64,000 bases of DNA. Source: Prochlorococcus sp. AG-355-B18 (GTDB lineage Bacteria; Cyanobacteriota; Cyanobacteriia; PCC-6307; Cyanobiaceae). The position numbers and the translations under genes are program-made. The DNA lies in NCBI GenBank assembly GCA_003280965.1, contig QCDI01000001.1, positions 96,001-160,000 on the forward strand. The letters are read 5' to 3'. This document shows, piece after piece, positions 1 to 64,000 of this stretch (position 1 is the first letter of the stretch; each line of letters begins with the position of its first letter). A model generated the notes under the pieces. It ran no database searches. It was not told where the DNA came from and saw only the letters and a list, made by a program, of their open reading frames with translations.

Positions 1-273
1 TACTGCCAAAAAACAAAACATCAAAGCTAATTCACCTGATAAAACTTTTCTTAAGGAGGCTTTATCTTTAATGGAACTACAAATAATCAATAAAAAACCT
101 ATTCCTAAATTACTAGCAGCTACAACATCTGCAGTACCTCTAACAAGAAGCAATGTTTCACTTGAAGCGTTGCCTGCAATAGTTTCCACTGAAAAAATTA
201 GTAGAGAAATAATTAACAACCCCAACAGGATATGAAGCGCTCCAGTAGTTTTTAAAATATTTTTTAACTTCAT
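1..273 (-). CDS. Hypothetical integral membrane protein, truncated by the left window edge
   Basis: Not in ORF track. ATG at 273-271, open to base 1: MKLKNILKTTGALHILLGLLIISLLIFSVETIAG...; several hydrophobic segments; start directly follows the ~49-bp repeat. Confidence 0.75.
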   Translation of the reverse strand, partial: MKLKNILKTTGALHILLGLLIISLLIFSVETIAGNASSETLLLVRGTADVVAASNLGIGFLLIICSSIKDKASLRKVLSGELALMFCFLAV

Positions 274-320
274 AAAAAAAGGAGCTTATTTCCCCCTTAT
301 TGTAGATCGACTGTCAAATT
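271..320 (-). repeat. ~49-bp intergenic repeat, copy 1
   Basis: Reverse complement AATTTGACAGTCGATCTACAATAAGGGGGAAATAAGCTCCTTTTTTTATG, near-identical to 4521-4569. Confidence 0.95.
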
Positions 321-371
321 AATCTGTTTAAAAATATCTACTGTTAATATGAATTAAATTTTTAAATTAAG

Positions 372-629
372 TTGGTTTACTTTAAGAGAGAGTTTATTAA
401 ATCCCTTAAAATAAAAGGCTCTATATTTTTAATTGTGATAATTATTGGATTTATTTACTCAAGTCCAAAGTCAAGGGTAATTATTGCAAATTCTTTTACT
501 TCTTCAGCCAAATTTTTAAATGAAACTGTCGAAACAAAAAATAAAGATAGTTGGTTTTCTGAACCAGATTTCGTATTCAGTATTAGGTTAAGATTACGAG
601 AATTTTTAAGAGGAACTCAAAGAGGTTGA
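372..629 (+). CDS. Small hypothetical protein with one predicted TM segment
   Basis: 85-aa ORF, TTG start uncertain; hydrophobic IFLIVIIIGFIY. Confidence 0.55.
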   Translation: MVYFKREFIKSLKIKGSIFLIVIIIGFIYSSPKSRVIIANSFTSSAKFLNETVETKNKDSWFSEPDFVFSIRLRLREFLRGTQRG

Positions 630-672
630 AAAAGAAATAATTGCCCCTTATTGTAGATCGACTGTCAATAAT
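629..672 (-). repeat. ~49-bp intergenic repeat, copy 2 (3' end diverged, no ATG)
   Basis: Reverse complement contains TTATTGACAGTCGATCTACAATAAGGGGCAATTATTTCTTTTT. Confidence 0.9.
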
Positions 673-782
673 TGAAGTCTTACGTTGACTTATATAGCTC
701 AAAAAAACGTCACATAGAGTTTGACGATTATGGAAAATTTAGACGAAATGCTGCTAAAACTTAAAAAGTTATTACTTATAAA

Positions 783-1052
783 ATGTTTTTAGGTGCATCT
801 GTATTTTTTATTGTTGGATTCCCGATTCTTGGAATATTTATTCTTCTGGCAATGATGCTAAACAAGTTAGATAGTATAAGTAGATCAAATAAATTACTTC
901 TTGCCTATATGGTTAATCCTGATTGTATGTTGGAGGCTACTAATTCCGATGTAGTTATTAGTAATGCAATGAAAGCGGCTAAAAAATATAAAGGTGAATC
1001 TGCACAAGTAAAAGAATTTTTTAACCAAATAAACCCACTTATTGTTTTTTAG
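783..1052 (+). CDS. Small hypothetical protein with N-terminal TM helix
   Basis: 89-aa ORF, ATG start, hydrophobic first ~26 residues. Confidence 0.7.
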   Translation: MFLGASVFFIVGFPILGIFILLAMMLNKLDSISRSNKLLLAYMVNPDCMLEATNSDVVISNAMKAAKKYKGESAQVKEFFNQINPLIVF

Positions 1053-1252
1053 TTCCCATTGGGAATAGTTCGGGAAGTGGTGTTTTGTTATTCATACCAA
1101 TAGATATAGTCCTATTCCTTCCCGATAGATAGAGATAGGGGTATTTTTTAGGAGCTATCTCTATGTCATGGGAACTAGGAACACTAAATTAGTTGATATA
1201 ACTACTGTTTGATGACTTCCCTATAGTATTTACTGGGTAATGATCGGGAACT
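1051..1252. repeat. Cluster of GGGAA/TTCCC repeats plus a 10-bp inverted repeat; candidate replication origin of the left element
   Basis: GGGAA at 1061, 1072, 1170, 1246; TTCCC at 1053, 1119, 1217; ATAGAGATAG 1129-1138 / CTATCTCTAT 1155-1164; located at the helicase 3' end. Confidence 0.5.
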
Positions 1253-2433
1253 GATAGTTTTTGTATATCTTTTGGATTTAAAGCATAAACACCTTTTTTA
1301 GGTCTTCTTAGCTTTTTACTATTAACCATATTGCCAAGCGTATTATCTACAGTTTTTCTTGCTGCGGAAGCAATATTAAATGCAGTAGTGACAATATCAG
1401 CCCTTCTTACTTCTGTTTGTCCTTGTTTATAGAAATCGCTCATAATTTCAAGAATTACATCATTGCAACTTCCCACTATTTCTTTATCGTCTTCTAGTAC
1501 CATTTCGCACTCTTCCAATCTATAAGTAACACGCCTTCTAGGATCTATATTTGCTGCTCTATCTTTCTTAAATTCAGCAGTTACCCCATTTTGTACCTTT
1601 GTATCTTCATCAATGTTTGGTTTTAAACTAATAACCATTGATGGTTCTTCAGCCCAACTTTTAGCCCCTGCATGAGCACCTCTAGCAGTTCCGTCATGGC
1701 TCAAAATTTCAATATGAGCATTATTAGGTACAGCAATAACGTCTCTTATGACCCTTATAAAATCTCTTACCTGTACATTATCTAAGTAGTTAAATGCACC
1801 AGAACTAATACTTTTTGCACTATCAATAACCACATAATCAATACCTTCATATTGGACAAAATTTTCTAATTTAATAATTCCATTGATATTTCCATACAAT
1901 GCCTGTTGTCCTTGTTTAGAGTCAAAACCCCATACAAATATTTTTTGTTCTTCACCTTCTTTCAATACAGCATCATTTTCAATTCCTAAGTCATACATGG
2001 CTTTTTTAAAAGTACTTACCCCACCATCTGTACAAATAAATAAACTTTTACCTTTTTTACATGGTGAACTTCTATCTAAAATATTTTCACCTTTTGCAAA
2101 TTTATAGGCTTTATATAATGCGTGGGTTGTTTTGCCAGAACCATAAGAACCATAGGTTAAAGAAACATCACCTTTTATTAACCACCCGTCCATTAAATAG
2201 GTAAGAGGTTCAACAGTTGTTAGGTCAATAGATTTTTTTAAAGCAGGTCTAAAATCTGACTTCATGTGATAAAAATATTTCATCACTTTTCTTGTTATTT
2301 GATCGTCAGAATATTTAAACCTTTGTTTTATCAAGCTATAAATTCTTGCTTCTTCATCTTCATCTACCTGTCTAATTGCAGCTAATAAATCATCAATTAA
2401 AAAGGTAATTTTCTCTTCTTCATAAGAGTTCAT
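1189..2433 (-). CDS. AAA_25 / RecA-fold (RepA-like) replicative helicase with probable C-terminal winged helix
   Basis: Walker A GSYGSGKT, Walker B VVIDS, ILSH and KDR motifs; C-terminal ...TVDNTLGNMV...LRRPKKGVY. Confidence 0.8.
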   Translation of the reverse strand: MNSYEEEKITFLIDDLLAAIRQVDEDEEARIYSLIKQRFKYSDDQITRKVMKYFYHMKSDFRPALKKSIDLTTVEPLTYLMDGWLIKGDVSLTYGSYGSGKTTHALYKAYKFAKGENILDRSSPCKKGKSLFICTDGGVSTFKKAMYDLGIENDAVLKEGEEQKIFVWGFDSKQGQQALYGNINGIIKLENFVQYEGIDYVVIDSAKSISSGAFNYLDNVQVRDFIRVIRDVIAVPNNAHIEILSHDGTARGAHAGAKSWAEEPSMVISLKPNIDEDTKVQNGVTAEFKKDRAANIDPRRRVTYRLEECEMVLEDDKEIVGSCNDVILEIMSDFYKQGQTEVRRADIVTTAFNIASAARKTVDNTLGNMVNSKKLRRPKKGVYALNPKDIQKLSVPDHYPVNTIGKSSNSSYIN

Positions 2434-2697
2434 TTAGACCCCCATTTTCTCATAGGAAGCAATCTTCTTGGCAGCTACATCTTCAGGTACATTTTCAGAT
2501 TCTTTTGTTTTATCAATCTGCCATTGTCGAATAGCTCTTACATTCCAAAGAACATTGCTCTTAGGTTTACCAGTTATATATAGCCAATGTTCACCAGCTA
2601 TAAATTCATTGGAGTTTTTAAGTTCCCATAATAAAGATTGGCTTACGCCAATAAGTTCTGATGTCTTTGCGACACCATGCCATTCAGTTAAGTTCAT
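2434..2697 (-). CDS. Excisionase-like (MerR/AlpA-type HTH) DNA-binding protein
   Basis: Likely start MNLTEW at 2697; HTH-like VAKTSELIGVSQSLLWELK; abuts helicase via TAAATG; resembles 9847-10107. Confidence 0.65.
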   Translation of the reverse strand: MNLTEWHGVAKTSELIGVSQSLLWELKNSNEFIAGEHWLYITGKPKSNVLWNVRAIRQWQIDKTKESENVPEDVAAKKIASYEKMGV

Positions 2698-3058
2698 TAG
2701 ATTAGTTATGTAATATCGGTAGCCCTTGCACAACTAACTCTTTGCCCGAACACACAGTAAATAAGTAGAGGAGTTTTCAGTTGATAGTTCGGTGGCGTTA
2801 AAACGCTAGCTGATTCTGACGGAACTCTTGCCCCCTTCTTTTTCCGATTTAACGGGAGGTTCTTTAAGACAAGTCGATCGCTACGAAGCCCCTCTGATGA
2901 CTTCTTTCTATTCAATATTATTAGGCAATAATTTAGAACTGTCTAGAAGTTTGTGGGAAAGGCAAGAAGCATAGGGGTATACCCGTTAGATATAGTCCAG
3001 TTTCTTTTACTAGCTATCCCATTCTTATCCCACAACCAAAATTTAAAATTCAAAGCAA

Positions 3059-3085
3059 TAAAAAAGAGAGTCTGGGTAACTCTCT
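3059..3085 (-). terminator. Intrinsic terminator downstream of the tRNA-Pro 3' fragment
   Basis: Minus strand AGAGAGT-TACCCAG-ACTCTCT followed by a T run. Confidence 0.6.
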
Positions 3086-3107
3086 AGTATAACTTGGTTT
3101 TTAAGAG

Positions 3108-3153
3108 TCGGGGCGACAGGATTCGAACCTGCGACCTAGTGCTCCCAAAGCAC
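3108..3153 (-). repeat. att site: 46-bp duplicate of tRNA-Pro 3' end
   Basis: TCGGGGCGACAGGATTCGAACCTGCGACCTAGTGCTCCCAAAGCAC identical to 10693-10738. Confidence 0.97.
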
Positions 3154-3200
3154 TGGACACCCCTAGATGAGCACTGGTGTTACAAGCTATAGCTAATTAA

Positions 3201-3265
3201 TTGCGTAGTATTGCGTAATTTGTATAGACAAACTATTATAAATATGACATAAATATGACATAAAT
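3201..3265. promoter_or_regulatory. Putative integrase arm-type / RDF binding repeats, left end
   Basis: TTGCGTA at 3201 and 3211; TAAATATGACA at 3239 and 3250; both motifs recur at 10595-10657. Confidence 0.65.
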
Positions 3266-3269
3266 TTAA

Positions 3270-4520
3270 ATGATTGATTGGACTGCTAGTTTACAAAAAA
3301 GAGCCAGGAAAATTGCAAGAGAATGTGGCTTAGTTGGTCTTACTCTTATAAAGAATGGTAAGAAGGCACAAGTTAAATATAGAAAGGCTGAAGGTTCAAA
3401 AGTTATATCTCAGGAAACAGTAATGCTTGAACATGAGTGGATTCAAGCTAATGAAGATGATATTTACACCAGATTCAGAAATATATGCAAATTAATGGGA
3501 GAAAGTGGTCATAACTTAAAAGCTGCTGCTGTTATTGCTAAAGGTAATGCACCAAAAGAAGGAAAAGATTGGAAGAATATATTAGAAAGTTTTAAAGATC
3601 AGAAAACCAACTTTGGTAATGCAATAGCTGAGAAGACTTGGAAGAAAGATTATAAGTCTTGCGTAATGGCTGTAGAAGTTATGGCTCAAAAGAATCCTCC
3701 TACTAATGCAGCAGATTTAATAGATGTATGTTTAAAAGATTTTGATGCTGGTAGTAGAACAAGACAGATAAGAGCTAGAGCATTAAGTCAGTTTTTAACT
3801 CATGCAGTTACTAGAGAGAATCTTCCTGATACTTGGCTACCTCCAAAAGATTTAAAACAACATATTGGAAGGGCTAAAAAAGGAGAACTTAAAACCCAGA
3901 AGGGCGACCCATTTAGTGAAGATACCCAAATATTAGATTTATTGGCATCATTACCAACCAATGCAGAATTTAAGCGTGATTCTGAATCTGCTACTAAATG
4001 GTTTAATGCTCTTTGCATGATGAGTGAATTAGGTTTAAGACCTAATGAAGTTGGGAAGATGGTTGTTAAAAAAGACCCAGCTACTAAAGAATATTATTGG
4101 TGGTGTACTTATGAGAAGAAAGCTGGTGGTGGTACAACTAAACCTAGAAAAGTTGAGCCATTACCTCTAATAGATAGAGACGGAAAAGAAGTTCAATGGA
4201 ATTTATTAGAAAGATTTAGAAGTAACCTACTTCCATTACCAGAGAAGATGGATGGAGAATCTTGTAAGGATTATTTAAGTAGAAGGCAAGGTTGGAAAGA
4301 TTTAAAAGAAATGATGCTAAAGAAAGAAGGTGCAAATATTGTTCCTTATTCATTCAGGCATTACTACAGCCTTCGAGGTCATATTGCAGGCATTGATTCT
4401 GGAAGTATGGCTAAGAGCATGGGGCATTCAATAGAAGCCCACCATAGAAACTATCCTTATTCTTCAGAAGCAAGTACTACTAACGCATTTAAAAGAGCTA
4501 GAGAAAGAGCTACGGCTTAA
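3270..4520 (+). CDS. Tyrosine recombinase / site-specific integrase
   Basis: Catalytic pattern LGLRPNE ... YSFRH ... MGHS ... HHRNY; 416 aa; adjacent to att site. Confidence 0.9.
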   Translation: MIDWTASLQKRARKIARECGLVGLTLIKNGKKAQVKYRKAEGSKVISQETVMLEHEWIQANEDDIYTRFRNICKLMGESGHNLKAAAVIAKGNAPKEGKDWKNILESFKDQKTNFGNAIAEKTWKKDYKSCVMAVEVMAQKNPPTNAADLIDVCLKDFDAGSRTRQIRARALSQFLTHAVTRENLPDTWLPPKDLKQHIGRAKKGELKTQKGDPFSEDTQILDLLASLPTNAEFKRDSESATKWFNALCMMSELGLRPNEVGKMVVKKDPATKEYYWWCTYEKKAGGGTTKPRKVEPLPLIDRDGKEVQWNLLERFRSNLLPLPEKMDGESCKDYLSRRQGWKDLKEMMLKKEGANIVPYSFRHYYSLRGHIAGIDSGSMAKSMGHSIEAHHRNYPYSSEASTTNAFKRARERATA

Positions 4521-4569
4521 TAATTGACAGTCGATCTACAATAAGGGGGAATTAGCTCCTTTTTTTATG
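4521..4569 (+). repeat. ~49-bp intergenic repeat, copy 3
   Basis: TAATTGACAGTCGATCTACAATAAGGGGGAATTAGCTCCTTTTTTTATG; fills the gap from integrase stop to next ATG. Confidence 0.95.
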
Positions 4570-4845
4570 TCTCTTGAAACTACTGTTTTTACATTCAAAA
4601 TTAGTGTCCCTTATGAAGAATGGGCTGCTGTTTATGACAGTGAAGAAAATATAAAAATGATGAAAGAAACTGGAATGACATGCTTATACAAAGGTGTAAA
4701 TAAAGATGATCCAACCAGTGTAATTGTCATTGAGCAGGGTGAAGAAGGTAAAGCAATAGCTATGTTTAAAGATCCAGAAGTTAAACCTTTAATTGAGAGT
4801 GCAGGTCATATTTATGATTCGACTGTTATATCAAGCTACTTTTAA
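4567..4845 (+). CDS. DUF3764-like small protein
   Basis: ETTVFTFKIS..EEW...D, LYKGVNKDDP..VIVIEQ, IESAGHIYDSTVI match my recollection of this Prochlorococcus island family. Confidence 0.8.
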   Translation: MSLETTVFTFKISVPYEEWAAVYDSEENIKMMKETGMTCLYKGVNKDDPTSVIVIEQGEEGKAIAMFKDPEVKPLIESAGHIYDSTVISSYF

Positions 4846-4892
4846 TTGACAGTCAATCTAAAATAAAGGGCAATTAGCTCCTTTTTTTTATG
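4843..4892 (+). repeat. ~49-bp intergenic repeat, copy 4
   Basis: TAATTGACAGTCAATCTAAAATAAAGGGCAATTAGCTCCTTTTTTTTATG; first TAA is the upstream stop, last ATG the downstream start. Confidence 0.95.
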
Positions 4893-5180
4893 GAAGCAAT
4901 AGTTATATTATTTTTTTTAGTTCCAATTTTATTTATTGTTTTTCTTGTTTCAGACCCTTTTAAACGTCAACGAGAATTGGCTGCTAATAGAAAGTGGGAT
5001 GGATGGATTAAGGACAGCAAAAAAAATCCTAAGACTTTTTATAAACTTACAAAAGAAGAACAATTGAGTATGGCAAGGTCAAATAGATACGGAACAAATG
5101 AACAAATTGGGAAAAGAGGTGGAAGATATGAAACAAGATATTCTAAAAAAACTGGTAAACCATATAGACATTATTTTTAA
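4890..5180 (+). CDS. Small membrane-anchored basic hypothetical protein
   Basis: N-terminal TM helix; basic C-terminus GKRGGRYETRYSKKTGKPYRHYF. Confidence 0.75.
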   Translation: MEAIVILFFLVPILFIVFLVSDPFKRQRELAANRKWDGWIKDSKKNPKTFYKLTKEEQLSMARSNRYGTNEQIGKRGGRYETRYSKKTGKPYRHYF

Positions 5181-5197
5181 ATGAAACGCTTACTACT
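5175..5197 (+). repeat. 23-bp direct repeat, copy A
   Basis: TTTTAAATGAAACGCTTACTACT identical to 5595-5617. Confidence 0.92.
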
Positions 5198-5600
5198 CCC
5201 ACTAATAGCAGCCCTCGCTTTACCTACTGCTGTTAATGCTGAAACTTTTTATTTAAAATGCACAACCTTAAAAGGTAGAGGAAATCCTGATAAGCCATTT
5301 AAAACCTTTGCAGATCCAACAGTTGATAATCACCAATTCACATTAAATGAAGATAATCAATCTGCGGTTTACTACCTTGCTGAAAAAGGCACTTCTATAA
5401 AAATAGATAATGTCAACTTCAACCAAGAAAGCATTGATATGAGTTATAAATCAGGAAAAAATTTCTCAGGAGATACTTTTAAGACTATTTCGATTAATAG
5501 ACTAACTGGAGGATTAGTCATGGAATCTGATTTAGGTTTTCAAGTAATGAGGTTTGAGGGTCAATGTAAAAAATCAGAGCCAAAGAAAACTTTGTTTTAA
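5181..5600 (+). CDS. Secreted hypothetical protein with MKRLLL-type signal peptide
   Basis: Signal peptide MKRLLLPLIAALALPTAVNA; two Cys near the ends of the mature part; INRLTG motif. Confidence 0.8.
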   Translation: MKRLLLPLIAALALPTAVNAETFYLKCTTLKGRGNPDKPFKTFADPTVDNHQFTLNEDNQSAVYYLAEKGTSIKIDNVNFNQESIDMSYKSGKNFSGDTFKTISINRLTGGLVMESDLGFQVMRFEGQCKKSEPKKTLF

Positions 5601-5617
5601 ATGAAACGCTTACTACT
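5595..5617 (+). repeat. 23-bp direct repeat, copy B (starts a MKRLLLA* stub, 5601-5624)
   Basis: Identical to 5175-5197; offset 420 bp equals the length of gene 5181-5600. Confidence 0.92.
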
Positions 5618-5622
5618 TGCAT

Positions 5623-5656
5623 AAAAAAGAGGGTAAAGCTGCACCAAAACCCTCTT
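5623..5656 (-). terminator. Terminator-like hairpin
   Basis: AAGAGGGT 5627-5634 / ACCCTCTT 5649-5656; T run follows on the minus strand. Confidence 0.55.
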
Positions 5657-5896
5657 GAATACCACACCGTCAAAATCCAATGGCTACATTGAAGTGACTC
5701 ACTTTTATGATAGCTAGAATATTATTTTTGTAGTATAATTTCAATAATTAAATATTATTTAGTGACTTTAAATAAACAAATTAAATATAAACAATTTAAC
5801 GAAGTTTATCAAGTCAAAGCCTGCAAAGTTGGGCAACTATATGATACTTTATCCAACCCACAAGCTAGAAGATTAATTAAGGAGGTTTCCTAAAAG

Positions 5897-6292
5897 ATGG
5901 ATTTAAACGAATTAATTGATAAAACCCACTTCGATTATGAACAAAACGAAACAAAAGCAAAGCAGTTAGAAGAACGAATTTTGAAAGTGCCTGGAATGTT
6001 AAAAGAGTATCTTCCTAAGAGAAAATATGGGGAAAATTATAAAGGCGACCAACTAGGTGTAACTGCATCATCTTTAATAGTTAAAGGAGATAAAGCCCTA
6101 GCAGCTTTCTTAGGACTTGACCTTAATTATTGGAAAGAAAAAGCAAAAGCTGAAGAAGAACGTGAAGCCTACTTAACCGCCTTTAAAGAAAAGACAGAAG
6201 CACTAAGACAAAAGAATCAGGAACAAAGAATGGCTAGAGAAAAAAGAACTATATGGAATCAAACTCATGGTGTAGATCAAAGGAGGTTTTAA
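5897..6292 (+). CDS. Hypothetical protein with charged coiled-coil C-terminus
   Basis: 131-aa ORF, strong AAGGAGG RBS at 5879-5885; first gene of a tightly coupled operon. Confidence 0.8.
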   Translation: MDLNELIDKTHFDYEQNETKAKQLEERILKVPGMLKEYLPKRKYGENYKGDQLGVTASSLIVKGDKALAAFLGLDLNYWKEKAKAEEEREAYLTAFKEKTEALRQKNQEQRMAREKRTIWNQTHGVDQRRF

Positions 6293-6631
6293 ATGCGTTT
6301 TGCAAGACAGCACCCTTATTACGGTTGGTTGTTTTTAGAACCTGCCGATTATCGAAGGATATATAACCAACTTATTCAAATGAGAGATGCAGATATAAAG
6401 AAGGGGGATAACTCCTCAGGGTTTCCCTCTGGTTTTCCTGAGTGGTGTGAAGATGATATTAAAGAATTAGCCAAAGAAGATAAATATAAAAAACGCATAG
6501 CTACCCACTTAGAGCAATTAAAAATTTCTATTGAAAATAGAAGAAGAGAACTTGCTAACACCTACCTAGCTGAAGAACTTAAAAAGATGGAAACCAAATC
6601 TGAATTTATAGAAAGTTTAGTAGGTTCTTAA
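6293..6631 (+). CDS. Hypothetical protein
   Basis: 112-aa ORF abutting upstream gene (TAAATG). Confidence 0.75.
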   Translation: MRFARQHPYYGWLFLEPADYRRIYNQLIQMRDADIKKGDNSSGFPSGFPEWCEDDIKELAKEDKYKKRIATHLEQLKISIENRRRELANTYLAEELKKMETKSEFIESLVGS

Positions 6632-6843
6632 TGCACACAGATAAACCAACTATTTCTTTAGAGGTTCAAGCCTTATCAGAATGTTTAAAGGTTATCGCAG
6701 AAAATGATTACACCTATACAGCGTGTCCTTTGACCATCTCCCTTTTTGCTACTTCTTGGGTCTGGACTTGTAGAGATATTATGGAGAACTATTTATGGCC
6801 AGCAGAAGATTTATTGGAGCTACAACATGGCGATAGTAAGTAG
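6631..6843 (+). CDS. Hypothetical protein
   Basis: 70-aa ORF, TAATG overlap with upstream stop. Confidence 0.65.
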   Translation: MHTDKPTISLEVQALSECLKVIAENDYTYTACPLTISLFATSWVWTCRDIMENYLWPAEDLLELQHGDSK

Positions 6844-7192
6844 AGCAGAACGAAAAAGACGTAGATGTGTTGCTCTCGAGAGATTAACCTCTGGCATGGG
6901 GGTGTCTGAAGTAACCAGAACGCTAGTCAGGGACTACGGAATTACTCGTAGAAGTGCGAATCTGGATATCAACTGGGCAAGTGCTCAAATGATAAAGAAC
7001 CTCGAGAAGTACGAGAAAAGTGATCTGTTGGCATGGCTTGTGACCCAGACTGAGAGGGTATATATTAAAGCCCTGGAATCTAACCAATTAAGTGCAGCTA
7101 TAGGAAGTTTGAATTTAATGCACAAGATTACGATTGAAGCAGCAGATAAAGGAACAGGCAAATATAGATTTCATGGAAACTATAAACATTAA
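6827..7192 (+). CDS. HTH-containing helical protein, possible terminase small subunit
   Basis: Start reassigned to ATG 6827 (GGAG at 6816); N-terminal HTH-like GMGVSEVTRTLVRDYGITRRSA, helical C-terminus KALESNQLSAAIGSLNLMHKI; function inferred from pattern and context only. Confidence 0.45.
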   Translation: MAIVSRAERKRRRCVALERLTSGMGVSEVTRTLVRDYGITRRSANLDINWASAQMIKNLEKYEKSDLLAWLVTQTERVYIKALESNQLSAAIGSLNLMHKITIEAADKGTGKYRFHGNYKH

Positions 7193-7335
7193 TCTCAGGT
7201 GTCTTGGACACGGTTTTCAAAAAACTGGACACAATTCTGCTTATTTAATCTCAAAGTAAGACGTCAAAACCATTGTAAATTCGTTAATCAGTCTCATTAT
7301 TTATTAGGTGTACTGTCCAACTGACAATACTTTTT

Positions 7336-7506
7336 TGTGGCATTGTGGCTGTGGCACTAGGGGTTTTATATATTTACTACCCTTTTCCTATCCATATCTA
7401 TATATCTATTATTTATATAAAATATATGCCACAAGTGGATAAAACCTACTAAACCCAGTTAGGGAGGTTGATTTAGTCTGTGGCATTATCTGTGGCAGTT
7501 TGTGGC
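7336..7506. repeat. TGTGGC iterons around an AT-rich core; putative replication origin
   Basis: TGTGGC at 7336, 7344, 7350, 7479, 7491, 7501; inverted GCCACA at 7428; AT-rich 7364-7427. Confidence 0.75.
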
Positions 7507-8834
7507 AGTCTTCTATAGATAGAAGTCTTTTCAGTTTTAGTTGTATCATCTAATTCAAACCTAGCTCTCTCTCCTTTTATCCATCCTAATTGTTGAAGTC
7601 TGGTTGCTATTGCTCTTGTATATTTAGCGTCTTTAGTCTTTTGTTGTATCTCGCTATGAATTAATCCTTCATTTAATAATTTAACTACAACTCTTATACA
7701 AATATCATCCCTTTTATAGTTATCCAATGCTTCTTCCATCTCTTCTAGTAATGGGTCATGGGCGGCAAATTGCATGGCCTGATTATTAAGGTCAACTATC
7801 TCTTTCTTGTCATACCACCATCTAACTCCATCTAAATAGTCATTCTTGGCTGAAGCAAATATCTGGTCTCTATGTTCTTGTACCCATTCAGCATTAATCT
7901 TATTGGCACTTATTATTGGAAACCTTCTATTCCCCGTAGGGTCTTTTATAAAGTTTCTTTTATTAGTAGTACCTACGAGAATACACTTTCTATCTTTAAG
8001 AGAGTTGGTCTTTTCATGGGGGTATCTAAAATTATCCTTTTGCTCAGACATAAAGTGCTTAATATTCTCTGAGCTTTGCATACCCATAATGCGATCTATT
8101 TCTCCCCAGTTATGAAACCAAGCAGAGTGCAGGGTAATTAATGTGTCCTTATGATTATTACCACCTATGCTCCCTAGACTTGAGCAATACCATTCTCCTC
8201 CTAATGCTTCCCAGATAGCTTCCTTACCTTCTCCCTGTGAGTCAGTTTGGAGTATTAATGCTGTATCTACCTTGCATGGCTGCTTATAAGTACGAGCTAC
8301 AGCAGCAATCATTTGTCTCTGGAAATGTACTGAATGTTGAGGGTTTTTACTGCCGAAGATATGGAAGGCAATATTATTCCAGGTGTCTTCAGGTAATGGG
8401 TCATTACATCCATTTAGATAGTGTTCTACTGGGTTATATTTATTTCTTTCAGAGAGTAATACAACTACATTCCTCGCATTATTTTCTTTAATATCTAAGC
8501 GATTTTTTTCGGCTAGTTCAAGATAAAAGGTACTTAAGAAGTTACCTGAGATGGGCTTACCATTTAACTCTATCTTTCCAGTAATAGTATTCAGTTTGAA
8601 ATCGTATATATCCCCAATAATTTGAACCAACTTATCTTTTCTTGGTCGGATAAGGCTTTCAACTGCAACTTCTCCTTTTGGCCTTTTCTGTGGTTTGGTT
8701 GTTGGTTTTTCTTCAACAACCTCCGCATCTACCTTCTCAATAAAACTTTCTGTTGCTGTTGGTTCTTTAGAAACAATCTGAGCATCAAACTTTCTTAAAA
8801 AGGGTTCTAAATTTGGGTTATTCAAGTTACTCAT
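7473..8834 (-). CDS. VapE (virulence-associated protein E) family ATPase/helicase
   Basis: YNPVEHYL, KVDTALILQTDSQGEGKE (P-loop variant), VGTTN, DPTGNRRF motifs. Confidence 0.85.
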   Translation of the reverse strand: MSNLNNPNLEPFLRKFDAQIVSKEPTATESFIEKVDAEVVEEKPTTKPQKRPKGEVAVESLIRPRKDKLVQIIGDIYDFKLNTITGKIELNGKPISGNFLSTFYLELAEKNRLDIKENNARNVVVLLSERNKYNPVEHYLNGCNDPLPEDTWNNIAFHIFGSKNPQHSVHFQRQMIAAVARTYKQPCKVDTALILQTDSQGEGKEAIWEALGGEWYCSSLGSIGGNNHKDTLITLHSAWFHNWGEIDRIMGMQSSENIKHFMSEQKDNFRYPHEKTNSLKDRKCILVGTTNKRNFIKDPTGNRRFPIISANKINAEWVQEHRDQIFASAKNDYLDGVRWWYDKKEIVDLNNQAMQFAAHDPLLEEMEEALDNYKRDDICIRVVVKLLNEGLIHSEIQQKTKDAKYTRAIATRLQQLGWIKGERARFELDDTTKTEKTSIYRRLPQTATDNATD

Positions 8835-9850
8835 TTTGATTTAGGTCTCCAACCATGTTGTTGAGCTATACGGATAAAAGTGCCTGCCTTTATATGCCCC
8901 TTCCTTGATCTGACTACTTGTTCTACATTCCATCCACTTACTTCACCACTTGGGCTATGAGCTTCTAATAGTTGTATGGCATCAGATTCTGAATAACCCA
9001 TATCAATTAACAGTTCAGTAAAACCCCAAGCCATATTTCTATATTCCTCATAAGTGTTATTTCCTTGAACCCTTGGAGGAATATGATCTAAAGCAACTAT
9101 TATTTCTTCAATTTTCCAATCACTTTGAACTACTTTTGGTTTATTAGGTTTTATTTCTAAAGGTTCAGGTTTTTCTGGTTCTGGTAAACAATCCTCTATA
9201 TCTTTATAGGAATATTCTTTTTGAGTGACGTTGATTAACCTAACTCGTTCTGTATGTTTGCCTTGTTTATTGACGTAATAAAACCCAGGTAAACGCATAA
9301 CCCTAGAAGGGTTTTTAATCATTGGGTCTGACTTGGTGTAATCAACAAGACGTTTCTGAATAGGCTTCCAGATTAGTTGTGATACAGGCTTTTTAAGTAC
9401 CAAATAACTATGAATACTGTTACCTGTTTCGACTTGGAAGGTAGGTTCTGGAAGATTTAATTCCTTCCATTTATAGACTTGTTCTTTTTTTGGAATATCA
9501 TCCCATTCAAAAAAGAAAGCACGACATAGAGTAATTTCAATGTCTTTTGTACCACCATCATTAACGACAAAGTAAATTCCCCTTCCTTCTAAATGAGCAT
9601 TAATAATTGGATCCCAATTTATGTAAATGCCATGACCATTAGGCTTATACTTTGGAAATTTAAATTCTCTGGCTGATAAGCCACCACCTTTATAGGTAAT
9701 GGCTCTCAACTCTGTATCTTCACAATTTTTATGGAGCAATTCCTCTAAAAAGAAAGAAGCGTAATTAAATGCTCCTCCTTTTAGAGTTCTAGCTAGAATA
9801 GTTTTAGAAGTAACTGAACTAGCCCGCCCCGAAAAGGCGGGTTTTTTCAT
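8831..9850 (-). CDS. RepB-type (AEP superfamily) DNA primase with PriCT-2-like C-terminal domain
   Basis: GIYFVVN, RAFFFEWDD, VETGNSIHSY, NPSRVMRLPG; C-terminal GTFIRIAQQHGW; ATGA overlap with helicase. Confidence 0.85.
   Translation of the reverse strand: MKKPAFSGRASSVTSKTILARTLKGGAFNYASFFLEELLHKNCEDTELRAITYKGGGLSAREFKFPKYKPNGHGIYINWDPIINAHLEGRGIYFVVNDGGTKDIEITLCRAFFFEWDDIPKKEQVYKWKELNLPEPTFQVETGNSIHSYLVLKKPVSQLIWKPIQKRLVDYTKSDPMIKNPSRVMRLPGFYYVNKQGKHTERVRLINVTQKEYSYKDIEDCLPEPEKPEPLEIKPNKPKVVQSDWKIEEIIVALDHIPPRVQGNNTYEEYRNMAWGFTELLIDMGYSESDAIQLLEAHSPSGEVSGWNVEQVVRSRKGHIKAGTFIRIAQQHGWRPKSK
9822..9847 (+). terminator. Intrinsic terminator, antisense to the primase start
   Basis: GCCCGCC-CCGAAAA-GGCGGGT followed by TTTTT. 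Confidence 0.6.
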
Positions 9851-10107
9851 GCAGAAGCAACCTCCTTTTTGTTTTTAAAAGGTGCTGTTTCCATAGACTT
9901 TGCTCTTGCACTTGCAAGCCTATTTAAGACTTCATCGCAATTTTCAAGGTCATATAAGGTGTGACTATTTGGGTTTTGTGGAATTTTTCTTCTCCAACAA
10001 GTGCCCTCAATAAGCAAACCTTTATTTCTCATGGTTAGTAAGGTTCGTTCTGAGATACCTAACCAATCTGAAGCCACTTTTTGAGTGACCATTTTTTTCG
10101 CAGCCAT
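9847..10107 (-). CDS. Excisionase / recombination directionality factor-like HTH protein
   Basis: VTQKVASDWLGISERTLLTMRNKG MerR/Xis-type HTH; GGAGG RBS for next gene; ATGA overlap with primase. Confidence 0.7.
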   Translation of the reverse strand: MAAKKMVTQKVASDWLGISERTLLTMRNKGLLIEGTCWRRKIPQNPNSHTLYDLENCDEVLNRLASARAKSMETAPFKNKKEVASA

Positions 10108-10125
10108 TTTATGTGGTGGCTAAAT

Positions 10126-10341
10126 CTATTTCTCTATATTTCGTAAGTGACGAGGTATTGCAGTTTCATGCTTTTCCTCAATCAAGCCTTTCTCTCTGGC
10201 ATCTAAATAAGCATCTGCTAGTTCTTGGGTTCTTCCTCTATTGAACTTTGCAGTAGTATCAATAGTTGCTGTATATGCCTTTTTTGGAAGGCGTACAACA
10301 TGACCATTAACCTTTAGATATTTATCAGATTTCTTACTCAT
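10126..10341 (-). CDS. Small basic hypothetical protein, first gene of the replication operon
   Basis: 71-aa ORF co-oriented with xis-primase-helicase. Confidence 0.65.
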   Translation of the reverse strand: MSKKSDKYLKVNGHVVRLPKKAYTATIDTTAKFNRGRTQELADAYLDAREKGLIEEKHETAIPRHLRNIEK

Positions 10342-10505
10342 ATTTTAAATAGGGGAGACAATTTCAAACCAATTTCTTGGTTTTAGTTATCCCATGCTCC
10401 CCTTACATTTCTTCAGGGTAGTCCAAGCTAGAGAGGGCTTGGCGACTCTTTCAAAATAGGCGGCGTTTACCTGACCTAAAGTCCAGAATCGAATAATTAC
10501 TATTT

Positions 10506-10543
10506 ACTATAAGGGTAAATTGTGAATGTGCAAGACAATTCAC
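10506..10543 (-). promoter_or_regulatory. Putative sigma70 promoter with palindromic operator
   Basis: Minus strand TTGCAC-16 nt-TATAGT; GTGAAT 10522-10527 / ATTCAC 10538-10543 straddle the -35. Confidence 0.45.
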
Positions 10544-10594
10544 GAAATTAATTTTCCTAGTCCCCAACTGGGATATCGAATATCTACAAGTATC

Positions 10595-10657
10595 AACGCG
10601 AATTAACGCAAAGCTACGCAAATGACATAATTATGACATAAATGCAAATATGTCATA
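10595..10657. promoter_or_regulatory. Putative integrase arm-type / RDF binding repeats, right end
   Basis: ACGC(G/A) at 10-bp spacing (10596, 10606, 10616); ATGACATAA at 10622 and 10633; inverted ATATGTCATA at 10648. Confidence 0.65.
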
Positions 10658-10692
10658 TTCTCTAAATACCCCAGACTCATTGCTACAACTGA

Positions 10693-10766
10693 TCGGGGCG
10701 ACAGGATTCGAACCTGCGACCTAGTGCTCCCAAAGCACCCGCGCTACCAAGCTGCGCCACGCCCCG
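10693..10766 (-). tRNA. tRNA-Pro (TGG)
   Basis: CGGGGCGTGGCGCAGCTTGGTAGCGCGGGTGCTTTGGGAGCACTAGGTCGCAGGTTCGAATCCTGTCGCCCCGA; cloverleaf, anticodon TGG. Confidence 0.97.
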
Positions 10767-11004
10767 CTTATAAGATCTTAGTTCATAAGAGACATCTATA
10801 AAAGACCAAATTCCTAAATTTTTTATAAAAAATCATTTTTGAGGTTAGAAAATGAATTTTTCACTATTTTTTACTAGAGATATTGATGTTTGTAACAAGA
10901 AATAAGATGTATAACTTCGTCTACACCTTTATGGGGAAATTGCTCAAGTCTAAATTGTATTAATTCACTCTTTTTATTTGATAATTTAAACTATATTTGT
11001 TCAA

Positions 11005-11658
11005 TTGTATTTTTTAATGATTAAAAGAATTCTTAAACCGCTTGAGATTTATATCCTCTCTGTAGCTTTCTTCTTCTCCGTCTCTTTCGACAGAAATTTA
11101 AATCTTGAAGATGTTGAAGAATCACCAGTTAAAAAACTTTTGGTAAATATTCATTTAATTTTGGATTCATTTACTAACTATGAACATCCACTTGGAGCTT
11201 TGTTTTTGATTTTCATCCTTGGATTAATTATTTGGGGACTTTTAGGTAAAGAATCAAGGCTGGCAAGTGATATTTATGGAATTATTTTGAGCTTTGCATG
11301 GTTTTTGGAACTTGTATCGATGAATTTGCTTTTAGTGTCTCCCCTAAAAGACCCTGTTTTACTTTTGGTTGAATTAGTTCTATTTGTACCAATAGTATTA
11401 ATTGGCTTTTCATGGTGGTATTGGAGACTAAATCATCAATCAAGAATAGGAAAAGGTAGGGAAGCAATTACTTTTGATAAAAAGCCTACTCCTTTTAGTT
11501 ATTTTGCAAAAACTGCATCTATTGTTGTAAGTGATACTACAGAGCACGGTGTTTGTGAAACAGATGTTGCGCGATTGATTCGAATTCTTAATGGCTTTGT
11601 TGTGTTAGATATTTTTGGATTAGCTCTTTCTAGAGCAGTAGGACTAGTTATTGCCTAA
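11005..11658 (+). CDS. Hypothetical multi-pass membrane protein
   Basis: 217-aa ORF with about five hydrophobic segments; true start may be ATG 11017. Confidence 0.75.
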   Translation: MYFLMIKRILKPLEIYILSVAFFFSVSFDRNLNLEDVEESPVKKLLVNIHLILDSFTNYEHPLGALFLIFILGLIIWGLLGKESRLASDIYGIILSFAWFLELVSMNLLLVSPLKDPVLLLVELVLFVPIVLIGFSWWYWRLNHQSRIGKGREAITFDKKPTPFSYFAKTASIVVSDTTEHGVCETDVARLIRILNGFVVLDIFGLALSRAVGLVIA

Positions 11659-11761
11659 ATAATGATCTTTAGTTTTAATTTTTATCACCCTATGGAAATA
11701 TCTGAGTAATAAACTCTTTAGAAGAATTATTATCAAAAATAATGTTTGAATATTGAAGAGT

Positions 11762-12274
11762 ATGGAAAAATTAGAGAGTTTGATTAAGACATATTATGAT
11801 TTTCCCAAAAAAGGCATAGCTTTCAAAGACATCCTTGGAATAATTCAAGATCCTGAGGTTTTTAGGGAATTAATATTTAAAATGTCATCCAATCATGTAA
11901 TAAAAAACTCTGAAGCGATTATCTCAATAGAGGCAAGAGGTTTTATTTTTGGATCAGCAATATCCCTTCAAGCATGCAAACCTATGATTGTTGCAAGAAA
12001 GCCAGGAAAGCTTCCTGGTGAACTCATTCAAGAAAACTATAATTTGGAGTATGGAAAAAGTTCTTTATCAATACAAAAGGGAGCTCTTGAAAAATTTAAT
12101 TCTTTCGCAATTGTTGATGACCTTTTGGCAACTGGAGGAACTATTAAGTGCGTAGATAATTTAATTAAGAAGAGTGGTAAGGGAGTATACGGCTGTATAA
12201 CAGTTGTTGAACTTTTAGATCTTAAAGGAAGGGATAAATTTAAATTTCCTGTTGAATCGATAATTAAAGTTTAA
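11762..12274 (+). CDS. apt: Adenine phosphoribosyltransferase
   Basis: DFPKKGIAFKDI, EARGFIFG, RKPGKLP, VDDLLATGGT; ATG 11762 preferred over TTG 11753. Confidence 0.95.
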   Translation: MEKLESLIKTYYDFPKKGIAFKDILGIIQDPEVFRELIFKMSSNHVIKNSEAIISIEARGFIFGSAISLQACKPMIVARKPGKLPGELIQENYNLEYGKSSLSIQKGALEKFNSFAIVDDLLATGGTIKCVDNLIKKSGKGVYGCITVVELLDLKGRDKFKFPVESIIKV

Positions 12275-12344
12275 ACTAGAAGATCAAAATTTATAATTAG
12301 AAATAGTATTAGATGGTAAGCAATTGATATGATTTTTTATACTA

Positions 12345-12449
12345 TTAAATTAAACCCATAGACCCAGCTGTGAAACCAACTATCAAAAAAAATGCAAATT
12401 CTGTTAGATCTCTAGGCAGAGAGTTAACAATAAGACTTAATTGAGTCAT
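12345..12449 (-). CDS. 34-aa hydrophobic small protein
   Basis: Not in ORF track; MTQLSLIVNSLPRDLTEFAFFLIVGFTAGSMGLI*, GAGGAG RBS upstream. Confidence 0.7.
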   Translation of the reverse strand: MTQLSLIVNSLPRDLTEFAFFLIVGFTAGSMGLI

Positions 12450-12633
12450 TTTACCTTGTGCTCCTCAGGTTTATTAATTTTTAAAAATATAACTAAGAAA
12501 TTTTTTTATTGAGATGAAATCTTGTATTCTTTTCTTTTTCTAAAGATTTAAATGTTAAATCCAAAAAAATTGTTGAGTCGAAAATTTAATATCGCTATTT
12601 TTTGCTATATTGATTTCAATTAATAATATCTAG

Positions 12634-12804
12634 ATGGAATATAAAAAAAAATCGCTATCAAATTTTGATATAAAAAGAGATTATGAAGAGATAGATACAA
12701 GATTAGCTTCTGGCTGGTACGTAGATGATATTAATACCCCAAAAAAGAAAATTTATAAAACAAAGCAAACGTCATTCAAAATTTCTAAAAAGTTAAACTC
12801 ATAA
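12634..12804 (+). CDS. 56-aa hypothetical protein
   Basis: Not in ORF track; MEYKKKSLSNFDIKRDYEEIDTRLASGWYVDD...KLNS*. Confidence 0.5.
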   Translation: MEYKKKSLSNFDIKRDYEEIDTRLASGWYVDDINTPKKKIYKTKQTSFKISKKLNS

Positions 12805-12869
12805 AATTAACTTTTAAAATTTGAGTTTAATAATTCATCAATACATTTTCAGCGTGTTAATTTTTTTTA

Positions 12870-15038
12870 TTAGTATCTAAAATAAACTTTCCATTTATGA
12901 AGATATTGATTTGAATTTTTAAAATATTTCTCATAATTTTTCCATTTTTCAATTGATGACTTGTAAAGTGGCTGTACAACTTGTGAAGAAGAAGGAGTAT
13001 TTATTTTTCCTCTTTTGTGAGCAGTATTTCTATAATTTTTAATATTTTCGTCCCAACTAATATTTAAGAAATCCAAAATTTTTAAAATATGCTTATCAAA
13101 GTCCACTATCAAATCTTCGTATTTAGATGTAATAAAGTTCATTTTTAAATTTTTCCTGTAGTCCAACCAAATACTCATTGTCATATCATAAATGAACGAA
13201 GCCGACTCTATACTTCGGAAGTTAGACATTGCATTGTTTGGCTCAAATGCTTGTTGAAAGCATGACAAGACAGTATCGTATGGGTTTCTATGCGTAAAAA
13301 TTATTTTTGAATTTGGAAATAATAAATTTATGAGGGGTAAGCAGACAGTTTGAAATGGAAATTTATCTATTAATATTTTTGCTTTTTTATTATCACAATT
13401 ATTCTTTAATATTTTCAAATAGTGATTCCTTAAAATTTCTAAATCCTTTTTATTAAGTTTATGTAGTTCGTCAAGAGAATATTTGAATTTTGATTTGATG
13501 ACTTGCTCTACTGAATTAATTAATGGTTTTTCTTCTACAACATCAATTTCTGGATGACTTCTTAAAATAGTATCCAATAATGTAGTGCCTGATCTTGGAA
13601 ATCCTATTAAAAATACTGGCGAGAATTCATTCTCCTCTGATGAATTGTTTTCTACAACAAAATTTTTATTATCTAAATTTTTTCTGTAAGTATGAATGTA
13701 ATTTTGAAAGACCTTAGGATTGAAATTTTCATATTTTAGATTTAGTTGACTGTTCTCAAAACATTTAAAGGCTTCATCATAATTTCCAACTTTTTCTTCA
13801 ATAAATGCTTTATAAGACCAATAAAGGAGATTTGTTTGATGATCAGTATCATTTATCCATTCATCAGAAACTTGGTCAATTGATTTTTTTGCTTTGAGGT
13901 AATCTTTTTCTCTAAAACATATTCTCGCTAGAAACAATAATTTTTCATTAATAATGCTTTTATTTTCCTTAAAAGTTTCTAACTTATTCTTTAATTTTTC
14001 TATATTGTTCGTTTTCTCATAAAGTCTAAAAAGATTTCTGTATGCATAACCGCAGTTTTCATTAATTTGAATTGCGGTAAGAAATAATTCTTCTGCCTCC
14101 AATAACTTATCGAGATCAATTTTAATTGATCCCAAATTAACATAGGCTAACTCAAATTTAGGATTGCAATTTATAGCTTTTTCAATAAATTTTTCTGCCT
14201 CAATAAGATTGCCCTGTTTTGAAAGAAGAGAACCTAGATTGTCATAAGCTTGAAAAAAATCTGATTTTAGTTCAATAGCTTTTCGATAATAGAGTTCAGC
14301 TTCCTTATTTTTATTTTTCTTAGATAAGATAATTCCTAAATTATTTAGCACCATTGGTGAATTTGGATTTATTTTCAGTGCTTTTTTTAGAAATTTTTCT
14401 CCTTCATCAATTTTTCCCAATTCATTTAAAACTGCACCTAAATTGACTAGAGCAGAAATATGTTTGGGATTAATTTCAAGAGCATCTCTTAAGAATCTCT
14501 CGGCTTGCTTAGGATTCCCTAAATCTTTTAATACACAGGCTAAATTGACTAAAGTATTAGTATCTTTTGGACTGATTTCAAGACTCTTCCTCAAAAAGAA
14601 TTCTGCTTTCTCGAAATTGCCTTCTCCTACGAATATTCCAGCTATGTTTGTATGAGGCTTCAAATACTTAGGATTTAACTCAATAACTTTATTCAAAATC
14701 TTTTTAGCAACATCACTTTTCCCCTTAATAACCATTACGTTGGCTAGGTTGATATATGCCTCTAGGCTGTTTGGGAATTTTTTAATTGATTCATCAAATA
14801 ATAATATTGCTTTATCAAACTGCTTTAAATTTGAATAAATACTACCAAGATTATTAAATACCCTAGGATCATAAATTTTATTTTTAATTAAAAAATTATA
14901 TATATCTGCTGCTTGTTTAATTTTTCCACTTGAATGTAATGAAAAAGCATTGGATATTACTTTATCTCTTTGAAAAGTCCTGATTAATTTTTCTTCTGAC
15001 TTTTTAGTCTTTCTTTCATTACTCCCAAATCCACTCAT
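12870..15038 (-). CDS. TPR-repeat sulfotransferase family protein
   Basis: Many TPR units (NNLG/NLA..., P turns); PAPS-binding FLIGFPRSGTTLL; DKFP, HRNPYDTVLS, TPSSSQV. Confidence 0.9.
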   Translation of the reverse strand: MSGFGSNERKTKKSEEKLIRTFQRDKVISNAFSLHSSGKIKQAADIYNFLIKNKIYDPRVFNNLGSIYSNLKQFDKAILLFDESIKKFPNSLEAYINLANVMVIKGKSDVAKKILNKVIELNPKYLKPHTNIAGIFVGEGNFEKAEFFLRKSLEISPKDTNTLVNLACVLKDLGNPKQAERFLRDALEINPKHISALVNLGAVLNELGKIDEGEKFLKKALKINPNSPMVLNNLGIILSKKNKNKEAELYYRKAIELKSDFFQAYDNLGSLLSKQGNLIEAEKFIEKAINCNPKFELAYVNLGSIKIDLDKLLEAEELFLTAIQINENCGYAYRNLFRLYEKTNNIEKLKNKLETFKENKSIINEKLLFLARICFREKDYLKAKKSIDQVSDEWINDTDHQTNLLYWSYKAFIEEKVGNYDEAFKCFENSQLNLKYENFNPKVFQNYIHTYRKNLDNKNFVVENNSSEENEFSPVFLIGFPRSGTTLLDTILRSHPEIDVVEEKPLINSVEQVIKSKFKYSLDELHKLNKKDLEILRNHYLKILKNNCDNKKAKILIDKFPFQTVCLPLINLLFPNSKIIFTHRNPYDTVLSCFQQAFEPNNAMSNFRSIESASFIYDMTMSIWLDYRKNLKMNFITSKYEDLIVDFDKHILKILDFLNISWDENIKNYRNTAHKRGKINTPSSSQVVQPLYKSSIEKWKNYEKYFKNSNQYLHKWKVYFRY

Positions 15039-15314
15039 TTATTTAGAATTTGATAATTTACAGCTTGCTTTAGAAATTAATTTATATTGGAATTAACAAA
15101 AATGTTACCTAGCAATCAATATTTCTTGTGAATTTCAACAATTTAATCAAAAAGTTTTTAGAAAAGGACACTAATATTACCGTCACATCTAGGTATGAAT
15201 TTCTGATTTTTTTTAATCTTTCTCCTCAAATGCCTTTTATACCAATAGATCTTATCTCCTTTACTTTGTTCTTCCTTAAAAAAGGATAGAAGAATTAAGA
15301 ACTTTAAACAAAAA

Positions 15315-15328
15315 GTAGCGGTTGATAC
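15315..15328 (+). promoter_or_regulatory. NtcA-type site GTA-N8-TAC upstream of porin 1
   Basis: GTAGCGGTTGATAC, 24 nt before candidate -10 TATCTT at 15353. Confidence 0.5.
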
Positions 15329-15377
15329 TTGAAAATAGTTTAATTTTTACGTTATCTTAAGGTGTCCTTTAAATTTC

Positions 15378-15386
15378 GTGTGAGGA
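15378..15386 (+). promoter_or_regulatory. RBS / Yfr1 sRNA-complementary site
   Basis: GTGTGAGGA 5 nt before ATG; complementary to the Yfr1 ACUCCUCACAC motif. Confidence 0.65.
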
Positions 15387-15391
15387 AATTT

Positions 15392-16480
15392 ATGAAGCTT
15401 TTCAAAAGCTTGCTCGTGGCTCCTGCAACATTAGGCTTACTTGCGCCTATGACTGCATCCGCTAACGAAGTAACTATTAATGATTTCAACGCTGCAGAAG
15501 AAATTGCAGTAACTAATAGCCGTATTGACGGTTTAGAAGCTAGATTCAATAATCTTGAAGCTGGTTCATTCTCTGAAACAACTACAGCATCATTCGGTGT
15601 TGATTTTGTTGTTGGTGCTGAAGACGGCGCAAAATCAGAGGCAACAGCATTTGGCTACCAAATGGGTATCGGTCTATCAACTAGTTTCACTGGTGATGAT
15701 TCTCTCGACGTAGCTATTGATATAGGTGATGGTTCTTCTGGCGCTTTAGCTTTTGACGATACTTCTGATGTGCTAACAGTTGACGGACTTACATATACAT
15801 TCCCAGTAGGTGGTGCAACAGTATTGGTTGGTGATTCAACTGACGTTAGTGCTTTATATACTGGAGCTTGTGCTTATAGTTCTTTCACTGATTACATGGG
15901 TAACTGTGGAACAGGAAGTACTGTTGGTGTAGGCGGTAGTGGTGTTACTGCTGCAATGTCATATGCATTTGATAGCGGATTCTCACTAGCTGCTGGTGTT
16001 TCTTCTCCTACATCTGAAATACTTGGTGCAGGTAAAATTTCAGCAACAACTGACGCAACAACTGGTGTAACAACCAATGGTCAAGATATCTACGGTATTG
16101 AAGCTGCTTACACTGCAGATTCTTACGGTGTATCAGTTGCTTATGCTGACTATGATTTAGGATCAACTGCATGGGGAATTAACGGCTACTACGCTTTTGA
16201 TGCTGTAACTTTAAGTGCAGGTGTTGAATCTGTAGATGATGGTGAAACAGCTGAAGGTTTCTTTGTTGGTCTAAGTTTCCCTGAAGTTGGACCTGGTTCT
16301 CTAGACCTAGGTATGGGAACAACAGGTAACTTCAAGGATGGAGCTACTGAGTACTACACATATGAAGCTTCATATGCTTATCCTCTAAATGATGGTGTAA
16401 CAATCACTCCTGGTGTTTACATCATAGAGGGTGCAACAGACGTTACTGGTGTAGCTCTAAAAACTTCATTTAGCTTCTAA
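15392..16480 (+). CDS. som: Outer membrane porin (Som-like), copy 1
   Basis: Signal peptide MKLFKSLLVAPATLGLL; FSETT motif; beta-barrel composition; terminal KTSFSF; ATG 15392 preferred. Confidence 0.88.
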   Translation: MKLFKSLLVAPATLGLLAPMTASANEVTINDFNAAEEIAVTNSRIDGLEARFNNLEAGSFSETTTASFGVDFVVGAEDGAKSEATAFGYQMGIGLSTSFTGDDSLDVAIDIGDGSSGALAFDDTSDVLTVDGLTYTFPVGGATVLVGDSTDVSALYTGACAYSSFTDYMGNCGTGSTVGVGGSGVTAAMSYAFDSGFSLAAGVSSPTSEILGAGKISATTDATTGVTTNGQDIYGIEAAYTADSYGVSVAYADYDLGSTAWGINGYYAFDAVTLSAGVESVDDGETAEGFFVGLSFPEVGPGSLDLGMGTTGNFKDGATEYYTYEASYAYPLNDGVTITPGVYIIEGATDVTGVALKTSFSF

Positions 16481-16547
16481 TTAAATTAATTTAATTATTA
16501 ATTAAAACTACACACACAAAAGGCCTACCTTACTGGTAGGTCTTTTT
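15568..16547 (+). repeat. ~980-bp direct repeat, copy 1 (porin barrel plus terminator)
   Basis: Matches 18731-19710 at constant offset 3163; only mismatch noticed 16523/19686. Confidence 0.93.
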
Positions 16548-16549
16548 TT
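16518..16549 (+). terminator. Intrinsic terminator of porin 1
   Basis: AAAAGGCCTACC-TTACT-GGTAGGTCTTTTTTT. Confidence 0.85.
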
Positions 16550-16620
16550 AGTTCAAAATCCATGGGGATAAAAAAGAATGTATCATTCATTTAATTGACA
16601 TCTTTTCTTTTGAATTATTA

Positions 16621-18438
16621 ATGGAATACGATATAGCAGAAATATCAAAATATATTCAAATTGCAAAAGATAAGCATAAAGAAGGAAATTTACATCAAGC
16701 AAATGAAATTTATAAAAAATTAATTAATCAAAAGATTTATACATATGATTTACTTATTTCATATGGACTTTTTAATAGAGAGATTAATAATCTAAAGATT
16801 GCTAAAAACTTATTTTTTTTGTCTGTTAAGAAATATCCATCAATTATCAAGCCTTATATATTATTAGCTGAAATTTTGAGGAAAGAGGGTAAATTTAATG
16901 ATGCTATAAAAACACTATTTGCAGCAAAAAATATAGAAAAATCTAATTCCGATATCTATTATAATTTATCAATCACTTATAGAGCTTTTAAATATCTTAA
17001 GGATGCATTACTTTCTATTGACTTTGCCATAAAGCTAAAGCCTAAAAATCAAATATATAAAATTTTAAAAGCTGATATTCTTACTGAATCTTTTCAAAAT
17101 GAAGATGCAAAAGAATTATTGACAAACTTAAAATTATCAAAAGATAGCACTTTACATTTTCAGAGGGAGATTTTAATCTCAAAGATATTTATTAATCAAA
17201 AAAAATATATAAAGTCAGAAGAAGTTCTTTTAAAATTAAAAAATTGGTTTAATAAAGAGAAAATTTTATATCTTACTTTGAGTGATCTTTATTTTAAAAA
17301 TAATGAATTAGAAAAAGGGATATCTATTTTAAAAGAAGGTATAAAACATTTCCCGGATTTCATCCCATTAAGGTTTAATTTGGGAGTCATGTATAGGAAT
17401 CTAGGGTTATTAGAGTTATCTATAAACACACACATAGAAATCTTACTAAAGGATCACTTGAATTCAAATAGTTTTTATGAATTATCAACTATGTATGATT
17501 TCTCAAAGCATAATGAACAATTAAAAACTCTTCTAAACATTGAAATAGAAAAGCTCTCTCCAATGGAAAAAATTTATATATGCTTTTCTAAAGCCAATAT
17601 TTATCATGCTAAGAAAGATTATAAAAAAAGTGCATATTTTTTAAAAATTGCAAATGAAGAAAAAATAAAACTTCAACCATCTGATTTAAAAAGAAAGTTA
17701 AATACAGGAAATCGCTATAGAAAAATAAAAATAAACAAAAAACTTAACTTAGAGAAAAGAATTGATAGTAATCGATATTTATTTATTGTTGGTATGCCAA
17801 GGTGTGGAAGCACATTGCTGGAGACCATTTTGAGTCTTAATCCTGAGGTTAAAGATATGGGAGAGGTTTTTTTCTTAGAGGAATCCCTTCTTAAAAATGA
17901 CGATTTAATAGGTGTTAAAAAGCTTTATGATGAAAAAGTTATGCTTATAGGTTCACAAAAGAAAATTTATACAGATAAAAATTTGTTCAATTTTTTATAT
18001 TGTCCAATTATCTATAATTTTTTCCCAAATGCAAGAATTATTCATTGTAAAAGGGACCCACTTGATAATATCCTTTCCATTTATAGGACTAATTTTTTGA
18101 ATCAAAGTTTTACAAGTTCTTTACATGATATTACCGAACTATATCTATACCATTTGGAACTTATGGATGAGTACAAAAACAAATTTGGATCGATTATTTA
18201 TAGTTATGATCATGATAAGGTAGTAATAAATCCTAAAGAAAATATTCGAAACTTAATTAATTGGCTTAATTGGGAGTGGAATGATAAATATCTCTCACCT
18301 CAAAAAAGTAAAAGAACTGTATTTACTGCAAGTAGTGCTCAGGTAAGAGAAAAAATTAATTCTAATTCTTCTGGATATTGGAAAAAATATGAGGATTTAT
18401 TGAAACCTGTAAGAAATCTTCTCCCCACGTGCGATTAG
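16621..18438 (+). CDS. TPR-repeat sulfotransferase family protein
   Basis: N-terminal TPRs; FIVGMPRCGSTLL, DKNL, RDPLDNILS, TASSAQVR. Confidence 0.88.
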   Translation: MEYDIAEISKYIQIAKDKHKEGNLHQANEIYKKLINQKIYTYDLLISYGLFNREINNLKIAKNLFFLSVKKYPSIIKPYILLAEILRKEGKFNDAIKTLFAAKNIEKSNSDIYYNLSITYRAFKYLKDALLSIDFAIKLKPKNQIYKILKADILTESFQNEDAKELLTNLKLSKDSTLHFQREILISKIFINQKKYIKSEEVLLKLKNWFNKEKILYLTLSDLYFKNNELEKGISILKEGIKHFPDFIPLRFNLGVMYRNLGLLELSINTHIEILLKDHLNSNSFYELSTMYDFSKHNEQLKTLLNIEIEKLSPMEKIYICFSKANIYHAKKDYKKSAYFLKIANEEKIKLQPSDLKRKLNTGNRYRKIKINKKLNLEKRIDSNRYLFIVGMPRCGSTLLETILSLNPEVKDMGEVFFLEESLLKNDDLIGVKKLYDEKVMLIGSQKKIYTDKNLFNFLYCPIIYNFFPNARIIHCKRDPLDNILSIYRTNFLNQSFTSSLHDITELYLYHLELMDEYKNKFGSIIYSYDHDKVVINPKENIRNLINWLNWEWNDKYLSPQKSKRTVFTASSAQVREKINSNSSGYWKKYEDLLKPVRNLLPTCD

Positions 18439-18503
18439 AAAAATGGCTATTGTCCTTTGCAATTTATTTGAATTGCACTAAAATTAATGGACAACTTAAT
18501 TCT

Positions 18504-18512
18504 GTGTGAGGA
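18504..18512 (+). promoter_or_regulatory. RBS / Yfr1 sRNA-complementary site
   Basis: GTGTGAGGA 6 nt before ATG 18519. Confidence 0.65.
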
Positions 18513-18518
18513 ATTTTT

Positions 18519-19643
18519 ATGAAGTTATTCCAGCAATTGCTGGTAGCACCTGCAGCTCTTGGTCTTTTGGCACCTTTATCTGTTAGTGCTTCCGAAGTTA
18601 ATTTTGATGACATCTCTACATACTCTAATGATAATTTAGAGATAGATGTTAACTCATTTAACCAAAAATCTACAAACAATCTTCTAGCCGGTGGAGAAGG
18701 TTTAGTTGATAGTAGTGATACTATTGGTGGATTCTCTGAAACAACTACAGCATCATTCGGTGTTGATTTTGTTGTTGGTGCTGAAGACGGCGCAAAATCA
18801 GAGGCAACAGCATTTGGCTACCAAATGGGTATCGGTCTATCAACTAGTTTCACTGGTGATGATTCTCTCGACGTAGCTATTGATATAGGTGATGGTTCTT
18901 CTGGCGCTTTAGCTTTTGACGATACTTCTGATGTGCTAACAGTTGACGGACTTACATATACATTCCCAGTAGGTGGTGCAACAGTATTGGTTGGTGATTC
19001 AACTGACGTTAGTGCTTTATATACTGGAGCTTGTGCTTATAGTTCTTTCACTGATTACATGGGTAACTGTGGAACAGGAAGTACTGTTGGTGTAGGCGGT
19101 AGTGGTGTTACTGCTGCAATGTCATATGCATTTGATAGCGGATTCTCACTAGCTGCTGGTGTTTCTTCTCCTACATCTGAAATACTTGGTGCAGGTAAAA
19201 TTTCAGCAACAACTGACGCAACAACTGGTGTAACAACCAATGGTCAAGATATCTACGGTATTGAAGCTGCTTACACTGCAGATTCTTACGGTGTATCAGT
19301 TGCTTATGCTGACTATGATTTAGGATCAACTGCATGGGGAATTAACGGCTACTACGCTTTTGATGCTGTAACTTTAAGTGCAGGTGTTGAATCTGTAGAT
19401 GATGGTGAAACAGCTGAAGGTTTCTTTGTTGGTCTAAGTTTCCCTGAAGTTGGACCTGGTTCTCTAGACCTAGGTATGGGAACAACAGGTAACTTCAAGG
19501 ATGGAGCTACTGAGTACTACACATATGAAGCTTCATATGCTTATCCTCTAAATGATGGTGTAACAATCACTCCTGGTGTTTACATCATAGAGGGTGCAAC
19601 AGACGTTACTGGTGTAGCTCTAAAAACTTCATTTAGCTTCTAA
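18519..19643 (+). CDS. som: Outer membrane porin (Som-like), copy 2
   Basis: Signal peptide MKLFQQLLVAPAALGLL; LLAGGEGL N-terminal region; barrel identical to copy 1. Confidence 0.88.
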   Translation: MKLFQQLLVAPAALGLLAPLSVSASEVNFDDISTYSNDNLEIDVNSFNQKSTNNLLAGGEGLVDSSDTIGGFSETTTASFGVDFVVGAEDGAKSEATAFGYQMGIGLSTSFTGDDSLDVAIDIGDGSSGALAFDDTSDVLTVDGLTYTFPVGGATVLVGDSTDVSALYTGACAYSSFTDYMGNCGTGSTVGVGGSGVTAAMSYAFDSGFSLAAGVSSPTSEILGAGKISATTDATTGVTTNGQDIYGIEAAYTADSYGVSVAYADYDLGSTAWGINGYYAFDAVTLSAGVESVDDGETAEGFFVGLSFPEVGPGSLDLGMGTTGNFKDGATEYYTYEASYAYPLNDGVTITPGVYIIEGATDVTGVALKTSFSF

Positions 19644-19710
19644 TTAAATTAATTTAATTATTAATTAAAACTACACACACAAAAGACCTACCTTACTGGT
19701 AGGTCTTTTT
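18731..19710 (+). repeat. ~980-bp direct repeat, copy 2
   Basis: Matches 15568-16547. Confidence 0.93.
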
Positions 19711-19711
19711 T
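19681..19711 (+). terminator. Intrinsic terminator of porin 2
   Basis: AAAAGACCTACC-TTACT-GGTAGGTCTTTTTT. Confidence 0.85.
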
Positions 19712-19829
19712 ATTTGAAAGAGTAAATTGTAAGATTTGAAAATATTGTTATATTAAATTTTGTAAGTGAAATTTATCAAAATATTTAAACTTGATCAAAT
19801 TTTACAAAAATTCATCCTGTATTAATTGA

Positions 19830-19961
19830 ATGTCACCAATATTTAAGTGTTTGATTTGTAGAAAAGATATTGAAAGATCTACCAAGACTTTTTGGATTAA
19901 AAAGGGTCATCTATTATGTTCAACTTGCCTAGACAATATCGACAAAGAAAAAAACCCTTGA
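19830..19961 (+). CDS. 43-aa CxxC...CxxC zinc-ribbon small protein
   Basis: Not in ORF track; MSPIFKCLICRKDIERSTKTFWIKKGHLLCSTCLDNIDKEKNP*. Confidence 0.7.
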   Translation: MSPIFKCLICRKDIERSTKTFWIKKGHLLCSTCLDNIDKEKNP

Positions 19962-20230
19962 TAATATCAAGAGTTAATTAAAAAATAAATTTTAATAGTA
20001 AATTAAATTTTTATGCTTAGTATCAACCAAATAAATCGTAATTAATGAGGATAGCTATTTAGCGTATCATGATTATTCACGTTGGTTTTAGGTAATTAAA
20101 AAAAGGAGTTAATAAGCAATTTTTTTAGCATAAAAAGATTTATGAGTAAAAAATAGAAATTGCCGATTATCTAATGGTATTAATTAACTGTGGCAAAATA
20201 AGCTTCTTGAAAAATATTCAAGAATTAAGC

Positions 20231-20338
20231 TTAAAACCATCCAGGAATAATTTGACCTGTAGTTACATATGCACCTACTGCTGCAACAAAACCTAACATT
20301 GCTGCCCAACCATTAAAACGTTCTGCTTCTGGAGTCAT
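20231..20338 (-). CDS. hli: High-light inducible protein (HLIP)
   Basis: MTPEAERFNGWAAMLGFVAAVGAYVTTGQIIPGWF*; AExxNGxxAMxG and TGQIIPGxF motifs. Confidence 0.95.
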   Translation of the reverse strand: MTPEAERFNGWAAMLGFVAAVGAYVTTGQIIPGWF

Positions 20339-20363
20339 GATAATAAAAGTATATTTGTGAACT

Positions 20364-20393
20364 ATTGTAACAGCATTTATGAAGCTTTGTAAA
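20364..20393 (-). promoter_or_regulatory. HLR1-like (RpaB) repeats upstream of hli
   Basis: Minus strand TTTACAAA-gc-TTCATAAA-tgct-GTTACAAT. Confidence 0.4.
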
Positions 20394-20866
20394 GTACTTC
20401 TTTAAATTTTATTTTTGATAAAGGGTTTATTACTTATTGGATTGTTCTCAAGTAACAAAGCTGGTACATTTATGTATTGGAATTATTTTACTTAACAATT
20501 ACTTGAATAATCTTCTTAAAGTTATTCTTAATTTGTCATTTATTTAGTATTTCGATATCTAATAAATTTTAGTATCTCTGTCATTGAAGACGTTAGGGAA
20601 ATTTTTTCATAAATTTTATTCTCACAAAAAAAATCAAGATTGATCTAAAGGCGTATATTTTTGAGTGTTCAATTTGAATTCTTAAATAAATATATTTATT
20701 TTGTCTTTATTTAAATAATCAAAAAATTCTTAATTGCAAATAATTTACCCTGAAAATCATGGATAAATCAACTTAAATATAGTTGCATGGTTAATTTGAT
20801 TTTAGATAATGTTTAGTGAATATCTATTTTCTTCGATTAGATAAAGTTGAACTCAATTCAGAAATG

Positions 20867-20938
20867 TGGGTCGCCTGAGATTCGAACTCAGGACCAGCCG
20901 GTTAAAAGCCGGATGCTCTACCGCTGAGCTAGCGACCC
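20867..20938 (-). tRNA. tRNA-Lys (TTT)
   Basis: GGGTCGCTAGCTCAGCGGTAGAGCATCCGGCTTTTAACCGGCTGGTCCTGAGTTCGAATCTCAGGCGACCCA. Confidence 0.97.
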
Positions 20939-21115
20939 ATTAGTGTAATATTGATTACATATGAAATTATCCCTTCTTAAGGCCAAAAAAACAACTTTTT
21001 ATTTCAAGTTGAACAATAGAAAAACAATTCTTAACTTATGAAATAAAAAATTAAAATTTCTCTCTAAATTTACTGTTGAAAGGTAAAATATTTAATAAAT
21101 ATTAGAATTTCAAAA

Positions 21116-21232
21116 ATGCTAAGAACAATCGTAGTTTTCGCTCCAATTATCGCTGCTTTAGCTTGGGTTGTATTTAACATACAAAAACCAGCAAGAGAGC
21201 AATTCAATAGAGACTTTTTGGGTAAGGATTAA
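21116..21232 (+). CDS. psbY: Photosystem II protein Y
   Basis: Not in ORF track; [38 protein letters not shown]. Confidence 0.9.
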
Positions 21233-21238
21233 TTTAAT

Positions 21239-22651
21239 TTGATAAAGAAAGAAGTAAGAGTAATTGGGGCAGGTCTTGCAGGTTCAGAAGCCGCTTGGCA
21301 AATAGCTAATTCTGGTGTACCAGTAAAATTAGTTGAAATGAGACCTCTTAAATCAACTCCAGCTCATCATACAAGTGAATTTGGAGAATTAGTTTGTAGT
21401 AATAGTTTTGGGGCTTTAAGTCCAGACCGAGCTTCAGGTTTATTGCAACAAGAGCTAAGAGCCTTTAATTCATTGATAGTTAATACAGCAGATAAATTTG
21501 CTGTTCCAGCTGGAGCCGCTTTGGCTGTTGATAGGTCAAAATTTAGTAGTGCTTTGACTGAAACTTTATCTAATCATCCTTTAATCGAAATTAAGAGGTT
21601 TGAACAACTGGATTTCCCATGCGAAGAAAATATTACTATCCTCGCTACTGGTCCATTAACTTCAGACAAGTTGTTCTCAAAGATTCAAGATTTTACTGGT
21701 ATTGATGTATGTCATTTTTTTGATGCTGCTAGCCCAATAATTTATGGAGATACTATTGATCATGAGATTGTCTTTAAAGCTAGTAGATACGACAAAGGAG
21801 ATCCTGCATACCTCAATTGTCCAATGCATAAAAATGATTACATACAATTTAGAAATGAACTATTAGAGGGGGAACAAGCTAATTTAAAAGATTTTGAAAA
21901 AGAATCTGCTAATTTCTTTGAAGCTTGTTTACCAATTGAAGAAATTGCTAGAAGGGGAGTTGATACTATGAGATTTGGACCCTTGAAATCTATTGGGTTG
22001 TGGAATCCAAAATGGGGTGATCTATTCGATAAAGAAAATAGATTGAAAAAGAGACCCCATGCAATTGTTCAATTAAGGAAAGAAGACTTAGAAGGGAAAT
22101 TATTAAATATGGTAGGTTTCCAAACTAACCTCAAATGGTCGGAGCAAAAACGAATATTTAGAATGATACCTGGTTTGGAGAATGCTGAGTTTGTACGTTT
22201 TGGAGTAATGCATAGAAACACATTTTTAGAGTCTCCAAAATTACTCTTGCCAACATTGCAATTTATAAAGAGAGAAAATCTTTTCGCTGCTGGCCAACTA
22301 ACAGGAACCGAAGGTTATGCAGCCGCAGCTGCTGGAGGATTGCTTGCAGGAATAAATGCATCCTTATTAGCTAAGGGAAAGCAAACAGTAAGTTTTCCAA
22401 GTGAATCAATGATTGGTTCTCTTATGAATTTCATCAGTAATAGAAATAAAATAATGTCTAATCAGAAGAAAAATAAATTCCAACCAATGCCTGCTTCATT
22501 TGGTTTGGTCCCAGAACTAACTAAAAGAATAAATGATAAAAGATTAAGATATAACGCTTATCAAGAGAGATCTAAAAAAGCCTTGATTGGGTTTAAAAAA
22601 ATATTAGATTCATATTTTGAAAAAGATCATAAACTTGTCGAGATTTATTAA
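21239..22651 (+). CDS. trmFO: FAD/folate-dependent tRNA m5U54 methyltransferase
   Basis: [38 protein letters not shown]. Confidence 0.96.
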
Positions 22652-22675
22652 TATGTACTTCTTAGAGTCTATAAA

Positions 22676-24220
22676 ATGAAAACCAATACAAGAAATTTCG
22701 ATGCAATTGTTATTGGCTCTGGAATAGGAGGGTTGGTAACGGCATCACAATTATCGGCTAAGGGAGCAAAAGTCCTAGTCCTTGAGAAATACATTATTCC
22801 AGGAGGCAGTGGTGGCTCTTTCAAAAGAAGAGGGTATACGTTCGATGTTGGTGCTTCGATGATATTTGGATTTGGAGATAAAGGTTATACCAATTTATTA
22901 ACTCGTGCTCTAAAAGATGTTAATGAAAAATGTGAAACTATTCCTGACCCTGTACAACTGGAATACCATCTACCAAATAATTTTAATATTTCTGTAGATA
23001 AAAACTATGAGGAATTTATAAATAAATTATCAGCTTGTTTCCCTAAAGAAAAAAAAGGTATCAAGAAATTTTACGACACTTGTGCAAGTGTATTCAAATG
23101 TTTAGATTCAATGCCTCTTTTATCAATAGAGGATCCTAGTTATCTTTTTAAAGTTTTCTTTAAATCTCCACTATCCTGTTTAGGATTAGCTAGATGGTTG
23201 CCAGTAAATGCAGGAGATGTCGCCAGAAAGTTTATAAAAGATCCTGAACTTTTAAAATTTATTGATATTGAATGTTTTTGTTGGTCAGTAATGCCAGCTC
23301 TCAAAACTCCTATGATTAATGCGGGAATGGTGTTCACAGATAGGCATGCTGGAGGAATAAATTATCCAAAAGGGGGAGTAGGAACGATAGCGGAGAAATT
23401 GGTCTCTGGAATCGAAAAGTTAGGAGGTGAAATTCGATACAAAGCCAATGTGAAAGAAATCATTTTAAAAGATGAGAAAGCAGTAGGCGTTAAGCTTTCG
23501 AATCAGGAAGAAATTTATTCAGATATTATTGTATCCAATTCCACTAGATGGGATACATTTGGACTTGAAGATAAAAAGAAAGGATTAGTTGCGAATAAAA
23601 ACGTTCCAAAAAGTGAATATAAGTGGTCAGAAACATACAAACCCTCTCCCTCTTTTGTCTCTATTCACCTAGGGGTAGAGAAGAATATAATAAGCAAAAA
23701 CTTTAATTGTCATCACATAATAGTTGAGAATTGGGATGAATTAGAAAGTGAAAAGGGGGTAATTTTTATTTCTATCCCTACCTTGCTAGACTCGAGTTTG
23801 GCCCCAGAAGGCAAACATATCATACATGCATTTACTCCTTCTGCTATTAGTGAATGGGAAGGTCTATCAAGGAAAGAATATCTTCAGAAGAAAGAAAAAT
23901 ATTTTTCATTTCTTATTGATAAGATTTCTAATATTTTGCCTAACCTTAAACAAAATATTGATCATAAGGAAATCGGAACGCCAAAAACCCATAAAAAGTT
24001 TCTTGGCAGATACAAAGGTAGTTATGGGCCAATACCTAGTAAAAAGTTGCTTGGACTTTTGCCAATGCCTTTCAACACTACAAAAATTAAAAACCTATAT
24101 TGCGTAGGGGATTCATGCTTCCCAGGTCAAGGCCTAAATGCAGTAGCGTTTAGTGGATATGCTTGCGCTCATAAAATAGGTGCAAAACTTAATATAAACA
24201 GTTTCAAATTACCAAAGTGA
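22676..24220 (+). CDS. crtH: Carotenoid cis-trans isomerase
   Basis: GSGIGGL FAD motif, FDVGASMIFG, GINYPKGG, GDSCFPGQG. Confidence 0.92.
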   Translation: MKTNTRNFDAIVIGSGIGGLVTASQLSAKGAKVLVLEKYIIPGGSGGSFKRRGYTFDVGASMIFGFGDKGYTNLLTRALKDVNEKCETIPDPVQLEYHLPNNFNISVDKNYEEFINKLSACFPKEKKGIKKFYDTCASVFKCLDSMPLLSIEDPSYLFKVFFKSPLSCLGLARWLPVNAGDVARKFIKDPELLKFIDIECFCWSVMPALKTPMINAGMVFTDRHAGGINYPKGGVGTIAEKLVSGIEKLGGEIRYKANVKEIILKDEKAVGVKLSNQEEIYSDIIVSNSTRWDTFGLEDKKKGLVANKNVPKSEYKWSETYKPSPSFVSIHLGVEKNIISKNFNCHHIIVENWDELESEKGVIFISIPTLLDSSLAPEGKHIIHAFTPSAISEWEGLSRKEYLQKKEKYFSFLIDKISNILPNLKQNIDHKEIGTPKTHKKFLGRYKGSYGPIPSKKLLGLLPMPFNTTKIKNLYCVGDSCFPGQGLNAVAFSGYACAHKIGAKLNINSFKLPK

Positions 24221-24250
24221 ACGTTACCAAACTAAATTCATCCTCTTGAA

Positions 24251-24757
24251 ATGATAGAAAAGTTTAAAACTCTTTTTTTCGTGAAAAGTTCGTTAACTAC
24301 GTTATACTTAGCGCTTACAATTCCAATACCGTTTATATCAATTGATCAATTAAAAATACTTTCTATAACTGCATTTGTCTTAGGCCTTTATTTAATTATC
24401 AATATCACAAGCGACTACGTGGAGACTTGCAATAATAAAATTTCATACAAAACAAGCTTTATTTCTAGAACCTTAGGAAGAAAAAATTGGGAGATTTTTT
24501 GGAAAGATATTAAGTTGATTGAATCATTACCAACCAGTCAGGGTAGTAAAGTTTTTTACTTTAATACAAAAAAAGGGGATAATTTTCTTATTCCACAAAG
24601 GGTAGAAAATTTTGAAAAATTTTTGTTAATCGTGTCCAAAAATACTGGTATTGCAACTAATGAATTGTCTTATATTTCACCACTTTGGACTTATAAATTG
24701 CTTACGTTTTTATCAGTCCTTATGATTACAGGTGAACTTTTTGCTTTTCTGCATTAA
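24251..24757 (+). CDS. Conserved hypothetical membrane protein
   Basis: 168-aa ORF with TM segments. Confidence 0.75.
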   Translation: MIEKFKTLFFVKSSLTTLYLALTIPIPFISIDQLKILSITAFVLGLYLIINITSDYVETCNNKISYKTSFISRTLGRKNWEIFWKDIKLIESLPTSQGSKVFYFNTKKGDNFLIPQRVENFEKFLLIVSKNTGIATNELSYISPLWTYKLLTFLSVLMITGELFAFLH

Positions 24758-25491
24758 ATATTATCAATACTAAATCTGTAACCTTGTTGTCTTACGGTTG
24801 TTATACCTCCGCCTTCTCCTAATCCGGCCTGTTCTAACTTTCTTCTCAATGTTAGGACTTGAGTATCTACAGACCTTGGACCTCCACTGAAAGGAGGCCA
24901 GGCCATTCTTAGGAGCTCTTGACGACTTCTTACCATTCCAGGTGGCATCAATAGAGCGCAGAGCAGTGCAAACTCTCTTGGGCTTAATTCTACAGGCTTC
25001 TCGCTTAGTGTGACTTGTCTTAAAAGAAGATGAACTTCCAAAGGTCCAACTTCAACTTTTTCTTGTAAGCCTATTCTTCCTCTTTTTAAGAGGGTTCTAC
25101 ATCTTGCAGCAAGTTCTTCTAATCCAAATGGTTTCCTTAGAACGTCATCAGCACCTTCATCTAAAAGGTTAACTAACGCTTCCACGCCTGATCTCGCAGT
25201 CAAAACAATAACTGAACAACCTAATTGTTGAGCGAGTCTCATTGCAGTATTCTGCTCAAGGATTTCTGCACTTACTAATAAATCAGGCGACTGTTCTCTG
25301 CATAAATCCACTGCTTCTGCAGCCGATCCAACTGCGGCCGCAAGGTGACCATCTTGACGAAGACGTTGTACAAGCACAGTTCTAAGTGTGGGGTGAGGTT
25401 CAACAACTAGAACTCTTGAAGGAGTTTGTGAGCTCATAGGCAATTGTGAACTGCCAAGAGTTGAAGCTAAGATTTGCTCAGTTGATTGCAT
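24754..25491 (-). CDS. OmpR-family response regulator with atypical receiver domain
   Basis: GADD..KPF receiver end, LSPREF / RSVDTQV / VRQQGY winged helix. Confidence 0.9.
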   Translation of the reverse strand: MQSTEQILASTLGSSQLPMSSQTPSRVLVVEPHPTLRTVLVQRLRQDGHLAAAVGSAAEAVDLCREQSPDLLVSAEILEQNTAMRLAQQLGCSVIVLTARSGVEALVNLLDEGADDVLRKPFGLEELAARCRTLLKRGRIGLQEKVEVGPLEVHLLLRQVTLSEKPVELSPREFALLCALLMPPGMVRSRQELLRMAWPPFSGGPRSVDTQVLTLRRKLEQAGLGEGGGITTVRQQGYRFSIDNI

Positions 25492-25577
25492 TCTTAATTA
25501 CTGTTGGGCCAGGCAATTTTTTATCATCCTTAATAAGGTATAACAAATGCTAAATAAAAATCAGAATCTATCGAATT

Positions 25578-25847
25578 ATGACATCATTTGAAAATCCTAA
25601 AGCAATTCGTCATTTTCAATCAATTTGCGATGGTTGCCAAGACTTAGTAACTCGATTTCATCCACCATCTGATCTTAAATTATATAGTGATGGTTATCTT
25701 CAAGCTTTAAGGAATTGCAATAGTTTAGAGCAGAGAGATCAAGAGAAATTAGAAAGATTAATAGAAAGATGGATATTAGATCCATCAAGTTTTATTGATC
25801 CAGAGGGGGATGAAAATAAAGGTTTTTTTAATAAAAAAAAGATTTAA
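25578..25847 (+). CDS. Conserved cyanobacterial hypothetical protein
   Basis: 89-aa ORF, IRHFQ...LYSDGYLQALR. Confidence 0.8.
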   Translation: MTSFENPKAIRHFQSICDGCQDLVTRFHPPSDLKLYSDGYLQALRNCNSLEQRDQEKLERLIERWILDPSSFIDPEGDENKGFFNKKKI

Positions 25848-25895
25848 AATATTAATTTTTATTAACTTAATCAGTATTTATACTTACTAATTGTC

Positions 25896-26219
25896 TTAAG
25901 ACGCTAATTCAATTTCTATCTTTTCTTTTAAAGCCCCTGAATTATACATTTCGATAAGAATATCTGATCCGCCAAGAAATTCTCCTTTTAAGTACACTTG
26001 AGGAATGGTTGGCCAATCAGAATATTCTTTGATACCTTCTCTGACCTCGAAATCGCTTAAAACATCAAAAGTACTAAATTCCACCCCTAATGAATTAAGT
26101 ATTTGAACTACGTTGTTAGAAAAACCACATTGAGGCATTAATTTAGTGCCTTTCATAAATACCATCAATGGATTAGATTCAATAAGTTTTTGTATCTTGT
26201 TTTTTGTTAAGTTGTCCAT
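25896..26219 (-). CDS. grxD: Monothiol glutaredoxin (Grx4)
   Basis: CGFS active site, WPTIPQ, GGSD. Confidence 0.96.
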
Positions 26220-26222
26220 AAT

Positions 26223-26453
26223 TTAATTTGGTGTTCCTGTTTTTAATGCCAGAGCATGAATAGCCTCTGAAGCTAACTCTTCTTTTAAAGCAGAATAAAC
26301 TAGCTGGTGTTGTTTAACTAATGATAATCCATGGAATTCAGACGCAATGACGGTAACCTGCAAATGATCATTTCCCTTTATGTTTTCAACAAAAACTTGG
26401 GAACTTGGTAATTTTTTGGTTATTAAATTGATAACTTCTGTTTTAGTAATCAT
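26223..26453 (-). CDS. bolA: BolA family protein
   Basis: H..V.VIASEF.GLSLVKQHQLVY, IHAL; adjacent to grxD. Confidence 0.92.
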   Translation of the reverse strand: MITKTEVINLITKKLPSSQVFVENIKGNDHLQVTVIASEFHGLSLVKQHQLVYSALKEELASEAIHALALKTGTPN

Positions 26454-26465
26454 GATTAATTTTAA

Positions 26466-26981
26466 TCATCCCTTATATTTTGTTTCAACAAATCCTAGTT
26501 GAATTAATCTTTCATAAGCCTCTCTACCTTCTTTGCTATTGGGTGACATTATTCTAATCGTTTCAACAAGTAAAGGTACTGCTACATCTGGTTTTTCATC
26601 TTTTATGTAAAGAGACGCTAATCTTTTATTAGATTCTGCCAAAATTTGTAATGTTTCCTTACCTTTTATTTGCATTTCTTTTGGTATTCTTGCATCAACG
26701 CCTTTAAAGGATGTATTTAGATCGGAATAAAAAGATGCGAGTTGCTTTGCTAATTTTCTTGCATTTAAATAAGAATCCTTAGCTTTATCAAAATCACCAT
26801 TTTTTATAAATTTATCGCCTTGTGTTAAGTAATACTCTACGTTTGAGATAGATAGTTTTTTATTATCATTTGAAAGTACTTTATAGTCTTTTGGATTCTT
26901 AACTTCTGCATGAACTAAATTTTTATATGGAAAATTTCCAAAAAATATAAATAAAATTGGGATTAATTTTAGGAATTTCAT
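26466..26981 (-). CDS. Conserved hypothetical protein with signal peptide
   Basis: 171-aa helical ORF. Confidence 0.8.
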   Translation of the reverse strand: MKFLKLIPILFIFFGNFPYKNLVHAEVKNPKDYKVLSNDNKKLSISNVEYYLTQGDKFIKNGDFDKAKDSYLNARKLAKQLASFYSDLNTSFKGVDARIPKEMQIKGKETLQILAESNKRLASLYIKDEKPDVAVPLLVETIRIMSPNSKEGREAYERLIQLGFVETKYKG

Positions 26982-27024
26982 ATTCTCATTGAATTATTAA
27001 AATTAATACTAACTTATGACGGAT

Positions 27025-27699
27025 TCATCTACCGACATTCTTTAACGCTATTTCTTCTTCAATTGTCATTTTTTCATTTAGAAATTTATTAAATTCTTCT
27101 ATAGATGTGTTTAAATAATCATTCATTACAATCGGTTGTCCAAATGATAAACAAAATTTGCTCCTAAATTTCGGGAATACTTCGCTATAGGCAATTCCGA
27201 TTGGAAGTATAGTTATTGATTTTGTTTTTTTTGTGGCTAATAGCGCTAATCTGTATAAACCTTCTTTAAGGATTAACTTTTTACCGTATCTATTGATTTT
27301 CCCTTCGGGGAAAACAACTAGTTGTTCCTTTTTTTCTATAAGATTAATTGCGTATCTTAATGTTGAGAGAGATGGTGATAGTTGATTTATCGAAAAACAT
27401 CCAAGTCTTTTTAAAAACCAACCTTGTATCCCTCTCATTTCGGAATTAGTAACCATAAACCTACAATCTTTGTTAGTTACTCTTCTGCCCATTGCCATAG
27501 TGAGGATTAAGCCATCCCATCTTGATCTATGGGTTGGAGCGAAAATAACAGAGGAGTTTGTAGGGATCGAAAACCCATTATTGATTATTTTCTTTTTACT
27601 AAAAAAAAACCTTAAAACAATGTCCTGAGTAACGAACATCGCTAAGAATCCCAATACTGGGTTGATTCTATAAAAAATATCTACGGATTTTTTCTTCAA
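27025..27699 (-). CDS. Lysophospholipid acyltransferase (PlsC family)
   Basis: HRSRWD (HxxxxD) and FPEG motifs; start uncertain. Confidence 0.88.
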   Translation of the reverse strand: MKKKSVDIFYRINPVLGFLAMFVTQDIVLRFFFSKKKIINNGFSIPTNSSVIFAPTHRSRWDGLILTMAMGRRVTNKDCRFMVTNSEMRGIQGWFLKRLGCFSINQLSPSLSTLRYAINLIEKKEQLVVFPEGKINRYGKKLILKEGLYRLALLATKKTKSITILPIGIAYSEVFPKFRSKFCLSFGQPIVMNDYLNTSIEEFNKFLNEKMTIEEEIALKNVGR

Positions 27700-27797
27700 A
27701 TTTAACTTACTATATATTAATAATTTAAGTGTTTGTAATTTTTTATTAGCTATTATTGGGCGGTTACTAGATTGTCTAAAAATAAGATTTTTAAATT

Positions 27798-28514
27798 ATG
27801 ACCACTTTAGGAGTAAACATTGACCATATTGCAAATGTAAGGCAAGCAAGGAAAACAATAGAGCCTGACCCTGTACAATTTGCTTTTTTAGCTGAATTAG
27901 GAGGAGCAGATTCGATCACTGTTCATCTAAGAGAGGATAGAAGGCATATACAAGATAGGGACGTATTCCTTTTGAAAAAAACTATAAAAACTAAACTAAA
28001 TTTAGAGATGGCTGCTACAAAAGAAATGTTAGAAATTGCTAAAAAACTTGTACCAGATTACGTAACGCTAGTACCTGAAAAAAGAGAGGAAGTTACTACA
28101 GAAGGAGGCTTAGATGTAAAAGGGAATGTTAATTATCTTAAGAATTTTGTTGAGAATTTAAAAGATTCAAATATTGAAGTGAGTGCATTTATTGATCCTC
28201 TTGGTGAACAGATTAATTGCTCTAAAGAAATAGGATTTAACTTTATAGAATTACATACTGGTAAATATGCTGAACTAACAGGTTACGAACAGCACAAAGA
28301 GTTACAAAGGATTATAGAGTCTACACATTTAGCAAATGACCTTGGATTAGTTGTTAATGCTGGTCATGGCCTGAACTACAATAATGTTAAAAAAATTGCA
28401 TCAATTAACAATATGAACGAGTTGAACATAGGTCATAGTATTGTTGCAAGGGCTTTAGCGATAGGATTAGAAAAGTCTGTACGTGAAATGAAGTCCCTTA
28501 TCACATCAAATTAA
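27798..28514 (+). CDS. pdxJ: Pyridoxine 5'-phosphate synthase
   Basis: LGVNIDHIA, HLREDRRH, TTEGG, AGHGL, NIGH. Confidence 0.97.
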   Translation: MTTLGVNIDHIANVRQARKTIEPDPVQFAFLAELGGADSITVHLREDRRHIQDRDVFLLKKTIKTKLNLEMAATKEMLEIAKKLVPDYVTLVPEKREEVTTEGGLDVKGNVNYLKNFVENLKDSNIEVSAFIDPLGEQINCSKEIGFNFIELHTGKYAELTGYEQHKELQRIIESTHLANDLGLVVNAGHGLNYNNVKKIASINNMNELNIGHSIVARALAIGLEKSVREMKSLITSN

Positions 28515-28522
28515 ATTTCAAA

Positions 28523-28840
28523 ATGACAACATACTTTTTCGTTGCGGCAAGTGAAAAGTTTTTAACAGTTGAAGAACCACTTGATGAAATTTTGAAAGAG
28601 AGGATGAGGAACTATAAAGAAAATAATAAAGAAATAGATTTTTGGCTCTTAAAAAATCCATCGTTTTTACAAACCACCCAATTTGCTGATCTAAAAGCAA
28701 AAATCCCATCTACTCCAGCAGTTGTTTTATCGACTGATAAAAAATTTATTACTTTCTTAAAGCTTCGCTTAGAGTTTGTTGCTGTGGGGGAATTCGAATG
28801 TCCTAGTGCAGAAATAACAGATCCATTTAAAGTTGAGTAA
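28523..28840 (+). CDS. ycf54: MgPME cyclase complex auxiliary protein Ycf54
   Basis: YFFVAASEKFLTVEEPLDEIL.ER, DFW, STDKKFITFLKLRL. Confidence 0.92.
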   Translation: MTTYFFVAASEKFLTVEEPLDEILKERMRNYKENNKEIDFWLLKNPSFLQTTQFADLKAKIPSTPAVVLSTDKKFITFLKLRLEFVAVGEFECPSAEITDPFKVE

Positions 28841-28857
28841 AAGAACTACCTGATAAA

Positions 28858-31800
28858 TTGCTCAATATTTATAAGTCAAATAAAATTGAAGTAATTAGTG
28901 AGCTGTTAGCAGAGGAATTAAAAATATGTCCTCCGCCTATAAATGAGAAATTAGAAATAGTAGTCCCCAATTACTTTTTGGGGAATTGGTTACGTGAACA
29001 AATAACTATAAAAAACAAAATTAGTGCACTTTATGAATTAAAGACAATATCAACTTATACCGAATCTTTATTGACAAATTTTTTCCCTGCAATTGATATG
29101 AGCGCATGGAATTTTGAGTCAATTAAATGGGGCATTATTGATTCCTTGGAAGAATTAAATAGCTTTAAAGAATCATTTCTTCTTAGAAATTGGATTAATA
29201 AATATTTGGATAATAAAAAGACAATTGATGGAGACATATTTAATCTGACAAAAAAGATAACGAATAATTTTATTGATTATCTAATTTTTAGACCTGAAAT
29301 GATAGCTGAATGGAATAGATATGAAATTAATTCACTTAATCTATTTAAGAACTTAAATTCAGATCAATTTTGGCAACCTATTCTATATAAATTATTAGAA
29401 AAAAAGATATCTGAAAAACCTTCATGTTTATACATGATTGAAGTAATAAAGAATTTAAGAAAAATTAAAAACTTTCAAATTAAATTACCTAATCAAATTT
29501 ATATTTTTTCAGATAATAACTTATCTAAACTACATATTAATTTTTATTCAGAACTTTCAAAATTTATTAAGGTAAATTTGTATTTATTATCTCCTGGAGA
29601 AGATTTATGGAATAGAGTAAATTATCTTGAAGGTGAGTTGGAATTTGATGATAATGAAAGTAAATTGAATTTAAATAGTACAAATATAGAGAAAATATTT
29701 GGTAAATTTGGAGCAAACTTTCAGAAATTAATTGAGGAAAATATCTATAAGGAAGGTATAAATTTAAAAAATAATCTAATATACATTGACCCAACAACTG
29801 ATTTTCATAATAAGAAAAATATTCCTCTTCTTAATCAAATACAAAAAAGACTAATTGATAATAATAGCGTTGATTTTATAGTAAATGAAAGGGATGATTC
29901 ACTATTACTTTGTGAGCATTTTAATCAGTATAGTCAATTTGAATATTTAAGAAATAAAATTATAGAAATAATAAATTCTTGCGAGAATATTAAATACAGT
30001 GATATTGCTGTTTTATCTCCACAAACAAATTTAATTAAACCTTATCTAAGGTACATCTTTAATAATGAATTAATTAATGGTGAAAAGATACCTTATTTTT
30101 TTATTGATGAGGATAATCATGACTCTTCTGGCATTTATGAATTTCTAATTGACATCACTGAAATAGCAAGTGAAAAAATTACACTTGAAAAATTAGATTA
30201 TATTCTTTCGAAAAAAGTAACTCAGAACATTTTTGATTTTAATTTTACTGAGAAGGATGAAATTATTTTCTTACTTACCCAAGCTGGGTTTCATTGGGGA
30301 TTAGATGATAAAGAAAGATTAGGTGAAGAGAAAAATACTCTAGATTGGTGTATAAATAGAATTACTTTAGGCATAATTTATGACAAAGAAGTAAATTTAA
30401 GAACTTTTAATTTAAAACCATTTAGCTATAAAAATATAAGTTTGGATTTGAATAAATGGGTTAAAATATTAATTCATTTAAAAAAATATATTAATTTGAT
30501 AAGGGGATCTTTTTCTTACTCGAATTGGGTTGAAAAGATAAAGTTTATATTAAAAAGTATTGCTGATTCTAATCCAAATTTCAATTTAGAAATAAATGAA
30601 ATAAATAGAATTCTTGATAATCATGCAATACCTTTAATACCTGATGATCTTATCTTGTTAAAAGTTTTTAGAGAAATATTAATTTCTTGCATAAATAAAG
30701 CTAAATATCAAAGCAAATCACGAGTCAACAAGATCCTAGTAAGTGATATTGAGAATTCAAGACATATTCCACATAAGGTTATCTTCCTAATAGACATGAA
30801 TAGTGTTAATTATCCAAAATTACCAAATAGTGAAAACATTAATTTATTAAAAAACAAATATCATTTGGGTGATCCATCTGTTTTTGAAAGAGAGAAATAT
30901 GCATTTCTGGAGTTATTAATTGCCTGCAGAGATAAATTTATAGTTACTTGGGTAAAAAATGATAAAGACAATAAAAAATTAGATGTTTCTTTTCCTATAA
31001 AAGAGTTAATTTCTTTTTTTGATAGTTTCTTAAACCAAAGCCATAGAGAACTAATAATTAAAGATTCTGATTTAAATAAAAATGAAATAATTGATCTTGA
31101 TAAATCTAAGATTATTAAAAGTAATTATTCTTTAATAAAAGATTTAAATTGGAATGAAAAAAAATTTGATATTAAAAATTACAAATTATCAGAATTGATT
31201 TATTGGTTCAAGACTCCACAAAAATATTGGCTTAATAAAAACAATATTTCTCCCAAGGAAATATTTATTCATCATCCAGACGAGGAGTATGTAAGCAATC
31301 TGCAAAAGTCGCAACTAATTACAAAAATAATCCAGCAAGTAGAGATTGATAATCATAATATTATTGATGATTTAAATAAATTAAATATTAATGATCAATT
31401 GGCTGAAAATGGTATTATTATGCCCAAAAATAGTATTTTTACAAAAGAAAAAGAAATCAAAGACTTATTAAGCAGTCTATCTGCAAGTTTGAGTCAACAT
31501 AAAAAGATTAATAAAATCTATGTTAAGTTAAATACGAATAAAGAAGAATATTTGATCGCTGATGACACCGTAATTGAATTAATTAATGCGAATTTAAGTT
31601 TAAGTCGTTTGACTGAGGCTTGGATAAAATTACTCTTTATTTCTTCTTTAAAGAGGAATATAAAAAGGACTAAAGTAATTTTTAGAACAGAAAATAATTA
31701 TAAATCACAAATTATTCAGTCACCGGGAGCAACTGAATCAAATCTAATTTTGGAGGAGTACATAAATATTTTTAAAAATTATTCTGAAAAATGTTTACCT

Positions 31801-32040
31801 CTTCCTCCAGAAAGTTCTTATAAATATGTAGAAGCAAAAATAAAATCAAAAAATGAAAAAAAAGCTTTTACAGATAAATGGATCGGTAATAAAAATTTTT
31901 CTAAAGGAGAAAGAGATAATATCGAAATGAAAATGTGTTTTGGTAATGAAAAAGAACCAGATTTCTTTCTTGGAAATAATAATTTTGATCAATTATCATG
32001 CAGATTATATGGTCCTCTAATCAAAGCATTAAAGAAATAA
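28858..32040 (+). CDS. recC: Exodeoxyribonuclease V gamma subunit
   Basis: YKSNKIE, IVVPN, YLIFRPEM, DIAVLSP, HWGLD; clustered with recB and recD. Confidence 0.88.
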   Translation: MLNIYKSNKIEVISELLAEELKICPPPINEKLEIVVPNYFLGNWLREQITIKNKISALYELKTISTYTESLLTNFFPAIDMSAWNFESIKWGIIDSLEELNSFKESFLLRNWINKYLDNKKTIDGDIFNLTKKITNNFIDYLIFRPEMIAEWNRYEINSLNLFKNLNSDQFWQPILYKLLEKKISEKPSCLYMIEVIKNLRKIKNFQIKLPNQIYIFSDNNLSKLHINFYSELSKFIKVNLYLLSPGEDLWNRVNYLEGELEFDDNESKLNLNSTNIEKIFGKFGANFQKLIEENIYKEGINLKNNLIYIDPTTDFHNKKNIPLLNQIQKRLIDNNSVDFIVNERDDSLLLCEHFNQYSQFEYLRNKIIEIINSCENIKYSDIAVLSPQTNLIKPYLRYIFNNELINGEKIPYFFIDEDNHDSSGIYEFLIDITEIASEKITLEKLDYILSKKVTQNIFDFNFTEKDEIIFLLTQAGFHWGLDDKERLGEEKNTLDWCINRITLGIIYDKEVNLRTFNLKPFSYKNISLDLNKWVKILIHLKKYINLIRGSFSYSNWVEKIKFILKSIADSNPNFNLEINEINRILDNHAIPLIPDDLILLKVFREILISCINKAKYQSKSRVNKILVSDIENSRHIPHKVIFLIDMNSVNYPKLPNSENINLLKNKYHLGDPSVFEREKYAFLELLIACRDKFIVTWVKNDKDNKKLDVSFPIKELISFFDSFLNQSHRELIIKDSDLNKNEIIDLDKSKIIKSNYSLIKDLNWNEKKFDIKNYKLSELIYWFKTPQKYWLNKNNISPKEIFIHHPDEEYVSNLQKSQLITKIIQQVEIDNHNIIDDLNKLNINDQLAENGIIMPKNSIFTKEKEIKDLLSSLSASLSQHKKINKIYVKLNTNKEEYLIADDTVIELINANLSLSRLTEAWIKLLFISSLKRNIKRTKVIFRTENNYKSQIIQSPGATESNLILEEYINIFKNYSEKCLPLPPESSYKYVEAKIKSKNEKKAFTDKWIGNKNFSKGERDNIEMKMCFGNEKEPDFFLGNNNFDQLSCRLYGPLIKALKK

Positions 32041-32042
32041 AA

Positions 32043-32516
32043 ATGTCACAATTTCAGTTAAAAAATTTTTTTAAAGCTGCTTATGATCTAATGCTTGTTC
32101 TTTTACAGTTCTTTATTATTAGTCTTCATTTTTTTCAATGGGAATTTATTCCACAGAATCAAATAATTAAAGCAAGTCCTTTTTCTTATTTCCTGGGTAT
32201 TTTAATTATAATAATCGCTTTCATAATAATGTTAGTTTCAATTAAAGATTTAGGTAGAAATTTATCCCCTTTCCCAAGACCTATAAATAATAGCAAACTA
32301 GTTACTACAGGTATTTATCGATTTACCCGTCATCCTATGTACTATTCTTTAATATTTATTTCCATTGGAGTATTTATAATAAAATTATCTATTTATTATT
32401 TATTTTTGACAATAAGTTTAGCTTTAATAATTAAATTTAAGATTACCTTGGAAGAGAAATATTTAATGAATGAATTTAAGAATTACCTACTTTATAAAAA
32501 TAAGGTAAAAGTTTAA
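32043..32516 (+). CDS. ICMT/PEMT-family membrane methyltransferase
   Basis: LVTTGIYRFTRHPMY, EEKYL...Y..Y; ATG 32043 preferred. Confidence 0.85.
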   Translation: MSQFQLKNFFKAAYDLMLVLLQFFIISLHFFQWEFIPQNQIIKASPFSYFLGILIIIIAFIIMLVSIKDLGRNLSPFPRPINNSKLVTTGIYRFTRHPMYYSLIFISIGVFIIKLSIYYLFLTISLALIIKFKITLEEKYLMNEFKNYLLYKNKVKV

Positions 32517-32528
32517 TTAAATAAAGAA

Positions 32529-35500
32529 ATGGATATAAATCAAATTAAATTAGATAATAATTTTAAATTAGTTGAAGCAAGTGCAGGAACTGGTAAAAGT
32601 TTTACTTTGGCTCACATGGTTTTAAGAAATGTTTTGGAGAAAAAAGTTAATCCAGATGAGATTCTCTTGCTAAGTTTTACTAAAAATACTTGTTCTGAAT
32701 TAAGAGATAAAATACTATCGAGATTTCATAATTTAAAATTATATTTGCAAACACATAATGAAAGTAAGATAGATAATACTCTGAAGGATTGGTATCTAAA
32801 TTTTAAGGATAAAGATAAATCTAAGGAAAAAATAATTTCCGATATTGACAATTTTATAAATCAATTCTATAAGTTAAAAGTAACTACGTTCCATGCTTTT
32901 TGTAATAATATTATTGATGAATATAGTATTGAAATAGGTGTAACTCAAGATCCATATATTGAGAATAATATTGATAATTTGTATAAAGATGTAATAGATA
33001 ATTTGTGGATTGATGATTTTCTGAATCTTAATCATCAGCTTATTTCAGCAGTAAACAAAAAAAAAATTAGTTCTAGATTTGGAAGTAGGATTAATAAGTC
33101 ATTTTTTGTAGAAATTTTAAAAAATATAGATCAAGAAAATATCTGTAAATTTCAAATAAATAATAAATATAAGATTATTGATTTAAATAATTATTTTAAT
33201 GAATTTTTTTATTTAAATTGGAATGAGTTTTGTTTTGAATGGAATAAGAAAGGTAAGGAATTATTTCTACAACTTATAGAGTTGGGAAAATTAATTAAGG
33301 AGAGTGGCGGAAAAAGTCAAATATATGCTGCAAAACCAAGAAATGATAAGTTTAATCAAATAAATTGTTGGATTGAAGAGATTAACAAAAAGCTTAATTC
33401 CCAAAATGTAGTTGATTTTATATATGATATTTCTAAGGATGATCTTTTATCTAAATATTTTTACATTGAAAATATATCTAAAGAAATTAATAAACATAAT
33501 CTAAAATTAGATCTTACTAAATTTAATTTATTGCAAGATAAAATTTATAAAATAAAAGAAGGTTTCTTTACTGAATTTGTAAGAATATTTACCCAATTAG
33601 CTTATATAAAATTAATTGATTTAAAGACAAGTTTTTCTATTTTCAACTTTAATGATCTTATAAAGACAGTAGAAAATACATTTCTAGATTCGGAAATTAG
33701 TAATAGTAATACTCTATCTAAACTTCAAAAAAGATTTAAATGTGTCTTAGTTGATGAGTTCCAAGATACAGATATTACTCAGTGGAATTTAATAAAAAAG
33801 TTCTTTAATACAAAAAATCATTTTTTACTTTGCGTAGGTGATCCAAAACAAGCGATTTACAAATTTAGAGGTGGAGATATTGAAACTTACTTAGATGCAA
33901 GATCTAAAGCAATCGAAGTTTTTAGTCTTACAGATAACTATAGATCCTCAAAAAAGTTAATCGAAGTTCTTAATAAACTTTATAAGAATGGACTCAAACA
34001 ATCTAAACTAAAATATAGTAAATTAACCTCAAGAATTAATGAAAATATTAATCCTGAATTTAAATTTAAGGATGTATTTGAAATTGTAGAATTTTCAAAA
34101 AAAGAGACTAATATAGAGGATCTTGTAACTCATTACATAGTTAACTTTATTTTAAATAATAAAGAAATTGATATTAATAAAATTGCGATTCTTACATTAA
34201 ATAATTCGCAATGCTTAGATTTTAAAAAAAAATTAAATCAGTTTAATCTCCCATGCAAAATTCAAAATAAACAAAATATTTTTGATACAGAAGCAAGTTC
34301 TCTACTATTTTTATTCATTGAATGCTTATTAAATCCAAGATCTTTAAAAAATATAACTTTGCTTGCTACTTCAAAATTTATAGAAATAAAATTAGAAGAT
34401 TTACTTGATCATGGAATTAGTAATAATTTAGAAATTTTAATTAATAAATGCATTATTTGGTCCCAAGAACTAAGAGAAAAAGGTTTTTTAAACATTGTTA
34501 ATGAACTACTGATAAACTACAAGTCATCCTCGATTATTCAAGATTCAGATTTAAATTCAAATTTATTTCAACTTTCAGAAATTGTTGAAATAGAATTAAT
34601 AAATAATGATTTTGATCTTAATATAGTCTTCAACTGGTATAAAAATCAGTTAGATCATATTTTAAGAACTTCTACTGGAGAAGAATTTTTCACGAAAGAT
34701 TATAATCTTCAAAATGGAATAAATCTTTCAACCATTCACAGTAGTAAGGGCCTCGAATTTGAAATAGTCCTATGTCCATATCTCGCAATTATTTCAAATA
34801 AGTCAAATAAAATTAAAGGACCTCTTTGGAAATCAACTATTGATAGAAATATATACCTTAATATTTCTAATAATTATGCGAAGGTTGAAAAATTTAAATT
34901 GATAGAAGAAGAAGATTTATTTAAAGAGAGTGAGAGGTTAATTTATGTAGCACTTACAAGGAGCAAATATAAACTTATTGTTTTTAATGATTTAGAGGAT
35001 ACAAATAATATTTTAAATAATGATTTACTTAATAATTTGGAAAATATTAATATTTATAAGTCTACTTTTGAAGTCAGGATAGAAAAAGAGAAAATAAAAG
35101 AAATTTTTTCTAAGTTCCAAACCAACCGATTGAATAATAATCTTTGGAAAATAGATAACGTTAATAAAAAAATATCTAGTGTATTTAATTCTGATCAATT
35201 TATTTCTTATTCAAGTTATTCTTCTTGGATACGTAAAGATAAAAATATTGATGCAGTCATTAATCAATATAAGGATTATGAAGATAATATATCAATTATC
35301 AAAGATTCTAATTTTAAGAATTCAAAAAATTATCCTAATTATTTTTCTTATCCAAATCCCTTAAGTGAATTTCCAAAAGGAACTATTGCTGGAACTTGCC
35401 TGCACAAAATAATAGAAAGATTTGAATTTAGAAACGATAATAATCACGAATTAATTGATTTAATAATTGAGGAATTGAACTTTCATCAAATCGATACTTC

Positions 35501-36155
35501 TTTGGCTTTTAAAGTAAAAGATGCGATTTTAAGAATCATAAATATATCTTTAGGAAGAGAATTACAAAATAAGAAACTAGTTGATATTCCAAATGAATAC
35601 TTAATTAAGGAAGTTAAATATGATTTAACCCTATCTTATGAAGGTAGAAATATTAATTCTAATGATATATCAAATTGCTTTTTTTTAGATCAGGAATATG
35701 AATTTGGTGAAGAATATGCAAATAGAATAAATGATCTTCAAATTATGAATAAAGGCTTTCATTCAGGATGTATTGATTGTGTTTTCCCTGTAGGAAATAA
35801 ATTAGAAGACAGTAAATGGTGGGTAATTGATTGGAAAAGTAATTTGATTTCTGGTAGTGATAATAGTGATTGTTTACCAAGAAACTATAACTATGAAAAT
35901 ATGAGAAATGAAATGATTAAACATCATTATCCATTGCAATCTCATCTTTATTTATTAGCATTACATAGATTATTAAAGTGGCGACTTAAAAATTATCAAC
36001 CACATAAACATCTAGGAGGATACATTTATTTGTTTTTAAAGGGATTGCCAGATTTTGAATTATTTGAAAAATCTAAGTCTGAAGATATATCTCCAGGTAT
36101 TTTTATTAGCAAAGCACCTTTAAAAAGAATTAATTATTTAGATAACCTTTTTTAG
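32529..36155 (+). CDS. recB: Exodeoxyribonuclease V beta subunit
   Basis: EASAGTGKS, DEFQDT, VGDPKQAIY, SKGLEF, YVALTR, nuclease G.ID...IDWKS. Confidence 0.93.
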   Translation: MDINQIKLDNNFKLVEASAGTGKSFTLAHMVLRNVLEKKVNPDEILLLSFTKNTCSELRDKILSRFHNLKLYLQTHNESKIDNTLKDWYLNFKDKDKSKEKIISDIDNFINQFYKLKVTTFHAFCNNIIDEYSIEIGVTQDPYIENNIDNLYKDVIDNLWIDDFLNLNHQLISAVNKKKISSRFGSRINKSFFVEILKNIDQENICKFQINNKYKIIDLNNYFNEFFYLNWNEFCFEWNKKGKELFLQLIELGKLIKESGGKSQIYAAKPRNDKFNQINCWIEEINKKLNSQNVVDFIYDISKDDLLSKYFYIENISKEINKHNLKLDLTKFNLLQDKIYKIKEGFFTEFVRIFTQLAYIKLIDLKTSFSIFNFNDLIKTVENTFLDSEISNSNTLSKLQKRFKCVLVDEFQDTDITQWNLIKKFFNTKNHFLLCVGDPKQAIYKFRGGDIETYLDARSKAIEVFSLTDNYRSSKKLIEVLNKLYKNGLKQSKLKYSKLTSRINENINPEFKFKDVFEIVEFSKKETNIEDLVTHYIVNFILNNKEIDINKIAILTLNNSQCLDFKKKLNQFNLPCKIQNKQNIFDTEASSLLFLFIECLLNPRSLKNITLLATSKFIEIKLEDLLDHGISNNLEILINKCIIWSQELREKGFLNIVNELLINYKSSSIIQDSDLNSNLFQLSEIVEIELINNDFDLNIVFNWYKNQLDHILRTSTGEEFFTKDYNLQNGINLSTIHSSKGLEFEIVLCPYLAIISNKSNKIKGPLWKSTIDRNIYLNISNNYAKVEKFKLIEEEDLFKESERLIYVALTRSKYKLIVFNDLEDTNNILNNDLLNNLENINIYKSTFEVRIEKEKIKEIFSKFQTNRLNNNLWKIDNVNKKISSVFNSDQFISYSSYSSWIRKDKNIDAVINQYKDYEDNISIIKDSNFKNSKNYPNYFSYPNPLSEFPKGTIAGTCLHKIIERFEFRNDNNHELIDLIIEELNFHQIDTSLAFKVKDAILRIINISLGRELQNKKLVDIPNEYLIKEVKYDLTLSYEGRNINSNDISNCFFLDQEYEFGEEYANRINDLQIMNKGFHSGCIDCVFPVGNKLEDSKWWVIDWKSNLISGSDNSDCLPRNYNYENMRNEMIKHHYPLQSHLYLLALHRLLKWRLKNYQPHKHLGGYIYLFLKGLPDFELFEKSKSEDISPGIFISKAPLKRINYLDNLF

Positions 36156-36156
36156 A

Positions 36157-37860
36157 ATGACTAAAACTAATACAGATATTGAAAGGTTCCAATACGATCA
36201 TATATTTAATTTAATCTTAAGTATTTTCAAATTTAGTGAAAAAAAATATGGAAATTTCGTAAAAGATGTAATAAGAATTTTATTAGAGTTTGAAAAAAAT
36301 GGTGAAACTATTATTGATGTTGATAATAGTTTAATAATCTTTGAATTATTAGAAGATGGCTGGCCCAATAAACATATAGATGTTCTAGAAAATATAGGTT
36401 TGATTGGTTCCCTTAATTCTCCATTCGTATTAGTAAATAGAAAATTATCCTTATCAAAATGGTCAAAAAAGATAGAAAGAGTTATCAATTCATTTCTAAA
36501 AAAAATAGATACCGATAATTTAATAAACTCAATAATTTATAAAGATGATAATAAAATTGATCAAATTAAAAATATATTTAAATATTCAAACTTAGTTTTC
36601 CTTCAAGGAGGACCAGGTACGGGTAAATCCACTTTGATAATAAAGTTAATACTAGAACTCCTTCAAGTTGATAACTTTTTAAATATAGGTTTGTCTGCTC
36701 CAACTGGTAAAGCTACAGCTCGTTTAAAAGAAGCTCTTAATGATAAAAAAAATATTTCCTTTAGCAAATTTCTAGACCAAATAGAATTTCAAACTTTACA
36801 TAGATGGATTTTAAATTCTCAAAATAAATCTCTTAAGTTGAAATTTAAACTAAAAGAGCTTGATATTTTCATAATTGATGAAATGTCAATGGTTAATATC
36901 GATTTGATTGAATCAGTTTTAAATTTGCTAGCAAAGGACTGTAAAATTATTTTAGTTGGAGATAAAAATCAATTGTCTCCAGTAAATAACTGTTCTATAT
37001 GGAATTATTTGTTTGAATATTCCGATAATAGTTCAATTAAATCTTGTGAAGTAAATTTAGAAAAAACTTATAGAAATACTGGAGATATAGCATTAATTAG
37101 TAGTTTAATATTTAATAATGATTTTTCTTTACTTAATCAAAAGATAAAAGATTTAGAAAAAGATAATAATTCAAAAGAAATTACTATTTCAAAGAGTAAA
37201 GAAAAAGATATTCCAAAAGATCTATTATTTTCGATTACAAGTCATCTAAAACAGTTAAATATTTCAACTTCAAATTTAAGTAAAAAAAAATATATATTTG
37301 ATGAGAGTATTGATAATTTATTGATTAATGAAAAAGATTTAGTAGATAAGATATTTCTGGATTTACAAAGTCACTTGATTTTATGCGAAAAAAATTCCGG
37401 AATATGGAGTGTTGAATATTTGAATGAAATAGTTTTTGGTCAAAAAAAACCCTATGACCTTAAAACTCTTAAAGAGGGTGTTCCTATCATGTGTACAAAA
37501 AATAATAATGAACTTGGATTGTCAAATGGGGATATCGGTGTACTTATAGGTTTAAAAAATAAAAGAAAATATCTTTTTAGAAAATTTAATGATAATAACG
37601 AAGAAATTGTTGCATTAATTGATCCATCTAATTTAGAAAATGTTGTACCAGCAATAGCCATTACTATTCATAAATCTCAGGGAAGTGAATCTCAAAAAGT
37701 AAACATTTTGTGGTCCCAAAACTATAGAAGAAATCAATATGTTGAAAAAGAAAAAAAAGATAATCAAAATATCTTTTGCAGAGATAATTTTGAAAGAAGG
37801 TTATTTTATACTGCTATTACAAGAGCGAAAAGATCTTTAAATATATATTATTTAAATTAA
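36157..37860 (+). CDS. recD: Exodeoxyribonuclease V alpha subunit
   Basis: GGPGTGKS, APTGKA, DEMSM, GD..QL, TIHKSQGSE, YTAITRA. Confidence 0.92.
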   Translation: MTKTNTDIERFQYDHIFNLILSIFKFSEKKYGNFVKDVIRILLEFEKNGETIIDVDNSLIIFELLEDGWPNKHIDVLENIGLIGSLNSPFVLVNRKLSLSKWSKKIERVINSFLKKIDTDNLINSIIYKDDNKIDQIKNIFKYSNLVFLQGGPGTGKSTLIIKLILELLQVDNFLNIGLSAPTGKATARLKEALNDKKNISFSKFLDQIEFQTLHRWILNSQNKSLKLKFKLKELDIFIIDEMSMVNIDLIESVLNLLAKDCKIILVGDKNQLSPVNNCSIWNYLFEYSDNSSIKSCEVNLEKTYRNTGDIALISSLIFNNDFSLLNQKIKDLEKDNNSKEITISKSKEKDIPKDLLFSITSHLKQLNISTSNLSKKKYIFDESIDNLLINEKDLVDKIFLDLQSHLILCEKNSGIWSVEYLNEIVFGQKKPYDLKTLKEGVPIMCTKNNNELGLSNGDIGVLIGLKNKRKYLFRKFNDNNEEIVALIDPSNLENVVPAIAITIHKSQGSESQKVNILWSQNYRRNQYVEKEKKDNQNIFCRDNFERRLFYTAITRAKRSLNIYYLN

Positions 37861-37895
37861 ATTTTATTTTTGAGAATAAATTTTATTTTTGAGAA
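37858..37895 (+). repeat. Perfect tandem 19-bp duplication
   Basis: TAAATTTTATTTTTGAGAA x2 starting at the recD stop codon. Confidence 0.85.
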
Positions 37896-38017
37896 ATTAG
37901 TAATATCTTAACCCTAAGATGTTAGATTAATAATTAGGCTCTGCAAGGCTAGTCAACAATTTAAGTAAATTTAGATATTTGTTGAATGCCTTATCAGAAG
38001 ATCATTGGGCATTTAAA

Positions 38018-39805
38018 ATGGCTTTTAAAAAAGATAGTAATTCTCTTGATAGTGAGCAGGAAAAATCTCAGAATGAAGATGTTTCCCTACTTGAGTTAAA
38101 GAAATTGGAGAACATAGCAGAAATTGAATCTCAAACATTGGAACTATCAAAAGAAAATGAAAATGATAATGAGAATGGATTTCTCGATTTTGGGTTTAAT
38201 AAATCGATCTTAAATTCGCTAAGAAATAAAGGTTACAAAAATCCAACTCCTATCCAAAAAGCTGCAATTCCGGAACTAATGTTAGGCAGAGATTTACTAG
38301 GCCAAGCACAAACAGGAACAGGAAAGACTGCAGCTTTCGCATTACCATTAATAGAAAAACTTGCAGATAATAAAGAATTAAATGCCAAGGTTTTAGTCAT
38401 GACTCCTACTAGAGAATTGGCTACTCAAGTGGCAGAATCTTTTAAAAGTTATAGTTCTGAATCGAGTAATTTTAAGACTGTTGCAATATACGGAGGTACC
38501 GATTATCGAAATCAAATTTCAGCATTGAAAAGAAAAGTTGACGTAGTAGTTGGTACACCTGGCCGAATAATGGATCATATCAGGCAGGGAACTTTTAAAA
38601 TTAAAGACATAAATTGTCTTGTTTTAGATGAGGCGGACGAAATGTTAAATATGGGTTTCCTTGAAGATATTGAATGGATAATAGATCAACTCCCGGAAAA
38701 TAAACAAATGGTATTGTTTTCAGCAACAATGCCTAGTGAGATTAGAAATATTGCAAAAAAATATCTAAATAATCCAGCCGAAATTTTAATCAAAAGTGTC
38801 AAAAAAGAAACTCAATTAATTTCTCAAAAATTTATATATGTACAAAGGCATCATAAGTTAGATGCTTTAAAAAGAATATTAGAAATTAACAACGAGGGAG
38901 TAATAATTTTTGTTAGAACAAAACTACTTACTACTTCAATCGCTGAAGCTTTAGAGAATTCAGGTCATACTGTGGCAGTACTTAATGGAGATATACCTCA
39001 AAATCAAAGAGAAAATACTGTAGATAGATTAAAAAAAGGATTTATTGATATCCTTGTTGCAACTGATGTCGCAGCTAGAGGATTAGATGTAGAGAGGATA
39101 AAACTTGTTGTTAATTACGATTTTCCTTTTGATAAGGAAACATACACTCATAGAATTGGAAGAACGGGAAGGGCAGGTAGATCAGGAGAGGCAATTTTAT
39201 TTGTGAATCAAAGAGAAAAACATTTTCTAAGAAACCTAGAAAACTCAACAAGAACTAAGATTGAAGAAATTAATATACCATGTAATAAAATAATAAATGA
39301 AAAAAGGATGGAGAAACTTATAGATAATGTTAACGATAGTTTTTTAGCTAAAGAAGAAAATGAAGAAAATAAAGCTTTGATTATTGATGTACTAGATAAT
39401 TTAAAAGAAAAACACGCTATGGATGACTCAAATATTGCAATGGCGGCGATTAATTTAGTAATAGGTAATAAAGCATTTTTTGTTAATGAAGATGATTCTT
39501 GGATACATAAACAAAATAATACTGATCGAAATAGATCAAATAGAAATGGTAATAATCGTATGAGAAATTCAAATAGAAGAAATAATTATCAAAATGAATC
39601 TTTTGAAACCTATAAATTTAACTTTGGTAAATTTGATGGGGTTAGAGTTGCAAATATCATATCCTCAATCTGTAATTCAACTAATATAAATGGTAGATCC
39701 ATTGGTAAAATACAGATTTTTAATGATTATAGTTTGGTAGATTTACCAAGAGATCTGCATAGAGAAACTAAAAATAAATTAAAAAAAATTAAAGTCAGAA
39801 ACTAG
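38018..39805 (+). CDS. DEAD-box RNA helicase (DeaD/CsdA-like)
   Basis: AQTGTGKT, PTRELA, DEAD, SAT, HRIGRTGR; C-terminal DbpA-like domain; ATG 38018 preferred. Confidence 0.93.
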   Translation: MAFKKDSNSLDSEQEKSQNEDVSLLELKKLENIAEIESQTLELSKENENDNENGFLDFGFNKSILNSLRNKGYKNPTPIQKAAIPELMLGRDLLGQAQTGTGKTAAFALPLIEKLADNKELNAKVLVMTPTRELATQVAESFKSYSSESSNFKTVAIYGGTDYRNQISALKRKVDVVVGTPGRIMDHIRQGTFKIKDINCLVLDEADEMLNMGFLEDIEWIIDQLPENKQMVLFSATMPSEIRNIAKKYLNNPAEILIKSVKKETQLISQKFIYVQRHHKLDALKRILEINNEGVIIFVRTKLLTTSIAEALENSGHTVAVLNGDIPQNQRENTVDRLKKGFIDILVATDVAARGLDVERIKLVVNYDFPFDKETYTHRIGRTGRAGRSGEAILFVNQREKHFLRNLENSTRTKIEEINIPCNKIINEKRMEKLIDNVNDSFLAKEENEENKALIIDVLDNLKEKHAMDDSNIAMAAINLVIGNKAFFVNEDDSWIHKQNNTDRNRSNRNGNNRMRNSNRRNNYQNESFETYKFNFGKFDGVRVANIISSICNSTNINGRSIGKIQIFNDYSLVDLPRDLHRETKNKLKKIKVRN

Positions 39806-39814
39806 GAATAGAGA

Positions 39815-40108
39815 ATGAAAGCTAGCAAATATAAACTCTTTATCTTTGTAAATCTGATGATCCTATTCAACTCTTTTAATAATTATTATTTAGCCCAAAC
39901 GAAACAAAATTCAATCATAAAATTATTTTGTCTTGAGAGTGTTAAAGAGGAGATGATGAAAGCAGAAATGGTATATAGTGAAAAAATTGCGAATGAAACT
40001 TGTGAATGCTACTACGAAGAATTTACACAAACAGCAAGTCATCAAGATGCAAAAACAAAATGTAAATTAGAAGCTAAAGAAAATTTAAATCTTGATAGAG
40101 AAATATAA
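39815..40108 (+). CDS. Conserved hypothetical secreted protein
   Basis: 97 aa, signal-like N-terminus, four Cys. Confidence 0.75.
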   Translation: MKASKYKLFIFVNLMILFNSFNNYYLAQTKQNSIIKLFCLESVKEEMMKAEMVYSEKIANETCECYYEEFTQTASHQDAKTKCKLEAKENLNLDREI

Positions 40109-40118
40109 TTGTTATTTT

Positions 40119-41891
40119 ATGAGTTCTAACAAAAATCAAAATCCAATAATTAGACTTTATTTGAATCTGATTGAAGAAAGAAGGTTGTTATTTTTTGCTT
40201 TTTTTAGTTCCATAATTAATAAAATATTAGATTTAGCTCCCCCTGTAATAATTGGTCTTGCGGTGGATATCGTTGTTAAGGAACAGAATTCATGGATTGC
40301 TGGATTTGGTATAAAAGAAGTGCCAGCACAATTGATTTTTCTTGCATTTGCTTCAGGAATAGTTTGGTCTGGTGAATCCTCCTTTGAATATTTATATTCG
40401 ATTTTATGGAGAAATTTGGCTCAGCTTTCGCAACATAAATTAAGAATAAAAGCTTATGAGCATATCCAAGAATTAGATATGGATTTTTTTGAAAATGATA
40501 ATACTGGAAGACTATTATCTATTTTGAATGATGACATAAATCAACTCGAGAGATTTCTAGACCAAGGGGCTAATCAGATTATTCAGTTATTTATAACTGT
40601 CTTAATAATTGGGGGCACTATGATTTTTGTTGCTCCAAAAATCGCTTTATTTGCATTCTTTCCTATTCCCATCATATTTTTAGGATCAATTAAATTTCAA
40701 AGGAAGCTTGCTCCAAAATATAGAGATGTTAGAAATAAAGCTGGACTTTTGGCATCAAGACTAAATAATAATTTAAGTGGAATTCTGACAATAAAAAGTT
40801 TTACAAAAGAAAATTGGGAACTAAATAGATTAAATAAAGAAAGTCTCGATTATCAAAGAAGTAATAAGGCTGCAATAAAATTATCTTCCGCTTTTATCCC
40901 TCTCATAAGATTCGCAATTCTATTTGCTTTTATAGCGATTCTATTAATTGGAGGTTTCCAAACTTGGAATAAGACACTTGATGTAGGTACTTATAGTTTT
41001 TTAGTGTTTATTACACAAAGACTATTATGGCCTTTAACTACTTTGGGGCATGTATTAGATGATTTTCAGAGATCTATGGCATCAATAAATAGAGTAATTG
41101 ATCTCATAGATACGCCTATAAAAATAAAAGATGGAAAAATAAAAATTGACCCTAAAGATACTAAAGGAGAAATTATTTTTAATAATGTAAATTTTAATTA
41201 TCCTGGCCGAGATTTAACTTTAAAAAACATAAATTTCAAAATTGAAAATAATTCAACATTAGGAATTGTTGGGTTAACAGGTTCTGGTAAAAGTACAATA
41301 ATTAAAATACTCCTTAGGATTTACGATAGTAATAAAGGCTCAATAACCTTGGATGGAATTTCTATTAAAGAAATTAATTTGAGGGATTTAAGAAAGTGCA
41401 TATCTTTGGTAAGTCAAGAAACTTATTTATTTCATGGCAGCGTACAAGAAAATATAGCTTATGGCTCAATTAATCCAAGTTTTAAAGATATTGTTAAGGC
41501 CTCAAAAATTGCTGAAGCTCATAAATTTATTGAACAATTGCCAGATGGTTATAAAACTATAGTGGGGGAAAGGGGCCAAAGGCTATCAGGAGGTCAACGC
41601 CAAAGAATTGCCTTGGCGAGAGCTGTTTTAAAGGATGCTCCAATATTAATATTAGATGAAGCTACAGCTTCAGTTGATAATGAAACAGAGGCTTTAATTC
41701 AAAAATCGTTATCTAAAATCACAAAAGAAAGAACAACTATAGTAATAGCTCATAGATTAAGCACTATAAAAAAAGCGGATAATATTGTAGTTATTGATAA
41801 AGGTAAAATAGTTGAAAGCGGAAAACATGAAAAACTATTGGAACAGAACAAAATATATGCTGATTTGTGGAATGTTCAAGTAGGATTCTAG
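40119..41891 (+). CDS. ABC exporter, fused permease and ATP-binding domains
   Basis: TM domain, GLTGSGKS, LSGGQRQR, ILDEAT; ATG 40119 preferred. Confidence 0.93.
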   Translation: MSSNKNQNPIIRLYLNLIEERRLLFFAFFSSIINKILDLAPPVIIGLAVDIVVKEQNSWIAGFGIKEVPAQLIFLAFASGIVWSGESSFEYLYSILWRNLAQLSQHKLRIKAYEHIQELDMDFFENDNTGRLLSILNDDINQLERFLDQGANQIIQLFITVLIIGGTMIFVAPKIALFAFFPIPIIFLGSIKFQRKLAPKYRDVRNKAGLLASRLNNNLSGILTIKSFTKENWELNRLNKESLDYQRSNKAAIKLSSAFIPLIRFAILFAFIAILLIGGFQTWNKTLDVGTYSFLVFITQRLLWPLTTLGHVLDDFQRSMASINRVIDLIDTPIKIKDGKIKIDPKDTKGEIIFNNVNFNYPGRDLTLKNINFKIENNSTLGIVGLTGSGKSTIIKILLRIYDSNKGSITLDGISIKEINLRDLRKCISLVSQETYLFHGSVQENIAYGSINPSFKDIVKASKIAEAHKFIEQLPDGYKTIVGERGQRLSGGQRQRIALARAVLKDAPILILDEATASVDNETEALIQKSLSKITKERTTIVIAHRLSTIKKADNIVVIDKGKIVESGKHEKLLEQNKIYADLWNVQVGF

Positions 41892-41905
41892 TATGAATTT
41901 CTAAA

Positions 41906-42463
41906 CTATATTAAGAAGTTAAATGATTCAATTACATTGCTAAACAAATTATCAACTTTATTCCATCTCTCTTCATTTGTTCCTACAGCGAAAGTATAAA
42001 GTGTTCCTCTATCAATTACAACAGTAGCTAATTCATGTCTTGCCTGTTCATTTAAATTTAATTCATACTCTAAATCATAAAAAATATGATTGGATGCTTC
42101 CCTCTTATTGGCATTTATAAGTTTTACCTCTCTACCTGAGCCTTCGGGAGCAATGACTTTATCTATTAATGTTTGACCAACTTCGCTTGGGCTCCCTAAT
42201 TGCTCTAATTGAACCTCTTTATTGACATCAGAAATCACTAAACTTAATGTTTCATTGCTATTGATCAAATCATGATAAATAATTTCAGGTCCTCCATCAA
42301 CTTTTACTCTAGTCCATCCTGTTGGATACAAAAAGGCATATCTACCATCTGGACTTTGATAAGCTTCTAATCCCGCATTTAGTCCGCCACTACAAGCACT
42401 CAGTGTTAAGCACAAAAAAACCAAAAATAAATATTTGAAAGGGTTAAATTTAATATTTTTCAT
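41906..42463 (-). CDS. psbP: Photosystem II PsbP (CyanoP) lipoprotein
   Basis: LSAC lipobox, Y.FLYP.GW, LGSPSEVG. Confidence 0.9.
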   Translation of the reverse strand: MKNIKFNPFKYLFLVFLCLTLSACSGGLNAGLEAYQSPDGRYAFLYPTGWTRVKVDGGPEIIYHDLINSNETLSLVISDVNKEVQLEQLGSPSEVGQTLIDKVIAPEGSGREVKLINANKREASNHIFYDLEYELNLNEQARHELATVVIDRGTLYTFAVGTNEERWNKVDNLFSNVIESFNFLI

Positions 42464-42566
42464 TTTGTTTGAAATTACTAACTAAAAACATAATAAGACA
42501 TTAAAAGCAAACAATTATGGCAATTCGGAATTTTGCGTCTAAATTATCTCTAGAAATAGTTTAATT

Positions 42567-43166
42567 TTGATTACTTATACCAAGCCACTTTCAAAATTAA
42601 TTGGTCATTTTGAGAAATTCCCAGGGATTGGTCCAAGAACAGCGCAACGATTAGCGCTGTTTATTTTAAAACAACCTGAAAGCACAATAAGGGATTTTTC
42701 AAAGGCCCTGTTAGAAGCTCATAGTAATGTCGGTCGTTGTAAAAAATGTTTCAATTTGACCTCAGAAGATGAATGTGAAATTTGTAGAAATTCTGAAAGA
42801 AACCACAAACTTATCTGTGTGGTAGCAGAAACCAAAGATTTACTTGCTTTAGAACGTGCTAGAGAATTTAAAGGTGTCTATCACGTTATTGGTGGTTTAA
42901 TATCCCCAATGGATGCTGTTGGCCCTGAACTCTTAGAAATAAGAAGCCTAGTAGAACGAGTTAGTAAGTCTGAAATAGAGGAGATCATATTGGCGTTAAC
43001 CCCAAGTGTTGAAGGAGATACTACAAGTCTTTATATTGGAAAATTGTTAGCCCCTTTTACTAAAGTTACGAGGATTGCTTACGGTCTTCCAATGGGTAGT
43101 GAACTTGAATATGTAGATGAAGTTACGCTTGCTAGGGCTCTAGAAGGAAGAACAAAACTAAATTAG
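42567..43166 (+). CDS. recR: Recombination mediator RecR
   Basis: [12 protein letters not shown]4 zinc finger, YHVIGG, Toprim EGDTT. Confidence 0.96.
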
Positions 43167-43168
43167 AA

Positions 43169-44068
43169 ATGAGACAAAATAATCTAATCAAGAAAGAAAA
43201 AATCTTAAGACTTCCTTCTTGGATAAAATTTCCTATTAGTAAAGCTTCAGAGTTCGAAAAAGTACAAACACTTATTAAGAGATCAAATATTCATACTATT
43301 TGTGAAGAAGCAAGATGTCCAAATAGAGCAGAATGTTATGCCTCCGGCACAGCTACTTTTTTATTAGGTGGATCGATATGTTCTCGTTCATGTGCTTTTT
43401 GTCAGGTAAGTAAAGGTAGACCTAGTTCTATCAATATTGATGAATGTACTCAAGTCGCTGAAGCAGTGAAAGTACTAAATTTGAAATATGTTGTTTTGAC
43501 ATCTGTAGCTAGAGACGATCTCCCTGATCATGGTGCAAATTTATTTATATCTACAATTGATGAGATTAGAAAAATTGATTCAACAATTAAAATTGAAGTT
43601 TTAACTCCTGATTTATGGGGTGGAGGAAAAAATCTTGATGAAGCAAATAACCTTCAGACTGAGAGATTGAAGATGATTTTAGAAAAAGATCCAATATGCT
43701 TTAATCATAATCTTGAAACTGTTGAAAGACTGCAAAAAGAAGTTAGGAGGGGTGCAAATTACAAAAAATCCCTTAGTTTACTAAAAAAGTCAAAGGATAT
43801 TGCTCCTCATATTCAAACTAAATCTGGCATTATGTTAGGACTTGGGGAAACATTGGATGAAATAAAAAATACAATTTATGATCTTAAAAAAATAGATTGT
43901 GATCAAATTACAATTGGCCAATATTTAAGGCCCTCATTCAATCATTTGGAAGTTAAGAAATATTGGGATCCATCAGAGTTTGAATATTTATATCGCTTCT
44001 CTAAGGAATTAGGATTCAAAAAAATATCTTCTGGCCCTTTAGTTAGAAGTAGTTATCACGCGGGTTAA
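43169..44068 (+). CDS. lipA: Lipoyl synthase
   Basis: CEEARCPNRAEC, CSRSCAFC, RSSYHA. Confidence 0.96.
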   Translation: MRQNNLIKKEKILRLPSWIKFPISKASEFEKVQTLIKRSNIHTICEEARCPNRAECYASGTATFLLGGSICSRSCAFCQVSKGRPSSINIDECTQVAEAVKVLNLKYVVLTSVARDDLPDHGANLFISTIDEIRKIDSTIKIEVLTPDLWGGGKNLDEANNLQTERLKMILEKDPICFNHNLETVERLQKEVRRGANYKKSLSLLKKSKDIAPHIQTKSGIMLGLGETLDEIKNTIYDLKKIDCDQITIGQYLRPSFNHLEVKKYWDPSEFEYLYRFSKELGFKKISSGPLVRSSYHAG

Positions 44069-44565
44069 CTTTCTTCAATTAAAGAGAGTTTCTTTTCAAG
44101 TCTTTTCAGTATGGAAATAGATTCCCCGTTCATAAGTGTACCTGCACCTCCCCAAACCAATCTTAATAAAAGATCTACTGGGCTAGAACCAACTTCTTTG
44201 ACAATTTTGAATCCTATTAACTTGAAATATCTTACAAGTTTTTTACTATACCCTTCACTATCAAAAATAGCTAACAGTCTTACTTTGTTGCTTGATTTTT
44301 TTTCAATTGCCCAAGCCATAGTTGTTGCCCATATTAATTCCGAAACAAAAGCAGGAGCTTTACTAAGGATTCTTAATGTATCGAGCTGAACACCTTTTTT
44401 ATTTAAATAAGTCCAACCTTTCATTTCGGCCCAAATCTTAATTATGTTATCTTTCTGTTCTGCAATCACGATTCTAAAGAAACATAATCCGATAGTTTCT
44501 CTAACTTGAATTTTAATTAATAATCCAATGGAACCTGCTAATTTTTCTAATTCTTCAACTTTCAT
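44065..44565 (-). CDS. Conserved hypothetical protein
   Basis: 166-aa ORF ending in LVWGGAGTLM. Confidence 0.8.
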   Translation of the reverse strand: MKVEELEKLAGSIGLLIKIQVRETIGLCFFRIVIAEQKDNIIKIWAEMKGWTYLNKKGVQLDTLRILSKAPAFVSELIWATTMAWAIEKKSSNKVRLLAIFDSEGYSKKLVRYFKLIGFKIVKEVGSSPVDLLLRLVWGGAGTLMNGESISILKRLEKKLSLIEES

Positions 44566-44583
44566 GATTTTGAAAATTAGTCC

Positions 44584-45510
44584 TTAATAGATTTTATGAT
44601 TTTTCTCTTTTGATCTATCGATTTGTTTTTGTCTTTCTTCAAACCTCTTCCTATCATCATCGCTGAATTGGTCTATGCAGAAATGGCATTGGATACCCTT
44701 TCTATATTCTTTTCTTTTTTGATCTTGAATTGAAATTGGCATTCCACAAGCATGACAAATCGAGTAAGAGCCTTTTTCTAAATCTTGATCTAAAGCAACT
44801 CTTTTATCAAAAACATAACATTCACCTTCAAATAAGTTTTTTTCTTTTGGTACATCGTCAAGGTATTGAAGGATACCCCCTTGTAGGTGATAAATATTTT
44901 TATAACCTTTCTTTTTCAGTAAACTAGTAGCTTTTTCACATCTTATCCCTCCGGTACAAAACATTGCTATATTTGCATTCTGTTTATTTTCTAAATGGGT
45001 TTTTAAATAATCATCTACCCACTTGGGGAATTCGCTAAAGTTTCTAGTATTTGGGTTTATAGAGTTCTGAAATGTACCTAAAGAAACCTCATAATGATTT
45101 CTAGTATCAATGACTATTGTATTTTGATTTTTAATTAACTTATTCCAATCAGCTGAGTCAATATAGGTCCCATTATTTTCTGCAGGGTTTATTTCAGGGA
45201 CACCCATGGTAACTATTTCTTTTTTGATTTTTATTTTTAATTTTTTGAAGACTTTCTCTTTTGAAAAGTTTACTTTAATATTCAAATTTCTATTACCTGC
45301 ATATTTATTAAGTAAATTGATAACAAAATCAATTACATTTTTCTTAGCACAAATAGTTCCATTAATACCCTCACTTGCAAAAATCAACAAACCTGAAAGA
45401 TCATTTTCATTTTCGATTTCTAATAATTTATTTTTTAGATCAAGAATTAAGTTTTCTTGAAATGAGAAGAAAGAGTAAAGAGAAACTATTTTATAATTTT
45501 TGCCTTTCAT
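44584..45510 (-). CDS. trhO: Rhodanese-domain tRNA uridine(34) hydroxylase (UPF0176)
   Basis: [33 protein letters not shown]. Confidence 0.88.
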
Positions 45511-46514
45511 AAAGAAGATAATGTTTTTTCACTAGTTTCAAAATCTTTGTTAAATGATACTCCTACCTCTTTAAGAAGTTTTCTGTCTGATTGAAAAGAT
45601 GGATTTGAAGTTGTGAGTAACTCATCTCCATAAAAAATTGAATTTGCCCCACATTGAAAACATAAAATTTGGGCTTCTTTTGAAAGCTTTTCTCGCCCTG
45701 CACTTAATCTTATTTTACTTTTAGGCATAAGAATTCTTGCTGTAGCTATCATCCTTATCATTTCAATAGAATCAATTTCTTGATTATTTTCTAAACCAGT
45801 ACCTTCAATAGCTACTAGTGAATTTATAGGAACACTTTCAGGGTGTGGATTCATATTTGAAAGCACTTCCAAAAGAGATGCTCTATCGCCATTAGTTTCA
45901 CCCAAGCCTATTATCCCTCCACAACAAACATTTATTCCTGCATTCCTCACCCTTTTGATAGTATCTAATCTGTCTTGATAAGTTCTAGTCGTAATAATAT
46001 TTTTATAATGCTCAGGACTAGTATCAAGATTGTGGTTGTATGCGGTCAAACCTGCATCAGCCAGTCTGGAAGCTTGTTCTTCTGTAAGCATCCCAGCAGT
46101 AACGCATGCTTCCATCCCTAAATCTCTTACACCGCTGACCATCTCTAACATTGCATTAAAAGATTTCCCATCTCTAATTTCTCTCCACGCCCAACCCATA
46201 CAAAACCTATCTGCACCCTCATTCTTTGCTATTTGAGCTCTTGCTAAAACCTCTTCAACTTGAAATTGTGGATGACTTTTGATTTCGCTAGCACTATAAA
46301 TTGATTGGCTACAGTAAGAACAATTTTCTTCACATCCACCTGTTTTTACGCTGAACAATGATGCTAATTGAATGTAGTATTTGTTAAATTTCCTGTGAAC
46401 GGTTTGTGATTCCCACATTAAATCTATAAGAGGCATATTAAGTATTTCTAATATCTCCTCTTTATTCCAATCGAACCTAATTTCTTTTAATAACTGATTA
46501 TCCGAATTAGCCAT
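45507..46514 (-). CDS. bioB: Biotin synthase
   Basis: CEENCSYC radical SAM motif, YNHNLDT, PESVPIN; start MANSD at 46514 preferred. Confidence 0.95.
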
Positions 46515-46518
46515 TTTA

Positions 46519-47322
46519 TTAGGAAGAATATTGAGAATCTTCATAAGATTCATTTGGTAATGATTCTATACCGCCGAAACGTCTATTCCTTGATTGGTAA
46601 TCAATTATTGCTTTTAGAAATTCAAACTCATTAAAATCTGGCCACAGAATGTCAGTTATATAAATTTCTGAATAAGCTAATTGCCATAAAAGAAAGTTAC
46701 TTATTCTTTTTTCTCCACTAGTTCTTATTAGTAATTCAGGATCCTTAATTCCTTGAGTTAATAGCTCTGAATTAAATAGTTCTTCATTAACTTCACTTGG
46801 TTTTATTTCCCCAGAAGAAGATTTTAATGCTAATTCTTTTGCAACTTTTACTATTTCTTGCCTACCTCCGTAATTCGCACAAACGTTTAATAAAAAGGAA
46901 TTATTATTTTTTGTTAGAGATTCCGAGCTATATATTAATTGTTTTAGATCATCTGGGAAAGGAGATAAATCTCCGATTAATTTTATTTTAATTAATTCTT
47001 GATGGATCTCTTCGATTTCGTTTTTCAAGACTTCTCTGAAAAGGTTTATAAGGAAATCAACCTCTTTCGTTGGCCTTGTCCAATTTTCAGTTGAAAAAGC
47101 ATAAACAGTAAGTACCTTACAACCTAAATTTTTTGATGCTTTAAGAATTTCTTTTAATACGCTGACTCCCTTGTTATGACCAAATGATCTAGGTAAGCCT
47201 TTTTTTGTAGCCCATCGCCCATTCCCATCCATAATTATTGCGACATGTTCTGGCACTTTTTGCTTATCTATTCTTTTGGATAAGTCAGTATTTTTCTTGT
47301 AAATTATTTTACCAAAACTCAT
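46519..47322 (-). CDS. uppS: Isoprenyl transferase (undecaprenyl diphosphate synthase)
   Basis: [29 protein letters not shown]. Confidence 0.95.
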
Positions 47323-47325
47323 ATG

Positions 47326-48234
47326 TTAATCCTTTATATTTGAAAAGCTTTCTGATTTAATTGACTCTTTTTCATTAATATCACTGATAATATTATCATT
47401 AGAGTTTGTCTTATGGGATATGGCATTTTTACTTAAAGTTGATTTACTATTACCCATAGAGTTTTGATTTCCAATCAAATTTTCGAGAAGTTCTTGTAAT
47501 CGACTGCTAGTAATTGGCCTCTCAAGCTTCCCCTGGTTTGCTAATGATAACGTACCTGTTTCTTCAGAAACAACTATACAAATACACCTATCAAATCTTT
47601 CCGTAATTCCTAATGCAGCTAAGTGTCTCGTGCCATATCTACTAATTCCTTGCCTTGAGAGAGGCAGTATTACTCCAGCAGATATTATTTTATTACCTTT
47701 AACAAGAACTGCCCCATCATGTAGAGGTGTATCTGTTGCAAAAAGATTTATCAAAAGGTCAGTAGATAGTTGAGCTTCAATATTTGTCCCTGAATATAAA
47801 AAATCTTCAGGCCTCAAATCACTACCTAAATCTACTACGATTAAAGCTCCTTTTTTATTTTTGGAGAGTTTACCAGCAGCATCAACTAACTGAATAATAG
47901 TAGTTGAAGTTGCTCTAAATTCTTTTGGAGGGTTTCCTAGTAAGACTGCTAGCCTTCCAGTCCCTAATAATTCCATTAATCTTCTTAGTTCTCCTTGCCA
48001 AAGTATTGCTAAGGAAAGAGAGCAAGCGAGTACTACAGCATCAATTAATTTTGATGTTAATGGGAGGTAAGCATATCTTTGTATAAACCATGCTGATGAA
48101 ACTAAAAATAAATATCCTCTCAAAAGCCATAATGTCCTCTGTTCTTTAACTCTAGAAAATAATAAAAGTCCAAACCCAACAGCAAATAAGACATCTAATA
48201 AAAGCTTTAAATTTATAAACCCCCAGAAATTCAC
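47326..48234 (-). CDS. cdaA: Diadenylate cyclase
   Basis: N-terminal TMs, LHDGA, GTRH.AA, VSEETG. Confidence 0.92.
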   Translation of the reverse strand: MNFWGFINLKLLLDVLFAVGFGLLLFSRVKEQRTLWLLRGYLFLVSSAWFIQRYAYLPLTSKLIDAVVLACSLSLAILWQGELRRLMELLGTGRLAVLLGNPPKEFRATSTTIIQLVDAAGKLSKNKKGALIVVDLGSDLRPEDFLYSGTNIEAQLSTDLLINLFATDTPLHDGAVLVKGNKIISAGVILPLSRQGISRYGTRHLAALGITERFDRCICIVVSEETGTLSLANQGKLERPITSSRLQELLENLIGNQNSMGNSKSTLSKNAISHKTNSNDNIISDINEKESIKSESFSNIKD

Positions 48235-48262
48235 ATCAAAATCAAAATTAATCTAAATGTAC

Positions 48263-49636
48263 CTAATTTTGTTTAATAAAGCGATCAGGTAAGACATCAT
48301 ATTTTAGAAGATCTAAAGGACTTTCTCTTTTTTGAATAATCTCAGCTTCACCATCACAAACTAAAAGAGTAGCTGGTCTAGGAATCCTATTATAATTTGA
48401 ACCCATAGAGTTATTGTATGCACCAGTACCAAAAACACATATTAGATCTCCTGTTTTGCAATTTGCTAGCTCTATCTCTTTAAACAATACGTCTCCTGAT
48501 TCGCAGTGCTTGCCAGCGATAGTAAATTTATTTTTGGAATTTATATTGAAAGGATTTCTAACCAAACATGCAGAATAACTTGATTGATATGTTATTGGTC
48601 TTGGATTATCACTCATCCCACCGTCGACAGATAAATATGTTCTGATCCCAGGAATTTTTTTAAAGGCTCCTATTTTATAAATTGTAATTCCTGAAGTAGA
48701 TACAATAGATCTTCCTGGCTCACACATCAATGTAGGTAAATCTAAATTATGTTTATTGCAAGCTTTAAGAACCGAGGTGGAAATTGTTCTTACCCACTCA
48801 TCGATTGAAGGAGGGTCGTCATCTTCTACATATTTAATACCTAAACCTCCTCCTACATTTAGTTTTTCAATGTAATGTCCATATTTTTTGGCGTCTAAAA
48901 TAACACTAACCATTATTTCACCCAGATCCTTATGTGGGTCTAGTTCAAAAATCTGGGAACCGATATGAGCATGTAATCCATTTAATTTAAGATGTTTGGT
49001 ATTACTAATTCTTTGAAATAGGGTATTTAAATATTCAATCCCGAAACCAAATTTGCTATCAAATGATCCTGTCCTTATATATTCATGAGTGTGGCATTCT
49101 ATTCCAGGAGTAAAGCGAATCATTATCTCTAAGTCACGATTAAATGAATTTGAGATTTCTTCCAATCTTTCTAAGTCATAATCGTTATCAACTATTACAT
49201 TAATATTATTTTTAACTGCAAACTCTATTTCTTTGTCTGATTTATTATTTCCATGAAAAACAATTTTCTCGTTTGGCACCCCACCTTTGAGTGCAGTTAA
49301 AAGTTCTCCTTCTGAAACCGCATCAAGTCCTAAACCCTCTGAGGAAACGAGGTTGCTCATGAAGATAGAACTATTTGCTTTAGAAGCATATATTGGAAGT
49401 GATTTTCCAGGATAATATTTCTCCAATGCTTTTTTATAAGCTCTACAAGATTTTCTTAAAGTAATTTCATCCAAAATGTAAAGAGGAGAATCATATTTTT
49501 TAACTAATTCTTCAATTGAGCATCCACCAATTGATAACTTCCCATCACTTCCGATAGATGTAGTAATAGGGACTATGTTTTTGTTTGGACTGTCTACATC
49601 AATCTTTTGTTTTAAGAAGGATTCCTTTTCTTCCAT
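48263..49636 (-). CDS. lysA: Diaminopimelate decarboxylase
   Basis: YASKA, SKFG, HAHIGSQ, EPGR, CESGD. Confidence 0.96.
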   Translation of the reverse strand: MEEKESFLKQKIDVDSPNKNIVPITTSIGSDGKLSIGGCSIEELVKKYDSPLYILDEITLRKSCRAYKKALEKYYPGKSLPIYASKANSSIFMSNLVSSEGLGLDAVSEGELLTALKGGVPNEKIVFHGNNKSDKEIEFAVKNNINVIVDNDYDLERLEEISNSFNRDLEIMIRFTPGIECHTHEYIRTGSFDSKFGFGIEYLNTLFQRISNTKHLKLNGLHAHIGSQIFELDPHKDLGEIMVSVILDAKKYGHYIEKLNVGGGLGIKYVEDDDPPSIDEWVRTISTSVLKACNKHNLDLPTLMCEPGRSIVSTSGITIYKIGAFKKIPGIRTYLSVDGGMSDNPRPITYQSSYSACLVRNPFNINSKNKFTIAGKHCESGDVLFKEIELANCKTGDLICVFGTGAYNNSMGSNYNRIPRPATLLVCDGEAEIIQKRESPLDLLKYDVLPDRFIKQN

Positions 49637-49722
49637 GTGTATATCTTAAATAATGTAATTCTTAATTTGTCATATTTTATAATGACTTTAATTTAAAAAT
49701 TTTAATATTTGTCTACTATAAA

Positions 49723-50163
49723 ATGATATCCATTAAATCTATAAATGAGAAAGATATTGATTTATGTTATGAATTAGATTTAAATACAATTTCGTTATGG
49801 AGTAAGAAGCAGTGGACTAAGGAATTTAAAAAAGAGGGTATAAAAGTCTTTGGGATATTACTTTCAAATAATGTAATAGGGATATGTGTTTTTCATGTGG
49901 TTCTTGATGAAGCTCAAATAAATTTTTTTGCAGTAAGTCATAAATACAGGAAAAAAGGTTTTGGAACTTACCTTATGAGTTATCTAATTAATGAATGTAA
50001 AAAATTAAATATACATAAATTACTTTTAGAAGTCTCTCATACTAATTCTACAGCTGAGAAATTTTATAGTCGCTTTGAATTTTCTACTGTAGGGATAAGA
50101 AGAAATTATTATAAGGACGGTTCAGATGCACTCTTAAAAGAAAAAAAATTAACAACTAAATAA
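49723..50163 (+). CDS. rimI: RimI-like GNAT N-acetyltransferase
   Basis: YRKKGFG, LEV...N, G.RRNYY..G.DA. Confidence 0.85.
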   Translation: MISIKSINEKDIDLCYELDLNTISLWSKKQWTKEFKKEGIKVFGILLSNNVIGICVFHVVLDEAQINFFAVSHKYRKKGFGTYLMSYLINECKKLNIHKLLLEVSHTNSTAEKFYSRFEFSTVGIRRNYYKDGSDALLKEKKLTTK

Positions 50164-50342
50164 TATAAATATTTAATTGTTCGGATAACCAGAATGCTTG
50201 AAATTACTGTAATTTATTGCTATATCACTAAAAAAGTTAAATTTAATTCAATAAATTATATTTTTGGGTATTCACAAAAGCTCATTCTGAACACAAAATT
50301 GACATATTACTGGTAGGTTATTAGTAGGAATATAATCTTCTA

Positions 50343-52871
50343 ATGTTTGAAAGATTTACAGAAAAAGCAATAAAAGTCATCATGCTTGCTCAGGAGGAAG
50401 CTAGAAGACTTGGTCATAATTTCGTTGGAACAGAACAAATTCTACTAGGTTTAATTGGAGAAGGTACAGGGGTTGCAGCAAAGGTTCTTAAATCACTAGG
50501 AGTTAATCTAAAAGATTCAAGAATAGAGGTAGAAAAGATAATTGGTCGAGGTTCAGGTTTTGTTGCTGTAGAAATACCTTTTACCCCTAGGGCTAAAAGA
50601 GTTTTAGAGTTATCCTTAGAGGAGGCTCGTCAATTAGGTCATAATTATATAGGTACTGAACACCTTTTATTAGGTTTAATAAGAGAAGGCGAAGGTGTTG
50701 CAGCAAGAGTTCTTGAAAATCTTAGTATTGACCTTACCAAGGTTAGAACACAAGTTATAAGGATGCTTGGTGAAACAGCTGAAGTGGGTAGTGGAGCAAA
50801 TCCAACTAAAGGTAATTTAAAAACTGCTACTCTCGATGAATTTGGAACAAATCTAACAAAATTAGCTAGTGAATCAAAACTAGATCCAGTTGTCGGCCGT
50901 TATGCGGAAATAGATCGCGTAGTTCAAATATTAGGCAGAAGGACAAAAAATAATCCAGTTCTTATTGGAGAACCTGGCGTAGGGAAAACAGCTATAGCAG
51001 AGGGTTTAGCCCAAAGAATACAGCTTGGGGATATTCCAGACATACTTGAAGATAAAAGAGTTTTGACTCTTGATATAGGCCTTTTGGTTGCTGGAACAAA
51101 ATATAGAGGAGAATTTGAAGAAAGATTAAAAAAGATAATGGAAGAAATCAAATCTGCAGGAAATGTTATTCTTGTCATAGACGAAGTTCATACTTTAATT
51201 GGTGCTGGAGCTGCTGAAGGAGCTATAGACGCTGCAAATATCCTTAAACCAGCCTTAGCTAGAGGAGAACTCCAATGTATTGGGGCTACAACTCTAGATG
51301 AATACAGAAAACATATTGAGAGAGATGCTGCTCTTGAAAGAAGATTCCAACCCGTCATGGTTGGGGAACCATCTATTGAAGATACAATCGAAATCTTAAA
51401 AGGTCTTAGAGAACGTTATGAACAACATCATCGACTAAAAATCACTGATGATGCTCTTGAGGCTGCAGCTCATCTAGGTGACCGCTACATATCTGATAGG
51501 TTTTTGCCTGATAAGGCTATAGATCTTATAGATGAGGCAGGTAGTAGAGTTCGTTTGATAAACTCAAAACTTCCTCCCGAAGCTAAACAAATAGATAAAG
51601 AATTAAGACAGATTCAAAAACAAAAGGAAGAATCTGTAAGGGACCAAAACTTCGATCAGGCTGGTCAATTAAGAGAAAAAGAGATGGAATTGTCTGCAAA
51701 AATCAAAGAGGTACTTGAAAATAAAAAAGAATCTACATCTGAAGATGAATCTATTAACGATACAAACTCAGTAAATAATGATCCAAAACTCATACAAAAC
51801 CCTATGGTTAGTGAAGAAGATGTAGCTCATATTGTTGCATCTTGGACTGGTGTACCAGTACAAAAATTAACTGAAACAGAATCAGTCAAACTTCTCAATA
51901 TGGAGGAAACTCTTCACCAAAGGCTAATAGGACAAGATGAAGCTGTAAAAGCTGTTTCTAGAGCAATAAGAAGAGCAAGAGTCGGTTTAAAGAATCCTAA
52001 TAGACCAATTGCTAGTTTTATATTTTCTGGCCCTACTGGTGTAGGTAAAACTGAATTAACTAAATCATTAGCCTCATATTTCTTTGGCAGCGAAGAAGCA
52101 ATGATTAGGTTAGATATGTCAGAATTTATGGAAAGACATACAGTCAGTAAACTTATAGGTTCACCTCCGGGATATGTTGGATTTAATGAAGGTGGTCAAC
52201 TTACTGAGGCAGTTAGAAGAAGACCTTATACTGTTGTATTATTCGACGAAGTAGAAAAAGCTCACCCAGATGTATTTAATCTACTTTTGCAACTTCTTGA
52301 GGATGGTAGATTAACAGACTCCAAGGGTAGAACTGTAGACTTTAAAAATACCTTACTAATAATGACTTCCAATATCGGTTCAAAAGTGATCGAGAAAGGC
52401 GGTGGTGGTTTAGGATTTGAGTTTTCCGGTGATTCTGTTGAAGATAGTCAGTACAACAGAATTAAATCATTGGTTAATGAAGAACTAAAGCAATACTTCA
52501 GACCTGAATTTTTAAATAGACTTGATGAAATTATTGTCTTTAGGCAACTATCAAAAAATGAGGTTAAAGAAATTGCTGAAATAATGTTGCAAGAGGTTTT
52601 TGCAAGATTACAAGATAAAGGCATTAAATTAGATGTAACAGATGCTTTCAAAGAAAGACTGGTTGAAGAAGGCTATAACCCATCTTATGGAGCAAGACCT
52701 CTAAGAAGAGCTGTTATGCGCTTACTAGAGGACAGTTTGGCTGAAGAAGTTCTTTCGGGAAGAATAAAAGATGGCGATAAGGCTTTAGTTGATATAGATG
52801 ATAATAAAAAGGTAACAATTAATATTTCGTCTGAAGAATCCCCTCAAGAGTTAGCTGGTGCTAATGTCTAA
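50343..52871 (+). CDS. clpC: ATP-dependent Clp protease ATP-binding subunit
   Basis: [10 protein letters not shown]-domain, two AAA modules GEPGVGKT and GPTGVGKT. Confidence 0.97.
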
Positions 52872-52886
52872 TTATTCAAAGTAGAT

Positions 52887-53978
52887 ATGCAATCAATCTC
52901 TCCAGAAATTATATTTAGGGGAAATTATGCTTGGCAAAAATCTTTACCTCAAATTACTAAATTAACTAAAAGCCCACTAATTTTAGGTAGAGGTATTCAT
53001 ACGAATAATCTGAGAAATAGAATATTTAATGATTTAAAAAATCAAAACCTCAATGTTAATATTGCTAATTTAGAATTTGATTGTTGTTACGAAGATATTT
53101 CTAGAGTAAAGAATATAATTCTAAAGAATAATAATGATTCTTTAATCGCAGCTGGAGGTGGTAAAGTTTTAGATTCTGGGAAATATATTGCTGATTTTCT
53201 AAATATCCCTTGTATTACAGTTCCTCTTAGTGCCTCTACGTGTGCAGGTTGGACAGCCTTATCGAATATTTATACAAAAGACGGACAATTCATAAAAGAT
53301 GTCCCTTTGGGATCTTGTCCTAAAATCCTAGTATACGATCATAAATTTATTCAAACAGCTCCATCTAGAACACTCGCTAGTGGCATAGCTGATGCTTTGG
53401 CAAAATGGTATGAATCATCAATAACAAGTTCAACAATAGATGATGGTCTTGTTCAACAAGCTATTCAAATATCAAGAGTTCTAAGAGATCAATTATTAAT
53501 AGATGGAGAAAAAGCATTCACAGGTCAATTTGAAAATAATCCTTCTTGGCGAAATACAGTTGAAGCTTGTGGACTTACAGCAGGATTAGTTGGCGGCATT
53601 GGCGGAGAAAAGTGTAGGACTGCTGCTGCACATGCTATTCATAATGCAATTACTCAGATAATTACTCCAAATAAATTCTTACATGGTGAGATTGTTGGGG
53701 TTGGATTATTATTGCAATTAAGACTAGAAGAAATGAAAAATAATAATAAATTAGCTGATCAATTAATTAAACAATTGTTGGTGCTTATGAAGCAATTGAA
53801 TTTGCCTACTACTATTGCACAACTTGGAATAAATGTTTTTGAAAACAATAATTTAGAGAAAATTGCTGCTTTTACTTGTCGAGATAAATCTGAGATTCAC
53901 TTTTTACCTTTTGAAGTTCATAAAAAAGACATAGCGGAAGTTATTGCAAATTTTGAACAACAAAAAATTAAAATTTAA
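52887..53978 (+). CDS. Iron-containing alcohol dehydrogenase family (glycerol dehydrogenase-like)
   Basis: GGGKVLD, GIADALAKWYE, AAHA, LHGE. Confidence 0.88.
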   Translation: MQSISPEIIFRGNYAWQKSLPQITKLTKSPLILGRGIHTNNLRNRIFNDLKNQNLNVNIANLEFDCCYEDISRVKNIILKNNNDSLIAAGGGKVLDSGKYIADFLNIPCITVPLSASTCAGWTALSNIYTKDGQFIKDVPLGSCPKILVYDHKFIQTAPSRTLASGIADALAKWYESSITSSTIDDGLVQQAIQISRVLRDQLLIDGEKAFTGQFENNPSWRNTVEACGLTAGLVGGIGGEKCRTAAAHAIHNAITQIITPNKFLHGEIVGVGLLLQLRLEEMKNNNKLADQLIKQLLVLMKQLNLPTTIAQLGINVFENNNLEKIAAFTCRDKSEIHFLPFEVHKKDIAEVIANFEQQKIKI

Positions 53979-53986
53979 TCATTTTT

Positions 53987-54901
53987 TTGACTAAAACCCA
54001 TTTTGAAAAATTAAATAATTTAAATGTGGAATTTTTTGAAAGTGCAAAATTGTCGCTATTAGACCCATTAGGTCTTTATTTGGCAAACGATGTTAAGTGG
54101 ATAAAACTCAATCAAAATTGGAACTCTTTAGAATTCCCAGTTGTCATTGGAGGAAAAGGTCAACCTATACTTCTCCTTCATGGATTTGACAGTAGTTTTT
54201 TAGAGTTTAGGAGAATATATAAATCATTAAAAAGAAATTTCCAAGTTGTAATTCCTGATCTGCTAGGTTTTGGTTTCAGTCCTAGGTGCGCAACAAATGA
54301 ATACAATTCCTCTAAAATTATTTCGTATTTAGTTGATCTCCTTAAGACCTTACAAATATCAGAAAATCTAAATATTATTGGGGCCTCTATGGGAGGTTCA
54401 ACTGCTTTAAAACTAGCTTTTGAGCTTTCTGATTCTGTTGATAAAATAATCCTTTTATCTCCGGCCGGATTGTTCGGAAAACCTAAGAGAATACCATTTC
54501 CTCTCAACCAAATTGGAGCCTCATTTCTTGGATTACCGCAGGTCAGAAAAAGTCTTTGTAGGCAAGCATTTGCTTTCCCAGATGAATGTGTCGGCGAGAT
54601 GGAAGAGCAAATTGCTTCAATTCATTTAGGTTGTAAAGGATGGAGGAATTCACTTGCATCGTTTGCAAAAAGTGGAGGGTTTGCTGGAACACATAAATAT
54701 ATACAAAATATCCCAATTAAAACAGTATGTGGAGAAAATGATCGTATTCTTGGAAAAAAAGAGATTAAAAATATAAGAAAAATTGAAAAATTAAATTTTG
54801 TAGGATTGCAAAATTGTGGTCATCTTCCTCATGTAGATCAACCATCATTATCTAGTAAAATCATCCAAGATTATTTTTCAGTAAAAAACTTTCTAAATTA
54901 A
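53987..54901 (+). CDS. Alpha/beta hydrolase
   Basis: LLHGF, DLLGFG, GASMGG, GHLPH. Confidence 0.9.
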   Translation: MTKTHFEKLNNLNVEFFESAKLSLLDPLGLYLANDVKWIKLNQNWNSLEFPVVIGGKGQPILLLHGFDSSFLEFRRIYKSLKRNFQVVIPDLLGFGFSPRCATNEYNSSKIISYLVDLLKTLQISENLNIIGASMGGSTALKLAFELSDSVDKIILLSPAGLFGKPKRIPFPLNQIGASFLGLPQVRKSLCRQAFAFPDECVGEMEEQIASIHLGCKGWRNSLASFAKSGGFAGTHKYIQNIPIKTVCGENDRILGKKEIKNIRKIEKLNFVGLQNCGHLPHVDQPSLSSKIIQDYFSVKNFLN

Positions 54902-55755
54902 TTTAAATACTTGAGAATTATAAAAATGTAAAATAAAACAGATGGGGTAAAGATATAACTGTCAATTCGATCAAGAATACCTCCATGTCCCGGTAAAAAA
55001 GTTCCGGAATCTTTTATTTTTGCATCTCTTTTCATCATTGATTCAATTAAATCTCCAACTAATGCCATAAGAGAAATTAAAATTCCATATAAGATTCCAA
55101 CTAATAATGGATTTTCCCAGTTAAGTAAAAATGCAAAAAATATTGCTAATAAAATTGAACAGGATATTCCTCCAATTAAACCTTCTATAGTTTTGCTCGG
55201 AGATATTGGAGAAAGAGATGTTTTACCAAATGACTTCCCAATGAAATAGGAACCAATATCACTTGCTACAATTAAAAAACAAGAAGTTAAAGTTAAATGA
55301 AGACCTGTAGTATTTGATAGGTTTTCAAACGAAATAAAACCTGGATTAGAAATTATTATTACTGAATCTAATTCCCTTAACTTAATCCAGTAACTAGGTA
55401 AAAAACCTAAATATAATAAACCGAAAATAGAGGCTGCAATATCCGAAATGGTCCCAGGTTTTGGTTGCAAAAGTAACCATGTACATATTACAACTGAACA
55501 GATAGGCAAAATTGAATTTGATATTTCCCCTTCAAGCAAACCAATGGTTTCAAGATAGGTAAAAATTATAATAACGAAAGATGAAAATAATGTGGTTTTT
55601 GTGGCTGGTTTTATTCCTTTAAATTCTGCCATTCTAAAAAATTCCAATAATGCTAAATAAGTGAGCAAAGCTATTGCTAATGTAAAAACCCATCCCCCAA
55701 GCAAAACAACAATTAAGCCAAAAATTCCTATAAGTAATCCGCTTCTTAATCTCAT
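54898..55755 (-). CDS. cdsA: Phosphatidate cytidylyltransferase
   Basis: SPSKTIEG, KR...IKDSG..LPGHGGILDRIDS. Confidence 0.95.
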   Translation of the reverse strand: MRLRSGLLIGIFGLIVVLLGGWVFTLAIALLTYLALLEFFRMAEFKGIKPATKTTLFSSFVIIIFTYLETIGLLEGEISNSILPICSVVICTWLLLQPKPGTISDIAASIFGLLYLGFLPSYWIKLRELDSVIIISNPGFISFENLSNTTGLHLTLTSCFLIVASDIGSYFIGKSFGKTSLSPISPSKTIEGLIGGISCSILLAIFFAFLLNWENPLLVGILYGILISLMALVGDLIESMMKRDAKIKDSGTFLPGHGGILDRIDSYIFTPSVLFYIFIILKYLN

Positions 55756-55770
55756 GTCAAATTTATCTCT

Positions 55771-57162
55771 TTATATCACTCTTATATTAAAATTTACTAG
55801 ATCTTTGTTGCATAAACTTTGATTGTTTATCCAGTTAATCCTAGCCATGTCAATTTTTTCTCCAGGAACTATTAGAGGTATCCCAGGAGGATAAGGGCAA
55901 ATAATATCTCCAGATATTTTATTTAATGATTGCGAGAAAGGAATACTTCGAGTCTCACTTCTCCAAGCAATTCCGATTTCAATTTCGGGTGATTGAACTA
56001 ATTTAAATGGAGATTGAGGCACCTCAAAACTTTTTAGTTTTTTGGAATTTAATAGTAATTTATTCCACAATTTTTCAAACAAATTAAGAAAATCTTTGTG
56101 ATTTGCAAATCCTAAGCAAAAAGTGAGAGTCATCATTTCTGGCAATTCAGCAATAAGACCATTTCTATAAAAAAATTTGTCAGCAGTAAAACCATCAATT
56201 CCAACCTTAGAGGTGTTTACCACAATTTTTAAGGGGTCTTGGGTTTCTATGAGAGGAATATTCTTTTGGATTAATGTTTTGTAGATACTTTTTGCTTCTA
56301 AAATTCTTTTTTGATATTTTGATAAACTTTTTTTATTTAGCCAGTCTTTAATAGATTCTTCACAAGAAGAAATTAATAAGGAACTTGGACTAGTAGTTTG
56401 CAACAAATTAATACTCTTCATTAAATTATGCTCATTCACTAGATTTCCTTTGTACCAAAGTACAGCTGTTTGAGTTAAACCATTGAGTGACTTATGCAAT
56501 GATTGAACGACTAAATCAGCGTTTAAAGATAAAGCAGATTTTGGTAAATTGAGGTTTTCACAAAAAAGGAAATAAGAACCATGTGCTTCATCAACTAAAA
56601 CAGGTAAATTTTTTTGATGACAAAGATCTATTAAAGGCTCTAAATCTCCTGCATAACCTTGATAAGAGGGACTAACAAGAATTACACCTACAATTTTATT
56701 CTCATTAAAATTTAATTTTTTAAATACATTTTCTAGCCAAATTTTTGTTATTGGTTTGTAATGGCCTGTTTCTGAGGAAAATTCCAGATCAAAGAATATT
56801 GGAAGTATGTTCTGCATCGCACAGGTTTTGATAACACTTATGTGAACATTTCTAGGCATCAGAATAGTTTCGCCAGGATTTGCCATTGCAATTATCGCTG
56901 ATTGTATTAATCCAGAAGCCCCATTAACTCCAAAAAAACATCCTTTCGCCTCAAATTTTCCAGATAATTCTCTTTGAGATTTATTAATTAATCCGCTTTG
57001 TGATATTGGCGAACCTATCTCTGGAAGTTCAGGCAAGTCCCAATAACCTGGTGGATATTTTAATAATTTCACTAATTTCTTTGGTAAAGCTGCCCCTCTG
57101 CTATGCGCGGGGAAGAAAAGTGACTTTAAAAACTTTTTAGTAAGAAAAGATGAAATCCTCAT
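55771..57162 (-). CDS. Orn/Lys/Arg decarboxylase family PLP enzyme
   Basis: PAH, VNGAS, PRNVH, DEAHG, SLHK, TTSPS, PYPPGIP. Confidence 0.9.
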   Translation of the reverse strand: MRISSFLTKKFLKSLFFPAHSRGAALPKKLVKLLKYPPGYWDLPELPEIGSPISQSGLINKSQRELSGKFEAKGCFFGVNGASGLIQSAIIAMANPGETILMPRNVHISVIKTCAMQNILPIFFDLEFSSETGHYKPITKIWLENVFKKLNFNENKIVGVILVSPSYQGYAGDLEPLIDLCHQKNLPVLVDEAHGSYFLFCENLNLPKSALSLNADLVVQSLHKSLNGLTQTAVLWYKGNLVNEHNLMKSINLLQTTSPSSLLISSCEESIKDWLNKKSLSKYQKRILEAKSIYKTLIQKNIPLIETQDPLKIVVNTSKVGIDGFTADKFFYRNGLIAELPEMMTLTFCLGFANHKDFLNLFEKLWNKLLLNSKKLKSFEVPQSPFKLVQSPEIEIGIAWRSETRSIPFSQSLNKISGDIICPYPPGIPLIVPGEKIDMARINWINNQSLCNKDLVNFNIRVI

Positions 57163-57223
57163 AAAGTATTAATAAGGAATATAGAATATGCTGAATGAGA
57201 TTCTTTGATTTTTTTTAAAATTA

Positions 57224-58882
57224 ATGACACAAACTTATTCGAAATACTCGGCAAAAGGTGACTTAATTTGGTTGCTTTTGAGACCATGGATTTTTATACC
57301 AAGAGTTTTATATATCCTTTTAACTTTTATTTTTCTTTTTTTAAGACTCCTTTTTCAAGGTAACAGTAAAAATAAAAATGTACAGAAAAATATCTCAAAA
57401 TACCTCTTCGATGTAATAACAGATTTAGGACCATGTTTTATAAAATTAGGTCAAGCACTTTCAACTAGACCAGACCTTGTTAGGCAAGACTGGCTTACAG
57501 AATTAACAAACTTACAAGATAATCTTCCACCATTTGACCATAAAATTGCTTTAAAAATAATTGAAGAAGAACTTGGTGCTCCTGCTGAAGAATTATTTGA
57601 TGAGTTTCCAGATAGTCCTATTGCTTCAGCGAGCCTGGGGCAAGTCTATAAAGCAAAAACAAAAAATAATTCTTATCTCGCGGTGAAGGTCCAGAGGCCC
57701 AATTTGTATTTTCTCATAAGAAGAGATGTCGTTATTTTAAGGCTTTTAGCGACTTTTTTTTCACCTTTTTTACCATTAAATATTGGTGTTGGAATAGGAG
57801 AAATAATAGATGAATTTGGAAAAGCACTTTTTGATGAAATTGACTATGAAAAAGAGGGTGAAAATGCCTTGAAGTTTGCAGATTTATTCAAAAATAATCC
57901 CAACGTTTTTATCCCTAAATTAGAGAAAGCTTTTTCTTCCAAATTGATTATCACAACCTCTTGGATTGATGGAGTTAAATTAAGAGATAGAGCTTTATTG
58001 GAGCAGAATAATTTAATACCTGCTTCTTATATAAAAACTTGTGTAATAAGTGGTCTACAACAATTATTTGAATATGGATATTTTCATGCAGACCCTCACC
58101 CTGGCAATATGTTTGCATTAAAAGGAGGAAACGCAGATAGTGGTAATTTAGCTTATGTTGATTTTGGAATGATGGATACGATTACAAATTCAGATAGACT
58201 TACCCTCATTAAGGCAATTGTTCACATAATAAATGAAGAATATTATCTTCTTGCTAAAGATTTCCAGAAATTAGGTTTTTTAACCGAAGATCAAGACCTT
58301 AAAAAACTTGTTGAACCATTAAAAGAAGTTCTAGGAGGATCCCTAAATGCTGAGGTAGGAAATTTTAACCTAAAAAATGTAACTGATAAATTTTCAAAAC
58401 TAATGTATTCTTATCCATTTAGAGTGCCTAGTAGATTTGCATTAATAATTCGAGCAGTTGTTAGTCAAGAAGGTTTAGCATTAAGACTAGATCCTAATTT
58501 TAAAATATTAAACATCGCATACCCTTACATAGCTAAAAAACTTCTTACTGATAATTCTGAAGAGATTTTAGAAATTCTTTTAGAAGTTGTTTTTGATAAT
58601 AAAGGTAGGATTCAAGTAGAAAAAGTTGAAAGTTTATTGAATATTTTATTTAAAGATTCTAAAAATATTAATTCAGATCTCATTCCAGTTGCTAACGCAG
58701 GTTTGAAATTATTTGTAAGTAGGAAGGGATCTGAAGTCAGGAAGAATCTTCTTTTAAGCCTTATCAAAGATGACAAATTAGAGTTTACAGATGCAAAAAA
58801 ACTCTTAGATTTATTTAGAGATACTTTTAGCCCTTTTAATATTGCAAAAAGTGCAGTTCAAAATATTATTTCTGCAGTTTAG
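57224..58882 (+). CDS. ABC1/AarF/UbiB family kinase
   Basis: IKLGQ, ASASLGQVY, AVKVQRP, HADPHPGN, DFG. Confidence 0.93.
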   Translation: MTQTYSKYSAKGDLIWLLLRPWIFIPRVLYILLTFIFLFLRLLFQGNSKNKNVQKNISKYLFDVITDLGPCFIKLGQALSTRPDLVRQDWLTELTNLQDNLPPFDHKIALKIIEEELGAPAEELFDEFPDSPIASASLGQVYKAKTKNNSYLAVKVQRPNLYFLIRRDVVILRLLATFFSPFLPLNIGVGIGEIIDEFGKALFDEIDYEKEGENALKFADLFKNNPNVFIPKLEKAFSSKLIITTSWIDGVKLRDRALLEQNNLIPASYIKTCVISGLQQLFEYGYFHADPHPGNMFALKGGNADSGNLAYVDFGMMDTITNSDRLTLIKAIVHIINEEYYLLAKDFQKLGFLTEDQDLKKLVEPLKEVLGGSLNAEVGNFNLKNVTDKFSKLMYSYPFRVPSRFALIIRAVVSQEGLALRLDPNFKILNIAYPYIAKKLLTDNSEEILEILLEVVFDNKGRIQVEKVESLLNILFKDSKNINSDLIPVANAGLKLFVSRKGSEVRKNLLLSLIKDDKLEFTDAKKLLDLFRDTFSPFNIAKSAVQNIISAV

Positions 58883-58986
58883 TTTTTTAAAACATATAAA
58901 TTTGCTTATGATTTTTTACTGTCTAAGATAAAATGAATAAATATTTTAAAAATGACTACTCAAATACTTAATAAATTTGAAGCTAT

Positions 58987-59484
58987 ATGATGAATATTTT
59001 GAAAAAATATTTTTCATTTAATAAAAAAATTGAAAATAATAAAATCTTGAATTATGAATTGGTTGATAATTATAGAGAAATTGCGAAATTAGTAAAAGAA
59101 GCAAGAATACAACAAAAATTATCGATACAAGAGTTATCAAGGATTTCAAAAATACCTGAACAAACAATAAATTCTATTGAAAATAATAAAAAAAATATTA
59201 GACCAAAGTTTCCCTTTATAAGATCCATTTTAATAAAACTAGAGGAATGCTTAATATTAAAAAAAAATTCATTAGTAAAATTAGCAACTACAGAAAGAGA
59301 AAACTTTAAGAAAGAAAAACCAAATTTGCTTATAAGAAAATTTGACCTTATTAATACTTGGCAGGGGACTCTTTTTTATTTTTTTATATTAGTAATTACT
59401 ATATTTATTTTAAAAAGATATTTTATTTCAAATGTGCATATTATTGAAATTCAATATATTGAAAATAAAAATATAGAAAAATAA
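58987..59484 (+). CDS. RodZ-like HTH membrane protein
   Basis: XRE-type HTH (EAR...LSIQELS..SKI...INSIE) and C-terminal TM. Confidence 0.75.
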   Translation: MMNILKKYFSFNKKIENNKILNYELVDNYREIAKLVKEARIQQKLSIQELSRISKIPEQTINSIENNKKNIRPKFPFIRSILIKLEECLILKKNSLVKLATTERENFKKEKPNLLIRKFDLINTWQGTLFYFFILVITIFILKRYFISNVHIIEIQYIENKNIEK

Positions 59485-59497
59485 ACTTCAAAAATTC

Positions 59498-61018
59498 CTA
59501 TTTCCTAGTCCTTCCAAATTTATTTCCTAACTCACTAAAAATTGTAATATCATCTTCAATTTCTTCTAAGGGACGATTCAACTTCCACTTCCAGTTATTT
59601 TTTGTAGTGCCAGGTATATTTAATCTACTTGAGTCATCTAGAGATAATATATCTTGTATGGGAGCGATAAAGAGATTGGCATCTGTTTTCATGCCAATTT
59701 CAATTAAACTCCACGAAGGATCTTCTGAAAATTTATACTCATCACTTATCCTTTTTTTGGAGTTGCTTTCTAAAGAATCCCACCATGATATAGAAGTAGA
59801 GTTGTCATGTGTTCCTGTATAAACAACCCAATTTTCTCCATTTATATTCCTAGGTAGATATGGGTTATCTTTGTTGCCATCAAAAGCAAATTGCAATATT
59901 TTCATTCCAGGGAGTTTAAAATTTTTCCTTAATTTTTCTACATCTGGGGTTATTACTCCCAAATCCTCAGCGATAATTGGTAGATATTCTGTCCCTAAAT
60001 CAAATTTTAGTTTACTTAATAGAGATCTCCCTGGAGAACTTATCCATTTTCCAGAAATTGCAGTTTTAGAATTGCCATTAACTCTCCAGTATCCAGCTAG
60101 ACCTCTGAAATGATCAAGTCTCAAAAGGTCCATAAGTTCAAATTGCCTTTTAAATCTGTTCCTCCACCAATAGAAATTAGTATTTTTATGTTTTGACCAA
60201 AAGTAAGTAGGAGTTCCCCATAATTGTCCTGTTGATGAAAAATAATCAGGCGGTACACCACTCTGAAATATTAAAGTTCCATTTTTAAAAATTGAAAATA
60301 GTGATTTATTACTCCATACATCAGCGCTGTCCCAAGAAACATAAAATGGTAAATCTCCTATTAATTTAACATTACATAATTTTGCAAAGTTTTTAATATC
60401 TTTCCATTGCTTATCTAAATGCCACTGTATTAATTTTTTAATAAGTATTTTTTCACTTTTTTTCTTAATCCATGATTTTAAAAACTTGTTATTTTTTAAT
60501 TTAAATTCTTTAGGCCATTGCCACCATGGCATCATATTAAACTCCTCCCTGATTACAGTAAATGTTGAATAATCTTCGATCCAAGAATTCTCACTATTCC
60601 ATTTATAAAAATCAAGTTTTCTCTCCTCAGATTGAGAATTCCAGCCTTGCAAAAGGAGGTCACCTAATTTTTCCGAATAAGCATTAGCTTCATTAAAATC
60701 AAAATAATTTTTAGCCTGATTTGTAAGACCTAATTCTTCTTTCTTTGAAATGAAGATAAAACTTTTCTCTATTAAATCATCCATATCAAGAAACCAAGGG
60801 TTTAGTGCAAAACTTGATGGTGAACTATATGGAGACCCTGTAGAGTCTGTGGGTGTAATAGGTAAAAATTGCCAGTATTCAATCCCATGCTTTTCAAGCT
60901 TTTTTATCCATTCTTTAGCCCCTTTGCCAAAAGTTCCGCATACCTCTCCTCCAGGGATACATGAGGGATGCATGAGTATGCCTAATGATTTATTTTTAAG
61001 AACTTTTTGTTTAGACAT
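59498..61018 (-). CDS. malQ: 4-alpha-glucanotransferase
   Basis: GILMHPS, SPYS, GVPPDYFS.TGQLWG, RLDHFRG, AEDLG, GTHDN. Confidence 0.96.
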   Translation of the reverse strand: MSKQKVLKNKSLGILMHPSCIPGGEVCGTFGKGAKEWIKKLEKHGIEYWQFLPITPTDSTGSPYSSPSSFALNPWFLDMDDLIEKSFIFISKKEELGLTNQAKNYFDFNEANAYSEKLGDLLLQGWNSQSEERKLDFYKWNSENSWIEDYSTFTVIREEFNMMPWWQWPKEFKLKNNKFLKSWIKKKSEKILIKKLIQWHLDKQWKDIKNFAKLCNVKLIGDLPFYVSWDSADVWSNKSLFSIFKNGTLIFQSGVPPDYFSSTGQLWGTPTYFWSKHKNTNFYWWRNRFKRQFELMDLLRLDHFRGLAGYWRVNGNSKTAISGKWISSPGRSLLSKLKFDLGTEYLPIIAEDLGVITPDVEKLRKNFKLPGMKILQFAFDGNKDNPYLPRNINGENWVVYTGTHDNSTSISWWDSLESNSKKRISDEYKFSEDPSWSLIEIGMKTDANLFIAPIQDILSLDDSSRLNIPGTTKNNWKWKLNRPLEEIEDDITIFSELGNKFGRTRK

Positions 61019-61278
61019 GGGTTTAAATTATATTTTGATTATTATCAATCCAGATGTTATTAATTCTCTAAATTCAACCATATACAAATTTTTTTTAATT
61101 GACAAATAATAATCAAATTATTTTTCAGAATGAATTTAAAATAAAATTCTATTTTTAATCCAATTCAAATAATGTTTAGCGATAACGAAGATATGACTTT
61201 TGAAAAGATCTATTGATTATTTTTTGCGAAAATCATATAAACGACTACGATAAGGATATAGTTTATATTGCTAATTTC

Positions 61279-62274
61279 GTGAGTAGTTTTATCACGGCAG
61301 TGCAGAATAATGAATCTAAGTTTAATCTAACTAATAGTAGATTAGGGTTAGTAAGTGGAACAACAAATCCTAAATTAGCTGAAGAAATTGCATCCTACTT
61401 AGGGATTACGAATGTACCATTGATATCCAAAAAATTTGCTGATGGAGAACTTTATGTTCAGATTCAGCAATCAATTAGAGGTTGCGACGTATTCCTTGTA
61501 CAACCTACATGCGCTCCTGTGAATGATAGTTTAATGGAATTAATGATTATGGTGGATGCTTGCAAGAGGGCATCTGCGAGGCAAATAACAGCTGTTATCC
61601 CATATTATGGCTATGCGAGGGCGGATAGAAAGACTTCAGGTAGAGAGTCTATAACTGCAAAGCTCACTGCTAATTTGCTTGAGAAATCAGGAGTAGATAG
61701 AGTCCTTGCTATGGATTTGCATTCAGCTCAAATACAAGGCTATTTCGACATACCTTGCGACCATATTTATGGTTCACCTGTTTTGATTGATTATTTAGAA
61801 ACTTTAAATTTAGAGGAAGTTGTTGTTGTCTCTCCTGATGTGGGAGGGGTTGCTAGAGCAAGAGCATTTGCAAAACAAATGAATGATGCCCCTTTAGCAA
61901 TAATTGACAAAAGAAGAGCAGCTCATAACATTGCTGAAAGTTTAACAGTCATTGGTGAAGTGAAAGGTAAAACAGCTATTCTTATAGACGATATGATAGA
62001 TACTGGAGGTACGATTTGTTCTGGTGCGAGTTTATTAAAACGAGAGGGTGCTAAGAGAATATTTGCTTGTGCTTCACATGCTGTATTTTCACCTCCTTCT
62101 TATGAAAGATTAAGTGCTAAGGATTTATTCGAGCAAGTTATTGTGACTAACAGCATACCAGTTGTTGTTAAAAATAATTTCCCACAGTTAAAAGTCCTTT
62201 CTGTTGCAAATATGCTTGGTGAAGCTATTTGGAGAATCCACGAAGAAAGTTCTGTTAGTTCAATGTTTAGATAA
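61279..62274 (+). CDS. prs: Ribose-phosphate pyrophosphokinase
   Basis: FADGE, PYYGYAR.DRK, DLHS.QIQG, SPDVGG, DDMIDTGGT; GTG 61279 preferred. Confidence 0.96.
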   Translation: MSSFITAVQNNESKFNLTNSRLGLVSGTTNPKLAEEIASYLGITNVPLISKKFADGELYVQIQQSIRGCDVFLVQPTCAPVNDSLMELMIMVDACKRASARQITAVIPYYGYARADRKTSGRESITAKLTANLLEKSGVDRVLAMDLHSAQIQGYFDIPCDHIYGSPVLIDYLETLNLEEVVVVSPDVGGVARARAFAKQMNDAPLAIIDKRRAAHNIAESLTVIGEVKGKTAILIDDMIDTGGTICSGASLLKREGAKRIFACASHAVFSPPSYERLSAKDLFEQVIVTNSIPVVVKNNFPQLKVLSVANMLGEAIWRIHEESSVSSMFR

Positions 62275-62283
62275 TCACTAAAA

Positions 62284-62727
62284 TCATTTTTTGGTTTCTT
62301 TTATAATTTGCTTTAACCTTTTTTCATAATCATTTTTTATTCCCTTTGGAATGCTTTCGGGACAAATATTTAGTGCACTTCCAACAATTTGAAATGTGCC
62401 TGAGTTATATAATTTTTCTTGGTTGAGTTTTTCATTTCCTAATTCTTTAATAACCCCACCATGTTTGCCAATTATTACATTTGCAAACGTAGCGCTTGCA
62501 ATGCCAAGACCTTTGTTAAAGTCTACTTCTGCTTTTGAAGCAATACAAAGATAAGAGGCACCCATTTGTCGGTATAAGAAAAGATCTTTTTCTGTTGCAG
62601 CAGCAAGATTTTTTTCGGCTTTAAATTGTTTATTTATTGTACCAATCTCGAAAAGTGCGAAAGCTGAAAAGAGGCTAATACCTAAAAGTTGAATAATTTT
62701 TTTTGAATAATAATTAATATCCATCAA
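62284..62727 (-). CDS. Conserved hypothetical protein
   Basis: 147-aa ORF, N-terminal hydrophobic segment, two Cys. Confidence 0.75.
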   Translation of the reverse strand: MMDINYYSKKIIQLLGISLFSAFALFEIGTINKQFKAEKNLAAATEKDLFLYRQMGASYLCIASKAEVDFNKGLGIASATFANVIIGKHGGVIKELGNEKLNQEKLYNSGTFQIVGSALNICPESIPKGIKNDYEKRLKQIIKETKK

Positions 62728-62787
62728 CTAATAATATTTACTATTAAGATAACATTTATACTTTTGACATTAATTGATAAAAAGTAC

Positions 62788-63330
62788 TTACTTAATAATT
62801 TTTATTTCATGGTGATTCTCGACTATTTTAAGTTTATTTTTTTCCCATGAATATATAACCCGGAATCTATAATTGTCTAAATCTACAAGTCTTGTGTGCT
62901 CAATAATATACCAATCATTATAGGAAGATTCAAAAATCATTTCATGTTCATCGACTTGCTTAATATTTGATATTCCTTCAACATTACTTAAATAAAAATT
63001 TTCTCTTATAAGTTGATGTCCCTTTAAAAATGCTTGCATTTCACCTTGTTCTTTATACTGCGGATTCTCCTCGAAGAAATTGTATTTTTTTTCTGGATAC
63101 CATGTGAATTTATAGTGTGACTCCCATTCTGATTTATTCTCTAGAGCTTCTATATTTAAATTCATACATAAGTTATAAGTTTTTTGTTCATCATCAAGAA
63201 AATATGTCCTATTTGATTTCCACAAGCCAATATTTCTAGAAAACCATCTTTTTAAATTACTGTTAATGCTAATTTCTGGGGAATTATTTCCACCAGAATT
63301 TAGATTTTCCTTTTGATTGATAACAACCAT
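62788..63330 (-). CDS. Hypothetical protein, CpcS/CpeS lyase-like beta-barrel
   Basis: WF.RNIGLWKSNRTY N-terminal pattern reminiscent of CpcS/CpeS; function unverified. Confidence 0.55.
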   Translation of the reverse strand: MVVINQKENLNSGGNNSPEISINSNLKRWFSRNIGLWKSNRTYFLDDEQKTYNLCMNLNIEALENKSEWESHYKFTWYPEKKYNFFEENPQYKEQGEMQAFLKGHQLIRENFYLSNVEGISNIKQVDEHEMIFESSYNDWYIIEHTRLVDLDNYRFRVIYSWEKNKLKIVENHHEIKIIK

Positions 63331-63435
63331 ATATAAATATGTCCTAATTATTCATAGCTTATCTGTAGAATAAATATAAATATCTTAATGTGTTTATAAG
63401 GATTAACAGCTTTTCAACACTTCAGGGGCAATCAT

Positions 63436-64000
63436 TTGAATGATAAAAAAGAGCTAAAATTAATACTTGTAGCAGCTAGAAATCAACTTTCTAGTAGTGA
63501 TATTAAGTCCCTGATTGCTTATTTAGAATCTGATGATTGTGAATTTGAGATATCTCTTCAGATCTCCGAGCCCACGGAACAGCCAGAATTACTTGAATTA
63601 CACAGATTAGTTGCTATTCCAGCACTTATAAAGGTTTCCCCAGCTCCAAAGCAAATATTTGCTGGTAGTAATATTTTCTCGCAGTTGCAGAAATGGTTGC
63701 CGAGGTGGAAACAGGAAGGTCTAACAAAGAATCTAGGGATTAATTTGCAACCATCAAAAATTGATTCAATAAGAACTCAAAAAGAATTTCTTCTGGAAGA
63801 TGAACTGCTTGTTTTAAGACAAGAAAATGAGACATTAACAAAAAGAATTGAATCTCAGGAAAGATTATTAAGAATGGTCGCGCATGAATTAAGAACTCCC
63901 TTAACTGCCGCAACTTTAGCTGTTCAAAGTCAAAAACTTGGACAAATAGATATTGCTAAGCTGCAAGAGGTAATAAAAAGACGTTTAGAAGAGATTGAGC
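63436..64000 (+). CDS. sasA: Adaptive-response sensory histidine kinase, truncated by the right edge
   Basis: Not in ORF track; KaiB-like N-terminus ([29 protein letters not shown]) then H-box [10 protein letters not shown]. Confidence 0.92.

Follow-up and report, generated by a model that had tools for sequence, protein, structure and literature searches.

A short repeat placed ahead of unrelated genes in Prochlorococcus islands: a possible terminator-promoter adaptor

The integrated element and the repeat copies

The window, that is, the whole stretch of DNA that was analysed, is 64 kb long. It includes an integrated element that is delimited by a tRNA-Pro gene (10693-10766) and a partial tRNA-Pro of 46 bases on the minus strand (3108..3153), which is a perfect match to the 3′ part of that gene. 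The element has the layout of a tycheposon, namely the tRNA-Pro gene and its partial copy, a tyrosine recombinase gene, and VapE-like and primase-like genes. The recombinase gene (3270..4520, plus strand) encodes a tycheposon-type integrase of 416 aa, with a match to Pfam Phage_integrase (E 1.7e-4) that is below the curated cut-off. The cargo part of the element contains two copies of a short repeat, here called copies 3 and 4, and copy 3 comes right after the integrase gene. Cassette gene A (4567..4845, plus strand; 92 aa, DUF3764) lies between them. Cassette genes B (4890-5180, plus strand; 96 aa) and C (5181-5600, plus strand; 139 aa, with a signal-peptide-like start) follow; neither belongs to a Pfam family, and they are joined by TAA-ATG with no intervening repeat.

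A 25-base core of the repeat, TTGACAGTCGATCTACAATAAGGGG, matched the window exactly four times when up to three mismatches were allowed (293-317 and 644-668 on the minus strand, 4524-4548 and 4846-4870 on the plus strand). There were 0 matches in 100 dinucleotide shuffles of the window and 0 are expected by chance, which bears out the four copies claimed in a preliminary description made from the sequence alone. A profile built from these copies detected no additional copy between positions 5,000 and 64,000.

Copy 3 (4523..4569, plus strand) is complete and was recognized by sequence, core match, profile and terminator scan. It consists of a 16-base box, ATTGACAGTCGATCTA (4523-4538), a −10-like hexamer, TACAAT (4537-4542), a hairpin (4543-4562), a T run (4560-4566) and an ATG (4567-4569) that opens the 92-aa ORF of cassette gene A. 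The copy begins 2 bases past the integrase stop codon, TAA (4518-4520). Copy 4 (4845..4892, plus strand; sequence, core match and profile) is also complete. Its box, ATTGACAGTCAATCTA (4845-4860), differs from ATTGACAGTCGATCTA by one change, which creates a perfect 13-base dyad (ATTGAC-A-GTCAAT, 4845-4857), as had been described. TAAAAT (4859-4864), the hairpin AAAGGGC/GCTCCTT (4865-4883), a T run (4882-4889) and an ATG (4890-4892) opening the 96-aa ORF of cassette gene B complete it. As the first base of copy 4 is the last A of the stop codon of cassette gene A (TAA, 4843-4845), copies 3 and 4 bracket exactly one gene, and the sequence and ORF list agree with the preliminary description on this point.

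The other two copies are on the minus strand. Copy 1 (271..318) is complete, was recognized by the same four means as copy 3, and comprises the box TTTGACAGTCGATCTA (318-303), TACAAT (304-299), a hairpin (298-278), a T run and an ATG (273-271). The ORF that it opens, 273..1, runs past the window edge and is 131 aa long in the whole genome. Copy 2 (629..669; sequence, core match and profile) is truncated. The box (669-654) and TACAAT (655-650) are retained, the 3′ arm of the hairpin has decayed and a start codon is lacking. It adjoins the stop codon (627-629) of a convergent ORF, 372-629, and this type of junction (group D8) recurs at two other places. The final ATG is thus a gene start in copies 1, 3 and 4, as claimed for three copies, and copy 2 has no ATG. 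A hairpin and T run directly ahead of the ATG had likewise been described correctly, and a generic scan scored copies 1 and 3 as terminator-like.

No Rfam entry overlapped any of the four copies at the gathering score, and none covered one at E ≤5. A sub-threshold match to a snoRNA at 4447-4553 (E 4.7), over the start of copy 3, was dismissed as noise.

Sequence, distribution and placement of the repeat family

The consensus is ~47 bases in total and runs in the order 16-base box ATTGACAGTCGATCTA, G+C hairpin of 6-7 bp, T run and start codon. The last two bases of the box are also the first two of the −10-like hexamer, TAnnnT, which the preliminary description had overlooked. The family was characterized using 99 unique copies from this genome and 20 island stretches. 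Since these copies were found by profile in stretches picked for copy richness, the conservation of box positions 1-16 (88-100 %) and the clustering figures given below are biased upward. T15, A16 and T20 were kept in 97, 97 and 97 of the 99 copies, respectively, and positions 17-19 vary between A and C. Invariant T15, A16 and T20 with a variable middle is the pattern of a candidate −10 hexamer.

When the copies were folded one by one, 62 of the 99 had a hairpin energy of −4 kcal/mol or lower, compared with 8 % of 4,950 shuffles. There are two main stem types, AAGGrGC/GCTCCTT and AGAGGG/CCCTCT, with compensating changes. At the pair that closes the loop, 27 copies have C-G and 28 have G-C; at the third stem pair, 16 have G-T, 13 have A-T and 28 have G-C. 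RNAalifold returned no structure when given 46 copies aligned with MAFFT, as alignment by sequence does not bring the two stem types into register. A T run of at least four bases is present in 83/99 copies, and the combination of a G+C-rich stem, a short loop and a T run matches the layout of an intrinsic terminator, by sequence only. All three reading frames are closed in 65/99 copies, as against 26 % of shuffles.

At a threshold of E ≤1e-3, the profile found ~20 copies in this genome (1.58 Mb), which confirms that the four copies belong to a larger family. A 24-base version of the repeat (≤3 mismatches) was present in 148/151 genomes of the genus, and the reversed 24-base control pattern gave 0 matches in every genome. 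With up to one mismatch, the 16-base box was found in 8/8 genomes of this genus. Across 63 other genera of the family, 3/193 genomes matched, each of them once. The host group of the repeat appears to be the genus of high-light Prochlorococcus. Copies are clustered; in the complete genome G096, 11 of the 15 matches listed are within 1,370-1,395 kb and 3 are within 1,692-1,699 kb. The location of the repeat in islands was judged from this clustering and from the mobile-element context only.

Malmstrom et al. reportedly described in 2013 a repeat of ~48 nt, PRE1, that is multi-copy, limited to the islands of high-light Prochlorococcus, and was proposed to aid recombination. The family in the window, which we take to be very probably PRE1 and in that case already known, is similarly genus-restricted and clustered and has 47-48 bases from box to ATG. 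In the literature searched, no paper contained both 'PRE1' and 'Prochlorococcus' as whole words, and motif strings of the repeat did not occur in the relevant papers. In a search of published start-site tables, three motif strings gave no match in the 12 of 22 supplementary files of PMC5607370 that were covered.

A repeat that is multi-copy, short, hairpin-bearing and clustered could be a selfish mobile element, MITE-like or REP-like, spread through islands. It could also be a promoter for a phage RNA polymerase, as the conserved block of 22 bases and the G-rich bases that follow are contiguous, and promoters of single-subunit polymerases have a similar layout. However, neither terminal inverted repeats nor target duplications can be seen and placement is strictly ahead of start codons, and we regard this explanation as largely refuted and very improbable. 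Particular candidates of these kinds were searched for and rejected. For a REP/RAYT element, there is no Y1 transposase (PF01797) in this 99.35 %-complete genome, and the control search was positive in 6/14 known genomes. For a phage RNA-polymerase promoter, there were 0 matches in 50,697 phage records, in a search that detects only matches of at least ~19-20 bases. Among 2.9 million viral contigs, the exact 16-base box occurred in eight, in one or two copies each. The full element was present in only three of them, and the other five have just the box, in surroundings that are unrelated and partly G+C-rich, a number at chance level.

Placement relative to start codons is not random. An ORF of ≥30 aa begins at positions 41-57 in 58/99 copies, and in 0/99 at a control offset. 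In 48/99 copies, the ATG is at positions 44-46, which gives 46-48 bases when counted from the start of the box through the G of the ATG. Grouping of the 58 proteins encoded downstream gave 33 families, 23 of which have no Pfam match, and with at least 33 unrelated gene families downstream, the suggestion of a portable unit at gene starts is upheld. The repeat had also been called a stop-to-start linker, and only half of that claim stands. The link to the start holds (58/99 versus 0/99 in the control), but the upstream stop adjoins the repeat in only 30/99 copies, with distances ranging from +31 to −174. A co-directional ORF of ≥70 aa ends ≤200 bases upstream of 40/99 copies, only a divergent one is found at 6/99, and 47/99 have no ORF of ≥70 aa close upstream on either strand. 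We note that the orientation of upstream neighbours (40/99 versus 6/99) does not separate promoter and terminator readings.

Reassortment of flanks and the link to recombinases

Among the 4,851 pairs of copies, 108 share the upstream flank only, 72 the downstream flank only and 8 both; that is, 180 of the 188 flank-sharing pairs agree on one side only. The joints between modules are at the repeat, and the preliminary description withstood all three of the conditions that it had named as refuting it. The upstream flanks of gene family D1, for example, belong to three groups, and the family occurs behind either hairpin type, upstream group U1 is ahead of at least six different downstream sequences, and the family of cassette gene A follows the repeat at five places with differing upstream flanks. 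The gene order behind homologous integrases is also not invariant, as differing sequences follow the repeat. In upstream-only pairs, homology stops at positions 16-22 in 30/44. Breakpoints are found at several places within the repeat, including positions 31-44.

Copy 3 is not alone in its position behind an integrase gene. At 21 of 30 loci, the box is 0-3 bases past, or overlaps, the stop codon of a homologue of the tycheposon-type integrase, and the count is 23/30 if two boxes with one or two mismatches, found by eye, are included. The homologues at these loci are 33-100 % identical to the integrase of the window. However, the 30 loci are not independent because they represent only ~9 lineages.

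This association raises the possibility that a recombinase, which could be the tycheposon integrase or one acting in trans, uses the invariant box as its core site and moves single-gene cassettes. The information content of the box is about that of a recombinase site, positions 0-14 form an imperfect dyad (GATTGAC-A-GTCGATC), and the commonest break in homology is directly after the box. In this genome, two of the four tyrosine-recombinase genes are followed by the repeat, and one conserved recombinase gene of ~390 aa, present in each of the five complete genomes checked, could act in trans. On the other hand, the repeat is in 148/151 genomes and the integrase family in 56/285 genomes of the genus. 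The 24-base pattern matches 15 times in the complete genome G096 and 9 times in the complete genome G015, and each of the two has a sole Phage_integrase match, at 790 kb in G096 and at 495 kb in G015. That gene is 154-580 kb from the nearest match, and the main arrays are 135-850 kb away. The specificity for satellites and their integrases suggested in the preliminary description is accordingly contradicted. The spacer of the box dyad is 1 base, and core sites of tyrosine recombinases have spacers of 6-8 bases. The left end of the dyad is poorly conserved (G at −1 in 54/99 copies, compared with C14 in 96/99), the repeat is anchored to the gene start rather than, like attC, to the gene 3′ end, and breakpoints also occur at positions 31-44. 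Together with the non-independence of the integrase loci, these points make a recombinase core site an improbable explanation.

An integron-like capture system driven by the integrase had also been proposed. Integron cassettes and the repeat arrays are alike in that small unrelated genes, mostly co-directional, are separated by a hairpin repeat, often with an integrase gene at the head. However, an integron cassette has no promoter of its own and carries attC at its 3′ end, and attC is recognized as a folded single strand, has a GTTRRRY core and needs IntI and attI. The repeat is at the 5′ end of the gene with an apparent promoter of its own, there is no GTT in the consensus, and there is no dedicated adjacent integrase, as the arrays of G096 and G015 are far from the sole recombinase gene. 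With the stop link in only 30/99 copies, scattered breakpoints and no attC-like feature, the proposal is not borne out.

The repeat also differs from the att sequence of tycheposons in not being tRNA-derived, and the true att copy here is 3108-3153. A tRNA-derived junction or att repeat was rejected as a candidate, as blastn-short against the 37 tRNAs encoded in this genome gave best matches of 10-13 bases (E 0.09-0.35), none at a tRNA 3′ end. The available main text of the tycheposon preprint (Hackl et al., bioRxiv 10.1101/2020.12.28.424599) does not contain PRE1, palindrom-, terminator, intergenic or promoter. In that text, 'repeat' is found only in 'tandem repeat junctions' and a cited title.

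Possible functions of the repeat and related systems

The explanation to which we give a somewhat better than even chance is that the repeat is an adaptor at the front of genes, in which a terminator and a promoter overlap, and at the same time a patch of homology for cassette shuffling, as are the PeSL elements of T4-type phages. It builds on the anatomy, distribution, fixed start distance, compensating hairpin changes and flank discordance described above. The hairpin and T run would be an intrinsic terminator that shields the gene from upstream transcription, e.g. from the integrase gene, and TAnnnT ahead of the hairpin would be a −10 promoter element. The polymerase would start ~7 bases past TAnnnT, inside the 5′ arm or the loop of the hairpin. 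Because of this start, the gene's own transcript would lack the hairpin, and would thus escape termination and enter the gene with a U-rich leader of ~20 bases that has no Shine-Dalgarno sequence. As the element usually closes all three frames, any upstream ORF would end safely within it. Dozens of loci, in one genome as well as in different genomes, have an identical box, and recombination could therefore reassort modules there. The simplest mechanism would be short-homology recombination, not catalysis by a neighbouring integrase, and the outcome would be the shuffling of single-gene cassettes.

Many Prochlorococcus promoters consist of a −10 element only. Several findings nevertheless count against a gene-front adaptor. 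A −35 element with usable spacing is missing, as the perfect TTGACA of the box is only 7 bases before TAnnnT, and a generic sigma-70 scan found no promoter at any of the four copies. At −6 to −10 kcal/mol, the hairpins are short and weak for terminators, and folding of the forward strand has only a slight advantage over the reverse strand (−5.4 versus −4.7 kcal/mol, 50 versus 39 copies, the copies not being independent). No ORF of ≥30 aa is present at the expected place in 41/99 copies, and several conserved copies (groups D3 and D8; copy 2) face the 3′ end of a convergent gene, where a promoter would yield only antisense RNA. A 16-base block conserved at 88-100 % also far exceeds what a promoter needs.

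Other promoter arrangements were considered and set aside. For a −10 hexamer 16-19 bases past TTGACA, both hairpin types were inspected by eye, and the key A and T are missing from the candidates GGCAAT and GGATAA and their neighbours. GTCGAT could be read as sigma-28-like, but the transcript would then open with the whole terminator, and this reading was rejected by reasoning only.

If the terminator part is given priority, the repeat might be only a 3′ module of the upstream gene, i.e. a conserved 3′ UTR and terminator, with the next gene close by through compactness and expressed by read-through. The canonical hairpin and T run, the bias to co-directional upstream ORFs (40/99 versus only divergent ones in 6/99) and the conserved copies that have no downstream gene and face a convergent one would all fit. 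However, it is the distance to the downstream start that is fixed (48/99 at positions 44-46). The upstream stop is found anywhere from +31 to −174 and adjoins only 30/99 copies, and 47/99 copies have no close upstream ORF of ≥70 aa on either strand at all. Copies that lack a hairpin retain a start codon at positions 43-45 in four examples, and the invariant T, A and T of TAnnnT around a variable middle are left unaccounted for. We give this explanation little credence.

We suspect that the near-invariance of the box is due to a sequence-specific protein. A dedicated regulator could use the box as its operator, with the copies as a co-switched island regulon, responding for instance to stress or phage attack, and Prochlorococcus island genes do respond together to stress and phage infection. 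The near-invariant block is directly upstream of the −10-like hexamer and centred near −20, a geometry that would suit blocking or reshaping of the polymerase, and it is kept genus-wide ahead of genes from 33 unrelated families. On the other side, the analysis brought up no regulator as a candidate, conservation of 88-100 % at each of 16 positions is higher than is usual for an operator, and its asymmetry is a poor fit for a dimeric regulator; an operator is thus rather unlikely. It would be compatible with the gene-front adaptor, as it accounts for the box and not for the hairpin. In a related and fairly improbable alternative, the box is the recognition site of a core-encoded protein acting in trans, for example the ~390-aa recombinase or a regulator, and the islands are a chromosome-wide cassette system with no neighbouring integrase. 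Each cassette would then carry its own terminator-promoter adaptor and be exchanged or switched via the box.

PeSL elements are a precedent for the adaptor that we favour. According to the portions of Arbiol et al. 2010 (PMC2839356) and Comeau et al. 2014 (PMC4122927) available to us, each combines a promoter with a terminator stem-loop, recombination between copies shuffles single genes, and promoter and terminator activity and mini-circles have been demonstrated. As described in those portions, PeSLs resemble the repeat in being intergenic, from the upstream stop to the downstream ATG, and ahead of ORFans in hyperplastic or variable regions. Their sigma-70 promoter is complete (TTGACA, 17 bases, TATAAT), they include a Shine-Dalgarno sequence, and ~100 bp are conserved. 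In contrast, the repeat has only a −10-like hexamer, lacks a Shine-Dalgarno sequence, is ~47 bases long and has an extra invariant box of 16 bases. It is found on a cellular chromosome, not in a T4-type phage, no phage record matched it, and its promoter and terminator activity are predicted from its sequence.

About one quarter of Prochlorococcus genes are in islands, which hold most of the flexible gene pool (bioRxiv 10.1101/2020.12.28.424599, available text). Tycheposons explain only part of the traffic of single genes in and out of islands. An adaptor with an insulated expression signal would account for the expression of newly arrived orphan genes, and dozens of sites that share one short homology would account for differences in island gene order from cell to cell. 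If the box binds a protein, it would offer a handle on the regulation or exchange of island genes in the ocean's most abundant phototroph. Points that were not found in the literature open to searching, and are new in that sense, are the overlap of a terminator hairpin with the −10-like hexamer, the constant distance to the start codon, the flank statistics, the position at integrase stop codons and the invariance of the box.

Parts of the stretch are also contained in 18 RNA runs. In four metatranscriptome runs, many contigs share the repeat and then enter other genes; such contigs hold no information on transcript starts, ends or levels, and some DNA may be present in the libraries. Summed depth in these contigs is high over the repeats.

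Copies of the repeat in the window and across the genus

The repeat, an element of approximately 47 bases made up of a 16-base box, a -10-like hexamer (TAnnnT), a hairpin, a T run and a start codon, is present in the window at 271..318 and 629..669 on the minus strand (copies 1 and 2) and at 4523..4569 and 4845..4892 on the plus strand (copies 3 and 4). The four places reported in the preliminary description were confirmed using a 25-base core, which with up to 3 mismatches matched at 293-317 (-), 644-668 (-), 4524-4548 (+) and 4846-4870 (+), and gave 0 matches in 100 shuffles of the window (G+C content 31 %). In the sequence and ORF list, copy 3 starts 2 bases past the integrase stop codon (4518-4520) and ends in the ATG at 4567-4569, the first base of copy 4 is the last A of the stop codon at 4843-4845 and its end is the ATG at 4890-4892, and copy 1 ends in the ATG at 273-271. 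Copy 2, which no longer has its 3' part, adjoins the stop codon of a convergent ORF (372-629).

Two mobile-element-like stretches, 1-3100 and 3108-10766, are adjacent to each other at tRNA-Pro. Of these, the left-hand stretch includes copies 1 and 2 and an AAA_25 ATPase gene (1189-2433, minus strand). The right-hand integrated element, which carries copies 3 and 4, is bounded by tRNA-Pro (10693-10766, minus strand) and by a partial tRNA-Pro (3108-3153) that reproduces 46 bases of its 3' part without a mismatch. It includes a tyrosine-recombinase gene (3270-4520, plus strand; Phage_integrase, E 1.7e-4, below the cut-off), a VapE-like gene (7473-8834) and a primase-like gene (8831-9850), and small cargo ORFs. 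This layout matches that given for the tycheposons in a preprint (10.1101/2020.12.28.424599), whose main text makes no mention of the repeat.

The genome size (1.58 Mb, 99 % complete), the marine relatives, the tycheposon-like layout and the preliminary description all point to a high-light Prochlorococcus. Starting from the four copies, a profile iterated over the whole genome (cut-off E <= 1e-3) recovered 20 copies, grouped in a few clusters: at 84-101 kb and 246 kb in contig C1, at the start of C2, at the end of C11, at 117 kb in C4 and in three small contigs. None was found by this search in the window from 5 to 64 kb. A search with a 24-base pattern (<=3 mismatches) gave matches in 148 of the 151 genomes from this genus, usually 2-15 each, and its reversed control had 0 matches in every genome. 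The 16-base box (<=1 mismatch) was present in 8/8 genomes of this genus and, with one match each, in 3/193 genomes representing 63 further genera in the family. Matches are grouped along the chromosome: of the 15 24-base matches listed for the complete genome G096, 11 fall within 1,370-1,395 kb and 3 within 1,692-1,699 kb. The repeat is a real, strongly constrained, genus-wide element.

Anatomy and predicted function

For the anatomy, we compared 99 unique copies drawn from 20 stretches of other genomes and from this genome. Box positions 1-16 (ATTGACAGTCGATCTA) are conserved at 88-100 %, though both conservation and clustering figures are biased upward because the 20 stretches were picked for holding several matches. 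T15, A16 and T20 are each retained in 97/99 copies and positions 17-19 are either A or C, giving the hexamer variants TAAAAT, TACAAT, TAACAT and TAAACT; judged from sequence, this is the conservation pattern expected of a -10 hexamer. The hairpin lies 0-2 bases downstream, and its energy is <= -4 kcal/mol in 62/99 copies versus 8 % of 4,950 shuffles. The two main stems, AAGGrGC/GCTCCTT and AGAGGG/CCCTCT, differ by changes that compensate each other; C-G closes the loop in 27 copies and G-C in 28, and the third stem pair is G-T in 16, A-T in 13 and G-C in 28. A T run (>=4 T) follows in 83/99 copies. Folding energy is slightly lower on the forward strand (-5.4 versus -4.7 kcal/mol on the reverse strand), which, given the non-independence of the copies, counts as weak evidence. 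No reading frame stays open across the element in 65/99 copies versus 26 % of shuffles.

We infer that a terminator and a promoter overlap in the repeat. Incoming transcription would be halted by the hairpin and its T run, while the hexamer would set a transcript start approximately 7 bases downstream, within the hairpin 5' arm or loop, so that the element's own transcript would be unable to form the hairpin and would run on into the gene behind a U-rich leader of about 20 bases. Prochlorococcus promoters often have a -10 element only. A canonical sigma-70 promoter was rejected, as a promoter scan makes no call at any of the window's four copies, and TTGACA in the box is only 7 bases from the hexamer. 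The predicted leader has no Shine-Dalgarno sequence, in agreement with a passage in PMC5607370 citing Voigt et al. 2014. Against a promoter, some copies face convergent genes (downstream-flank groups D3 and D8, and copy 2 in the window) and 41/99 have no ORF at the expected place.

The conservation of the 16-base box exceeds the needs of a promoter and is unexplained. Its dyad is conserved asymmetrically (G at -1 in 54/99 copies versus C14 in 96/99), and we suspect that a sequence-specific protein is behind the conservation. In one of the stretches compared (L014:12539-12596), two face-to-face copies have one common hairpin, in the order box, hexamer, hairpin, reverse hexamer, reverse box. This palindrome of about 58 bases, which lacks a start codon, could have arisen by crossing over inside the palindromic stem.

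Neighbouring genes, flanks and integrases

The claimed tie to gene starts was upheld: an ORF of >=30 aa (ATG or GTG start) begins at positions 41-57 in 58/99 copies versus 0/99 at an upstream control offset, and ATG occupies positions 44-46 in 48/99. An open frame of >=50 codons ends near 71 copies, with its stop codon at -16 to +31 in 30 and 28-174 bases upstream in the remainder. As the repeat is fixed to the downstream start in 58/99 copies and the link to the upstream stop is looser, we assign the element to the following gene's start; complete filling of the stop-to-start gap held in only about a third of cases. Grouping the 58 downstream proteins gave 33 families, 23 without a Pfam match; those matched include DUF3764, DUF3804, DUF3303, DUF805, TPR, cupin, 2OG-Fe(II) oxygenase and lipoprotein signal.

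Flanks of 120 bases on each side were compared for 4,851 copy pairs, using the maximum of the null distribution as the threshold; 108 pairs share the upstream flank only, 72 the downstream only, 8 both and 4,663 neither. Gene family D1 was found behind three upstream flank groups and both hairpin types, and upstream group U1 stands before at least 6 different downstream sequences. U1 consists of a partial tRNA-Pro and the region preceding the integrase start in the window, without the integrase. In four other genomes, a partial tRNA-Pro and the approximately 100 bases preceding the window's integrase start lead into the repeat and then into various cargo genes, with no integrase (upstream flanks L025:13768, L027:1929, L028:4928, L028:2468, L014:14438 and L014:12596); these loci look as if they had lost the integrase by excision from its start up to the repeat. 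In upstream-only pairs, homology stops at positions 16-22 in 30/44 and at 31-44 in 10/44, in an ungapped walk blurred by the two hairpin types and variable T-run length; despite this blur, the hairpin does not travel consistently with either flank. These data show that reassortment takes place at the repeat, and do not reveal the enzyme. The identical box at dozens of loci supplies short homology for recombination. The proposal of a portable expression-and-recombination unit is largely borne out by the gene-start link and flank reassortment, its expression part being predicted from sequence.

At 30 loci in other genomes of the genus with integrase homologues (33-100 % identical), which are not independent because they form roughly nine lineages, the box lies 0-3 bases past the integrase stop codon, or overlaps it, in 21, or 23 if two boxes with 1-2 mismatches, seen by eye and missed by the profile, are counted. 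As anticipated, the sequences after the repeat differ between these loci. In 7 metagenome contigs with an integrase >=49 % identical over the matched stretch, at least one small ORF directly follows the integrase; the repeat is 190-620 bases past the integrase stop in 5 of them, and three consecutive repeats occur in one contig. No repeat was found in 5 metagenome relatives with a 41-43 % identical integrase.

The repeat is not dependent on the integrase, and the suggested integron-like, integrase-driven capture was not supported: the integrase family is in 56/285 genomes versus 148/151 for the repeat. The complete genomes G096 and G015 have 15 and 9 matches to the 24-base pattern, and their only Phage_integrase match is a conserved gene (at 790 kb and 495 kb, respectively) 154-580 kb from the nearest 24-base match, with the main arrays 135-850 kb away. 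In this genome, 2 of 4 recombinase genes have the repeat directly after them. A conserved tyrosine-recombinase gene (approximately 390-404 aa) is found once per genome checked, apart from the repeat clusters (C2:132847-133269 in this genome, G000, and one place each in G096, G015, G021, G136 and G147), and no other recombinase is shared by all genomes checked that carry the repeat.

Relation to known elements and a second junction repeat

The repeat is very probably PRE1 (Prochlorococcus repeat element 1), which Malmstrom et al. reportedly described in 2013 as a repeat of 48 nt confined to the islands of high-light Prochlorococcus. Neither PRE1 together with Prochlorococcus nor the motif itself was found in a relevant context in the searchable literature. 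Because the repeat itself has probably been published, interest centres on its anatomy, its statistics and the strong conservation of its 16-base box.

Among known elements, PeSL (promoter-early stem-loop) of T4-type phages is the closest working analogue, described in PMC2839356 and PMC4122927 as a gap-filling promoter and terminator stem-loop before ORFans that mediates shuffling. In contrast, the repeat has no -35/-10 promoter or Shine-Dalgarno sequence and is not resident in phage. It differs from an integron in position, core sequence and need for an adjacent integrase.

A known RNA family (no family match) and a REP element with its transposase (transposase not found in the genome) were rejected. 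A phage promoter was also rejected, as none of 50,697 phage records matched in a search that reports matches of roughly 19-20 bases or more, and out of 2.9 million viral contigs only 8 have the exact box and only 3 of these the full repeat. Full copies in contigs filed as viral include those in L070 (IMG/VR contig, 5.7 kb) and L068/L069 (one IMG/VR contig, 6.6 kb). One such copy lies 4 bases past an ORF that by eye looks like PhoH, and precedes a 41-aa island gene family; another is directly behind a DUF3764-like gene. Origin from a tRNA end was rejected by comparison with the genome's 37 tRNAs. The type-A hairpin loop and 3' arm (GGGCAATTAGCTC; window 4868-4880 in copy 4, and the same part elsewhere) resembles the first 13 bases of tRNA-Val/tRNA-Ile (12/13; E 0.35 against the 37 tRNAs), which may be chance.

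Another junction repeat, consisting of a stop codon with ATGAAACGCTTACTACTTGCACC immediately after it, has 21 copies (<=4 changes) in this genome, including window 5178-5203 and 5598-5624, C1 at 94-96 kb and 247 kb, C2, C11 and C18. Six copies open ORFs that are 95-294 codons long and begin like a signal peptide; in the other 15 the frame shuts 7-49 codons on, in 10 cases within 13 codons. The 16-base box is at +36 to +38 in 5 copies, and this composite also forms joints in marine RNA-library contigs.
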